A DNA stretch of 64,000 nt from Lytechinus pictus (Eukaryota). A model generated the notes under the pieces. The model worked only from the letters and a program-made list of their open reading frames with translations. It did not search any database and had not been told where the DNA came from. The position numbers and the translations under genes are program-made. Shown here in pieces: positions 1-64,000 of this stretch. The DNA lies in the NCBI RefSeq assembly GCF_037042905.1, contig NC_087246.1, positions 26,660,001 to 26,724,000 of the forward strand. Reading direction: 5' to 3'. The first letter of the stretch is position 1; each line of letters opens with the position of its first letter.

Positions 1-432
1 ATTGCATAATTCAGTACTTCCGCAGGCTTAATGATCTTTATATTTTTTTCCATATACATCCCTACCATGAACATAATTTAGACTTACAATAGGTGTCTTT
101 AAAAGTATTATCTATACAATCTTTGGTTGTCTTGTTCTTGTTTCTGAGCCAGTGGTGGAGTGAGAAAAAACAAACAAGGGGTTGAGTTTTTTAAGTATAT
201 ACAATGCACTATAACTATTTTTGCGAGTGATCGACGCGAGAGAGCTGGATTAAAAAAAAAATGATTACTTAATTCTGATGTTATAGAATTTATATATAGG
301 CGTATAAAAAAAGTCAGATTGGGAAAACGTGGCAAATATGATCGATTTTAAAAAACACAATCAAATTATTTCCTAACCCTCCATGTTTGTTTGTGATATG
401 GGGGTGGGGTGGGCCGGGGTCAGTCCTTAACT

Positions 433-3260
433 ATTTGAATTTATTTATTACCAAATATATCACTGTCAGGTACAATTACAAGGAATAGTACATCACATAT
501 AAACAAAACATTTGGTAATTGGAGCTAACATAATAGCAAGATGTTAATCGAGGTTAGCCCCAAATAATGTAATTATTATAGTTTAAACAATAATTTTAAC
601 TAAATCTCAATATTGTACATCAAATTCAGTACTAATTCTACTTATTAATGTTGCAGAAATTTCGATCATTTTTAGTGAACATATTTACACTATTTACAAG
701 AAAAAAATATCTTAATTATTCACAAAATCTTTATATAGAATTATTTGTTTTCAGGCAGTATTTTGCCATACCAAATTAATTATAATCTTCCAGCTGCATT
801 AATTTTACCGATTTGCTAAATATCTTGCGACTGGGGGTGTTTCTAATATTACTTGGCAGATGATTTTATAAAGTAGGACCAGAAAATGAAATTGATTGTT
901 TTCCCAAATTGGTATTATTTTTGTCAAGGTTAACATTTCGCTTTTCTCTATTTCTTGTATTGTAAGGATGGTCTATAAATGAAAAATAATCAATAAAACT
1001 ATGCGGCAACCGATTATTGATTAAATCGTGCACAAATACTCCTAATATTGGTATTGTTTGAAAATATCGAGAATATTTAGATCATCAAATAAAGGAGCAG
1101 AGTGATAAGTATGATGGTTGAACGTCATTATTTTAGCTATTCTTAATTGAAGTAATAATATAGGGTTTAGGGTTGTTTTGCACGTCCCACCCCAAACTTC
1201 CATACCATACGTTATATGTGGTAAAATAAATGAGTTGTATTCAATTTTCAATTCTTTTATTTCATTTCCATTCAAAACATAATACAAAGTAATATAAAGT
1301 AATACAAATCAAGTACAAATTTACAGAATATGTATAACATAACTAAGATTCTCTTTGTTACATAATTCCTCAATATATAAAGTATTCCAATTTTTTTGCT
1401 TAGCACATTGCATACAATGTCAACCTGTTTCTTCCATGTAAGGTTTTTGTCGATACATATACCAAGAAATAATGTTGATTTCACACACTCTAGAGTTCCC
1501 TTCAGTGACATTGTCCTGATATTAAAACATTTTTCGTCTATTTTCAAACAACATATATTTAGTTTTCGTAACATTGATTGTCAAATTGCTGGCATTGCAC
1601 CATGCTATTATATTGTTTAAATTGAGACTAATTTCTGATAAATCAATATGTTGTTCATCACAATTGAAAGTATGAAATAAATTTGAGTCATCCGCAAAAA
1701 GACGGAAATTGAAATAATTTGATGAGTTTGCCAGATCGTTTATATACAACAAGAACAAAGTTGGACCCAAAACTTATCCTTGTGGAATACCGCATGAAAT
1801 CGACCTGTATTTGGAATTTGCACCATCATAATTAACAAATTGCTTTCTGTTTCGTAAATAACCATTAAACCATTTTACTGCTTTACCACGAATGCCATAG
1901 TGTTCTAGTTTCTTAATGAAAATAGAATGATTAATCGTATCAAAAGCTTTAGCAAACTCGATGAATATTCCTACTGTCACCTTTCCTTCATCAGGATATC
2001 TTGTAATTTGATTACTCAGATTTATCAGTGAAAGTTTCGTACTGTATCCTTTTCTAAAACCATATTGGTGTTTATACAATATTTCATTCTTTTCTATGAA
2101 TTTCATCAATCGTGCATTCACTAATTTTTCAAATATTTTGCTAATCGCGGGTAAAATCGATATTGGTCTATAATTTCCAGGTAATTCTTTATCTCCCTTT
2201 TTGAAAACTGGTGTAACTCTTGCAACTTTTAATTTATCTTGAAAAATGCCTGTGGTAAATGATAGATTGAATAAATGCGATAGAGGTTTGCAAATACAAT
2301 TCATATAGCATATATCAACAGTCGAACTGATATGTCATCATGGTCACTTACTTTAGATTGATCAAGAGTGTATAACATTTCTTTAACTCCTGAACTTGTT
2401 ATTGGCAGGAAGAAAAATGTTTGAATAATGTATTGACCCATGAACTCTCGGTAATTAACATTTGGCTCCTCAATTTTCTCAGCTAGATTTTCCCAATAGT
2501 AGAGAAATAATTGTTGAGTGAATTTACTATATCAACAGATGAAGTAATTTCGGAAGGTTCATTTTCTTGGTTAACAACTAATTTGTTAATTTTTTAATTC
2601 AGATTCGATCCACTATTTTTATTCAAAAGTTCATTGATATGACTCCAAGTTTTCTTTTAATCTTTTTTGTCTGCTTCAAACTTATGTTCACAATGCATTT
2701 GCTTTGCTTTCCTTTAGACGGTTTTTAACTGATTTCTGTATTTTTTATATTTATTCAAACAATCTTTATTATAATTTGATTTTATAACTTGAGAAAAAAG
2801 TTTGTGCTTTGTCGATATTGAACGCTTAATACATCATGTTATCCAGGGTTTATTTTTCTTTTTCTGTTTAACACATTTTGTCTCAATAGGAGCATGTTTA
2901 TTACAAACAAATAAGAACTGTCTTTGGAAAATATTATAAGCATCATTAGGCTCATACATTCTAAAACGCTTTTCCAAAAATCAGTAGTAACATGTAGATC
3001 ATTACAAAATGAATCGATTGAAAAGTTATGAAAGTTTCTCCGTGTTACACTATTTTTTCTTTGTTTAACACACTTGAAGTTCTTAAAAACGGAGTAAACT
3101 GGGAGATGGTCAGAAATATCTACTTCAATACACCCTGCTTGAATAGGATAAGCATATATATTCATTAGAACTTGTTATTCTTCATGTACTGTTCTTGTTG
3201 GACTTGTTATCAACTGACGTAAGCCATAACATTCTGTCATGCGAATAAAATCACGACATC
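433..3260 (-). mobile_element. Decayed, 5'-truncated non-LTR retrotransposon (L2/Crack/CR1 group), endonuclease C-terminus plus RT pseudogene
   Basis: Frameshifted ORF pieces 2839-3165 (DISDHLPV, APE C-terminus), 1774-2304 (NYRPISILP, QYGFRKG, AKAFDTINH, GIPQG), 1522-1770 (GPTLFLLYINDL, FADDS), 1272-1574 (FLGICIDKNLTW) and 1042-1287 (PHITYGMEVWG). AATAAA-rich tail near 435-450. Ends approximate. Confidence 0.9.
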
Positions 3261-3299
3261 AGTGCATGGTGCTCCGAGGTCTTTCCTCATTGTTTTCCT

Positions 3300-3828
3300 C
3301 GGTTACACTTCGTAATTCCGAAGGTTCTTTTTTCCGAAGGTTCGTAATTCCGAAACACGCAAATTGCCTATACCTCGATGTTCGTTAATCCGAAAACGTA
3401 AAAGGGTTCGTTAATCCGAACATTTGTGGCGTTATTCCGAAGGTTCGTTATTCCGAAGGTTCGATAATCCGAAAACGAAATAAGGTTCGATGTTCCAAAG
3501 GTTCGTTAATACAAAATAAGGTTCGTTGTTCCGAAGGTTCGTTAATCCGAAAACGAAATAAGGTTCGTTGTTCCGAAGGTTTGTTAGTCCGAAAACGAAA
3601 TAAGGTTTAGTTAATCATTTAGTTTTCGGACTAACGAACCTTCGGAATTACGAACCTCATTTCTTTTTCGGATTAACGAACCTTCGGAATTACGAACCAC
3701 ATTTCGTTTTCGGACTAACGAACCTTTGGAATTACGAACCTTCGGAAATACGAACCTTCGGAATAACGAACCTTCGGAATATACGAACCTTCGGAATAAC
3801 GAAGCTTCGGAATTACGAATGTATGCGG
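3300..3828. repeat. Palindromic element built from short tandem repeats (MITE-like)
   Basis: Left half has many TTCCGAAGGTTCGTTA(A)-type units. Right half has the same unit inverted (TAACGAACCTTCGGAA). The outer ends CTTCGTAATTCCGAAG and CTTCGGAATTACGAA are inverted copies. Confidence 0.8.
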
Positions 3829-3971
3829 TTTTGGTTGATAAATGTCTTCTATGATGTAAAATATAAAGATGATAACAAATAGACCTACTTCCCAAATTAT
3901 CTGATCCTGATGACATTAATATACGGATGACAAGGTCAAGGTCACAACCATGGTCTTTTGTTGGGAAGATC

Positions 3972-4286
3972 CTGGGCCCTGGGAACGATTTTTTGAGTGA
4001 GGATGCTGAAAATCGAAGTCAAATTGGTCCCGAGCTATTTGATAAGGGGGGGGGGAGGTTTTCACCTTCAAAATGGAGGTCTAATTAGTCCTGGGAAATT
4101 TGAAAGCCCTCCTCTAAAAATAGTGATTCATTACAAAATCAAGGTCATTTTGGTTACATTTTTACATTTTACACATTTTCAAGAATTTAGGGGTGCTGCC
4201 TATATGCACAATACAATACACGCAGCACCCCAAGGAAATTTTGGGGTGCTTCATCACCCCCAGCACCCCCGCTTCCCAGGGCCATG
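3972..4286. mobile_element. hAT-like MITE
   Basis: Imperfect TIRs CTGGGCCCTGGGAA / TTCCCAGGGCCATG flanked by an 8-bp near-TSD GGAAGATC / GAAAGATC. Confidence 0.6.
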
Positions 4287-4367
4287 GAAAGATCTTCAAT
4301 CAAAGACATGCATAGTACGGTATACAAAACACTAAGCTTATGAATATCTCGTATTTTCTCATAATAG

Positions 4368-4463
4368 ATGATGCAGATCCTCCTGTGATTGGTAAACTGA
4401 TTCTCCTGGAAGATGAAGAATTGGGAGGCGTCAAAACTATTTTTCTTTTCAATACAACATTAG
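4368..4463 (+). CDS. ML-domain (MD-2/NPC2/PG-PI transfer-like) protein, internal exon; 5' exon(s) not located
   Basis: AG/GT bounded, 96 nt, phase 1-1; DDADPPVIGKLILLEDEELGGVKTIFLFNTTL; splices in frame to the next three exons. Confidence 0.6.
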
Positions 4464-5210
4464 GTAGGTTCAAAATTTGGAAATTAAATAGTTCATTGAA
4501 GACATAGAATTCAATCAGTTAAGACAAATATATACGTAACAATTAAAGAAAATGTCCCAAACTATTTCTTGAGTATAGGCCTCCAATTCGTTTCATTTGT
4601 TCTTCTGTGTTAAAATCTGGAATACGCTGTATTTGCGTCCCTTTATTTTTATGTTGATATATGTTTACAACGTTAGCGTCAAATCGGATTTACTTTCGTA
4701 TAATGTGATAAAGAAATAGATATTAATCTTAATTTATTTGAATTTGCGCTCCTATGATAATAATGCGAACGATCTTAGAAAGTTAGTGTATTGTTTATGG
4801 GAATCAAAGAAATGTTCCTTAAACTATCAATTAACATAATACGAATCCATGTAATCTCGACCAAGTAAATGTTTTATAATGTTAAGTGCAATCAGAAGAA
4901 GTGAACTTTATATAGATTGCTGTATGTGAATTACAACTTTCGGTACTCTTTGAAATTATTTTGATTTGATTTGATTTAATTTTTATCTATTGTTTCACAT
5001 TGCACAAAAAACATACATCCTGAGCAAATAATAACATAATGACATTACTTACATTAACTGTTTTACAAAGTTGTAGAATTACTTAAAATTAACTGTTTTA
5101 CAAGGTAATAGAATGACATGAAAATTCTATTAGAAATCAAAGGTTGTAAACGTAATTATGCGATAGATTTGAATTGATTTTTTATAAAATTATGTTTCTA
5201 TTCTTGACAG

Positions 5211-5339
5211 ATATAGACGTGTTAATTGGAAAGGTTGAGATTAGCATTGATTATAATGATATGCATTTCTATGAGAAAACATTTAATCTGGAGGACCTAG
5301 AAGAACAAGGCGATTTCTTCAAGGCACCAATAGTAAAAG
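5211..5339 (+). CDS. ML-domain protein, internal exon
   Basis: ttgacag|...AAAG|gtattt, 129 nt; DIDVLIGKVEISIDYNDMHFYEKTFNLEDLEEQGDFFKAPIVKG. Confidence 0.65.
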
Positions 5340-6253
5340 GTATTTATCTCATTAAAAAACTCTGATCCAGTTCCTTAAACAAGTTAAAGGGAAATAAAGC
5401 ATTTGAAATATGTTAGCTTGTGCGAATAAAAGAACAATCAAAGACTGAATAAGATCAATGAAAATTTGAGAGAAAACGAATTTAAACCAAAAGTTGATTG
5501 GATTTAGCAAAAATTTGATTGATAAATTTTATTTCTCAGGAAATAAAAAACAATACAAAATAAATACACGTCAATAATCAAACGTTAGAAATTTAATTAA
5601 TGACATAACATACGAGTGTATGTATGTGAAATTAATTAATTAGGAAAATATGAGAAATATTGGGGAAAACACCGAAAACTATATACATGTGCAAAGAGCT
5701 TGGAAAGGGATTTCCCCAGTATATACGTCGAAATTAGCATTGAATGTCGAAAACGCTTTCACTGATGTGCTTCTTTGAATCTCAAATTAAACTTGATTTT
5801 TAAGGATTTCATTCTTCTTTATAATGAGTTAAGATCATTATTATTTTACTCCTTTTTTAATAATGGATGTGTTATTTTGCGATGATGATTGTCGATTTTT
5901 ATCATAAATTCATAATTCTTTTCAAAAGCAGAGTGGATTTCAACCGTTTTTAAACAATAATTTTTACTTTTCATATTGGAGTGATTTCATCATTAAGAGA
6001 ACTATTGTGGTTTCTTTAAAAAATGGCGCCCGTTTTTAAATCACTGACAATTATGGTAACTTTATATGACAACTGCCATGGACCATGGTAACAGGGCTCA
6101 GCAGCCAATCACAATCATGGTTTCACTGGCTGGTAGTTGCAATAATTAAAATTCACCTAAACTGCTATCAGACCTGATCAGCAGATGCAACATTTTATAA
6201 TTGATTTTTATGTCACATCGATCCTTAATCTCTTTTGTTTCATTTCTTTGCAG

Positions 6254-6303
6254 GTGATCACTATTTTGTACGTGAAAAACATATATCAAGATTTGTTCCA
6301 AAA
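6254..6303 (+). CDS. ML-domain protein, internal exon
   Basis: ttgcag|...AAA|gtgagt, 50 nt; DHYFVREKHISRFVPK. Confidence 0.65.
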
Positions 6304-6734
6304 GTGAGTATACCCCTTAGTTCTCAATTGTGAAAATTATTTCATTTCAACGATGCTACTTTTATTATGATTTGACTATATAGCAAAGAATACCGGGTAT
6401 AGCCTCCTTAAGTCTGTAGAACTAAATTCATATTTAAGATTTAGGATAAAATCAACAGATCTTTATACCTCAGAACTCACAAAACAAAACGATGGTTGTG
6501 AATGCGAATAGGTAATTAAAAAGTTTAATTTGTATTCAGTATATTCTTCCCAACAACGAATTGTATTTTTGCTCCATTTTGAATTGTGGGGTCAGAGATG
6601 TAATCATTCCACTGGATTAATTCTTCTCTGTTTTGTTATTATTCCAGTGTTAAATGTTCATCGCAATGTTTTTATAGTAATAGTTCTCTATTTTTTTGTT
6701 ATTTGAATATATTTTTACTTTGATTTTTTTTTAG

Positions 6735-6818
6735 GGCCATTACTACGGGGAAGCGAGAATGACTGATCAAAATGAAAGAGTAATTATATGTTCAACAATG
6801 AATCTACATATGAAATGA
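6735..6818 (+). CDS. ML-domain protein, terminal exon
   Basis: ttttag|GHYYGEARMTDQNERVIICSTMNLHMK*. The P.G.Y....+TDQN...I.C pattern matches the C-terminal strands of ML domains. Confidence 0.65.
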   Translation, partial: GHYYGEARMTDQNERVIICSTMNLHMK

Positions 6819-8984
6819 CGAATGTTCAGTCATGTAAACTTGTTTCGAATGAGAGATATATACGAAAAAAAAAGACGTCGGGCGTCTTCATTTTACGGCG
6901 ATACCGATTACGACGTCGATGATGATGTCGACGGCGATAATGTCGTGCAATATTAAACTTCAATGGAAGCATTTGCATTTCTCCACATACCATATGTCAA
7001 TATGGATGTCATACCAGTGGCGTATCTATAAGGGGGTGCATGGGGCGGCCCCCTGGAGGAAAAATAATTGGAAACATGGTATTACCATGCTTCATCTGAT
7101 GTAGTCAGAGGGGGAGGGGGTGGGGTGATTGGAATGAAGTTGTTTTTGTTTTGCTTGCTTGTTAAAATAAATTGGAAGAAAAAAATGACCCCGTTTTGAC
7201 CATTTCCTATATTAAATCCTGAATATACCGTGTCAAACTACAGGTTTTTGGAAGTCATATATTTTACGTTGTGCCTTACCTGAGTTATTTAACTGCTTTG
7301 TAATTTTTCCCATGCACTTTCAGAAAACCCCAAGTCCTTCAGTTGATTAGTATAGCCTATACAACTGTTGATTAAAAAGAACAAAATTGCAACTGCAGAT
7401 ATTTTTCTTATTCAATAAAGGTTAATTAACTTCGTGAAAAAGTTCCCCGAGAGTTCTTGTGGGATTTAAACTAAAAACTAGAAATCCTCTTCAGTGATGT
7501 AAAAAAAGGTCCTTTGATGTACTAGTATTCCTCGCTTCAGACGCACAAAGCATTGTCAGAAAGATAGGTATCCTCCCATCCTCACTATCTTGCTATCATC
7601 TTTATTTATATTTTGCTGTTTTGTTAGCTAGACGATGTAACCATGCGGTTCATGTTATTGATGGAATAATTCAATTTTTTGATAATGTTCTTTCTTATAT
7701 TGATAACTGAATATAAGGTGATCATTACACTGTACTAGCATTACTTCGGTGAATCAATATTGCAAGATTGTGAAAATGTTTGTGTGAAGCCATCACACTT
7801 GTCTATATTTTCCATTATCTTTTAGTCTTACACAGGGTTTAAACGTAATCAGGTATAACCTTTGTACCCCAAAGATGTGCCTCTTCTGATGGCATCTAGC
7901 TCTGATTAAACAGACATCTTTGACTAAATTAGGTTATCTAGTTATGCGCTATTAAGTGGTTATCATTGTTTTATCGTGTCACGCCATGCGACCTTTAACA
8001 CGAGCTACCTCTGTACATTGTAATTGGTATATGTTTTGTGCTTTAACATCTTTGAATATAATTGTTAGATAATTTTATTTTTGTAGATGAGTTATTACTA
8101 CAATTCGATTATCATAGTGCATTGGTGATATCGTTTTGTAATATTTGTTAATTTTTTTCATCTTGTTATCATTCTATTGACGAGTGGAAGCCATGCGCGA
8201 CCCCCAAAACACGTAAAAAGGATGTCTTTTTCAAAAGAGGGCACGTTACATACGTAACGTAATAAGGGTGTCAAAAACCAAATAATGAAAAAAAGGGTAT
8301 TCATTTCACTGGGAAAGCTACGTGTTTAGGGTCAAATTTGCGAGGGTATAAAAAAGACTAAAAATGTTTTACAAAGGATGTAGGTGTGGGAGGTGGGGCC
8401 GTACTTTAAACCGACGTCCGTGACATATAACAAGTAAATTAAATATCGCTGTACTTGTTTAGGGGTTCAATTCAGGGAATACCATCCAAGGGTATCGTTT
8501 TGTTTCCACTACTTGTTAAGGGTAGGGTTTCACGTGCCAATACTTGTTAAAGGGTGCATTTTTAGAATTTGGAAAATACTTGTATAGGGTGCTTTTCGAG
8601 ACCCCATGGTCGCGCATGGTATCCCCTCGTCAATGGAAGTGGCCCCCAGGGATTTCCCCCTCCTCTTTCTTCTTCTCCTCCTCCTTCTTCTTCCTTTCTT
8701 CTTAATTCTTCTTCTTGAAGCCCTCGTTTACTGAAGATGTATATGAATGTCGTATACGATATGTATTATGTGCCAATAAGAAAAATAAAATCATATCAAT
8801 ATTTTTGCATCATTTTTTTTTCATAAAAGCGCTACTTAGTCGGTGTATCTATCCATGATTTTTGTTGTTGCCAATTTTGCCTGTACCTGACCAAAGATAT
8901 TTTTTTTCAAATTAAAATCAAATTGAGTTTTCGTATAGTTGTTCACTCTGCCCATTTACTTCGTCTCAAACTAACTTGTGTGTA

Positions 8985-9015
<31 letters not shown>

Positions 9016-9562
9016 GGGGGGGGGGGCAATAGGTAAGAAATTGCATGGGTTAAGACCTGCAATTCAAGAATGGCAAAATTTAGTCATGCACTGATTTAAA
9101 TCATGTGAATGGGAACACGTCGGATTAATAGAGTCTAGCCTAGATGAAATTGAAACAACAGACACACGGGGGGGGGGGGATTCGGCACCCGCTAATCGTT
9201 CATGCTTTAGTATGCTCTATAATAACAGTGTGTTGATAAAGCTGTATTTTTGTGGTTTTACATGCCAGGGATAGCCAGAAAGGAATCACATAAAACCCTT
9301 GATTGGTTTCTATTGTCACTACTGGCTTCCATATTTTCATGTATGATCTATCGGTTGTAATAACCCATAGACCCTAAAGTTTTTTTTGGTATTTTTTTTA
9401 AGTACAATAAATTTTCTTTGAAATGATTTAATTAAGGGAAAACATATTCCGTCCTCTTCCACGTCAAAAATTTGCTTACAAATATTAAAGTACGAGGATT
9501 AAATACAGGGTATTATCTACTCAAATTTGAACAGGTATGTTTTATCATTGGGCATATTTATA

Positions 9563-9794
9563 CACTCTAAATTACAGGGATTTAAAACAAGTCCACATGG
9601 ACTGTAGTTAGGGACCAATCGAATTCCGGATTTAGTTTGAATCCTTAAGATTCATTTTTAAATCTCGAAAGATTTAAATTTAAATCATTTGAGATTTAAA
9701 TTTAAGTCGTTAGGATTAAAACTAAATTCAGAAATCGATTGGTCCCTAGCTACAGTCCATCTGGACTTATTTTAAATCCCTGTAATTTAGAGTG
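9563..9794. mobile_element. Palindromic MITE with CACT ends, flanked by TA
   Basis: About 60-bp TIRs CACTCTAAATTACAGGGATTTAAAA... / ...TTTTAAATCCCTGTAATTTAGAGTG. Confidence 0.75.
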
Positions 9795-10545
9795 TATAAA
9801 AGAGGGAATGATTTCTTGTCAAAGTGACAAGACTCTTGTCACAGGAGAATCTGTTTATTTGAACAAGGATCTTTTAATATTTGTGTGTGTAATGTCGTAA
9901 TGTTAATCACTAATTTCGATGTTCTTTTGTATGAATAAGCAATCTATGCTGACCAAAATGTCTGTGATACCGTTTCTATGATAAACACTATGCAAAATAT
10001 TAAATTGATTCCATTTTGTTCTTCTTTCGTGATATTTCTATAAAATAGTAGAATAAAAAAGGTTTAATTGTTAAAAGTGTACTGTCACAATAACAAGTTT
10101 GAACTTTTGAAATCGAATGTTCATAGAAAGGTGGGGCATTTTCAAAAGTGTTTGGGGGCATATTTATGGGTATAATAGATAATTAGCCTATCAAACAATA
10201 ATTAATGTTCGTGTGTGTCTTAAGTGCTGAATAAAAAAAATCATTCACCTAAAAAAAAAATCATTCATATATATATATATATATATCACGATAAAAATGG
10301 GGATGATACAGCTATAAAGGTAAATTTGGGTGAAACATTGAGAGAAACAGCTTTTCATATTATGTCATACTTGCCCCGCCCGGGAACTGGGTCCGTTGGT
10401 GGCTGGTGCGCGTTCAGGGTGAAAAATGACCCGAAATATGGTCCGATATGACTCAGATAATTATGTTTACATCAGACCATATTCTGATTCATTTTATTCA
10501 GGATTTTCTCGAGTGAAGGAGGCGCCATTTTACTTTTATTCTTAA

Positions 10546-11141
10546 AGGACAAGTCCACCCCAACAAAAAGTTGATTTGAATGAAAAGAGAAAAATCCAAC
10601 AATCATAACACTGAAAATTTCATCAGAATTGGACGTAAAATAAGAAAGTTATGACACTTTAAATTTTTCCTCAATTTCACAAAACAGTAATTACATGCAC
10701 ATCCTGGTGAGTATGCAAATGAGGAGACTGATGACGTCATCCACTCACTATTTCTTTTGTATTTTGTTATATGAAATAGGGAATATTCTATTTTCTCCTC
10801 ATTGTCAAGTGAAACAACGATTAATTTCTCTCTGAACATGTGGAATGAGTATTGTTTAATACTATATGATTCAGTCAAGTTGGTCCTTATTGTCAGATCT
10901 ATAAAAAATGAAATATTGTATAATTCAAACAATAAAACAAAAGAAATAGTGAGTGAGGGACATCATCGACTGTCTAATTTGAGTTGTGCATAAATCACTG
11001 TTTTGTGAAAAATAAGCACAAATTTCGAGTGTCATAACTTTCTTATTTTACATCTGATTTTGATGAATTTTTCAGCGTTTTGCTAGTTTGATTTTTTCTC
11101 TATTTATTCAAATCAACATTTTTCTGGGGTGGACTTGACCT
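10546..11141. mobile_element. Kolobok-like MITE family A, copy 1 (TTAA TSD)
   Basis: TTAA|AGGACAAGTCCACCCC ... GGGGTGGACTTGACCT|TTAA; long imperfect TIRs; three further copies in the window. Confidence 0.85.
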
Positions 11142-12309
11142 TTAAACGGGACACTCTAATCATGTTTTGTAAATCCCGGTGTAAATCATGAAAAGGATGA
11201 GTAATTCGGTATCTTCCTATATTGATAATGCGAGCGCGAAGCCTGAGCAGATTTTTTTTATGTATTCTGAGCTGAAACTAGATAATTTACGTACGTTTTA
11301 AATAAAGAAGCTGCGTATCTCAATAAACATGATCTGTTCATTCTAAATACATTTCTTTTATTATGAAAATCAATAATGCGAGAATGAAGCGCGAACTTAA
11401 AAAACGATACTTCGATCTGAAAGAGTCAATTCAAGCACTACTTCAAGCACTGTGTACAGGTGTAGAGAAATTATGAAGTGGATAAAGATCTCAGATAAGA
11501 AATGATGCGAGCTCGAAGCTTTATTATTTTGACCGAGACATATATTTTGTCATCATCTAAAAATAATGGCTATATCTCTTCCTAAGTGCTATATGAAATT
11601 GTAGATATTTCATTCCGAAAAAAGGACAATTTGATTATTAGGAATTCATGAAAATTTAATCTTATTTATTAATCTAATCAGCCTATAACGAGAGCGCGCG
11701 AAATTTTAAGCACTTTTGTCATTATGAATAGAATGTGAGCGCTAATCGAGAGCCGAAATATTTTTTGAATTGCCATGAAAAGGGGATTTTCAGTAGTTTG
11801 TTAGAATTCATATATATTTTTTTAATTGCCATTAAAAGGGGATTTCCAGTAGTTTGTTTGAATTCATCCTATTCAAGTCTGGTTGTCAAAACGTATATCA
11901 GCTGGCGCATGTTAATCAATCGGTGAGTTATGTATAATAACTCACCAATCAAAATGCGAGCGCGCAGCGCTTGCTGATGCGTTTTTACAATCAGACCTGA
12001 AAAGGGATTTTTGAGAACTTTATGGAAAACAAGGAGAGAATTTCAATAGGTACTAACTTGACATATCAAATATTGCGAGCGCATGGCGCGAGCTGAAAAT
12101 GGTAATATTCAGACCATAAAACAGACATTTTACAGAGCACTTATTAGAAATCAATTTCTAAATCAAACAAATCAGCAAATCAGAGAATTTAATTGAAATC
12201 CAAAACACAGAGGGAGGGATATTCCATGGTCTCAACATAAGGCACAATAATTTATTAATACCTGTACATACAAAATATATAACAAAAAGGTGTATTTATA
12301 ACTCATACC

Positions 12310-12797
12310 TTAAAGTTCACCCTGACAAAAACTTTATTGTAAAAATAGCAGAAAAAATAATATGAAATATTACCAAAAGTTACAGGAAAATCCATCAAAG
12401 AATAAAAAAGTTATTAGAATTTCAATTATTTGATTTGTGACGTCATATACGAGCAGCTTTCCTAAATATGATCGTATGGTAAAAAAATCAATGAAATGTC
12501 ATTTTCTCAGAAAAGTGAAAATGGTTTTTATGGTACCTTCAGTATATCTTTACACAAATCATTTCACACACACTCCTAAAAAGAAAATAAAAAACAAGAC
12601 GTCACAAACCATTGAAAAATGAAATTTATGCATTAATACTTAACACATGGGGCAGCTGCTTGTTTGACGTCACACATCAAAAATGTCATATTCTTATTGC
12701 TTTCTTCATATTTAAAGGATTTTCCTCAAACCATCACCTTTATTTTTTTCTGCTATTTTTACAACAAACTTTTGGTCAGGGTAAACTTCCCCTTTAA
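12310..12797. mobile_element. Related TTAA-flanked MITE
   Basis: TTAAAGTTCACCCTGAC ... GTCAGGGTAAACTTCCCCTTTAA imperfect TIRs. Confidence 0.6.
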
Positions 12798-14147
12798 GAT
12801 TGTAATCATGATAAGATTCTGATCATATCAAATATTACAACAGTATACAATGATGAGTTCTATTATTGCTTCATAGATCAAAACATTAGAAATCAGTAAA
12901 GAGATGAGCACTGAATTATCCATATCATTATAAGTCATTGGTAATGACATGAACTCACCTAATAAAAAATTATATTCTGCTTTTATCAACATATACAGTA
13001 TGAAAACCGTGCGAGGCATTTTATGTTGAGTTTTCACTTTAGACTTAAGTTTATACTGGAGGTCTTTCAAGTTTGTGCCCCTTGACCAAAAAAGGAGGCC
13101 TTGACCAAAATTTGATAAAATTTGAGGCATATATTTGCGCATCACATTATTACACTGGAATGTCATTAAAGAATAAAGAGCTTACAGATTTATTATTTCC
13201 CGTCGTAGGTTGTATGCACATTGTTCCAACAATGAGCAGTCAAGTCATTCAAATGGCTCGGCCATCAGCATTGCTTTTTGCATCCAACCAGGCAACCGTT
13301 TAATACCTGGGTGAAGAGTGGCAATTAGGTGTAGATTGACCCCTTGACAAAGGATGTTGGTGCCATGGTGGAATTTCATTTCTTTCTCATTACAAGGCGA
13401 GAAGCAGAATCATCCACCATGAACTTGGATGTTTTTTTAATTATGATAGTAGCTGTTTCATACTGTTCTCAAGACTTCATTGATACAGGGAGTTCCTGAT
13501 TGATTAGCTTTAAATTTCACAAACTGGCCAAAGATGTGCAATCAATTCCCTTGATGCAGTATTCTCCTCCTTATTCAAGCTGATTTCCCCAAATCAGAAG
13601 ACTCTGCATCAAGGATGATAAATCTAGAACTCACTATAATTGTAATCCCCAGGAACACCAAACCATATACCATATAATGACTGAATGAATCCCATGACCG
13701 GGGTAATAATATATCTGTAAAGCGCTTAGACACGTCGTTCCGATGTATTAAGCGCTATATAAAAAAGGATTATTATTATTATTATTACCACAGTTTAGAT
13801 CTTCTATTGTACATTCTTCTAGTCTACAATCTTTTCAAAGTACTATTTCAATACTACTGCTTTCAATGATAATTTCCGTCCCTGGTCATTTTGTTGTTTA
13901 TGCAAGACTATGAAGACTCTTTATCATACCGGTATTTATTGGAATGGTAGTAAGTTGTGCCAAACTGAAGAATGAAAATCTATCACATCTTGCAAATTCT
14001 TCCAGCTTCACTGCTCTGGAAAGCGATCCTCCATATTCACACAACATCAAGTTTGAAAGTGAGATCCACTCACCAATCTTGAGTTTGAGATCATAGTACA
14101 AAATATCAAGTCAATATGGAAGTTGTGCTAAAAATGTACTGTTCATG

Positions 14148-14234
14148 TCAATCCTTGGGTGTGATTTGAAAATAGAAGAGGGCGTAAATCAACATCACTG
14201 CTGCTAGTAATGACAAAATCACGAGAAGAGACTC
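14148..14234 (-). CDS. TRIQK: Triple QxxK/R motif-containing protein, last coding exon (TM helix)
   Basis: tttcag|ESLLVILSLLAAVMLIYALFYFQITPKD*; resembles the TRIQK C-terminal hydrophobic segment. Confidence 0.85.
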   Translation of the reverse strand, partial: ESLLVILSLLAAVMLIYALFYFQITPKD

Positions 14235-14616
14235 CTGAAAATGAAAAAGAAAAAGGTCTGACTATCTTTTGAACAGTGATATCTTATTTTATAAAAGTAT
14301 GCTAGGTAAAGATAATTTCTTTTAATACTGAGCACTCAACCTAATTTGGTTATACATTCTCCTCTTCCCCTTTCCCCTCCTTCTTTTCTTCTTCCTCTCC
14401 TTCACTTCCATGGTTGTGGTTGATTAAAAAAAATACTTATTGGTACTACAGTACATATATTGACTAGTTTCAGACTATCATTGACGACTTCTTCTGTACA
14501 TGGAATAATCATTTTCTTCTATGCCGTTCTGTTTAAAATGAAATTTTCCTAATATTGTAAAATATGGTAAGTACTTCTATGTAATAAAAGACTAGATCTA
14601 TTAACAGATTCTTTAC

Positions 14617-14766
14617 CTGAAATCCAAATCCTCCTTTCCTGATCTGTGCCTCATTTTTCATTCTTTTGACATCCTTCTTTGTTCTCTTCTGTTCCTGTTT
14701 TCCAATACTCTTCCTGTACTGATCAACAGACAGGTGTGCTCTTTGAGATGCATCTTTCTTCCCCAT
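14617..14766 (-). CDS. TRIQK: Triple QxxK/R motif-containing protein, first coding exon
   Basis: MGKKDASQRAHLSVDQYRKSIGKQEQKRTK...GFQ|gtaaag, compared with vertebrate TRIQK MGRKDA...VDQYRKQIGKQDYKKTK; total 78 aa. Confidence 0.9.
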
Positions 14767-14887
14767 CCCTGCTGGAGAAATGTTAAAATATATTCAACAA
14801 AGACATATTACGCATGCCGGTACATGAAAGAAAATCTGGGTCTTTGACCTTGTCATTTTTTTTTTACTAATACTACATTTATTCAGT

Positions 14888-15050
14888 CTGGGGAGCGTTT
14901 CATGAAAGGACTTGTCAGACATTTTATCTGACAAGTCCCATTTGATCCGACAGTACTATAGTAACAGTGCCTCTCAGCCAATCAGAATCAAGGAAAGATG
15001 TCAGATCTGACAACTTGTCAGACAAAAATGTTGATGAAACGGTCCCCTGG
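14888..15050. mobile_element. PIF/Harbinger-like MITE
   Basis: CTGGGGAGCGTTTCAT ... ATGAAACGGTCCCCTG imperfect TIRs. Confidence 0.55.
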
Positions 15051-15662
15051 TCTAACATTAGTTACGATTAGACAGGAATAACCATCGTTTCTGGGGATTT
15101 ACTTAGCAGTTTCTGACATTTTTATATCATCCCCTGCCATGATGTATTGGTGAGTGGAGCCAACATGGTTCAGCAGAACAACCAACTTACAAAGACTCTG
15201 AAGCTTTTTTTTTGTCTAATTTATGATATCATAGCGTCATACTTTTCATGATACTTTTCACTTAATTGACAAAAATTCATCATGATTGAGACTGTCCCTC
15301 TGTGTGAATTGCTAATTCTAGTACGACTACGAGTATAATCCATCAAACATAGGGAAAAATTATCATAAAAAGTATGACAAAATTCATTGAATCACCAAAG
15401 ATTACCAAAATAGTCTCAATCATGATGTTTTTTGTCAATTAAGTTGGTTAATTAAGTAGTAGATCTAGTACTACGTGGCAACAAGTAAAACGTTACATAG
15501 AATTGAGTTAGTGGTGCAACAGTTAAACTGCAAATATAATTAAGACCGTCGTCTGCTGCATCAAAACAATATTTTAATCATTAATTATTTACACGTAGAA
15601 AATTAAAAATCGTGTATAAACTACTAAATCTATACATAGATATACGATGAACTATTACATAC

Positions 15663-15918
15663 CTCTTAATGTTTTTCAGAAATTGAAAAATATGACAATT
15701 CTACACCTCTGTCATTCTCTTTCCTAACGCCTCCTCACCTTCCGCATCAAGCTCTTATCATATCATCGATCATCAACAACTAAGTTTGTTTCAGGCCAGG
15801 CAGTAGATCAAGAGTGATGAAATGAAAGCAGTTTTACTTTTAGTTGACTTTACTCCGATTTCTGTTTTCGTTTCGTAAAATATCAGAAGTTAATCAAGAG
15901 CCAGTCTAAAGCAGTCAG
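15663..15918. promoter_or_regulatory. Putative bidirectional promoter and non-coding first exons of TRIQK (-) and ACSF3 (+)
   Basis: Minus-strand donor AG|GTATGT at 15662 and plus-strand donor CAG|GTACGG at 15919 face outward. A CpG-rich patch lies at 15990-16140. Both genes have an acceptor just upstream of their ATG. Confidence 0.5.
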
Positions 15919-17376
15919 GTACGGTATGTAATACTGTGCGATCTGGGAGACTGTGAACTTTGATTATGATGTTCTTTGTCAGTTTGTGGCTCAGGGAATC
16001 GGAGCGGATCTCCGCCCCCGAGATTGGCTCTCGGCCGTGGCCCGTGGTTCCCTCAACCTCCGGCTCCGCGTGATCCTGGCGCAGTTTGGAGGTGTGTCCG
16101 AACAGGTCGTGATTGACTCGTGTAGCCTAACTCTCCGGACAATCGATTTCAAACAGCCATTTAAAAAATTTTGCAGGCAAAGTTTCTACAATTTTAAAGT
16201 GCAGTTGAAAAAGTATGATCGTGAGGCAATAATATAGAGAACTTATGACGATTACAATAGGCCTAACATCGATCATGCCTAACGACAACATTATTATTTC
16301 AATCATAGTTTTTGTTTATAAATCCAAAAAGTCAAAGATAAAGAGGAGGCCTCGATAGACAGACCGTGACTGTAGAATAGTGAGACCACCACATCTCATT
16401 TTGAAACCATTCACCTGGCGTGCATTAAGATTAATTAAATATTTTCACAGATACCGGTATGATGCTTAGTTAGAATTGCATTGGTTGATGAGGGGTAGTT
16501 CTAACCTTACGTCATGGACACCCAATCTCCCATCCTACTTTAATTGGGGGTAGCTACTAGCTTGGAGGCTCCTAGCAGAAGTAGTCTAATTATCATTCAC
16601 TTATGAGGTAACGTGAGCTTATTATGTTTGGGGTTGGATCGGATGAACAGAAATAAATCCTGCCACAACTCATTATGTTATTGTTAGTCAAACTTCATTA
16701 TTTTTTAAACCTGATGTTAGAAATAATGTACACAAGACTTTGATTGAACTTTTTATTTTGTTAACAATGTTGATCTCCAATTTCTCCATGTCAAAATGTG
16801 ACACTCCTAACATAAAGTTGCAGTCAAAATGATGCTTTGAAGCTTGTAACTTTTCTGTAGAAATTCTAGAAATGCTTCCAATCTTTCTGTGCAAATTATT
16901 CTTATTCCAAACTATGAAAGAATATTCTAGATAAAAAAAACCTTACATTGAGTAGTTGATGTGTTGCTAATGTCTAACTCTAAATTAGTCATAGTTTTGG
17001 TGGCAAATTTGAAGAATTTATATTTTGCTTGGCATTGAAGATGTTGAAGCTCCTCCAAAATTTAATGCAGCACATAATCCTAATTGTTCTAGAGGAGGCC
17101 CCAACTTTTTGTGACATCCGGGTTCTCTTTGACCTTTGGTCATATTATAATGAGGTGAATTATTTTGACAACGAATCTTCACAATAAAAAATTATGCTAT
17201 TAATATCATGATTCAGTCATATATATGTCTTGTATTAGTATGCACACATTGTATTTGCGGAGAATCACATTGCATTTTGGAAAATAAGAATCTAAAGTGT
17301 TCAAAAGTACATGTGCACTCGATAGGCCAAGCAAAGCCATGATAGATAGCGAATTTGTTGATTTTGTTGATTTTAA

Positions 17377-17957
17377 AGGACAAGTTCACCCCCAACAAAA
17401 AGTTGATTTGAATAAAAAGAGAAAAATCCATCAAGCATTAACACTGAAAATTTCATCAAAATCAGATGTAAAATAAGAAAGTTATGACATTTTAAAGTTT
17501 TGCTTAATTTCACAAAACAGTTATACATGTATGCACATCCTGGCTGGTATGCAAATGAGGAGACTATGAAGTCATCCACTCACTATTTCTTTTGTATTTT
17601 ATTATATGAAATATGAAATATTCTAATTTTCTCCTCATTGTCGAGTGATACAACAATTCCTCCCTGAACATATGAAATTAGCATTGTTTAATAATATATG
17701 AATCAGTCAAGTTGGTCCTTATTGTCAAATCTATAGAAAATGAAATATTGTATAATTCAAACAATAAAAACCAAAAGAAAAAGTGATGGACATCATCGAC
17801 TGACTCACCTACATGTAGTTGTGCATATCACTGTTTTGTGAAAAATAAGCGAAACTTTCTTATTTTACATCCGATTTTGATGAAATTTTCAGCACTATGC
17901 TAGTTTGATTTTTCTCTATTATTTCAAGTCAGCATTTTCCTTGGGTGGACTTGACGT
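17377..17957. mobile_element. Kolobok-like MITE family A, copy 2
   Basis: Same TIRs and TTAA flanks as 10546-11141; in the presumed ACSF3 first intron. Confidence 0.85.
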
Positions 17958-18375
17958 TTAAATATTATATCCTGAGTTCCTGACAGGTGATTTTCAGTTA
18001 AATAGGGCATCACAAATCCCGGGTTGTTATGCCTTTGTGTGAATCATGTATGCAAGATGTGCATAGTAAAGGCATATGGGAGCTTTGTATTTATTAATGA
18101 TAACTGACCCTACCAATATAAGAGGCTCCATACTGAAATATAAAAAATGTTGGTCATACATATAGGATCAATGGTCTAAATACACCAGTGATGATAATGA
18201 GGCTCATTTTTTAAATTACATTATGCTTTGATTTTTAAGAATCACTTGATCTCGGTTCATGAATGTAGCCGGTGAGAGTTGTACTTCGTGTATTGTTTAC
18301 AAACTTAAGGATTTTTATTTCATTTCATTTTCTCTTCTCTTTCCTTACAGGCATCTATAGGCAAGATCCCCCATC

Positions 18376-19326
18376 ATGAGGATGTATACAGGCATCCTGT
18401 TACCATGGAAACACATCATATCACATGTGAGACCAGTGTTTCCAAAGAGATACTCATCTGGAGGGAGATCAACCAGGACTCCTTTCATCCAAGCAATCAA
18501 AGAGAGATATGGAGATCGAACAGCATTAGTTGACACTCATCAGACATACACTTATAGAGATATCTTAAGCTGGAGTATGGTTCTATCGAGACACATTCTC
18601 TCCAATACCAAAAGAGATGAAGCGCTTGCAAGGCGAGGGTCAAAGGTCATACTGAACGGTGAGAGAGTAGCATTCCTGTGTCCCAACGATGCATCGTATA
18701 CGATTACCCAATGGGGTGTTTGGATGAGCGGTGGGATGGCTGTTCCTCTATGCAAGTCACATCCAGAGTCGGAGTTAGAATACATCATCCAGGATTCGCA
18801 GAGCTCCCTGGTGGTAACAACTAAAGAATTCTCGCAGAAGATCATACCTATCGTTGAAAGACACATGATCAATTACATGGTTATAGACAATCAGGCTTTC
18901 CATACTCCAGAACAGGGTGATGGAGTTGATAGGGAAACTCGGGTCGGGGTACAGGAAGAGCCACTCCTGCAAAGAGAAGATGCTATTGGGGACAATCTTT
19001 CCATCATGACATTCAATCACCACACCGATGATTTAATCCCAATGAATAGCCTAACTGAGAAGTGGAAGCAAATACGTTGGAAGAATCGTGGCGCCATGCT
19101 GATCTACACGAGTGGTACGACAGGGCGACCCAAGGGTGTCTTGATGACCTTTGGTGCTCTTCAAGCTCAGATTCAGATGATGATATCAGCCTGGGATTGG
19201 ACGTCCAGTGATGTTATTCTTCATGTTTTGCCATTACATCATGTTCATGGTGTGGTTAATGTTTTAGCGTGTCCTCTATGGTCGGGTGCTACGTGTGTCA
19301 TGCTTCCCAACTTTGACGCAGAAAAG
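18376..19326 (+). CDS. ACSF3: Malonate--CoA ligase / acyl-CoA synthetase family member 3, coding exon 1
   Basis: Basic, acid-free N-terminus (mitochondrial presequence-like), AMP-binding motif IYTSGTTGRPKG, and ILHVLPLHHVHG. Acceptor at 18349-18350, donor AAG|gtaaca. Confidence 0.93.
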
Positions 19327-19871
19327 GTAACAATGATGTAGAATTCTTAAACAATTCTTTAAAGAGAAGGATCTCGCAAATGTCCTTGGAAGCCTTGTCT
19401 TGGATAAAGATTTGGCTTGTGTGAGATCTACATTAGGAGGACTTTCCTTAGGACTTTCCTTGTTATCTGTGCTTTTAAGAGTTTTCTCTTAATTTACTTA
19501 CTAATACTGTGTTGAGAATTCTATCTCTGAGGTGGACTTCTCCAGTACTCGTAAAATAATATTATCCCACTTTTTGATATCTCTAATACCTTGTAAAAAG
19601 CAATACAAGGAGAAAAAGGAGAATACAATGTTTTCAAGAATAGGAAATGGCATGAACAAATATATTTTAAGAATAGAATTTTTCAAGGTGTGATCAGTTT
19701 CGAGCACTTGTCATGAAGAAGACAACTATTTTGACAATAATTTTGACTATTTTTTCATTCTTGTTGGTGGTGATGCGCTATTTGTAATATATGTGCTTTA
19801 TAAAAAAAGCTACATATATTGTTTATCGCTAGTCAACCAATGTTTTCTTGTTTCGCTTCATTGTTTGACAG

Positions 19872-20026
19872 GTTTGGCAAATGCTCCTTGAAGACCATAC
19901 ACCTAGGGTGAATGTCTTCATGGCGGTACCTACTGTCTATGTCAAGCTTCTAGATTTCTATCAACTCAAGTACACCACGCCAAAGGTTCAAGCTTTCATT
20001 AGAGCAACATTGAAAGAAAAGATGAG
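19872..20026 (+). CDS. ACSF3: ACSF3 coding exon 2
   Basis: VWQMLLEDHTPRVNVFMAVPTVYVKLL...; canonical AG/GT. Confidence 0.92.
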
Positions 20027-20519
20027 GTAAGTTACCCCCCCAAAAAAAAAAAATGGAAGGATGATTTGAATAGATACCGGTAATGAATTTGAGGAAATCA
20101 AAGTCTGTAAATTTCAAACTGACCTTGTGAACTTCCAGAGTAGATGCTCTCTCTCATTCCCCTCAATTAAATGTAAATATCCAAACATAGTCCTGACAAT
20201 TAGAGTGTTGGTTGTACAGACAACAATCTCAATTATTCAATGATTTCAAGTTTTCGTGAAGTTTTTTGTGAATAATTTCAGTTAGTAATGGATTTAGATA
20301 GGAGGGGGAGGGGGGTTCATCTTTTTTTCCTGCACTCTCTATAGTTTGGTAAGTTTCTTTAATTATACTTCAAATCTATTTCCACTACATCCAAAATGTT
20401 TTGAGTGTTAATTCTTAAATTTACAGGAATGTTAGAACAACAATTGATATCATGTTATCTCAGCAATAAATGATTTTATTTTTGAGAGAATTATTAATAA
20501 TCTTGCAACTTTCTTTTAG

Positions 20520-20665
20520 ATTGATGGTGTCTGGTTCGGCTGCATTGCCTCAACCTATTATGGATGAATGGGAGAAAGTATCGGGTCATAGATTACTAGA
20601 AAGATACGGGATGACGGAACTTGGTATGGCTCTTACCAATCCACTCATCGGAGAAAGAAAACCAG
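20520..20665 (+). CDS. ACSF3: ACSF3 coding exon 3
   Basis: [11 protein letters not shown]...[14 protein letters not shown], the malonyl-CoA synthetase-type ERYGMTE motif. Confidence 0.93.
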
Positions 20666-21110
20666 GTAGCCGGGCTTCTAAGGAAGTTTGCTGATTGATG
20701 TCAGTTGATTTGATGAGTTGAAATATTTGGAAAAAGAGAGAAAAAGGAGGTTTCGGATTAGAGATTGACTTTATTCTTTGATTGATTTCCATCTCCTTAA
20801 AAGCAAAGATATTCATCATTCATTTTCTAAACTTGCATTTCCTTCTTTAAGAATAGACATATGTTCTGATTGTCGGATGGAATTGTGGAAACAACTGCCT
20901 CAGCTGATTTGGATATCTTTTAATGATAATGTCCCTAAGACTTATGTGGTGAGATTTTGGAATTGTGAAAATGATCTGAAATTTAATGGATTTTGTTGTG
21001 AATCACAGGCACTGCACTCATTGTTATCTGAACGAGTTTTCCCTTTTTTCAAATCTGAAAATGTTTCTCAATCATTTTAAATAGAATCATTGTAATTGTG
21101 TGTCTAACAG

Positions 21111-21329
21111 GTGCAGTAGGGAATCCCTTCCCAACCGTTGAGGTGCGAATCATGTCCTCCACCAACCAAGTCATTGCCAGGGGCAACTGCTTTCACAGTG
21201 AGGTCGTACCAGGGTTCGAAGGTCAACCGGGTGACCTGCAGGTCAAAGGTCCAGCTGTTTTCAAAGAATATTGGAATAGACCTGATGATACGAAGGACAG
21301 TTTTACTGACGATGGTTGGTTCATGACTG
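21111..21329 (+). CDS. ACSF3: ACSF3 coding exon 4
   Basis: GAVGNPFPTVEVRI...GDLQVKGPAVFKEYW...GWFMTG. Confidence 0.93.
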
Positions 21330-21983
21330 GTAAGTTTAATTGTTTTGTCACTGTCTCAATGAGTGCTCTTAAAGTCTATGTCAAGTTTTGGTTGGGTGCC
21401 TAGTCAAAAGGACTTTTTTCTTTTTGTGTTTTATATGATACTTCTTCTCAAGCATTGAGACTTTCAGGATATAATAATCTTTGTCTGTAACTTCCTGATA
21501 TCCAATCACTATATTTTTAAGATGCAGTTCAAAGTGCGATTTTCAAATAGAAATAAAGATATAACTGTGGTGTTACATACCTAAAAAAAAAAATTCAAAA
21601 TTTTACAAAGAATCAAGAAGTGAAAAAAAAAAAATGGCCACTATGCTTTTGTGATATTGGAATATTAGATGTTATAAATCACATAAATCACATTTGGACC
21701 CTTAACCATTTGAAGCTTTCTAAAGGTTTTAACGTATTGAATACCGTTTGATTTCAGTACAATGCACATTTTACTTATACTGTACTACTGCCTCAGTTAT
21801 CTTGGGCTTAGAGCTACATGAAGAAAATGAATTAACCTATTTTTGAATGAATAAGATTCTTTGATTTCTATTGTCATGATATGTATGATAATTTTCCCTC
21901 TAAATGTAAGTGAAAAAAAGATAACATAGGAATCCCAATTTATTGATGAATGAATGATTGTTTGATATTGCTGATTCAAACAG

Positions 21984-22351
21984 GAGACACGGCATGCTTG
22001 GATGATGGTGTGTTCAGGATCTTGGGAAGATCATCGGTGGATATCATCAAGTCCGGAGGCTACAAGATCAGCGCCCTCGATGTTGAAAGACATCTCCTCT
22101 CCCATCCCATGATCGCCGAGGTTGCTGTGGTAGGTCTCCCAGACATCACTTGGGGTCAGAGGGTCACTGCCATAGTAACGTTAAAGGCAGGTCAAAGGTT
22201 AAGTCTTGGAGAACTTAGGAATTGGGGGAAGGATAAGCTGCCATCGTATCAGATTCCTACAGAGTTGAAGATCATAGAGGAAATACCGAGGAACGCGATG
22301 GGGAAGGTTAATAAGAAGCAATTAGTATCTCAATTATTTGGGATTGAATGA
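21984..22351 (+). CDS. ACSF3: ACSF3 coding exon 5 (terminal)
   Basis: GDTA...ILGRSSVDIIKSGGYKISAL...PRNAMGKVNKK*. The five exons sum to 1839 nt (612 aa). Confidence 0.93.
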
Positions 22352-22828
22352 ATAGAAATTCAATGGGGTAAATTGCAGTATACTCCTCAGGGATTGGTGA
22401 TTGGGCAAGCCGGAATCTTTGTTGACTTTGGTAATCGTAGGTTTGTAAAGTACTTAAAGAGTTTATTACATTGTGATAAGCATTACATGACATTCAGACA
22501 GATTTTTATATGTCAAAACATCTTGCTTTGAGATTTACTGTATTAGAAAATGGTGCTCGCAAAGTTTATCAAACACATCTAACATTCAGTTACATGAATG
22601 ATGAATGTGAAAAAAAAGTCATTGAAAAGTTGTAGAGAAAATAGACTTGTGAGCATAATAGACACGACTTGAAATCAAATGACCATAACTTTTTTTATCT
22701 CTTTCTAATCAAGAGAATCCCTGCGAAATTAGGGATTGATTGATGTGTATACCTTGATTTAGTACTAATGAAGCCTTTAGATCTGAATTTTATCATAAAG
22801 TAAATATTTCAGATCAGTTTTTAATTCA

Positions 22829-23256
22829 ATTATTATTATTATTTGTTTGGCGTCACCTGTGCCTGGGAGGCGAAAAGCGAACTGAATCACTATGACCCGC
22901 AGGTCTCTCCTCCCGATATAACCGATTGGGGGGAATGCAGGTGGACCACTACACCGGGATTTCCCCCTACTCTTATACGAATAGTGCAGACACCGGGATT
23001 TCCCCCTACTCTTATACGAATAGTGCAGTGGGTTCTTAACGTGCAAAGGTGGTGACGCTCCTCTACACGGGGCCTCTATTTAACGTCCTATCCGAAGGAC
23101 GGAGTGTTTTCCATTGTAACATAGCCTGCATCTATGAAACATGGGAGAGACGTTTACACACAACGCACTGGCTTCAGTCATCCACCCGGGGTGGACTCGA
23201 ACCCACGATCTTTGGTTCGACGGGCAGACGCGTTACTGACTGAGCCAACACCGCTC
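22829..23256 (-). mobile_element. tRNA-derived SINE with Deu-like central domain
   Basis: Minus strand: A-box TGGCTCAGTCAG, B-box GGTTCGAGTCC, core GGACGTTAAA..GGCCCCGTGT..GCACGTTAAGAACCC..AAGAGTAGGGG, and an (AAT)n tail. Internal 39-bp tandem duplication at about 22950-23028. Confidence 0.85.
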
Positions 23257-25149
23257 TCATTCATTCATCAGTAAGAGATCACCATGATGTGTAAAAGACA
23301 TGACACCCTAAACGTGACACGACTTAAAAGCATTCAATTACAAATGTAAAGCTTATGTCAGTAATTTTAGTCCTACCCGTACCATAAACATCTATGAAAT
23401 TAATTCTGAAGTTAAATGTAGAATAAATCTATTCAAACATTGCAATCCCCCCCCCAAAAAAAAAAGTAGAAAATTTGCAAAAAGACATTTGCATTTTTGG
23501 AAGAGAGGTATGCCTAAATTTACTTTAAATATATTTAGATACCACTCAAATTAAATAGCTTGATGAGTTTGATTAATTGATACTAAATTTGTCACTTTAG
23601 CACCACACATATTGTTTGAGTTATTACAGAGGAAGGGTAACACTTTTTTTTTAATTATTTTTTTTTGTTTGGGGGGGGGGGTAGGGGGACTTACCCAGAA
23701 GCTCTTTAATATGGAGTCTTTGACTCTGTAATGTAATGTGGTTTGGATTAATATCGCCCTTGTATTTTTATTTTTGTATCAAGAAAACTTTGGCCATTTG
23801 CAGCTGCATGTATAAAAGCATTTTCTAAACAAAAGTGTGTGTGTTGGTAGGGTTTGATTTCAAATCAAAAGGATTAATTAAAAAAAGAAATTTAAAAAAG
23901 TTTCAAGTAATTCTGTAAAATCTGTTGAGGTGAATTGCCAGGAAGATAGTAGTCCATAGGAATTGGAGGTGACACTTAGTAAGTCGTATCTCTTTGGATG
24001 AACATGAGGATCGTATGGAATTTCATTATTTATACAAACTTGTGCTTCATTTTTCAACATGTTAAATCTGGATTTAACTTGTTGTTATGGCATGATAGTG
24101 AGCTCTGTGCTCCATTATAGTCTCAAAGAATCGAAAGTCTTGCCAAGGCCAATCAAATTTGCAGTTTCATGTGCATGGCATTCACCATGCCCAATATTAG
24201 CCAATCAGAATCATTGTTGCAAGGGTGGGAGTGATCACAAATTAAGCTGAACAAAGGCTTAAAAAAGAGCTCGGCCTCCCATATATTTTTTGTACAGAGG
24301 AGAGCTAAAATTAGCTTCAATTAAGCTGAAAATCAAAAGCAAATATAGCTGAAATAGCTTAAAAGCTAAAATCTCTTACCCCTGGTATTGGAGGAAACTT
24401 ACAAATGATTGCAAACTTCGGGGCCAACATACTCATTCTTTGAAATGAAGTATGTCAAAACTAATTTGAATCAATAATTACTTGTTTATATAAGCTTTGG
24501 CGATTTTTTTTTTATTCTTGAGGAGTCTTCCAAGATGTACTTTGATATTAATATGTGCAATTATGAGATCATGATGTGAAAACAGGATATTATTATTATA
24601 TTATTATGTATTAAATACATGTCATTAATTAAAAATGTTATCTGTTCAGTGTCATTTTTGTTCTCTAGCAATAAGTGATGACTTACATAGTATCAAACAG
24701 ATAATTGTGAAATGAGACATCACTGTATTAAAAAAAAAATTGAGAAGGAACCGAGTTAAGCTAGAATTTAATCCTCTTTCATACTTTTGTCATTAACCCA
24801 TCAAACCCTGCATGTATGCCCAAGATAATGTGGGGTAAGGTATCTGGTAAATGTGCATTATATTGAAATCAAATTGCAATCAATCAGTACATGATAGAAT
24901 GAATATGTGAATTCAGTTATTCAATGTTGGTATGCGATTATTAAGAAATGCATCCCACTTGTGCATAATTTGCACTGATTTATTTTCTTACAACCATTCG
25001 TCAAGGTGATTGGAATCGCAACTTATTCATGATGCCATTTTGTTCGTGTTTGATCTTGTAAATTTATTTTGGGAGGTCAGATATTTTACAGATGAAAAGT
25101 TTTAGTGAGATTAATTTCGGGATGGTTGACTGTAAAGTATTTACAAGTT

Positions 25150-25780
25150 GGCTATTATTATCACCATCTCCTTATCCTTTGCAGTACAACCGTCATCTCC
25201 ATCACTAGATCAGCACCATGGTAATCATGCCCTTTGTCAGTGCAATCATTTATCACCACCTTCAAAATCATCAGTATCTCTAAATGCTGTCATCATTATG
25301 ATCTTCATAATCGTCTCCACCATCACAAATTCACAATCAACACAATAACCATCATTGCCCCCATGGACCCAAGTCCATGGTAGGCCCCACTCTAATCATT
25401 ATTTGTATCGCTATCTCTGTCTCTTAATAAATATTGCCATCATTACTCTAATCAAGATCACCACTGTCATAATTACCACCTCTACCATCACCACAACCAC
25501 CACCATCATTATCAACACCATAACTCCATCATTCTCATGAACTAATAATTATCGATATCAACACTACCACCATCACCACAACCACCATCACTGTTATCAA
25601 CATCCATCAGCAATACCATCATCCTCATGAACACATAATTATCAACACTACCATCACACCTGATCTCAACATCCATCAGCAGTACTGCCCACCTCATGCA
25701 ACTCCTAGTCATCATCACCACCACTACCATCACCACGATTGTCTTCAACATTGAGATCACTGTTGTCGATTATACCACTA
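25150..25780. repeat. Degenerate (CAT/CAC)n low-complexity tract
   Basis: Imperfect trinucleotide repeats that generate the Ile/Thr- and Met/Val-rich spurious ORFs. Confidence 0.8.
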
Positions 25781-26032
25781 CTAAATTAGAAAACAAGATA
25801 GCGTTATTCTTGTACTCGTGCACCTCTAGATTCGTTTAATACAAATTATAGAAAAATTAATACTACATATCAAAAGGAAGCATAGTTAATTGTGTGGGTG
25901 AGGATACAGAACAATTCATTTCGAACTTATCTTTATTACGTTAAGACCATCCCAAAAGCAATTTGATTTCAATTCAAAGAGAAAAAGTAAACAAACTGGA
26001 CGTAAATAAAGAATAGAGAAACTTTCAAGTAA

Positions 26033-26193
26033 TACCTCGGTCACATTTGCTCCACGGCGGCCGTACGGCGAGTCGAAAACAGCTGTTTCATTCATATTTT
26101 TCAAACCATGTATATGTAGCTATGACAAAGAAATGTAAAAACGGCTGTTTTGGACTCGCCGTACGGCCGCTGTAGAGCGAATGTGACCGGGTA
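26033..26193. mobile_element. Palindromic Harbinger-like MITE (copy 1)
   Basis: TACC..GGTCACATTTGCTC.ACGGCGGCCGTACGGCGAGTC arms; second copy at 43113-43277. Confidence 0.75.
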
Positions 26194-27370
26194 TAAGTCA
26201 CAATGAAGTACAAATAATGGTGATTTCACATGTTCATGGACCAGCAAAGAAAAATGAATATTTTTCAAGATTCATATATACTACATATGTCAGTCATATT
26301 ATGTTTTGTGAAATTAAACAAACTTGTTGTTCTTGATGATTTTCTTTTTTTTTTCCACAGATTTATCTGGTTTTGGGTGTAGACTTGACCTTTTACCAGC
26401 ATATCGGTAACAAAAAGGAATTGTACACAAAAGAAGTTGCTACACAATTAAATATATTGGACATGTGAAAGACATAATGTAGTAAAAAAAACCTTGAATA
26501 CATACATCAGTGTCCTATAAATCGAAGGGGAACACAGTCGGCCAACATCCCAACTATTCATTTGTTTATACTTGATTTGAAACAAATATTCCTTTCAAAT
26601 GGCAAAAAATCAATTCATTGGATACTTGGTTTTAAAAATTTCTGGACAATTAAATATTACCAGACTGTTTCATGGAACAATCACATGTGTATCATGGAGC
26701 ATAAATCAATTTTAATAAAATGAAAATGCTTCCAACAGAAGGTGAAAATATTGAAATATTTCCAGCCTATTCATAGAACTCTTGCAAACAGTGCTTTTAA
26801 ACCATATAAAAATGGTTTTACCATCTATTTAAGAACATCTCCCGTATATAGATTAACAAATCTCAGATTTTGTTTCCAATCAATTCAATCAACGATAAAA
26901 ACTATCTGGGTCTCTGTCATTCATAGGAGAGAAATATGAAGGGTACATAGGTACATGAAACAAGGTGATATGAAAACGGGTGTACAAGTTCACTGCAACT
27001 GAATAGTCATGCTTCAAGCAATAGATATTAGTTCAATAATTCCTGAAATGAATGCTTTGAGCTAACTTACAAAAATATCTGTAAAAAAATAAAGTTCACA
27101 TATATAATCTAGTCATTAAATGATCAACAATTCAGTACAAAACTACCAGTTATACATAGCCTTCTGCTCTATTAAAAATAGGATAAAATAAAATGGAATG
27201 CTAAGTTAATCAGTTTAGTAACCTAATATATACAGACTGAGGTGATACAAAAAATGATACATATCTGTTCTTGAATACTGCTATAAAAAAGCACCACTCT
27301 GTCACGATTGTCAAATGGGTATAAAACATGCCCTAATATTGTTTAAATAATGAAACACACAAATATAGTT

Positions 27371-27638
27371 CAGGCGCGGATCCAGGGGGGAAGGGCTTAA
27401 GGTGTGCGAGCCCCCTGTAGGATTTATAAAAAAAAATTAAGAGACGAATTCACCTTACATATAGGTGAAAACCTTTTTTTTATTGTTAATTTTTTGGCAG
27501 ATGAATTATTGACCTTAAATTTAGGTGACAACCCTTTAAAAAAAATGTTGCTTGTCAAATTTCCAAAGGGTAGAATTATGCCCCCCCCCCTTTAAAAAAT
27601 CCTGGATCCTGTAAAATTTCAGCTCTGGATCCGCCCCT
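27371..27638. mobile_element. hAT-like MITE (CAGGCGCGGATCC ends); related copy at about 36952-37244
   Basis: TIRs CAGGCGCGGATCCAG / CTGGATCCGCCCCT; internal sequence shared with the 36952-37244 copy. Confidence 0.65.
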
Positions 27639-29073
27639 ATAATTGAATCGAGATGTAGATTCATCATTCTTCATTTTCATTTCTGATATTCAAGATACAC
27701 TAAATGACACTTAATTCGAGATTGACAAACTCGCCCTTCCCTGACATCATTACCCATTTAATTATGACAAGTGAATGAGTTGTCTAAGGAAGCTTACAAT
27801 TATTCTATGATGACAAGGTAATTCAGAAGAAAGCAAGACAATTATTCAAAATGGGGAACGTAACATGAAGCTTTACGTTGGTTGTAAGGCTGATTCTTGC
27901 GGTTGAGTACATAGACCACGATAAGAAAATTATCGTAAAATCAACTGTACAATTAATTGCTAAGCTTTGTGATAAGGCGCCCGGTGGGTGTTCCATAAAG
28001 CTGTTTTTAAGTTACTAGCTACTTTAAGAACTGGTGAACCTTTCTTACGCTCTAAATAATCCCCAATGAACATTCAATGGACAATATCATTTACCACAAG
28101 GATCACCAGTCGTTCCTAAAGTCGCCCTTAACTTACGATCAGCTTTATGAAATGGCCCCCTGGTGAGTGTTCCCACAAAGCTGTTCGTAAGTTACGAGCG
28201 ACTTTACTGTTAAGACTGGTGATCTTTTTTTTTTGTGCTTTCCGTCGGTGTTGATTTAGTTCTTGAGAAAGGGTCAACAGTCATTTGTAAAGTCGGTGGT
28301 ATCTTACAAACAGCTTTATAAAACACCCACCTGAAACTGGGGGCTATTACATTGACTTGGTCAGGATGACAAGACATCCAAAACCTTCTGACTGAAGGGA
28401 GCAGGAAGGAGGTTGGAGGATTTGGGTAAAAAAAATCAATTTGTTTTTGCTCATCACCAAATTTAGAGGAGTGAGAATGTACAGATAAATTTTATGATAA
28501 TAAAGGCCATCGCACATCTTACAATTGGTCTGTGACCCAAGTTTAGAATATAATTAATGTAAAATTGAATGAAAATGTTGACATCTCACTATGGAAAAAA
28601 TACTTAATTAAATGAATAATCGAGTTTAAATTCATGACTATATGACTACTGCCCTTAGAAGAAAAAACATAAAAAACATAATTTCGAATTTTTATGACAC
28701 CACAGCAATTGTACAATTGGCTACGATTTGAAACAATTACTATAGGCTTGAATTACCAATGTTTCAGTTGAACCTCAAATATGAGTATCACATTTGTGTA
28801 TATTTTCAGGGAACATTTTTTTCTAGAATCGAGTCATAGACTAATCGAAAGATATGCAGTGGCATGAAAGCTTCCATTTTCTTTGCCTTCCTTCTTTCAA
28901 TTATCAAGACCCAGTATTGCATTGTCTTGACTCATTTTCATGCATTTTTCTGAAATGTCTCACAACTTTGTTTTAATCTAAATCTTCATAGAATCCTGAG
29001 TTGGCTTTTGGAAGTGAGAGGGTTTCAATGAATGGATTAACCTGAGGATGTATGCTGATAGACAAGACAGTCC

Positions 29074-29196
29074 CTAGTAATCATCCTGGGGATTCTTCTC
29101 CAACAATCTCTTAAACTGATCTTGGTAGATTTCGTCAGGGGTAGATGCTTCTATCACAGCCGGGTCTTCTTTCATTCGAGCACAGTATCCCATTAG
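29074..29196 (-). CDS. GSTO1: Glutathione S-transferase omega, exon 6 (terminal)
   Basis: taccag|LMGYCARMKEDPAVIEASTPDEIYQDQFKRLLEKNPQDDY*. Confidence 0.88.
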   Translation of the reverse strand, partial: LMGYCARMKEDPAVIEASTPDEIYQDQFKRLLEKNPQDDY

Positions 29197-30107
29197 CTGG
29201 TACAGAAAAAAAAAAATCAGAATAAAATAATATTAGTTCAAGCAAAATCAATGAAAATTTTACATGCAAAATTGTCGGTATGAATAAATTAAAATTGTCA
29301 ATAAACTTTTAAAAACTTGAAATAACAATACTGCAATTTTATTTAAGCTTTTGTTTGCCAATTGTATTTTTTAGATTGCCAATTTCCCCTGAAAAGCTCC
29401 CACTTAAACTTTTTTACAATTGTCATAGAGTCGGTCATATTTAAATTTCTTATCTGTGGAAGTGCTTCATTGTAATGATTGAAAATTAATGGGCTCAACA
29501 ATGGAATTAAATCATGAAATACATTGTTTATACCCCCAATTACATCAACGCTACAGCAACGCTGATGTAGTACGCACAGGGTGATATCACATTTATTGAA
29601 AACCCCAAAGTTGGTGCTAAATCTAAAACAATTTCTTAAAATTTCAAAAACTACTTCCAGTGTAAAAGGGGGGGTATTCCACTTACATTGTAAGGCAACA
29701 TTTTTTATATTTTGGAAAAAGCATATTCAACATAGCCCCATTTACAGTGTCCTTGTTATTTGTTTTATATGATTTCTAATTTCACTTTTGTTTGTATATT
29801 TCGTATGTTCTACATTGTAAAGCGCTTTGATATGGATTTCATGAAAAGCCCTATATAAGACTAAGTTATTTTTTTTGTAATTCATGTTTTATTGATCCTT
29901 TTCATAAAAATATACATAACAAAACATACATGATATAATGGATCACATATAAAAGTTCAGATGACGTTGGCATATAAAATAACATGTCTAACATACAGAA
30001 TAGTATATAATAAAAAAAACATATGTTTGTATACAACAACACAAAAAAAATCAGGCACTTGGCCTATATAAAAAAATAAATAAACATAACAAAAACAGCC
30101 TTCTGCT

Positions 30108-33100
30108 TTATCGCCTCTTTAAAGTATTCAGAATGATAGCCCACTTGCCATCATGTTTTTCTAATTTGCATTTCCTTTGTGCTATGGTATGTTCAACAGT
30201 TTCAAATGATAAAAGAAAGTTACAAAAATGGGAGAGAGTAGGTTTTGTTTCGTCACATCGACATCTAAAAATATATTGTTTACCTGACAGGAGCAGAAAG
30301 TTCAATATAAATATATATCTGGGAATTTGGGGCTTACAGATACCAAAAAGAACATATCTTTCTGAGAGGAAATCAGGAAGATCTAGTGAAGCAAAAAGTG
30401 TACCAACATTATTCCAAAATTGGTTAACAACATGGCAAGAATAAAAAAGATGCACTAGAGTTTCTGGTGATACTTTACAAAATGTACAAAGTGTATCAGT
30501 TACCTTGTTAATACGGAATAACCAAACCTTAGTAGGAATCAAATTATTAATAATCTTGAAATGTAAAGCTCGAAGTCTTGTATCTATAGTAGTACGTAGA
30601 GGTAGTTTTAAGAGTTCTCTTACTTCTTCTTGTTGAAACCCATAAGTGTCTTTTAAACGTGTAAATATATTCGAAATTGATGGGTTATTTTCATTCATAA
30701 AAAATGTGTAAAAAATATACTTTGGTACAACCGTTACTTCTCTAGTGATGCCATCAATAGTTAAAGTTGGAATCAATGAAATGTTGTCGACAATGGGATG
30801 AAAGTTTTGAGATAGAAAAAATACTTTCCATTTTGATGGCATAAACTTGTAACAATCAAGAAGCAAAAAGTATTCAACAAATGTTAAGCCTTTATTTTTG
30901 GCATCTTTCCATCTTAATGGTCTGCCATACTCATCCAACATATGTGACACTTTAACAAAACCTTTGTTTTTTATCTCTGGCTTATAAAAAGATTTTCCAT
31001 TTTGTAATATGCATCTATTATTCCATAGCATTTGGTTACATATTTTTATGTTTTTTTGAAATACTGTGCTCCAACTAACCATGACATCTTTATACCATTC
31101 AGGAATTGTCAGGTTTAAAATATTAAGATCATAATTACAATGGAATATAAAGTCACCACCTACATTTTGAAGCAGTGTTAGCAGGATAATCTTCCATCCC
31201 TTTGAATTGGATGTAAAAACTCTTTGTATCCACTTGACTTTTTGCACTTGTAGAAGAGATTTTAAGCATATCATTTTGAGCCCCCCATCTTCATACTGCT
31301 TAACAAGTATCTCCCTTTTGATCCTGTCAGGGCCGTTCCAAATGAACCCAAAAACTAACTTATTAACTTCTTTTATATAATAATCTGGGATTTTTGACAA
31401 ACTTGCAAGGTAAAGTAATTGCGAAAAGGCAAAGGTTTTGACAATTTGTATTTTGCCTATTAAAGATAAATGACGAGATTTCCATAAATTCAACTGTACT
31501 CTAATTTTATCAAGTGTTCTTTGCAATTGTAAAGAAAAAACATTGGGTGAATAAGCTATATCTACCCCAAGAATTGTCAAAGACTTCTCAAACTGGATAT
31601 TCTCTAGTGAATGTTGATTATCTTTACAGGCTCCTATCCACATTGCCTTTGTTTTGAAAATATTGATAGAGAGTGATGATTCCTTTCGGAAATTCTGAAG
31701 TGTATTCAAAAGGTGTCTAAATGAAATATTGTCTGAAAGGAAAACCGTTATGTCGTCCGCATACAGCGACAATTTCAATTCTAAATTGTCCGATATTTTT
31801 AAACCATGTATTGTCTTGTTTTCACGAATATTTATGGCAAATGTCTCTATAGCTAAAACAAATAAATAAGGACTCAATGGGTCTCCCTGCCTAACACCTC
31901 TTTCAACGGGAAAATAACCCGATGACAGACCCCGATTCATTACCGCACTTTCTAAATTGGTATATAAAACTTTAATAAAGTTACAAAATCCTTCTCCAAA
32001 ATTGAATGATCGGAGGACGTTTAACAAAAAAGAATGGTCTAGTGAATCGAATGCCTTTTGGAAATCCAAACTTAATAATATTCCGGGAATATTTTTCAAG
32101 TCGGAAAAGAAAAGAGCATCTTTAACTGTCCTGACAGCTTCTCCAATAAATCTGTCCTTTATAAATGCTACCTGATCTGGGTGAATCAAATCAGGCAGAA
32201 CTTTCTTTAATCTTTCTGCAAGAGCTTTAGAACCAATTTTCAAATCAACATTCACTAGAGTGATGGGTCGGTAATTTTCGATTAACATTTTGTCTTTCCC
32301 TTTCTTTGATATGAGTGTAATTAAACCTTGTCTTTGTGAACTAGAAAGTTGACCTTGTTGAAAACTGTAGTTAAGATTATCTACCAAAAGCTGTCCAATT
32401 TTACCCCAGAACTTGCGATAGAACTCAACCGTTAGACCGTCGTTTCCCGGTGACTTGTTTTTTGACATAAGTAATAGGGATGATGTACATTCCTCTAACG
32501 TTAACGGCAAGTCACATTTACTCTTGGAGTCCGAGGGTAATTTTGGAATATTTTCTTGTCCTAAGAATAAGGAGTTTTGCCTCGAGTCGACATTAGGCTT
32601 TTTATATAATTGTGTATAGAATGATTTTATTTCTGAATTAATATTTTTCATATCTGTAAGTATACAATCGCCTTGCTTAAGTTTAAAAATTGACGATTTA
32701 TTTTTGTGGCCTTTTTCTAAGTTAAGAAAAAATTTAGTATTTTTCTCCCCAAATTCCATCCAATTTGCTTTAGACCTTAATATGATGCCTTGTGTTATAT
32801 AATCTAAATAAGACTCATATTCTCTTTCAATCTTTTTATATTCCTCAGCATGCCTTTCACCCTCGGAATCCAACAGAAATTGCAACCTTTTTAGCCTGTT
32901 TTCCAGTTCTCTTCGCCTTTCTTTCCTTTTCCGTGCCTTTTCAATACTGTATTTACGTGAAAATAGGCGAATATTATACTTGAGAAATTCCCAACCTATT
33001 CTCATATCATCAAATTGTGAAATATCTTTAATCCACAGATCTAAATTTTTCGTCATTTCAGAACAAAACACTTCATCCTCGCATAGGGTGTTATTAAATT

Positions 33101-33881
33101 TCCAATTCATAGCATTACATCTTGTTTCTTCTTGTACTTTAAATTCTAAAATAATAGCCAAATGATCAGAACCCACTCCGGGTATCATATCTACCTTGCT
33201 AATATAATCCTGCAGGGTCTCGGAGACAAACCAAATATCTAATCTACTTTGGATTAAAGGCCGCAATTGTTTCCAAGTATATTTACGCGTAATGGGGTTA
33301 CGTACACGCCATATATCAATGACATCTAAATCACTCTGTAATTTTTTAAGTTGACTGATTACTGCCTGCGAGGTTGTTGGATGACCACCTTGTCTGTCAA
33401 CATTCATGTTTAAAATCACATTAAAATCGCCCCCAATTAATAGAGGAGTAGTCGCAATATCATCAAAAGAATTTAAGGTACATAATAAATGGTCAAAAAA
33501 TATTTTTTGTTCACGTTTCTTATCAGCTGTTGGTGCATAAACGTTACAAATTATAAATTCATTGCCGTCTATAATAATTCTTAAAACCAAATATCTACCA
33601 TTACCTGAAACATGTTTAGAAATGATTTTATAATCTAGTTTTGAATTGATAAGTATCATGACCCCACTACTATGAGGAGATCCGTGACAAAAGAGTACAT
33701 CACTGCCCCATTCCGAAGACCAACTACTTTCTACGTCTTCTGAACTATATGTTTCTTGTAGGAGAGCAATGTCGATTTCTTTTTCTCGTAACCAACCAAA
33801 TACCTTTTGCCTCCGAAACCCTGATCTTAGACCTCTCACATTCAAAGACAAAAACTTCATGCTCGTTTCTTTAAAACCCAT
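30108..33881 (-). CDS. L1/Tx1 ORF2: APE endonuclease, reverse transcriptase and C-terminal Cys/His finger
   Basis: 1257 aa uninterrupted. EN motifs NVRGL, LQET, GGDFN, SRLD, SDH. RT motifs SPGNDG, DFQKAFD, GVRQGDPLSP, YADD. C-terminal CTFC..ETLVHLFYSC. Confidence 0.96.
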   Translation of the reverse strand: MGFKETSMKFLSLNVRGLRSGFRRQKVFGWLREKEIDIALLQETYSSEDVESSWSSEWGSDVLFCHGSPHSSGVMILINSKLDYKIISKHVSGNGRYLVLRIIIDGNEFIICNVYAPTADKKREQKIFFDHLLCTLNSFDDIATTPLLIGGDFNVILNMNVDRQGGHPTTSQAVISQLKKLQSDLDVIDIWRVRNPITRKYTWKQLRPLIQSRLDIWFVSETLQDYISKVDMIPGVGSDHLAIILEFKVQEETRCNAMNWKFNNTLCEDEVFCSEMTKNLDLWIKDISQFDDMRIGWEFLKYNIRLFSRKYSIEKARKRKERRRELENRLKRLQFLLDSEGERHAEEYKKIEREYESYLDYITQGIILRSKANWMEFGEKNTKFFLNLEKGHKNKSSIFKLKQGDCILTDMKNINSEIKSFYTQLYKKPNVDSRQNSLFLGQENIPKLPSDSKSKCDLPLTLEECTSSLLLMSKNKSPGNDGLTVEFYRKFWGKIGQLLVDNLNYSFQQGQLSSSQRQGLITLISKKGKDKMLIENYRPITLVNVDLKIGSKALAERLKKVLPDLIHPDQVAFIKDRFIGEAVRTVKDALFFSDLKNIPGILLSLDFQKAFDSLDHSFLLNVLRSFNFGEGFCNFIKVLYTNLESAVMNRGLSSGYFPVERGVRQGDPLSPYLFVLAIETFAINIRENKTIHGLKISDNLELKLSLYADDITVFLSDNISFRHLLNTLQNFRKESSLSINIFKTKAMWIGACKDNQHSLENIQFEKSLTILGVDIAYSPNVFSLQLQRTLDKIRVQLNLWKSRHLSLIGKIQIVKTFAFSQLLYLASLSKIPDYYIKEVNKLVFGFIWNGPDRIKREILVKQYEDGGLKMICLKSLLQVQKVKWIQRVFTSNSKGWKIILLTLLQNVGGDFIFHCNYDLNILNLTIPEWYKDVMVSWSTVFQKNIKICNQMLWNNRCILQNGKSFYKPEIKNKGFVKVSHMLDEYGRPLRWKDAKNKGLTFVEYFLLLDCYKFMPSKWKVFFLSQNFHPIVDNISLIPTLTIDGITREVTVVPKYIFYTFFMNENNPSISNIFTRLKDTYGFQQEEVRELLKLPLRTTIDTRLRALHFKIINNLIPTKVWLFRINKVTDTLCTFCKVSPETLVHLFYSCHVVNQFWNNVGTLFASLDLPDFLSERYVLFGICKPQIPRYIFILNFLLLSGKQYIFRCRCDETKPTLSHFCNFLLSFETVEHTIAQRKCKLEKHDGKWAIILNTLKRR

Positions 33882-34621
33882 AGCAAGGTATCATATCTGT
33901 AACTTTGATATACATGTACCAATCCACAAACACATAACCGTGCATCCTACATGTACATGTACTTATGACAGGTGTCAGATGTATTGCTTTGGCTTGCACC
34001 TGTAACATATAGAAGCCTAAATATAACTTTCCACTGTTGCAAACACCATTCCTCAGTACCGTTACTATAAAGGCTAATGTAAATTTCAAAATTGTACATT
34101 GAGCAACTGCCCTAACAGTAGTTGTTTTCCAACACTTGGAATTTGTTTTGCTTTCAGCTGACGCAAGAGAACTATAAAAAGAACATCTTTGGCAAAGGCA
34201 AACTATGTACATAGAAACAATATACAAAGAAAATTTAAATGTGTAACACTTGTACACGAACAAATACATTAATAAATGTGAAAAAATTAAGACACGTCTG
34301 ACTGATCGAATGCTAGACATGAGGAACATGTCAAAGACATGAAACCTTAAAGGAGCTAACAAACCCACCCTTTAACATGTTTACAAAATTCACGAATATT
34401 ACTGGAGGGAGAAACCACAATGGTCAATGTGGCAGAAAAAAAAATAAAAAATTCTATTCAATGCAGTATATAGGGCAAATAAATATCAGTATCAAAACAA
34501 CTGATCAAAAGTTGTGTGTTCATTTCCAATGTCAATAGCACTTTGCGTTCAATAAAATAAATGAACTTGAATTTTGTTCTCTGTAATTGTAAATGAAATG
34601 AAGATCGAGAATGCAAGACCG

Positions 34622-35515
34622 CTATTCTTTATGTATTTCCCATTTCTGGGTTCCTTTTTCTCTGTAGAAGAGGACCACTTTCGCTCTAACAACCGTTATT
34701 TTAGTAGACAGCTTCTTTTCTTTTCTCAACTTGTATGCAACTTTGGCCAACTCACTGCGTGTTGCCTTCAGTGCTGGAGGCAAGTCTGTTCTCACTGTAA
34801 GCCTAGATGTTTCTTGTGTAACAGGTGGGTATCTCCATTCGACTCCTGTGGTGTTTCCAGTCGAAGCATCTGTGGCGACTCTCTTCTTGTAAGCTCGCTC
34901 TTCGAACGCAGCTAAGACTCGATTACGTTGTGACATATAGACAAACTTGGCTATGATAGGATGGGGGACACCTTCTTGTGAGTGGCGTTGGGGTAGCCTA
35001 TGCACATTGATAAGGCAAACGGCCTCCGCTTCCTCTTTGCTCAAACCAAGTAGAGTAAAAACATGGCGAATCACGACATAGACATTTTCTCCTTGCTCCA
35101 TTTTGACCCCGTAGAATAAGAGATTATTCTTCCTCTGGTATATCTCTGATTCGATGAGCTTTGTACGAAGTTGATCAACCTCCTTCCTTAGGTCGCTTTC
35201 AATCTGAGGAAGCTTCTCTTTCTCGATAATGTCGACCTTCGATGCATTAAAATCAACTGCTGCTTCTAAGTCATCCACTTTCGTCTTGATCTGATCCAAA
35301 TTGTGTTGTAAACCATCTAATTTTGCACAGACTCTAACTTCAGATTCCCGTATAGAGCGCATAACATCTGCGAGCGTGAATGCACTCTCCGGTTCACCCG
35401 TGCCCTCCGGCGTTGGTGTACTGGTTTGTGCCGTTGACGTTGACGGTGTAGATTGTTTGGTGCGTTGGCCCTCGGACGACATGGTTGCACTCCTTAAGAA
35501 ATAAGACTTTTCCAT
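34622..35515 (-). CDS. L1/Tx1 ORF1 (coiled coil plus RRM-like nucleic-acid chaperone)
   Basis: 297 aa; heptad-rich region followed by RKNNLLFYGV, VHRL, PIIAKF and DLP motifs typical of L1-type ORF1p. Confidence 0.9.
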   Translation of the reverse strand: MEKSYFLRSATMSSEGQRTKQSTPSTSTAQTSTPTPEGTGEPESAFTLADVMRSIRESEVRVCAKLDGLQHNLDQIKTKVDDLEAAVDFNASKVDIIEKEKLPQIESDLRKEVDQLRTKLIESEIYQRKNNLLFYGVKMEQGENVYVVIRHVFTLLGLSKEEAEAVCLINVHRLPQRHSQEGVPHPIIAKFVYMSQRNRVLAAFEERAYKKRVATDASTGNTTGVEWRYPPVTQETSRLTVRTDLPPALKATRSELAKVAYKLRKEKKLSTKITVVRAKVVLFYREKGTQKWEIHKE

Positions 35516-35826
35516 TAGAAGTGGTACTGAATGCTGAAAAAATGTGTACAGTTATTCACTAATAGCAAAATAATTCAATGTTTGAGCTCACCAAAACAAA
35601 AGAGTCCCTCCAAAAAAGTAAAAAAAAGCAGCGGGGTCGAGAGCTCCCAAAATTACACGTCCTCCATGTTTAAAGCCGTGACGTCATAAGACTAAGTTAT
35701 TATTATTTTGTCTTTCCTCCCAGAATAGGAAAAACATCACCCATTGATAATGGAGTCTTTGGGCAAATTTTCAGAACAAAATGCAGTCAATGAAGTAAAA
35801 GTTGGCATCTTTTTATCCAAACTCAC

Positions 35827-35921
35827 CGTAGGATAATTGTCTCGTTTGAACTCTTCTCCAAAGACAGTCCACCTTTCAAACCATGGCCACATGATGTAAT
35901 CAACTAATCCTGGCCTGTTGC
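35827..35921 (-). CDS. GSTO1: GSTO exon 5
   Basis: GNRPGLVDYIMWPWFERWTVFGEEFKRDNYPT|gtgagt; omega-class DY.+WPWFER motif. Confidence 0.92.
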
Positions 35922-36444
35922 CTATATAAACACAGAAAAACCAGTATTTATTCATTAAACTTTAAATTCACCTTAATGACATCCATTAAAATAGGAGCAA
36001 GAAAACAAGTGAAGCTTGAAAAAAACATTGTGCATTGAAATAATAACAAAAATTAAAACAACAACAAACTCAAACCCACTCACACACAGATAGAATAACA
36101 AAAGAAGAAAGCATTTGGTGCCTCTATTAAGCTCATCTTCAAGAAAAGTTTCTTCTGATATTTGGTTTAGTCTTCCATGGAGGATTCTGGTGAATGAACA
36201 CACCAACACACACCCACATCCACTCATAGACTTCACAAAGAATGCAGTACCATACGTTCATCTCCAAAAAGTAGAGTTCCCTCTGAAAGATGTCTAGATA
36301 TAGTCTACCATTTAGGATTCTGGTGGATCGACACACACACACAAAAAATGCACACACCCACAACCACTGTAAACTTGGGTTTACATCTGAAAGTTGGATA
36401 GATGGATTCTTATAAAATGAGTCTGGTGGATTAACACGACTTAC

Positions 36445-36577
36445 CAAAGAAGAAAGCAGTGCCTCTTTTCTTGAGCTCATCTTCAAGAACATAGAGCTCC
36501 TTCTGATAGATGGCTAGATAGTCTTCAGTAGGGGATTCCGGCGGATGGTACGTGGCCTTGAAGAATGGTGGACTTAT
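36445..36577 (-). CDS. GSTO1: GSTO exon 4
   Basis: catag|ISPPFFKATY...LEDELKKRGTAFFFG|gtaagt. Confidence 0.88.
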
Positions 36578-37118
36578 CTATGATCAGAGAGAGAGAGATG
36601 TTTGAAAGACAAATAACTACCATGCTATACCACAGTGCTATATCATCTTTAAGACGTTCCATTTGGGTATTTGCATTCTCTTTCTTAGGTTTGGATAGGT
36701 GATGATGATTTTATGTAACGAAGAATAATCACCCGATACATACATATTTGTAGGTATGGAAATAAAGTAAATGTAATTGACATTGAAACACAAATAAGTG
36801 GGGAGGATGGAGGGGAGGAACAACAAGGAAGAACTGGTTGAACTGCATTTATTAGGTGATCTTCGAATTAGAAACTTAAAGTACAAAGAGAACTTCCAAT
36901 CATTATGTCAAGGGATAGATAGGATATTACATGTATAATCCACTTAATGAACAGGCGCAGATCCAGGAAGGGGGGGGGGGGGGGGCTGAAGGTGCGCTAG
37001 CCCCCCGTAGGATTTAAAAAAAAAAAAAAGAGACAAATTTACCTTAAATGTAGGTGAAAACCATTTTTTTGGGCTTAATTTTTTGCGGACGAATTGACCT
37101 AAAATTTAGATGACAATC

Positions 37119-37149
<31 letters not shown>

Positions 37150-37455
37150 CTTGTCAAATTTCCAACGGGTAAAATGTGCCACCCCTTTTTAAAAATCCTA
37201 GATCCTGTAGCATCCCGTAAAATTTCAACTCTGGATCCGCACCTGATGAATATAGTTAACTGAAAATTAGTTCATTTGTTCTTTTATATATTTATATGTG
37301 AACTATTTCAGTACAAGATGTAAACAAGCATTTAATATATATATATATATATACACCCAAAACAGAGATGGCCAAGGTACCTGAATAATCATAGCTTGGA
37401 GCCCAATGAGCACCAACAGCAATTATAAAGCTCCTGATAACAGGAGAGATCTTAC

Positions 37456-37681
37456 CTTGCTCCCAAAGTAATCCAGAAGCATCTTATCCTGAGCCTTTCT
37501 GTATGGATCACTTGGCCATAAGTTGCCATGATCAGGGTAAGCATCATTTACGTATTCACAGACAAGGGTAGAATCTCTCACAATCTTCTCATCATGTTCA
37601 AAGCATGGGGTAGTTCCAAAGGGATTCTTTGAGAAGTACCATTCTGGTTTCTTAGTGAGGCTTATGTTGACCAATTCATAG
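37456..37681 (-). CDS. GSTO1: GSTO exon 3
   Basis: YELVNISLTKKPEWYFSKNPFGTTPCFEH...DPYRKAQDKMLLDYFGSK|gtaag. Confidence 0.93.
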
Positions 37682-39224
37682 CTGGAAAGAAAACCCAATG
37701 CAATTTGACATTCTGGGTCCCGTAACACAAAGGTTAGCAATTGATCGTATGCTTGATTTTTTTCAATTGATTGTACATTGTAGTCAATGGAATCAGTCAT
37801 AGAAAAATGTTCTACGATCATTGCTAAGTTTTGTTATGGGCCCCTGGTGTAATCCAAATATCTTACACTACAGGTTCATTTTGTTTGATATTCAAAATAT
37901 CAACTTGGAATACTCAGTCACAGGTTATTTCTCAATGTCAAGTCTACTCCAACAAAGAGCATGATGAATAAAAAGGAAAAAATACCAATTACCATAACTT
38001 TAATAGTATCACCATGTATAAAGTCATTTTAATATATTGTTTTATTTCATTTCTTTGTCAATTTTCAACATACAAATCAGAAATACAGATCAACGTTCAA
38101 TGAGATTTGACAATTTGATTATATTTTTAGTGTTATGCTTGTCTGACTTTTCTATATTTGTTTACATCATTATCAACTTGTTTTCCATTGAATTAATATA
38201 AACAAAACTCTTGAAATGAAGAATGATTTATAAGACTACAACTGAAAAACTCTATTCATATATACCAATGTTTTCAATCTATTTTTTTCAATAACACAGA
38301 TATGTTCATTTCAGGCACAGGTACTGTACATAGATTAGATGTATATGAACATTGTTGGTTAACAGAGTTGCTGGGGTATGCTGTTCTTAAATCTCTCTAA
38401 TGCAAGTAAAAAGAAGATTTGATTTATCTATTAATATTATCAAACCAATATGTGATACATATAAAATAAATCTTCTTTTTACTTGCATTAGAGAGAATTG
38501 TTGCTGGAATAGTGCCACAAATGTCCCCTGACAGTTTCATGGCTCAAGTTTACACTGTAATTATTCATTTTATTTAATATCCATCTATATAAATACAATA
38601 CAATATTTAATTACTCTAACATACTTTAATCATAGTTTGGAATTATAAGTATCTTCTTGATTACAGACTTCAAATTTTAGGCACTAGCTTGCTTATTGCT
38701 CATCATGTCTACACATGTATCATATTCACAATGAAATCCAACAATTAACAATTCAACTGAATGGAAAGAAAAATGTTACATGTTTTCAGAACAGTATTCT
38801 GAATTCATGAAGCAACAATGTATACATTGTCATCATTTTCAAAACACATCCTAAGAGGCTCTGAAATAGATATTCAGATACACATGTTTTATAGTACAAT
38901 ATCTTAATACCAAGTATGACTCTAAAATTTTGTGTGAGATAGATATCACAATCTAGTTCAGGTATAAATTGGTGAAATGCTAATTGATGAAAAAAGACCC
39001 TCTAATTCGTACACATCACATAATCTCACTGATTTCAATCATTTCACTCCCCAAAATTTAGTGATATACATGTAGATCCAAAGTCTACTAAAGTTTTATA
39101 CTTTTGATGTATGTTGCAAATGCTAGACATTAAAAAAATCATGAAATACTTTCACTGCTTATTAAATATCGTAAACTGAAACTGTGGATATGACTAAATA
39201 AAAGTGGATATGAATAATGCATAC

Positions 39225-39330
39225 TCAACATTCTTGGCAGCCAGCACCAGACGAGCTCTATGAGCAAAGGGGCAAAACCGGTAACTGTAGAGACGAGGAA
39301 CTCCCTTCTTCAGAGGTGGGAGTGGCTCTC
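39225..39330 (-). CDS. GSTO1: GSTO exon 2 (active site)
   Basis: GEPLPPLKKGVPRLYSYRFCPFAHRARLVLAAK; CPFA catalytic motif of omega GSTs. Confidence 0.93.
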
Positions 39331-39685
39331 CTGTGAACACCAATAGATAATTCAATCATATTATCATTCAGAGAAAATCAAATATACACCAAAAGAAATA
39401 GTGGATTATCATCAGCTTCCTCATTTGTATAAGTAGCAATCATGCATAACAGTTTTGTGGAAATACATGTATATGTAATTTATAAGATAATATCTTCATC
39501 AGTTCTTTAAATGGCATGCCCTTCGAATCTTTTGGTAAATAAATACTGGTATAAGTTTTCTTGAAACAAAATTATTATTTCTAATATTCAAGAAAATGAC
39601 TTAGGGAGTCATGCAGTTTGTTATGTTGTTGGTCAAAATGAACTGATAGTACGGTTCACATAATGTTGCTTATATTTGTTGTTAA

Positions 39686-40288
39686 AGGTCAAGTCCACCT
39701 CAGAAAAATGTCGATTTGAATCAATAGAGAAAAATCAGACAAGTACAATGCTGAAAATTTCATCAAAATCGGATGTAAAATAAGAAAGTTATGATTTTTC
39801 AAAGTTTCGCTTATTTTTAACAAAATAGTTATATGAACGAGCCAGTTACATCCAAATGACAGAGACGATGATGTCACTCACTCACTATTTCTTTTGTTTT
39901 TTTATTGTTTGAATTATACAATATTCCAATTTTTAGGAATTTGATGATTAGGACCTCCTTGCCTGAAGCACAGAATGATAAAATAATGGAATTCCACGTG
40001 TTCAGGGAGGAATGAAACTTCATTTCACATGACAATGACGAGAAAATAAAAATATTTCATACTTCATATAATAAATTACAAAAGAAATAGTGAGTGAGTG
40101 ATGTCATCAGTTCCTCATTTGCATACCGACCGAGATGTGCATATAACTGTTTTGTGAAATGAAGCGAAACTTTAAAATGCCATAACTTTCTTATTTTACA
40201 TCCGATTTTGATGAAATTTTCAGTGTAATGCTTGTTGAATTTTTCTCTTTTTATTCAAATCAAGTTTTTGTTGGGGTGGTCTTGTCCT
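39686..40288. mobile_element. Kolobok-like MITE family A, copy 3
   Basis: TTAA-flanked with the same TIR family; in GSTO intron 1. Confidence 0.85.
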
Positions 40289-41296
40289 TTAAACATTAGG
40301 CATAAGAATGGGCTTAGAAAAATGCAAGTGTACTAAAAACAACCACATTTTTCAAAAGTCAAGGCTAAGCATTCATTATCAGATTATTCAGAGTGCTACC
40401 CCCCCCCCCTTAAAAGAAATAAGAGACCATGATCCATCCATCGTTCCATATTGAGGAAAGTTTTGACCCATACTTGTGATGTTGCTGGTAGTAGTAGACA
40501 GCGTAGTATATATGGATGGTATTCCCTGGTAATAGGGTATATATATGCTGGTAGGCAGATCGAGTAGCAAATAATACTTCCTTGATGTGATATACAGCTT
40601 GGTAGATTTAAACATTGATGGGCGTGTTGGTGACTTTGGGTGTGTTTAGACTTAATTTTCAAAGGCAATGTGAATTTTGGAATGCAAATAGAAAAAAATA
40701 CATATTTGGAGACATAAATAGTTAAAATAAATACCATAAGTGCCTTGAGTGGCATCATTGATTGATATGTCAAGTGGAACATCATCTTTTTAAGTGATAT
40801 GACATTTACAACTGTATACAAACCACATGATTTTTCATAAAAATAATCACATTGGATCCTTTGATTTCCTTCTCAAGAAATGATGTAACTTGGTTTTACA
40901 AACTTTTTATCTAAGGCAACCTATACAATTAACAGTCTTAATGTGCACATTCATATTAAGACATCATACAATGAGGAATGCAGAATAAACTCTCCTGATA
41001 AAAGATGCAGTAAAGACTTTAAAAAGAGTGACTAAATAGCTCTCTTGGCTCCTAAATTTTAGAGTGAACTCACCCTTTGTTGTTAGCAGTGTTTAACTCT
41101 TAATGTACCAAACAAATACATTAATTTTGCATACTACATTATTTGATTAAGTGTCTAAATAGCTCTTTTGGCTCCTAAATTTTAGTGTAAACTCACCCCT
41201 TTTCATTTGCATGGTTAAGTCTTAGAAATAAAAATGATTAATGAATTAGTTTTGCATACAGTACTGCAAGCATCATCATTGCCAACTGCTGACTAA

Positions 41297-41768
41297 GAGG
41301 CTGTTCTCACTACGTTCCTAAACTAGTTTAGTGGAAACTAGTTTAACGCGTAGTGAGAACGGTCAAAGCGGTCTTGGAAGCGATCTTCCAAACCAGTTTG
41401 AAAAACCACTTCGCGATGTAGTTTTCAGGATCGCTATGCCTCATTAATCTGGTTTTAGCGTAAGTCAAAACGGTCAAAGCGCGACTACACACGACACAAC
41501 CATTCTTCGGGAAGCGATCTTCACACATTTTGAGCGCGCTACTCCACACGACAGGTGTAGAATACCTACGCTGCGGTTTCGAATTTCGCGCGAAACGTGT
41601 CACCCCACTGAGAGCGTTTCCATAGCAACAAGAGCGCTTTACGTGAAGTGATTTTGAAAACCACTTTCGTGTGATCAAGTGAGAACGCTAGCAAAGCGAT
41701 CTTCCAAAGTGGTTTCCTGAATTGGTTTCCAGTAAACTAGTTTTAGAAAGCGTAATGAGAACGGCCTC
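41297..41768. mobile_element. Harbinger-like MITE
   Basis: TIRs GAGGCTGTTCTCACTACG..AAACTAGTTTA / TAAACTAGTTT..CGTAATGAGAACGGCCTC. Confidence 0.7.
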
Positions 41769-43112
41769 AAAGGTGTCCTATTGGTTAAAACAAAGTAATT
41801 CCTGAGGGTATCCTTTGTGTTTGCTTTAGGACCAGCAAGATTGAACGGCCTTATGCCCGCCATGGTTTATATTATGGGATGGGTGAAACAGGGAATTATT
41901 ATGGGATATCAGGTTTGAGAAAGAGTAAGTCAGCTTGCAAATTAAAAAAATGTTCAGATCTGGTTTTGAGGTGAAGGAGGGCAGCATAAAAAATGTAGAC
42001 CGGGGGGTTTCGTGCTGCACATGCCTGAGTGCCCTAATTCAGGGGAACAGAATGGGTAAGTGCTTGGTACCGTAAATGTGACAGTGTGAGGCTGAAGCAG
42101 TATAGTGAGTGTGTTGTTTATCTAGTCAAAGCATTACCAAACAAAATAACCACATTAAAATAAATTGTATTTGTCTGTTCTTAATTATTATGGCTTTATA
42201 GTTTTATGCTGAATACAGATTACAGTACCGACTACCGGTACGTATTGGGTGTCTGGAGAAAAAAATTATTTTTCTTATTTCAAGGAAATATCACATTTTC
42301 TTTGTGAATTTGAAGAGAAAAAACCTTCAGACTGACAGAAATGTAATATTTTTTGAAAAAATCCAATTATTGGCTGCAAAAAAGAAGATTGAAATTAGGT
42401 CCATTTTCAGCATTTCCCTGCCATAGACTGTGTAGTTAAGAAATGGACACACACAAATCCTAATTTTTAGCTTCCGAGAGCTGTTATAAATTTATTATTA
42501 ATGCCAAAAACTTGTCCATAAAGTGTCTAATAGGAATTTTTATGCTCTTTCCGATGGTATGATTTTTATAAAGATTTGGAAACCAGATCACAATGAAAAA
42601 TTGCGACAAAGTGAAAAAATTTGTGCAAAACAGAATTTCATTTTCTCATAGAAAACGCATGGGGAAATAACAATCTCAACACACACACAAATAAGGGTTT
42701 GCAATTTAGCTCTAAATCCTTATTTCAAATAATCCTATAAACTTGTCCTTACTGTCAAAAGAAGCCCCTGAATTTTCTCTTTCCATACATGCCAAACAAA
42801 AGTTAATAATCAATTCAGATCACATTTTTTTAGCAGCATGAATTTCCCGAAAAAAGTGTGCCATATTTTCCCCTAAATCAGCCTGTTTTAAGCTGACACT
42901 TTTCTGTGTGGCTTCAGACAATTACTAACAGTAATACCGGTACTATATTTTAATTGAAGTCTATAAGACTATATATAAAATGGTGATTGCTCACATTTCT
43001 GTACTACCTGTAGTAGGAGCCATATGCGAATTACATTTGACAGTGGCATTTATTCTTGTCTAGTGGCAAGAAGTCTAGAAAGTCATGAATATTCACATTG
43101 ATGTCTAACTTA

Positions 43113-43277
43113 TACCTTGGTCACATTTGTTCTACGGCGGCCGTACGGCGAGTCGAATACAGCCGTTTTAACATTTTTTTTGGTACCAGCTACATATAGG
43201 TGGTTTCAATAAAAATGAATAAAACGACTGTTTTCGACTCGCCGTACGGCCGCCGTAGAACAAATGTGACCAAGGTA
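43113..43277. mobile_element. Palindromic Harbinger-like MITE (copy 2)
   Basis: Near-perfect arms of about 45 bp, TTA/TAA flanks. Confidence 0.8.
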
Positions 43278-43460
43278 TAACTCACTCTAAGTCTAACTTT
43301 GCAACTGCGGTGGGGAAAATAATTTCGCTGCCTGGCGCCGCGCCAAGGCCTAGGCTGCACTCCCTACCGTACACTCCCTTGCAAGAGCAAGATCGAGATA
43401 CGGTACCGGTATATATTTTACGGTATTTCGCAAATGAGGTAGCAATACGAAATTACGAAC

Positions 43461-43503
43461 CTTGTACAATATGCTTTGGATTAGGCTTTGGAGACGGAGT
43501 CAT
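43461..43503 (-). CDS. GSTO1: GSTO exon 1
   Basis: MTPSPKPNPKHIVQG|gttcgt. The phase fits exon 2, and the six exons total 726 nt (241 aa). The start exon is less certain than the others. Confidence 0.7.
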
Positions 43504-44249
43504 CCTCACAAAAGAAATTCGCCAAACTCAATTCGGGAAACTGACTATTTATCTCGGTTTAGGCTTTAGCTCCACTGTACTTTTCGCCTTCTTTTGCTTC
43601 TTTTCCAATAAATGCAGATCATCGATCTCGCTCAAAGAGGCTATCAGATGAGACATTTCACATTTGATTGCTTGCGTAGCATAGACCTGTGTGCGGGATG
43701 AATTTGTCGATGTATAGTCATATAATTATAGAGATATAAAAAAATACAAAAATAAAAAACACGTATCTCTATAATTCCATTCATGTCGGCGTCAATTGCT
43801 CTAAAATCAAAGATTTTGCTACTTGTAGTCTTGTATTCAAATTCGAAAATATTCTCGCTCGGTCGCTAAACGCTCCCTCGTAAATTCGCAAAATATCATC
43901 TAAGTACAGAATATATGCGAGTTTATATATAAGAAGTCAATGATCTGCAAGACTGGGAAACTTTTTTTTCCAAATTAAGTAGGCCTACCCTATATACTTC
44001 ACCCACCACGAATATATATACTAATGCCATAAATGAAGCTTTAACTCCAAATCTCTCCCCTTCTCTCCGTGTTCTGTCAAAAGCGCTATGAATTGTCCTT
44101 TTTTCTGATTTTTTTTGAGGGGTGAAGACAATGTCCACAATTTTCGGCGCCAAATTATAATGCAAAATTTTGCACGTGAAGCACGCCGAAAAATAGTATT
44201 TTGATGTCAACATTGATGGTTTTATAGCACTTTCAGATCTTTTTTTAAA

Positions 44250-46300
44250 ACTCAATTTGCAAAATTAATGGGCAGAGCAAATTGGGCAAATTGATATGCT
44301 TTGCCGCATCCCCAATTGCGATCGCCCCCTGCCGCGCCCCGCCCCGCCCCATGATAGAAGCAAGAATGATATGATTCTGTTCTATACAATACTCTGTTGT
44401 GTAGACTTTTGTGTTATACAGAGCAGTGATCATTGGATCATATTCTTTTGCAACCTTTATGCATGAGTATCCCATTTAGTATGTTGCAAAATTAATGTAC
44501 ACTATTTTGAAGTTCATAAAGTTCTCCAATTAAATGTTAGGTTTACGGTGAAGTTAAAAAAAAATTCTCCTTGGTCACCACATCACTCTTGTAACATTTT
44601 TAAGGGTTATCATTGACATTAAGACTCCATCTCCTGTCATGTAGTTACACCTTTTGTTTACGTAAAAAAAAAAGCCTGGAGAGAGTACCAACGCGAACCC
44701 ATGCATTTCATGATGGGTCTAACCCCCCCCCCTCCCATCGTTAAAGGACAAGTCTACCCCAACAAAAAGTTATTTGAATAAAAAGAGAAAAATCTAACAG
44801 ACATAACACTTAAAATTTTATCAATATCGGATGTAAAAATAAGAAAGTTATGACATTTAAAATGTTCGCTTAATTTCACAAAACAGTTATATATATGCAC
44901 ATCCTGGCTGGTATGCAAAATGAGGAGACTATGACGTCATCCACTCATTATTTCTTTTGTATTTAATTATATGAAATATTCTAATTTCTCCTCTTTGTCA
45001 AGTGATACAACGATTAATTCCTCCCCGAACATGTGGAATTAGCATTGTTTAATTTGGTTCAGTCAAGTTTGTCCTTATTGTCAAATCTATAAAAAATGAA
45101 ATATTTTATAATTCAAACAAAAAACAAAAGAAATAATGATAGACATCATCGATTGACTCACCTAGTTGTGCGTATCACTGTTTTGTGAAAAAAAATAAGC
45201 GAAACTTATAACTTTCTTATTTTACATCCGATTTTAATGAAATTTTCAGCACTATTATATTTATAGGCTACTTTGATTTTTCTCTATTTATTCAAGTCAG
45301 CATTTTCCAGGGGTGGACTTGACCTTTCTATATACTGTTCATCTATAACAACGATCAGGCCCTGATGCATAATATACTAGATGAAAAGCATTTTGAAAAT
45401 GTGATCATTTTTTTCCGGCTCGGTCGCTACGCCCCATCTCGCAAAATACAAGACATATCTTTTTTTTTATAGGAGGGGGAATGGGGACTAGCTGCTTGAC
45501 CAGCTAAAGGCTATATCCACAATTATAAGTCATTTTCATTGTATTGAATAAACAATCGTCTAAAATATACTCAATCAGAAGCCCCCCAAAATAGAATGTA
45601 TATAGATTTTTGCACGTTGCAAAATTAATGGGCAGCGCAAATTGATATGTTTGCCGCATCCCCAATTGCGATCGCCCCCTGCCGCGCCCCGCCTCATGAT
45701 AATAGAAGCAACATATCATGCCAAATGATTTGATTATGTTCTATATACTCTGTTGACTTGTATAGACTTTTGTGTTATACAGGGCAGTGATCATTGGATC
45801 ATATTTTTTTGCAACCTTTATGCATGTTGAGTATCCTATTCATTATGTTGCAAAATTAATGTACATTTATATTTGGAAGCTCATAAAGTTCTCCAAATGT
45901 TAGGTTGCCCTTTCAAAATTTTCTCCTTGGTCACCACTTTCCCTTGTAACATTAAGGGTTATCATTGACATTAATACTCCATCTCCGGTCATGTTCTATT
46001 ACACCTTTTACGTAAAACAATAAAGCCTAGAGAGAGTACATACGCCCCAAGCAAACCAATGCATTTCCTGATGGGTCCCCGGCATTATATTAGGGTGCAT
46101 TTTTGAGGGAGTTGGACACGGGTGGGTATAGCAGTTCATGAGAGTGACCCCCCCCCCCAGGGATGGGTCCTACCCCCTTCCCCATCGTTAAATGTCATCA
46201 TATATATACATCTATTACACCCATCAGGCCCTGATGCATAATACATGAAAAGGCTATATCCACAATTATAGGCAATAGTCAATCAGAAGCCCTCAAAATA
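44250..46300. repeat. Local tandem duplication (unit about 0.6-0.75 kb); one copy carries a MITE
   Basis: GCAAAATTAATGGGCAG...CCCAATTGCGATCGCCCCCTGCCGCGCCCC starts at about 44259 and 45619, and the two copies remain collinear to ...CAGGCCCTGATGCATAAT. Confidence 0.85.
44745..45325. mobile_element. Kolobok-like MITE family A, copy 4
   Basis: Same TIRs; left TTAA intact, right TTAA eroded. Confidence 0.85.
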
Positions 46301-46910
46301 TAATCTAGAACCGCGCCTGCTCTCTCTCTCTCTCTCTCTCTCTCCCTCTCTATCTAAAGGATTTGTATATTCTTATATTTAAAAAAAAATGACTATGTAT
46401 TTTGTTGGCTTTAGCAATCACAAACAATATAGGGTTTCATTGCATTGTAACAATTTCAGAAAATAGAGGTAATAAGGGAGCAATATAGTAGGTCTCATTA
46501 ATCAGGGGCGGCGGGATGTATTTTCGTTTGGGGGGCAAAGCCAAAAAGGGCACTCATATGTCAAAATGGGCATTTTGGTGCAACCCGCTATTTTCTCCAT
46601 GAGAATGTCATCTGATTGATGAGATATGTTATTTGTGCTTCATTTTTCTGCGAGAGAGCATAGCCTGCGAGCGGTTTGGAAAAAAAATCAAATCTGAAGT
46701 TGCAAAACTCGCTTTTTGGTCAATTTTGGCGCTACCTACTGTTAAAAGGGCATGCATCTTTGTATTGCGAGCGCGAATCGTGAGCTCAAACTTTTGAACA
46801 ATAAGACTTAAAAATTAAACATTCTGAGCAGTTTTTGCAATTATGAAAAAAAGCGCGAAGCGCGAGGCCAACTTTTAATAAAATTACCAGAAAAGGAGAA
46901 TATTAAGGGC

Positions 46911-47420
46911 CCCGGAGGGAGGGGGGGGGGGGGGGAGCAGTCACATATATTGCTGCACACATGCGTGACAAAAACAAATCGGTTAAAGGGGTGTTTTTTT
47001 TTCCATTCTTGGAGGCGGGTCGCGCGTGCAAAAACACCGATTTAAAAAAAGGTGGTTTTCAAAGACTGGTCAATGTTCAATCGCGGGGTCAAACGTATTT
47101 AGGTTTTTTCAAAGCTTTTTTTTAGACTATAGCCAGACGTGGTGGTATTATGTTTCCCCCAAGATTTTCCCCTGGGTGTTTTCTCCTCGTTTCTGACAAG
47201 TGTTCGGGTCATTCTTCCCAATTGTAAGCAACGACCCCGTGAACGGGCCTGGGAATTGGGAGAACGGTTATTTACCAAGTATACAAAAACTTGTTTAGGG
47301 GCCAAAATGTGTAAATGAAGCCCGCGAAAAAAACTTGCATTTTGCACGGGTGTTTGGAAATAATTTGGTCACACATACATATTTATACAGCAATACATTT
47401 GACTGCCCCCCCCCCCCGGG
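46911..47420. mobile_element. Non-autonomous DNA transposon with CCCGG-polyG ends and 8-bp TSD, nested in a larger hAT-like element (about 46503-47845)
   Basis: TTAAGGGC at 46903-46910 and 47421-47428; TIR CCCGG..G(n)GCAGTCA / TGACTGC(n)GGG. Confidence 0.75.
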
Positions 47421-49022
47421 TTAAGGGCTGCATTTAGTGACACACAATAATGCGAGCACAAAGCACGAGCTGAACATTTGTGACATTTCCAGCCTGAAAA
47501 CTGGATAGTATATTTTTTGGTAACAAGGAACAGAGTGATATACTGAACAATAGTTGAAACTTTGTGCTGTTCCAATCTGTAAACTGGACATTCAAACCCG
47601 GCATCCAAAACATGAACAGGATGAGTACTTGATGCAAGCGCGAAGCGTGCATATGAGCCAATTAACAAAAAAGTGATTTTCTAACTTTAAAATATGTCAT
47701 GTTTTACTTCAAACATTGAAAAAGGGTACATTACAAGTTAAAAAAAAGGCATTTTCCGTTTTGGAAAAGGTCATTTTTTCCTATGAGGATTTTGGGGGGA
47801 GGGGGCAATTAAGTGCCCCCTGCCCCCCCCCCCCGGTTCCGCCGTAAAGAGTGATAAGATTTTTAAAAAATGAAGCCATTGCCACCGCATATTATTTTGC
47901 TAAAAATATTGTGTGTGTGATTGAGCATGTTTTTGCTTCTTAATTCTCAACATTTGATTATAGACTAATTTATTTACACATCGCAATATCAAAATTTGCA
48001 CTAAAATGAAAATAAAAGGGAGAAACCAATGCCGAATCACTCGAGCTCATTTGTATACAGTCATGACTTACCGGTACAAGTGCTTGTTCGTGTTTACAAA
48101 GATACTTGTGTTTATAGCTATAAGTGAGCACTCTCCGCAAGTTGGTTGTTTGAATACACGTGAGGAGCTCCACCAACTTGGCCTTGGAATGATTTTACGT
48201 TACATTTGAATTATTTATTATTGTGGGTGGGATTGTTAGCTAAGCCTATGAGGTCAGCTTCAGGAGAAGGTACGTTATCTTTCATTTCTGATATGTGACA
48301 GCACTGTTTTGAATTCGAAGAATCTAAGAAAATGGTAATTTAAACTTGCGGTACGGTACGGTACCTGCGGCTAGGTACGGCAACCATGAAACTCTCCGAT
48401 CGGGAAGCTCCCGGGGCGTGCGGCGTCGGCGGATCGGGAAGTTCAGCTACCAGAGGAGAGCGCTGGACCTAGTCTAATCTAGTCGTGTTTGTGCGTAGTC
48501 TGCAAATTTGACACTACCAATGACCATGTGTAGAGCTAGATAAAACTTAGACCAAAATTTTCGGTCTCTGTTATGTTGGTCGTTCCGCTGAACTCTGTCG
48601 GCTCCACTCACCAACGGCCAACACAACAGTAGAGGCGCACGGCCAATATGGGAGACTCTCCAATAATTAGGGGAGACAATCTCCGGAGTCCCACATTGAT
48701 GATTGGAGACTTGCTTTGCAAAAGGACAAAAGAAACAACACCAACAAAAGCATGATTTTTTCCACCCAAAATTTGTGATTTACAACAAAAATCCCTATCA
48801 AAACAAAAGTAGACGGTGAATTTTTAAAGGGGTAATTTTTCATGAGGAATCTGCTCATCACATTTTTTATTTGCCGCCAAGGTAATCCTATTGCAGCAAA
48901 TGTAAACAAAGGAAATTGGACTCCAAAACTGGAGACTGTCTCTGAAATTGGATACCCAAATTCTTTACCAAAGTCTCTGAAGAGTCTGATATTGGAGACA
49001 GTCTCCAACATTGGCAGTGCGC

Positions 49023-51400
49023 TAAAAAATGAGAGGTGATGAGGGTTACAGTGATGTGTGTTAGTTGTGATGGCACGAGTGGGTTAAACTTACAAGTACA
49101 ACACTGACAAGGGTTACGACTCACTAATTCACGAATGTGTTACCGACGGTACAAGAACAGTGACAACAACTTATACTTACCTGACACTTGTACAGACGAT
49201 TCCACACGGTAGATACACTCCGGTAACATACGACTTCTAATAACAGCTAGGTTGCAGACCATGGCGCCGAGTGGGGAGCTACTGGGATGTCCTCACTCGA
49301 TGGCGTCTCGGGGTCTTTTTTCTGTGGTGTCTGGATCCAATCTCTCTCATACTGCCCAGGCACCAACTTGTGTACGTGCTGTGCAACGCACACACGTAGC
49401 AGGCGTAGGAGCATATCAAGGCTGCTCCAATCAGAGCGCTCCTCGCATGCACATAGCACACACACAGACTTAATATACATGAACATAGATCAATACATAG
49501 ACTAATACACAAACTAATACATATAGGGTACTACAGGTACATGGCAAATTTACTACATTCCTCCCGGTTCCATCAGATTGCGACATATATTGACAAATCC
49601 ATGAATTGGCTATATTGTGCAATCTCAATAGATAAAACAGATATGAAGAACTCTGACAGAAGAATGTAATATATGCCTATATGATTAAAACTGATTAAAT
49701 ACATGACATCAATAAAATACCTCAGATACCGTACATAAAAAGTGTGATCTGAGGACATAGAATTATTCAATAACAATTGTTCATTTAAAAAAGATTGCTG
49801 GTCCAGCAAAATTAAATCTCTTATCACTCGAGACCAGCAAATATATACTTGGAGAAACAAGAACAAGCTAATGGTAAGTAATCCGGCCAGTCTGGCCCAG
49901 TCTTGTCTATGTACTGATACAAAAAATATCAGTGTTTTATATTACCGGTAAGTTGTATATTGTTATTAAAGGAATGACAATTAAAGCAATAAAGCCTACC
50001 GGTATTTGGCTGGAGCTCTACTACCAATATAGGCCTGTACAATGTGACCTTTACAAATATGATGATTGGTAATATGTTTGTGCTCTTAAAAAGCATGTAC
50101 ATGTAAGGATATTTCAACCAGATCTGGTGCAAATAAATATAACAACCTGGACTTGAAATACATACATAGTATTTTCCCTTGAGAAAAAACTACTACTATT
50201 TCAACATCCTGTATGACAATATTTCCAGGGTTGTTTATAAAGCCTTTGCAAACAAGGGAAAATATCTACGGTATATCTTATATATAAATATAAAAGAGCT
50301 ATCTATTGCCTAAACAGAGTTTGCACCTCTAGAGATAAAAGCTATTGAAAATAAGAGGTGTGCCTTCACCTTCTTGATTGTGTTCATGAAAGAAATTATA
50401 TTGTATAACAGAAATTTCAATTGCCGGACTTTCAGCAACTGATCAAGGAGGTACTTCTCCATTCTTGAGGTGGTGGCCAGGGAGGAAGGAGCCACAGACA
50501 AGATAAATGGAATTGGCCGTTACTTAAACTACAGACATACCTCTGGTTCCACCAGAAAAGAGAAGTGAGGAATTCAAGGATGGACAGCTTAGGAGGGGTA
50601 CTTCCCCAAAGCAATTGCTCAAGATAACTCTGCCCATGCTTGGTATCCTCAGTAGAGGCTCGACTGTCTTCTGACACAGTTACAAGACTTACATTATCTA
50701 CACCTATGGTATTTACTGTAACATTACTTACACATGTAGTATTTACAGTTACATTATCTACACATGTGGTATTTACAGTTACATCATCTACACTTAAGAT
50801 ATCTACATGTTTTACTGCTAAACGTTCTGGACAGTTCCTCTTAAAGTGTCCAGATTTGTTGCATGCAAAACAAACATCACGACAAGACAACTGGGATTCA
50901 TTGTCTTCTGTCGAAGGAGAATGTGTATGCCTATTCAGCTCTGGGACAGCAGTTTGATCTGGATTCACACTGAGTATAAGATGGTTTGGAATCCTCACTA
51001 GTATAGGGAGTACCAGGAGCATATCTAGAGTGATCAGTATATTGTGAATGTCTATCCTGATCAACGTTGGAAGAACCATATGACCTATGACCAAAATTCC
51101 TGGAACAATCTCCATAATGATCAGTCCTAGAATAACAAGATGCATCAGGATGCAAATTATCAGCCTGAGGCTTTCTACCAGTATTGGGTTCAGCATATTT
51201 ATATTGGCATTTATCAGCACATTTATATACAAGATCTGTTAAATCGAGATCAGATAAATAATATATCCTTGAACAATCAAACCTCTCATAAACAAATTCA
51301 TCTACAAAATTTCTTGGATAACCAAGCTTGTACAGATTATTTGCCAGTGAATAATCATATAAGTATCCATTACTAGTATTACGACTGTCTATAATGTCTT
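49023..51400 (-). mobile_element. LTR-retrotransposon remnant (gag-like CCHC knuckle, PPT plus partial LTR)
   Basis: CFACNKSGHFKRNC zinc knuckle in ORF 50432-51232. On the minus strand a purine tract GGGAGGAA is followed directly by TGTAGTA at 49557, as expected for a PPT-LTR junction. No pol seen. Confidence 0.55.
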
Positions 51401-51647
51401 CAACTAATCTTTGTTTTACTCTGGTAAATCGGATTTTGATTTTTTATTATTTTTTTATATTCATTTTTTATTTGCCGCCAAGGTAATCCTATTGCAGCAA
51501 ATGTAAACAAAGGAAATTGGATTCCAAAACTGGAGACTGTCTCTGAAATTGGATACCCAAATTCTTTACCAAAGTCTCTGATGTTGGAGACAGTCTCCAA
51601 CATTGGCAGTGCGCCTCTACTAACCAAAATACACCAGGGGCCCGTTT

Positions 51648-52633
51648 TAGTCTTGAGGACGCAATGATGATAATTTTTTATATACTGTCATATACTTCTT
51701 TATCATTGACGTCTTGACACTTTTCCCATAGTGTCTTAAGCGAAAGACAATAACAAAGATGGATTTCCCTTGGAAATCCATCTTTTAAAACCTAAATGAA
51801 TTTTGATCTATAAATTTTATTAATTTTTACACCTTCCTACATGTACGCCTAATGCGTAGGAAGGTTTTAAAAATTTTCAATAGAAAAGTATAAAAATTTA
51901 AGGTTTCTTACCAGGCTGATGTCGTGTAGATCCTTCGCTCCACATGTACACAGCGCAAATACAATGGCGATGACCCTTGAACCGCTTATGTATGACGTAC
52001 ATACACGTAGGTAAACACAGAGAGAAATAGTGCGCATGTGTAGCTTATTGTGCTAGAACAAGATTCCTGGCCGACGTCGTGCAGAGGTCAAACGTTCTTA
52101 TGTTAATGACGAGTTTAGCGCTCCTAATCGCGGTATGCCAGTTTGATTTAGTAGGAACAAAATTAGGAGCGCTAAACTCGTCATTAACATAAGAACGTTT
52201 GACCTCTGCACGACGTCGGCCAGGAATCTTGTACTAGCACAATAAGCTACGCATGCGCACTATTTCTCTCTGTGTTTACCTACGTGTATGTACGTCATAC
52301 ATAAGCGGTTCAAGGGTCGTCGCCATTGTATTTGCGCTGTGTACATGTGGAGCGAAGGATCTACACGACATCAGCCTGGTAAGAAACCTTAATTTTTTAA
52401 TACTTTTTTATTGAAAATTTTTAAAACTTTCTTCTGCATTAGGCGTAGGAAGGTGTAAAAATTAATAAAATTTATAGATCAAAATATTTTTTTTAAAAGA
52501 TGGATTTCCTAGGGAAATCCATCTTTGTTATTGTCTTTCGCTGAAGACACTATGGGAAAAGTGTCAAGACGTCAATGATGAAGAAGTATATGACAGTATA
52601 TAAAAAATCATCATCATTGCGTCCTCAAGACTA
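51648..52633. mobile_element. Foldback / MULE-like element, almost entirely inverted repeat
   Basis: Arms 51648-52128 and 52162-52633 with a 33-nt spacer. Exact 9-bp TSD GGCCCGTTT at 51639-51647 and 52634-52642. Confidence 0.92.
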
Positions 52634-53853
52634 GGCCCGTTTCTGAACACATGGTCATGGACAAGTTAGTCATATCTTTATCCACCAACTTCAACCACGG
52701 AGTTAGTTCCAATCTTACTAAACCTGTTTCTCGAAAGGCTTCCAAACTAGAATACCTTGATATCGATACTATCGGTAAAAAGAGCAGACAAGACATAGCC
52801 TTAGTCACAAATAGCACAATTAAAAAAAAAAATTATGACAAAATTGCAAATATTGTGATGAATTGGGAAATAAATCTTTTCAAAATAATAGCATAGGTGA
52901 ATTATGTATCATACATACTTAGACCATGAAGACTGGAACATTTAATTGCAGAGAAAATTAAATTAAAATTAATTAATTTCATGACTAGAAAATCACTTGT
53001 TCAGATGGGTACCCCCGGGATATCAAATTTTAATAGTTTACGAAAGTAAAGCATAATGGTTTTCTTTGTAAAATGATGATAATCATAAAGCCTTTTGTGA
53101 TGAATCCAAACATCATCAAAATATAGTTTAACACAAACTTTTAAAATCTTTGATACCAAAACATACAATTTGACAAATTCTATGCATAATTTAGAGCTAG
53201 AATGTTATCAAATGTTAATAGGTGTCTGAAAACGACAAATATGAGTCCAGTTATGGATGGCCTAACGTGGTAGAATCTTTATCGATTAAATTATTATACA
53301 ATTTTAAAATTAATTGTTTTGTGGCGTTTAACCAACAGTTTTTATAGTTTCTTTGTATTATAATTATCATTGAATGCATTATCCCACTTATTTTTTGATG
53401 TAATTCAATCCTTAACCCCCTCCCCCGGCCTTTCAGGGTTAATACATGTATGCCATTTTCATTTGTAATAGTATAAAAGTTAAAGCACATTTTACGACTG
53501 GTCCAATTTGATTTTAAACTTAATCCTTTTTGCTAATTTTCTGAAAATGTGAATGAATATTATCTTTTTATTTAAGGCTATTTATACCTAGGAGAATTAT
53601 GTGGTCAAAGGTCATCTAGGGGTAAAAAGGTAAAATGATATGAGGTCATGTCCATCCTTTTGAATTTTTTGTTCAACTTGCTCTCATTTCTTTTATTCTG
53701 CATCAATTTTGATCACCCTTGGTTCAAATGATCCTTGGGTAATGTGTGTTCATGAGGATGATAAGGTCAACAGTCATCTAGGGAACAGATTATATTGCAT
53801 ATTGATCGCGAAATCAGGCGAGACTCGTGGTTCGCGAACCACCTTGTTAAGTA

Positions 53854-54914
53854 CCGTAATTAACGGTCTATTAACCGCACCTTTTTCTCGGCGGGATAGA
53901 AGCAAAAGTCGGGGGTGCGGTTTATCCACGGTGACGGGTCTGAGCCAGCCCGTCGTAACCCTTCCCGAACATGTAAGACGTCTGCCAGTTCACAACACAT
54001 CGAGTGGCCGGGCGTAGCCGCCCAGGGCAATGTCGTTTAGAGGGGTATGAGCCGCGGGTAATGAGAAGCGATTATTAAACGCACCCACCTTCATGACACT
54101 AATTTCGACTTTTATTCTCGGTTCAAAGCAGCGAAGTTCCCTGGCTAGCTAAGTTCAAAGAGAAGCCAAGCATACCCGGTACTCTGTAATATTTTGTCAC
54201 AGCTGAGCGAGCGCGAGAGTTGAGTTAGCTGAGCTAGCTTGCGTTGTATTGTGGTTATAGTGCGACTTAAGCTGGCGCTATTCATTTTAACCCTCGATCC
54301 CCTCCAAAGTCCCGTTTCGCGCCAGCTTATTTTTTCTTTCCCGTTTGCTTTTCATAAGATACCATGTACACCACGCAACGAGAGAGATGGCACGAAGCTG
54401 TCAAAACAACTGTAAAAAATGCCAATTTCTTTGTTTCTTGAACCTTCCTGTAATCCCGTATCCAAAATTCATGCTAAGACATCGAATGCTAGACAAATTC
54501 TGAAAGTGATTGTGAGTTTGTGATGCAAAAAATGTGAATGTTTCTTCCTCCTACGGCGGGAAAGACACAGATCATTATTTGATAAGATGTACTGTATCGT
54601 AGTTTGCAATGTACAAGAACGGCAGTGCTGTGTGTGTGTACACTGTGACTGTGAGGTGTGTGAGTGTGTAAGTGGCCAATATTGTCGGGACCTTTCTTTC
54701 TTGCAAACATTTGTAGATGAATTGATCAAGAACAGCAGATTCCCGCATACCGGTAATCTCTTTGGATACTTTGAAATCTTTAACTTAGTTTTTGTTTCTT
54801 CGTACCTCAAATATTATAATGTAAGGATTTTTTTTGTTGTTTTTTTTGTTTTTTTTGTCCAAAGTTGGGGGTGCGGTTAATCCACGGGTGCGGTTTATAG
54901 TCCGTTACTTACGG
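53854..54914. mobile_element. Tc1/mariner (pogo-like) non-autonomous element
   Basis: TA|CCGTAATTAACGGTCTATTAACCGCACC ... GGTGCGGTTTATAGTCCGTTACTTACGG|TA, with subterminal GGGTGCGGTT repeats. Confidence 0.8.
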
Positions 54915-55704
54915 TATTGCAAGCCGTAGTATCGTGGAGTAAAAGGCCACATTTGTTTTAGATCATGGCAAATTGTAGGATTGCTATGACATCATTATCA
55001 TGACTAGATATTCATTTCGCTTTTATTCCAATATTACGATGGTAGCATACAATAAAGTTGAAAAGAATATTCATACGATGATATATAACTTCAAACAAAA
55101 GTAAACTGACATTATTGTGTATCGATTTCTTTGTTCTTTGTAGGTCTTTGCAGTTTGTAGTGACTCACCTGTACATGTATATGTATGTGTGACCTGTAAT
55201 AACCAACATTAGCATGGCAAGCTGCAGTGTAAAGCTACTGGACGCAGTCAGGCATTCTACTCTTCAAACCTGCCGGATATCATCAGCAACACAGTTGACA
55301 TTTGGACCCTCAAAGGCCTCAAGGTAGGTCTAGGCCCTACAACTATGATCTAGTCTAGACTAGGTCACCTAGCACTAATCTTTTTAATTGAATTGCTGAG
55401 AATGATTTGAAACTATAGAATTATTATCATTTAGGATTGAAAATAATCATGGAAAAGGATATCGAGAAAATTACATTAACTTGAGCCATTGCCTGTGTTC
55501 ATTTTTCTCACTTTTTTTTTCTATGATTATATTTATTTTATTCTTTATCAGTACATGTCCCAAGTACATGTCATTTTATATGAGATATTGTTATATAACA
55601 GTCTGTATGTACTTACAAAGAGTTGTGATATGCATTCTAATTCTATAAAGCAAAATCAGGTTGTGATTTAGATCAGTCATAACTTGGAGTTTTATTCGAA
55701 TAGA

Positions 55705-55940
55705 CAGTGGTGCTAAAAAGTTAGTGAACCCCTCTAGAAAATTAACATATTCAAAAGTGTTTAAGTTCTGCCATGTTTTAGATATTTAATAGTGAAGTCA
55801 TGTGATAAAATATTACATTCCATAAAGTTGGTTTCTCTGGGCTCACCCAACATTGTAGTCTTGTTTTCTACAATCAACACTCAGCAGCATGAAGGAGTGC
55901 ATTTTGTGTTGGGTTCACTATTAACTTTCTAGCACCACTG
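55705..55940. mobile_element. Tc1-like MITE
   Basis: CAGTGGTGCTAAAAAGTTAGTGAACCC ... GGGTTCACTATTAACTTTCTAGCACCACTG. Confidence 0.65.
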
Positions 55941-55974
55941 TGCATGGTTAGCAACTCTTTGTAAGGCATACCAG

Positions 55975-56186
55975 GGGGGTGTTTCACAAAGATTTAAGTA
56001 TGACTTAGAGTCGCACTTAAATACCGAGTTGCGTGCGGTATGAAAGGCTTGACCGCATTGGTCAGATCGTGTCATGAGGACGCGCACTACTGCGTATCTA
56101 TCAATTAGATTGCGCGTTGCATTTCATGTACGCGTTGGCATTTAAGTGCGACCTAAGTCATACTTAAATCTTTGTGAAACACCCCC
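55975..56186. mobile_element. PIF/Harbinger MITE
   Basis: About 48-bp TIRs GGGGGTGTTTCACAAAGATTTAAGTATGACTTAG; 3-bp TSD CAG. Confidence 0.85.
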
Positions 56187-56490
56187 CAGGACAGTATGAT
56201 GTCCAATGATATTGAAATGTGATGACATCAAATCTTTTATGAATGAACTACATGTATATGTATGCAATGTATGAAGTCCCATTCATGCTTTTCGGTTTTC
56301 ACTTCATGAAATAATTTGCAGACTTTCTAATGTTTTCAATATTTTTTTAGCGCAAGGCCACTTTTCAAATATTTTCATATTATAGCACAAATTTTAAGAT
56401 GTCACACAAAAACATCTGGGGACATGTGCATGTCAACCGAACAACTAGGCTTTCCAACACCATGGCACAAGATAATGGCATTGGATGGCA

Positions 56491-58213
56491 CATACCTGCC
56501 AACCATTCCGATTTTGGCGGAATTATACCGATTTTTCGACCTCCATTCCGAATTCCGAATTTTAAAACAAAAATTCCGATTTTTGGGTTAATCAATATAG
56601 TGTTGAAATTATTGAAACGGCTGTATAATGCGACTAACGCATGCACGGCTGTAATATGCGACTAACGCATAAACGACTGGAGCGCACGGCTACGCAAATG
56701 CGCTAGCTACACGATATACACAGAGAGCGACTTTAAACGGCGCGCGAACACTGCTAAGTGCGCAGTTCCATTGCAAATGCATGTGAAAATTAACGAGCAT
56801 ACTCGCAACGGCAGCACTTAGGGCGCTACATTTTGAGGTGTTGTCGTTAGCGTTGACTTCCGGAAAAAAATGGCGGCTGACATTGACTAGCGAAAGAGCC
56901 AGTTTTTAGTGAGGACATGTTTTCATAATCCACGAACATCAAAAAAACCGTGAAAGAGTAACCTTTTTAGACCCCTTGTTTCCTAACTACGATGTTAAGA
57001 ATCACCGATGGTGATATTTTTGACGCGAAACAAGGTGATTTAGGTAAGAAAATTTCACTTTTTATTTGAGGTTTTGCCCATGTCGCCGGATGATTTTGTA
57101 GTGTGGGAGTGAGTTAGTGATGTATCGTACATATCTAGAGTGTGTTGGTGATTACAGCGGTATATCGCTGAGTCTGCTGATGATATGAACGGCAGGTCGT
57201 AGAACACCGGCCGCGTACCGACGCAATTAAGTTAGATCTATCCCTACGCAATTTAACATTGATCTGTACATTATTTTTCGAATAATTGTCAATTTTTTGA
57301 GGAAGAAAGATGATCAACTTTCGATCTTGGGTTGTGCCTTCGGAGCCAAACGCCAAATCTACTTTACTTGCTTCTCTTGCCTAAACCTAACCCAGAGAGC
57401 TCCCGCCCGCATAGCGGGCGGGAGCCCAGAAGCTTACCGTGTATTTTACCATTGTCACCGGACTAGGGTGATTTATGGTCTAAATATTTCTCCAAATGAA
57501 TTGTGAAAACGGAAAGTATACAATTACCACGATTATATGGATGAAGGTCTAACGAGTGGCAGATTCCTGACATCTGGGCACAGTCTGGAACCTCAAAAAA
57601 ACGAAAGGTTCTCTCCTTCTACCCAGTCTCGATCGGCCATTTTGTTACGATTTTTAACAAAAATGGCCGATCGAGATAGGCTGGATAATAAATGTTTGAT
57701 TTTTTTTGGCTTGTCAGTTTTTAATACAGTAGGGATAACTTTTAATCTAAATTCATCATAAAATCTTGAAATTATTTTTTTGTCTAATTGAAAATAGAAT
57801 GTGTGGAGATGAAGATCTGCATCAATCTCACTTTCCACCAATAGAGGGCCTCACAAAAATATGCTCAAAATCAAAGTTTTTCGAGAGCTCTGATGAACAA
57901 ATAAAATTATCCTTAAGTCTATATAGATATATCACACCTGAATGAAACTGGGTGGTTTATGTCACAAAAGTGATATTTTAAAGACCTTTTTTTAATTTTT
58001 AATTGATAAATAAAGGTAGACTCTACATGTAGGTCATCCTCTGGTGTGGTAATGAGGGTAAATTTGCTTTTAAAAGTGTAGGGAAATGCTACTTTTACAT
58101 GCTGAAAATGCAAAGAGTCCCTATAGGCTATACCGTTGGAGCGGACCGGACACCCGCTCGGCGCCCTCGGAACTTTGATACTGATTTTTTATTATCAAAG
58201 GTTGGCAGGTATG
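56491..58213. mobile_element. 1.7-kb non-autonomous TIR transposon with 7-bp TSD (hAT- or P-like)
   Basis: 14-bp TIR CATACCTGCCAACC / GGTTGGCAGGTATG; GATGGCA at 56484-56490 and 58214-58220. Confidence 0.85.
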
Positions 58214-59892
58214 GATGGCATATGTAATTTCATTGAACAGTTCATTGTGAGCTAAACAATCATGGTCAATTGAGCCAGCTTTTTTTTCCATAGTTAAATT
58301 TTATGACCAGGGAGTGTTTTTCACTGACCATTTTCTTTGAGCTAAACAGTTTCAAGGGAAAATTGTAGTTTATTACAAAAAGGTGAAAAATCACCAGTAA
58401 CTGGAGTTTGATCTTACCAGGGAAGGGGTCTTGAAAGTACCTAATTTATCATTTTTTTTTTTTACTGTATTCCCTCCTGATGTAAAAATGTATATATGTG
58501 GTACATATATGGTGAACTACCATTGTTTTTTACTTTTTGCTTGGCATACATGTAATATATTGCCTTTTATATCTAGGTTTAAATTATAGTAACATTGAAA
58601 TTGGTGAATCCTTTGTATATTATATACCTTAGTATATTATATTTATCAGTTTATTTCAGTGTTGGATTTGAGACAGTCTCAGACAATACCTAAACTACTG
58701 CTCAAAGGTTTGACATTAGGTTTTTATTGTTTAATGTACCGATGTACCAATACCTTTGAGCAGTGTAGTTAGAGCCAATGATTACTGTTTAAAAAGCTGG
58801 GATTAGACAATAACACCTAAGTCAAGAGACCGAGACAGAGACACTTGTGTCTAGATTTAGCAGAGACCAACCTATGTAATTTCTAGACCTGTATAAAGAC
58901 AACAGGAATGGACAGATTTAATTATAGCAGTTAAATTTATTTGTCAAAATTGAGCCCTTTTTCAGTGTCTCACAAATTTTTCAACCTCGGGTATATAAGA
59001 TATGTCCCTTTTCGACAGTGACCAAGATGTTAGCATTCTAGACTGAGGTAAGATGAGGTGAGACGCACAATCACTGTCAGGATTGTGGTGCCAGGTACAT
59101 GTAAGATCTTGAACATTTTATTTAAAGGGTTTGGGCTCCTCTATGAAGAAACAAAAACTCCGGACCTTTTTAAAAAAATGCAACCCTTAGGCCTAGAATT
59201 TTGTTCAAGTCCTCGATATTTCAAACAGTGGTACGTTTGAACAAGGAGGTATTGTGTGGAATCACTGCTCAACTTTTTTAAAAATTATTTTGGGATGGGT
59301 GAAGAGCCAATGTACCCACAGGATGTCACGGAGAATCTCTGTCACTTCATACCTCCTTGCATAAAGCTGACAGAGATCGCGGAAGACCCTGTTGGAGGCA
59401 TTGTTTCCTTCTCCACTCAACCCTCCCACTGTTCCCGGTTCCCTTTGATCCTCCAAGATCTCCTTTACATGCTTGTGCAGATAATTGAGCCAGATTGCAT
59501 GGGAAATGTGTCTTCAAAAGATTCCCCATACACACTGCATTGTCTTTTTTTATCTAGACTTTTATCTCAGTAAAGATGAAATCGTTCGCATATGGAGGTA
59601 GTTTTTTTTTAAGGAAGACAATCCATAAAGATTTAGGGGTTCGCCTATGCCGATGTTGTCAATATTTTTCGGTATATACTACTGTCGACTTTACAAAATG
59701 GCAAAGATTAGTTAAACAGAAAAAATATTGTTGCATCAATGTCGCTCAATGTTTGTTCATTCTTGACATGTGTGTCAAGGATATTGTTGAATTTGTCCTG
59801 CACTTCCAATTGTCATTCTTCAAGTGTAAAAGAAATCGAACTGGGTGTAATAATGATTTCTCCATTTTCTGTATCGAATTGTCTGAAATGAA

Positions 59893-61327
59893 CAAAGGTT
59901 TGTCCTCCGAATGTAATAACGCTTATGAATTTGAAAGGACTCAATGGAAATCTTCCCTCTCAATGGGTAGTATAACATAGCTCCCATATGCAATGTCGTG
60001 AAGCATAAGGATTATCCTCCGAATGTTATGTCGCTTATGAATTTGAAAGGACTCAATGGAAATCTTCCTGTCTCATGTGGGTAGTATAACATTGCTCCCA
60101 TATTCAATGTCATGAAGCCCAAGGATTGTCTTAAGGACGTTCCACAGTTATATTTGTGCGCATTATGATCTGCGCATAGTTTACACTCTGCGCGCTGACG
60201 TCACAATGGATGAACAGGTATTAATTAGCTGCGGGTATGAGCTGATTTTTCTCATCTTCTGCACTTTAACTGCAGATCCGATGCGTTATTTCATGAAGCT
60301 AAAAAATGAATTATTCCATGGACCATTCCAAAAAATATTTTCTACAATTTCAAAATACTTTACTCTGCAGTGCTGCCAAGAATCACGAATATTAGCCCGA
60401 GTTTGAATAAATGGTAGAGTGGTTTTGATTTTTTCTTCACATAGATACTAAGCATCCGGCCCATTTTTGGTGTTTTAAAAAGCACATTTGCTCTAATAAA
60501 AATGCTGATAGTTTAAAAACAAGCACATGAACCCCTATTTTTTAATGTTTGTACCTCTTAGGTATACCTTCCTCTACAACTCTGCAAATTTTGGTGAAAA
60601 TGACATGGATTTTGAATAAAGTGCAACATTTATTGTACGTTTGTAGTTTGTTACTAAAATTTTACATTTCTCAGATTGGGATTTTGTTATCTTTTACGCC
60701 ATTTTTAAGAACTGACAGTGCTGTTAAACTTAAAATTGCAAACAAATAGCACTATTAATAGATTCTCCATTCTAACGATACAATTATTAACTCTCTTGCG
60801 AAATTTGATGACTTTTTCATGTATTTTGAATGAGTGATGGAGGTTTAAACTCATTGTAGTAATCTTGGGCGGTCTAAAAATGCCAAATTCTTTTGAATGC
60901 GCAATTCTTAAGAACATCAATTTGGGTGAACTTTGAAGCTCTATAGCAAAAAATCAAGCACATGGACCTATGTTAATTTTTGCATATTTCGAATATTAAG
61001 GTTCTAAAGTATCTATGTGCAAAGTTTGGTGAAAATGACATGGATTTCACTTTAACTGTGGAACGTCCTTAAATGACCAAAGGTTTGTCTTCTGAATGTT
61101 ATGACGCTTATGAATTTGAAAGGACTCAATGGAAATCTTTCTCAATGGGTAGTATAACATTGCTCCCATATTCAATGTCATAAAGCCCAAGGATTGTCTT
61201 AAATGACCAAAGGTTTGTCCTCTGTAATGACGCTTATGAATTTGAAAGGACTCAATGGAAATCTTCCTGTTTATAACATGCCGGGTAGTATAACAGTGCT
61301 CCCATATTCAATGTTGTGAAGCCCAAG
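59893..61327. repeat. Four tandem copies of a 120-130 bp unit, interrupted by a transposon
   Basis: GCTTATGAATTTGAAAGGACTCAATGGAAATCTT...GGGTAGTATAACA..GCTCCCATAT recurs at about 59922, 60033, 61106 and 61232. Confidence 0.9.
60135..61068. mobile_element. TTAA-targeting (Kolobok-like) non-autonomous element, 934 bp
   Basis: 16-bp TIR GGACGTTCCACAGTTA with TTAA on both sides. The empty site GATTGTC-TTAA-ATGACC is visible in the neighbouring repeat unit near 61195. Confidence 0.9.
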
Positions 61328-62079
61328 GCCCTTTTCTGTTAAATTTTTTATATCAGTGCCTAACTGATATTTCATCTCCTTCCTTCTCTTTGTCGAGAAC
61401 CATTTCTTATAAAAAATTCTCAACATCATCATCCTTGAATATTTGAAAACAACGTATCACATATCTATTCCACCACAAACTTTGACCCACCCAAGGCAAA
61501 TATATTTCCTAAAACGCATAATTTGATATTTTTCTTGAGGTGAAAAAAAATCAAATATTGGGTATTCAAACTAATACCTTGTGCTTCTTTTCTCTCTTTG
61601 AAACAATTATATTACTATAAATACAAACCATTAACTTTTATGATGCTACCCACGGGTAAACAATGCATACATATTTTACTATCTTGAACAGATTAAGTCA
61701 TGAGATAAGCCACAACAACAAGATAACAGGGATGTGTAGAAAAAAAAGACAATATCTCTTTCCCTCTAGTCCCTCAACAAGGGAGAGTATGACTTTTCAA
61801 CTCACGAAGAGGGAAGATTTTTTTAGGGTAGCTATTGTGTACATCATCAATATGCTGAAGCTTGAAGTAAGAGAGATGGACCATATTTTCGAAAGGTGTT
61901 CTGGAACTCTGGAAGGTCATTTCAATGCTCCTCTGTACTGCGTTTGGAATCGAACTGGCGTCCAAAATCATACAATTGCGTTGTTCGCACATTTCAATAC
62001 AAGACTATTGGGTGGTGTTTTTTTTTGTTGAAAATATGGTCCAACTCTCTTAGATGGTAATCCACAGACATGTAAAAGT

Positions 62080-62163
62080 CGGGGGCGTCGATCCATTTTT
62101 CAGATTGGGGGGGCAAAATCATTAACGTTCCAAAGGCGCTCGATCGTACAAAACACCCACCCG

Positions 62164-62230
<67 letters not shown>

Positions 62231-62820
62231 CTCATGAGACACAGACACGTATCTCACTACACAGATAGTACGAGTGCCGAGAGTGAGCTCAAATTTCTTT
62301 ATATTCTGAGCTGAAAACTTGATATTCTAAGCATTTTTGGTACCAATGATTAAGATTTGTATCTAAAAGAAGAATAGATGCGAGCGCAAAGCGCGAGCTG
62401 AAAATTTTGATATTTCGATCTGAAAAAATGACAGTTTACTGGACGTTTTTGATAAAGAACAAGCTATAAGAAAAGATGATTGCAAATTGAAGCAGTTCTT
62501 TTGAGGCTTAGAACTGAAAACGGGACATTTACATTCACCAATTTAATCATGAAAAGTATGGGTTTTTGCTACAGAAATGATGCGAGCGCGAAGCGCGAGC
62601 TAAAAATCTTTATATTCCAATCTGAAAAGCGGACATTTTGAGCACGATTTTAAATAAAGAACGAGTTGTGTATCTCAATCTCGCTTGCTGAACATTACAA
62701 TCTTGTTTTTTTTTATGCATATCCGGAATTATTGGGGGGGCAAAATGATATGTTTGCCCCCCAATATTTTCATTGGTGGGGCGATCGCCCCCCCCTGCCC
62801 CCCCAGGATCGACGCCTCTG
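62080..62820. mobile_element. hAT-like MITE with internal (CA)n(TA)n microsatellite
   Basis: TIR CGGGGGCGTCGATCC / GGATCGACGCCTCTG; 8-bp TSD GTAAAAGT at 62072-62079 and 62821-62828. Confidence 0.85.
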
Positions 62821-63449
62821 GTAAAAGTGTAAATGAAAAACGACTCTGCAATATTTACATCTTCATTTATACCAAGGTGTTCAATACAAACGAGCTAATT
62901 CAGCGTTGATAAATTAAAAAAAAATCACTATGAATAAAAAAGACGTAAACAAACTACACTGTTCATAGTTCCATGCGGTCAAACATCGTTCTGCCGATGG
63001 TTGCACGGATGAGCGGGATGAGTTTAGGTATGAGTCTTCCGTTTTCTTACATTTCGATGCACAAGCGTGGTTCGATCAAGAAAAAGTTTTGGATCTTTTC
63101 AAGAAGAATGGTTATGAAGTTGGCGTCAAAATAGGCTGGGGTTGTTGTAGGAGAAATGTCTTTTACCGCGGGGATCTCCTTCCATCTCTTGACAAGATTT
63201 TCCCGCTCAAAACCTACATGTACGTCTAGCTGAGATGCGGCTTAAATGACGTACATTTCTTTTTCGTGCGCTTCGCCGTCTAAACAAGGATGTGTCTTAA
63301 AAGACCCACTACGTAATCACCGACTCTGTTTCCTAAATATGAAAAGAGATAAAAAAAGAATAATTACAAATGTAGATTATCATACAAACAACGACAATAA
63401 CAAATGAATGAAAAAATAAAAAGAAAGAAGAAAGATTCTCTGATTGTTA

Positions 63450-63489
63450 TCTTTCTTGGTAGTAGGGTGGCTCTTAAAAGAGCCTTTGG
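63450..63489 (-). promoter_or_regulatory. Replication-dependent histone-type 3'-end processing signal (SLBP stem-loop plus U7-binding downstream element)
   Basis: Minus strand reads CCAAA-GGCTCT-TTTA-AGAGCC-ACCC-TACTAC-CAAGAAAGA: a 6-bp stem with 4-nt loop, consensus flanks, and the sea-urchin HDE after a 6-nt spacer. Confidence 0.88.
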
Positions 63490-63834
63490 ATTGATTGCTG
63501 GTAAATCTCTATAGATTGATTGCCACGCACCCATCTTCTAGCGTGAGGTATATGGTTTTTGCAACGGTTGGCTGGGTTGGAGCTTCAGCAGGCATTGGGG
63601 TGGGTCCTTCAAGAAATTCGCAGCCTCTTCCACCTCAGTAGGTTCTGAACCCATGGCTACATTTCTATTTCATAATCCTTTCCCGGGTAGTGCAGATGGA
63701 AAACATTGACAATATTGACACCAGCCATCTTGGTATAGCGATGGCAGCAAAATTCCCCCACCTCTTGTTGAACGATTTCCATTTTATAATCCTTTCCGGG
63801 TTGTGCAGAGGGAAAACATCGACAATATTGACAC

Positions 63835-64000
63835 CACCACGTCGTCATCGGGTTGAGAAGACCCTGGTTGCGTTAGCATCACCACGTCGTCATCGGGTTG
63901 AGAAGACCCTGGTTGCGTTAGCATCACCACGTCGTCATCGGGTTGAGAAGACCCTGGTTGCGTTAGCATCACCACGTCGTCATCGGGTTGAGAAGGCTCT
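63835..64000. repeat. 45-bp perfect tandem repeat (at least 3.6 copies, may continue beyond the window)
   Basis: Unit CACCACGTCGTCATCGGGTTGAGAAGACCCTGGTTGCGTTAGCAT; the open minus-strand frame gives (VMLTQPGSSQPDDDV)n. Confidence 0.95.

What the first reader, a model, noticed from the sequence alone, without database searches (positions are those of the whole stretch)
63450..63660. Complete histone mRNA 3'-processing cassette attached to a non-histone reading frame
Seen: the minus strand reads ...KTIYLTLEDGCVAINL-TAG (stop at 63509-63511), then 24 nt ending in CCAAA, then GGCTCTTTTAAGAGCC ACCC, a 6-nt spacer and CAAGAAAGA. Established: this is the SLBP stem-loop plus the U7 snRNA-pairing element of replication-dependent histone genes. 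It has the sea-urchin HDE sequence and spacing and the typically short 3' UTR, and such ends are considered essentially histone-exclusive in animals. Seen: I recognise no H1/H2A/H2B/H3/H4 sequence in the 500 nt upstream. The frame there is Pro/Glu-rich (MGSEPTEVEEAANFLKDP / MPAEAPTQPTVAK.., one frameshift apart). Inference: a mobile element or endogenous virus gene may have co-opted the SLBP/U7 pathway for non-polyadenylated, S-phase- or egg-coupled expression. This copy looks degraded. A captured fragment of an orphon histone gene is the mundane alternative.
Basis: partly seen in the sequence, partly recalled or inferred. Interest (0 to 1): 0.85.

Follow-up and report, generated by a model that had tools for sequence, protein, structure and literature searches.

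The report
Orphan histone mRNA 3'-end signal
A sequence-perfect histone-type mRNA end signal (hairpin plus U7-pairing element) sits in repeat-rich DNA with no histone gene and no convincing reading frame in front of it, so it is most likely a stray copy of the signal, although transposon genes found elsewhere during this check do end in the same signal.

Summary
On the minus strand, 63445-63489 is the only Rfam hit in the window (Histone3, 37.1 bits, E 3e-7). It has the canonical flanks, a 6-bp stem, a 4-nt loop and a purine-rich CAAGAAAGA element 10 nt after the stem.

None of the 516 nt visible upstream resembles a histone by Pfam or PDB searches. But "attached to a reading frame" is not supported:
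- The 28- and 38-aa frames are no longer than shuffled sequence gives (p about 0.12).
- They have no homologues or domains.
- They sit behind a 45-bp minisatellite and a 113-nt duplication.
- No mobile-element or virus gene is visible, and no second copy exists in the window.

My best reading (0.5) is an orphan, DNA-level copy of the signal in non-coding DNA. The retained U7-pairing element excludes a retro-copy of a mature histone mRNA.

All three unrelated loci that pattern scans of public contigs returned with this type of cassette also lack a histone gene. One is a PIF/Harbinger transposase whose stop lies 22 nt before a 41.9-bit histone stem-loop.

The source genome beyond 64000, and its real histone genes, could not be reached. 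The origin therefore remains open.

The parts
63445..63489 (-). Whole histone-type 3'-processing cassette as matched by Rfam Histone3 (RF00032)
   Evidence: 37.1 bits, gathering 34, E 3.3e-7, model positions 1-46. E 1e-8 in the last 2 kb.
63469..63484 (-). 16-nt stem-loop with a 6-bp stem and a 4-nt loop. It is flanked by CCAAA (63485-63489) and ACCC (63465-63468). The expected cleavage is 5 nt after the stem, between 63464 and 63463.
   Evidence: the hairpin is in both the MFE and centroid folds. The cleavage position follows the rule stated in bioRxiv 10.64898/2026.10.14.759114 and is an inference.
63450..63458 (-). Purine-rich histone downstream element CAAGAAAGA, 10 nt after the stem. It contains AAAGA, the complement of the conserved UCUUU box of U7 snRNA.
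   Evidence: for the sequence. The U7 UCUUU box is from PMC5054213. That this is the echinoid consensus rests on my own knowledge.
63509..63654 (-). They are treated here as chance frames.
   Evidence: No Pfam or PDB hit. Not on record as a product. Length is within chance.
63484..63523 (-). Micro-duplication: a 15-nt direct repeat (87% identical, sharing an exact 10-nt core), start-to-start spacing 25 nt. The second copy runs straight into the hairpin's 5' flank.
   Evidence: family D9.
63661..63836 (-). Two copies of a roughly 63-nt unit (about 90% identical, spacing 113-114 nt, so not frame-preserving). The upstream copy carries TATAAAA at 63782-63788; the downstream copy has a mutated version.
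   Evidence: D3, D4; 90.5% over 63 nt.
63835..64000 (.). 45-bp tandem repeat, at least 3.6 nearly identical copies, running into the window edge. One sense frame stays open through it, which is expected by chance for a 15-codon unit.
   Evidence: (D1). HMMER against 1.84 billion representatives found only low-complexity matches.
63292..63307 (-). Possible second, decayed stem-loop 177 nt downstream in the same orientation (3 mismatches in 16). It is not a Histone3 hit.
   Evidence: 0.33 such matches expected per window, so about 1e-3 within 200 nt on this strand. (D5, 17/21); no Rfam hit at E<=10; no flank similarity.

Best explanation
This is an orphan ('solo') copy of the replication-dependent histone pre-mRNA 3'-processing signal, lying in non-coding, duplication-prone DNA of an animal genome.

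It was copied at the DNA level. The source was either the 3' flank of a histone gene or another unit that already carried the signal. It lost its coding partner through local rearrangement, or never had one here. The short frames in front of it are chance frames.

[quoted passage not shown] It could then be cut about 5 nt after the stem, near 63464, giving a non-polyadenylated end. Nothing in the sequence shows that such a transcript exists or encodes a protein.
For: - The cassette is real and complete.
- The downstream element lies beyond the cleavage site and is absent from mature histone mRNA. Its presence means the copy came from DNA or from unprocessed RNA, not from reverse transcription of a mature message. 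No A-rich tail or AATAAA follows it.
- No histone profile or PDB match was found for the upstream sense frames.
- The upstream frames are no longer than chance.
- No exact product is on record and no homologue was found.
- The putative 296-nt transcript body shows no excess RNA structure (z = +0.69).
- The surroundings are a stack of local duplications: a 45-bp array, a 113-nt duplication, a 25-nt micro-duplication and perhaps a second decayed hairpin. This is the kind of place where fragments get shuffled.
- There is no other Histone3 hit in 64 kb, so this is not the edge of a histone cluster extending downstream.
- No protein domains lie in 52-64 kb.
- Background: sea-urchin-type genomes hold large histone arrays plus dispersed single copies (PMC13525598), so stray fragments are expected.
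Against: - Every defining position of the roughly 45-nt signal is intact, although the neighbouring duplicated units have already diverged by about 10%. This fits recent origin but also fits selection for function.
- A TATAAAA lies about 300 nt upstream in the sense orientation. That gives a compact, histone-gene-sized unit.
- All three unrelated external loci retrieved with this type of cassette also lack a histone gene, and carry ORFs longer than chance or a transposase. Non-histone use of the signal may therefore be real biology.
- I could not show homology of the hairpin flanks to a true histone gene, because no histone gene of this genome was reachable.
- Everything upstream of 64000 is unseen.
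Confidence: 0.5

Rival explanations
1. The cassette is the 3' end of a gene of a mobile element, or of a degraded or non-autonomous derivative. The element's body lies beyond position 64000 or has been replaced by the tandem repeats. The element would use SLBP/U7 processing to tie its expression to S phase or to the egg.
For: A precedent was found here. In L004-L016, a PIF/Harbinger-type DDE_Tnp_4 ORF (E 6.7e-30) stops 22 nt before a 41.9-bit Histone3 stem-loop. That locus shares the window's exact 25-mer and has a convergent BESS-motif ORF.

L003 has dense short palindromic repeats upstream of a CCAAT/TATA promoter, a small ORF and the cassette. The window shows the same order of parts: repeats, TATA, short frames, cassette.

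A possible second decayed cassette 177 nt away has unrelated flanks. That fits repeated arrival better than a single tandem duplication.
Against: - No transposase, reverse transcriptase, polymerase, integrase or capsid domain lies in the 516 nt upstream or in 52-64 kb downstream.
- tblastn of the L004 proteins against the whole window finds nothing.
- No second copy or inverted partner of 62800-63660 exists in the window.
- IMG/VR gave no cassette. The one loose hit there is a chance match inside a phage ORF.
- If a Harbinger-like transposase ended here, part of its catalytic domain should fall inside the visible 516 nt. It does not.
Confidence: 0.25
2. This is a small host transcription unit, coding for a micro-protein or non-coding. 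It would run from the TATAAAA at 63782-63788 to the cassette (about 290 nt) and be processed like a histone mRNA.
For: - Sense-strand TATAAAA sits about 300 nt upstream.
- Two ATGs lie in good initiation context, by my reading.
- One frame stops 24 nt before the stem and another 53 nt before it. This is close to the 23-31 nt typical and 25-60 nt permitted distances quoted in bioRxiv 10.64898/2026.10.14.759114.
- The cassette is perfectly intact.
- L002 and L003 are compact units of similar size with non-histone ORFs (126 and 89 aa; p = 0.002 and 0.024 against shuffles).
Against: - The frames are within chance length.
- No homologue, domain or record exists for them.
- There is no RNA-structure signal.
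- The promoter-like unit is itself a duplicated repeat.
- In the L002 family, variable codons are 13 non-synonymous against 2 synonymous. Even that ORF shows no purifying selection.
Confidence: 0.15
3. This is the 3' end of a true histone or histone-variant gene whose coding sequence lies more than 516 nt upstream. That would require a very long 3' UTR or an intron.
For: Only that the upstream sequence is cut off at 64000.
Against: Histone stem-loops lie 23-60 nt after the stop, and that distance matters for regulation. The intervening 516 nt is made of tandem and dispersed repeats. No convincing splice acceptor precedes the short frames, by my reading.
Confidence: 0.05
4. The hairpin and purine run resemble a histone signal by chance.
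For: None beyond the small size of the motif.
Against: The Rfam E-value is 3.3e-7 for the window, above the curated threshold. The exact 16-mer occurs once, and looser matches are expected only 0.33 times per window. The downstream element is independently in place.
Confidence: 0.01

Closest known systems
3' end of replication-dependent histone genes (SLBP stem-loop, Rfam RF00032, plus the U7-pairing histone downstream element)
   Same: It has the same 26-nt core with CCAAA and ACCC flanks, a 6-bp stem with G-C at the second pair, and a U-rich 4-nt loop. A purine-rich element containing AAAGA sits at the normal distance.
   Different: No histone coding sequence ends 23-60 nt upstream, and none is detectable in the 516 nt that can be seen.
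Histone orphons and dispersed single histone genes of sea urchins, and fragments of them
   Same: It is an isolated histone-derived sequence away from any cluster. No other Histone3 hit exists in 64 kb. Dispersed copies are documented for sea urchins (PMC13525598).
   Different: Orphons as described are whole genes. Here only the roughly 45-nt processing signal is recognisable. Homology of the flanks to a histone gene's spacer was not testable.
PIF/Harbinger DNA transposons (DDE_Tnp_4 transposase plus a second DNA-binding protein), as seen in loci L004-L016
   Same: A non-histone ORF is followed at histone-like distance (22 nt) by a canonical stem-loop with the window's exact 25-mer.
   Different: The window has no transposase or BESS/Myb-like ORF, and the flanks share nothing beyond 28 nt of cassette. 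The 12 external contigs are near-identical assemblies from one set of host-associated samples. They count as one observation, and whether it is an active element or a domesticated gene is unknown. No paper in the library links Harbinger with a histone stem-loop or SLBP.

Membership tests
Histone 3' UTR stem-loop (Rfam RF00032) | Covariance-model score at or above the curated gathering threshold over the full model | tested here: met
   37.1 bits against 34, model positions 1-46/46.
Histone 3' UTR stem-loop (Rfam RF00032) | 6-bp stem with G-C at the second pair, 4-nt loop with U at the first and third positions, A-rich 5' flank and ACC 3' flank | tested here: met
   Read directly. The criteria are as stated in bioRxiv 10.64898/2026.10.14.759114.
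U7-dependent histone processing signal | Purine-rich downstream element complementary to the U7 5' region (AAAGA against the UCUUU box), a short distance after the cleavage site | tested here: met
   CAAGAAAGA at 63450-63458, 10 nt after the stem. The UCUUU box is from PMC5054213. Pairing to this species' own U7 was not testable, because no U7 gene is in the window.
Replication-dependent histone gene, including orphon or pseudogene | Histone-fold or H1 coding sequence ending about 23-60 nt upstream of the stem-loop | tested here: not met
   There are no Pfam histone families in any stop-to-stop sense-frame piece of 63490-64000, and no PDB chain for the two frames nearest the hairpin. A nucleotide comparison with a histone gene of the same genome could not be made.
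Functional histone-type mRNA end | A transcript that actually ends 4-5 nt after the stem and binds SLBP | not testable with these tools
   No expression data are available here.
Mobile element or endogenous virus (Polinton/Maverick, adintovirus, PIF/Harbinger or other) | Hallmark protein domains (transposase or integrase, polymerase, capsid, reverse transcriptase) in the same unit | tested here: not met
   None is found in the 516 nt upstream or in 52-64 kb. The nearest retroelement ORFs, at 30-35 kb and 50-51 kb, are unrelated units. Sequence beyond 64000 is unseen, so this covers the visible side only.
Mobile element or endogenous virus | Multiple copies, terminal repeats or target-site duplications | tested here: inconclusive
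   No second copy or inverted partner exists within the window. No copy was found in IMG/VR, JGI metagenomes or GTDB genomes. The source genome itself could not be searched.
Retro-copy of a mature histone mRNA | The copy ends at the cleavage site, so the downstream element is absent | tested here: not met
   The downstream element is present and contiguous, and no A-rich tail follows.

The most novel reading that the evidence does not exclude
The window's cassette may be a member, possibly decayed, of an undescribed class. In this class, non-histone transcription units end in a canonical histone stem-loop and U7 element, borrowing the S-phase or maternal control of histone mRNA.

The evidence does not exclude this. 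All three unrelated cassette-bearing loci that the public-contig scans returned are non-histone:
- a PIF/Harbinger DDE_Tnp_4 transposase (L004-L016)
- a 126-aa ORF recurring in four marine metagenome contigs (L002, L017-L019)
- an 89-aa ORF behind a CCAAT/TATA promoter (L003)

For a cut-and-paste transposon, S-phase-limited transposase mRNA would be a plausible advantage. That last point is my inference.
Probability: 0.3. Interest if true: 0.85.

Novelty: new variant of a known kind. Interest (0 to 1): 0.5.

Why it matters
Replication-dependent histone mRNAs are described as the only cellular mRNAs that end in the stem-loop instead of poly(A) (PMC4604434 abstract; PMC5054213). An intact signal with no histone gene is either genomic debris or a hint that other units use the pathway.

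If it is debris, it is useful mainly as a caution for annotation pipelines that call histone genes from RF00032 hits. If other units do use the pathway, the transposase example found in passing matters more than the window locus. It would mean that selfish elements can plug into histone-mRNA control. That can be tested directly with existing poly(A)-independent RNA data.

Tried and rejected
1. **Copies of the cassette in public collections.** The strict pattern (25-mer, 6 N, downstream element) gave 0 hits in IMG/VR and 0 in JGI metagenomes. The loose pattern gave 0 in IMG/VR and 0 in GTDB genomes. A loose hairpin-only pattern in IMG/VR gave one hit, which is a chance match inside a phage ORF.

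2. **Protein routes to other genomic copies or to sequence beyond 64000.**
   - Exact look-ups of the 63-aa and 38-aa frames and of the LINE ORF were not on record.
   - A word-indexed search with the 56-aa frame spanning the hairpin found no candidates.
   - An exhaustive HMMER search with the 71-aa tandem-repeat frame found only low-complexity look-alikes.
   - The last homologue search, with the L003 ORF, found nothing.

3. **Identifying the organism.** I used the ACSF3-like exon. The best hit was 84% identity to an unnamed short-read contig, and the next was 48%. The test 'do the hairpin flanks match a real histone 3' UTR' was therefore not run.

4. **Structured non-coding RNA between the TATA and the hairpin.** Rejected (z = +0.69).

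5. **Tandem duplication as the source of the second hairpin-like site.** There is no flank similarity, and it is not an Rfam hit.

6. **Similarity of the window's frames or flanks to L002, L003 or L004.** There is none beyond the cassette.

7. **A convergent plus-strand ORF at 62969-63226.** No family was found.

8. **Literature.** No paper in the library describes a histone stem-loop on a transposon gene or on a sea-urchin non-histone gene. The old sea-urchin U7 papers were not held.

- I also once wrote the two short frames one after the other as a single string.

I stopped when I noticed.

Full report
**What is there**

I read 62800-64000 on the minus strand. It runs as follows:
- a stop TAG at 63509-63511
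- 24 nt ending in CCAAA
- the 16-nt hairpin at 63469-63484
- ACCC
- a 6-nt spacer
- CAAGAAAGA at 63450-63458

Rfam's Histone3 model (RF00032) matches 63445-63489(-) end to end at 37.1 bits. The curated threshold is 34 and the E-value is 3.3e-7 for the window. It is the only Rfam family above threshold in all 64 kb. In the last 2 kb the E-value is 1e-8. The hairpin appears in both the minimum-energy and centroid folds. The exact 16-mer occurs once in the window.

The purine element contains AAAGA, the complement of the UCUUU box that a U7 survey calls universally conserved (PMC5054213). A recent preprint gives three rules: the stem-loop normally sits 23-31 nt after the stop, 25-60 nt to the conserved 26-mer is tolerated, and cleavage falls five nucleotides after the stem (10.64898/2026.10.14.759114). 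By that rule the predicted end is at about 63464.

**What is upstream**

The window ends at 64000, so only 516 nt can be seen. Their layout is as follows:
- A 45-bp unit is repeated at least 3.6 times with near-perfect identity, up to the window edge.
- Two copies of a roughly 63-nt unit lie 113-114 nt apart at about 90% identity. The first carries TATAAAA at 63782-63788.
- A 15-nt direct repeat (87% identical, 10-nt exact core) recurs 25 nt apart, and its second copy leads into the hairpin (D9).

Every stop-to-stop piece of the three sense frames was scanned against Pfam at E<=10. The two frames nearest the hairpin were also run against all PDB sequences. No histone, and nothing else, came back.

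The frames are not longer than chance. In 5000 shuffles of the 516 nt, 11.6% had an ATG frame of 38 aa or more ending 15-80 nt before the stem. A frame of 63 aa or more somewhere occurred in 13.7%. One frame stays open through the 45-bp array. That is expected for a 15-codon unit repeated exactly. An exhaustive HMMER search of 1.84 billion representatives found only unrelated low-complexity proteins. The 296 nt between the TATA-proximal region and the cleavage site fold no better than shuffles (z = +0.69).

So the statement 'no histone gene here' stands, but 'a reading frame is attached' does not.

**Context**

The window is animal DNA with 35.5% G+C. It contains:
- an ACSF3-like acyl-CoA ligase gene (AMP-binding domains at 18376-19338 and 21950-22348)
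- a GST N-terminal exon at 37426-37821
- an intact-looking LINE ORF with endonuclease and reverse transcriptase domains at 30111-33881(-)
- a zinc-knuckle ORF at 50435-51232(-)

Between 52 kb and the cassette no ORF has a Pfam domain. Nothing in 62800-63660 recurs elsewhere in the window on either strand. There is no other histone stem-loop. The cassette is therefore not the first unit of a histone cluster extending downstream.

A site 177 nt downstream, in the same orientation, matches the hairpin at 13 of 16 positions and 17 of 21 with its 3' flank. About 0.33 such matches are expected per window. One this close therefore has a chance of roughly 1e-3. However, it is not an Rfam hit and its flanks share nothing with those of the intact cassette. 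I record it as a possible decayed second copy.

**Origin**

The downstream element lies beyond the cleavage site and is not part of mature histone mRNA. Because it is present and contiguous, and no A-rich tail follows, the cassette was not made by reverse transcription of a mature histone message. It was copied as DNA or from an unprocessed transcript.

The local stack of duplications shows a region where short segments are readily copied. Sea-urchin-type genomes carry large histone arrays plus dispersed single genes (PMC13525598), so stray fragments are plausible. That the CAAGAAAGA form is the echinoid consensus is my own knowledge. I could not confirm the species. The ACSF3-like exon's best match was an unnamed short-read contig at 84% identity.

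**Related sequences elsewhere**

No copy of this cassette with its spacing exists in IMG/VR or in the JGI metagenome contigs. A looser pattern allowed either stem variant and 3-16 nt before CAAGAAAG. It found nothing in IMG/VR or GTDB genomes and two metagenome contigs, L002 and L003. Both are Histone3 hits, at 39.5 and 38.6 bits. They share 42 nt of cassette at 95% identity, with a compensatory stem change, and nothing else. Neither has a histone gene.

L002 has a 126-aa acidic and proline-rich ORF that stops about 20 nt before the stem. L003 has two CCAAT boxes, a TATA box, an 89-aa ORF and then the cassette about 100 nt after the stop. Neither ORF has a Pfam or PDB relative. Both are longer than shuffles allow (p = 0.002 and 0.024).

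The L002 ORF recurs in three more contigs from other samples at about 99% identity, with the cassette invariant. Its variable codons are 13 non-synonymous against 2 synonymous. This gives no sign of purifying selection.

Searching GTDB genomes with the window's exact 25-mer gave one contig, L004. It is binned into a spirochaete MAG but is evidently eukaryotic host DNA. There, a 293-aa ORF with a PIF/Harbinger-type DDE_Tnp_4 domain (E 6.7e-30) stops 22 nt before a 41.9-bit Histone3 stem-loop. A convergent ORF carries a BESS motif. The identical or near-identical ORF and stem-loop recur in 11 further contigs from the same group of samples. I count these as one observation.

The library holds no paper that links Harbinger elements with histone stem-loops or SLBP.

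**What this means for the window**

All three unrelated external loci with this kind of cassette are non-histone, and one is a transposase. It does not tie this locus to it:
- The window has no Harbinger-like sequence.
- It has no hallmark domain.
- It has no second copy of the region.
- It shares no flank similarity with the external loci.
- If a transposase of the L004 kind ended here, part of its catalytic domain would fall inside the visible 516 nt. Repeats are there instead.

**Verdict**

| Reading | Confidence |
|---|---|
| Orphan DNA-level copy of the histone processing signal in non-coding, duplication-prone DNA, intact enough to work if transcribed | 0.5 |
| End of a mobile-element gene or its degraded derivative | 0.25 |
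| Small host transcription unit using histone-type processing | 0.15 |
| Distant true histone gene | 0.05 |
| Chance | 0.01 |

The decisive data are descriptive and outside these tools:
- the same assembly beyond 64000
- a genome-wide census of RF00032 hits with and without histone ORFs
- flank comparison with the species' real histone genes
- poly(A)-independent RNA data for an end at about 63464

I also once wrote the two short frames as one string.

Noticed in passing
L004:935-1884 (also L005-L016): A PIF/Harbinger-type DDE_Tnp_4 transposase ORF (293 aa) stops 22 nt before a canonical histone stem-loop (Rfam 41.9 bits) that shares the window's exact 25-mer. A convergent ORF has a BESS motif. 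It sits on a contig binned into a Brevinema MAG that looks like host DNA, and it recurs in 12 contigs of one sample series. No paper in the library describes it.
   Followed up: partly
L002:391-826 (-), with L017, L018, L019: A 126-aa acidic and proline-rich ORF is followed about 20 nt later by a Histone3 stem-loop and CAAGAAAG element. It occurs in four marine metagenome contigs at about 99% identity. The cassette and UTRs are invariant, while the ORF holds 13 non-synonymous against 2 synonymous variable codons. The organism is unknown.
   Followed up: partly
L003:44-670 (-): This is a compact unit with two CCAAT boxes, a TATA box, a (CAAG)n leader, an 89-aa ORF with no relatives and then a Histone3 stem-loop (38.6 bits). 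Dense short palindromic repeats lie upstream. It shares only the 42-nt cassette with L002.
   Followed up: partly
window 63292-63307 (-): A hairpin-like site 177 nt downstream of the cassette matches it at 13/16 (17/21 with the 3' flank). It may be a decayed second copy. It is not an Rfam hit and its flanks are unrelated.
   Followed up: yes
window 62104-62765: A segment of about 660 nt is bounded by 16-nt inverted copies of an ATTGGGGGGGCAAAAT-type motif. It contains a (CA)n(TA)n microsatellite and two copies of a roughly 200-nt unit, which also occurs near 11.2, 12.1 and 47.4 kb. It looks like a small non-autonomous element.
   Followed up: no
window 30111-35515 (-): A long uninterrupted LINE ORF (1257 aa; endonuclease, reverse transcriptase and zf-RVT domains) has a 297-aa ORF just upstream. 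A second reverse-transcriptase fragment lies at 1777-2304(-).
   Followed up: partly
window 18376-22348 (+) and 37426-37821 (-): There are host gene exons here: an ACSF3-like malonyl-CoA ligase (AMP-binding and AMP-binding_C domains) and a glutathione S-transferase N-terminal domain. The closest ACSF3 match is an unnamed short-read contig at 84% identity.
   Followed up: partly
window 50435-51232 (-): A 266-aa ORF with a CCHC zinc knuckle and a short valine/threonine-rich repeat is probably a retroelement gag remnant.
   Followed up: no
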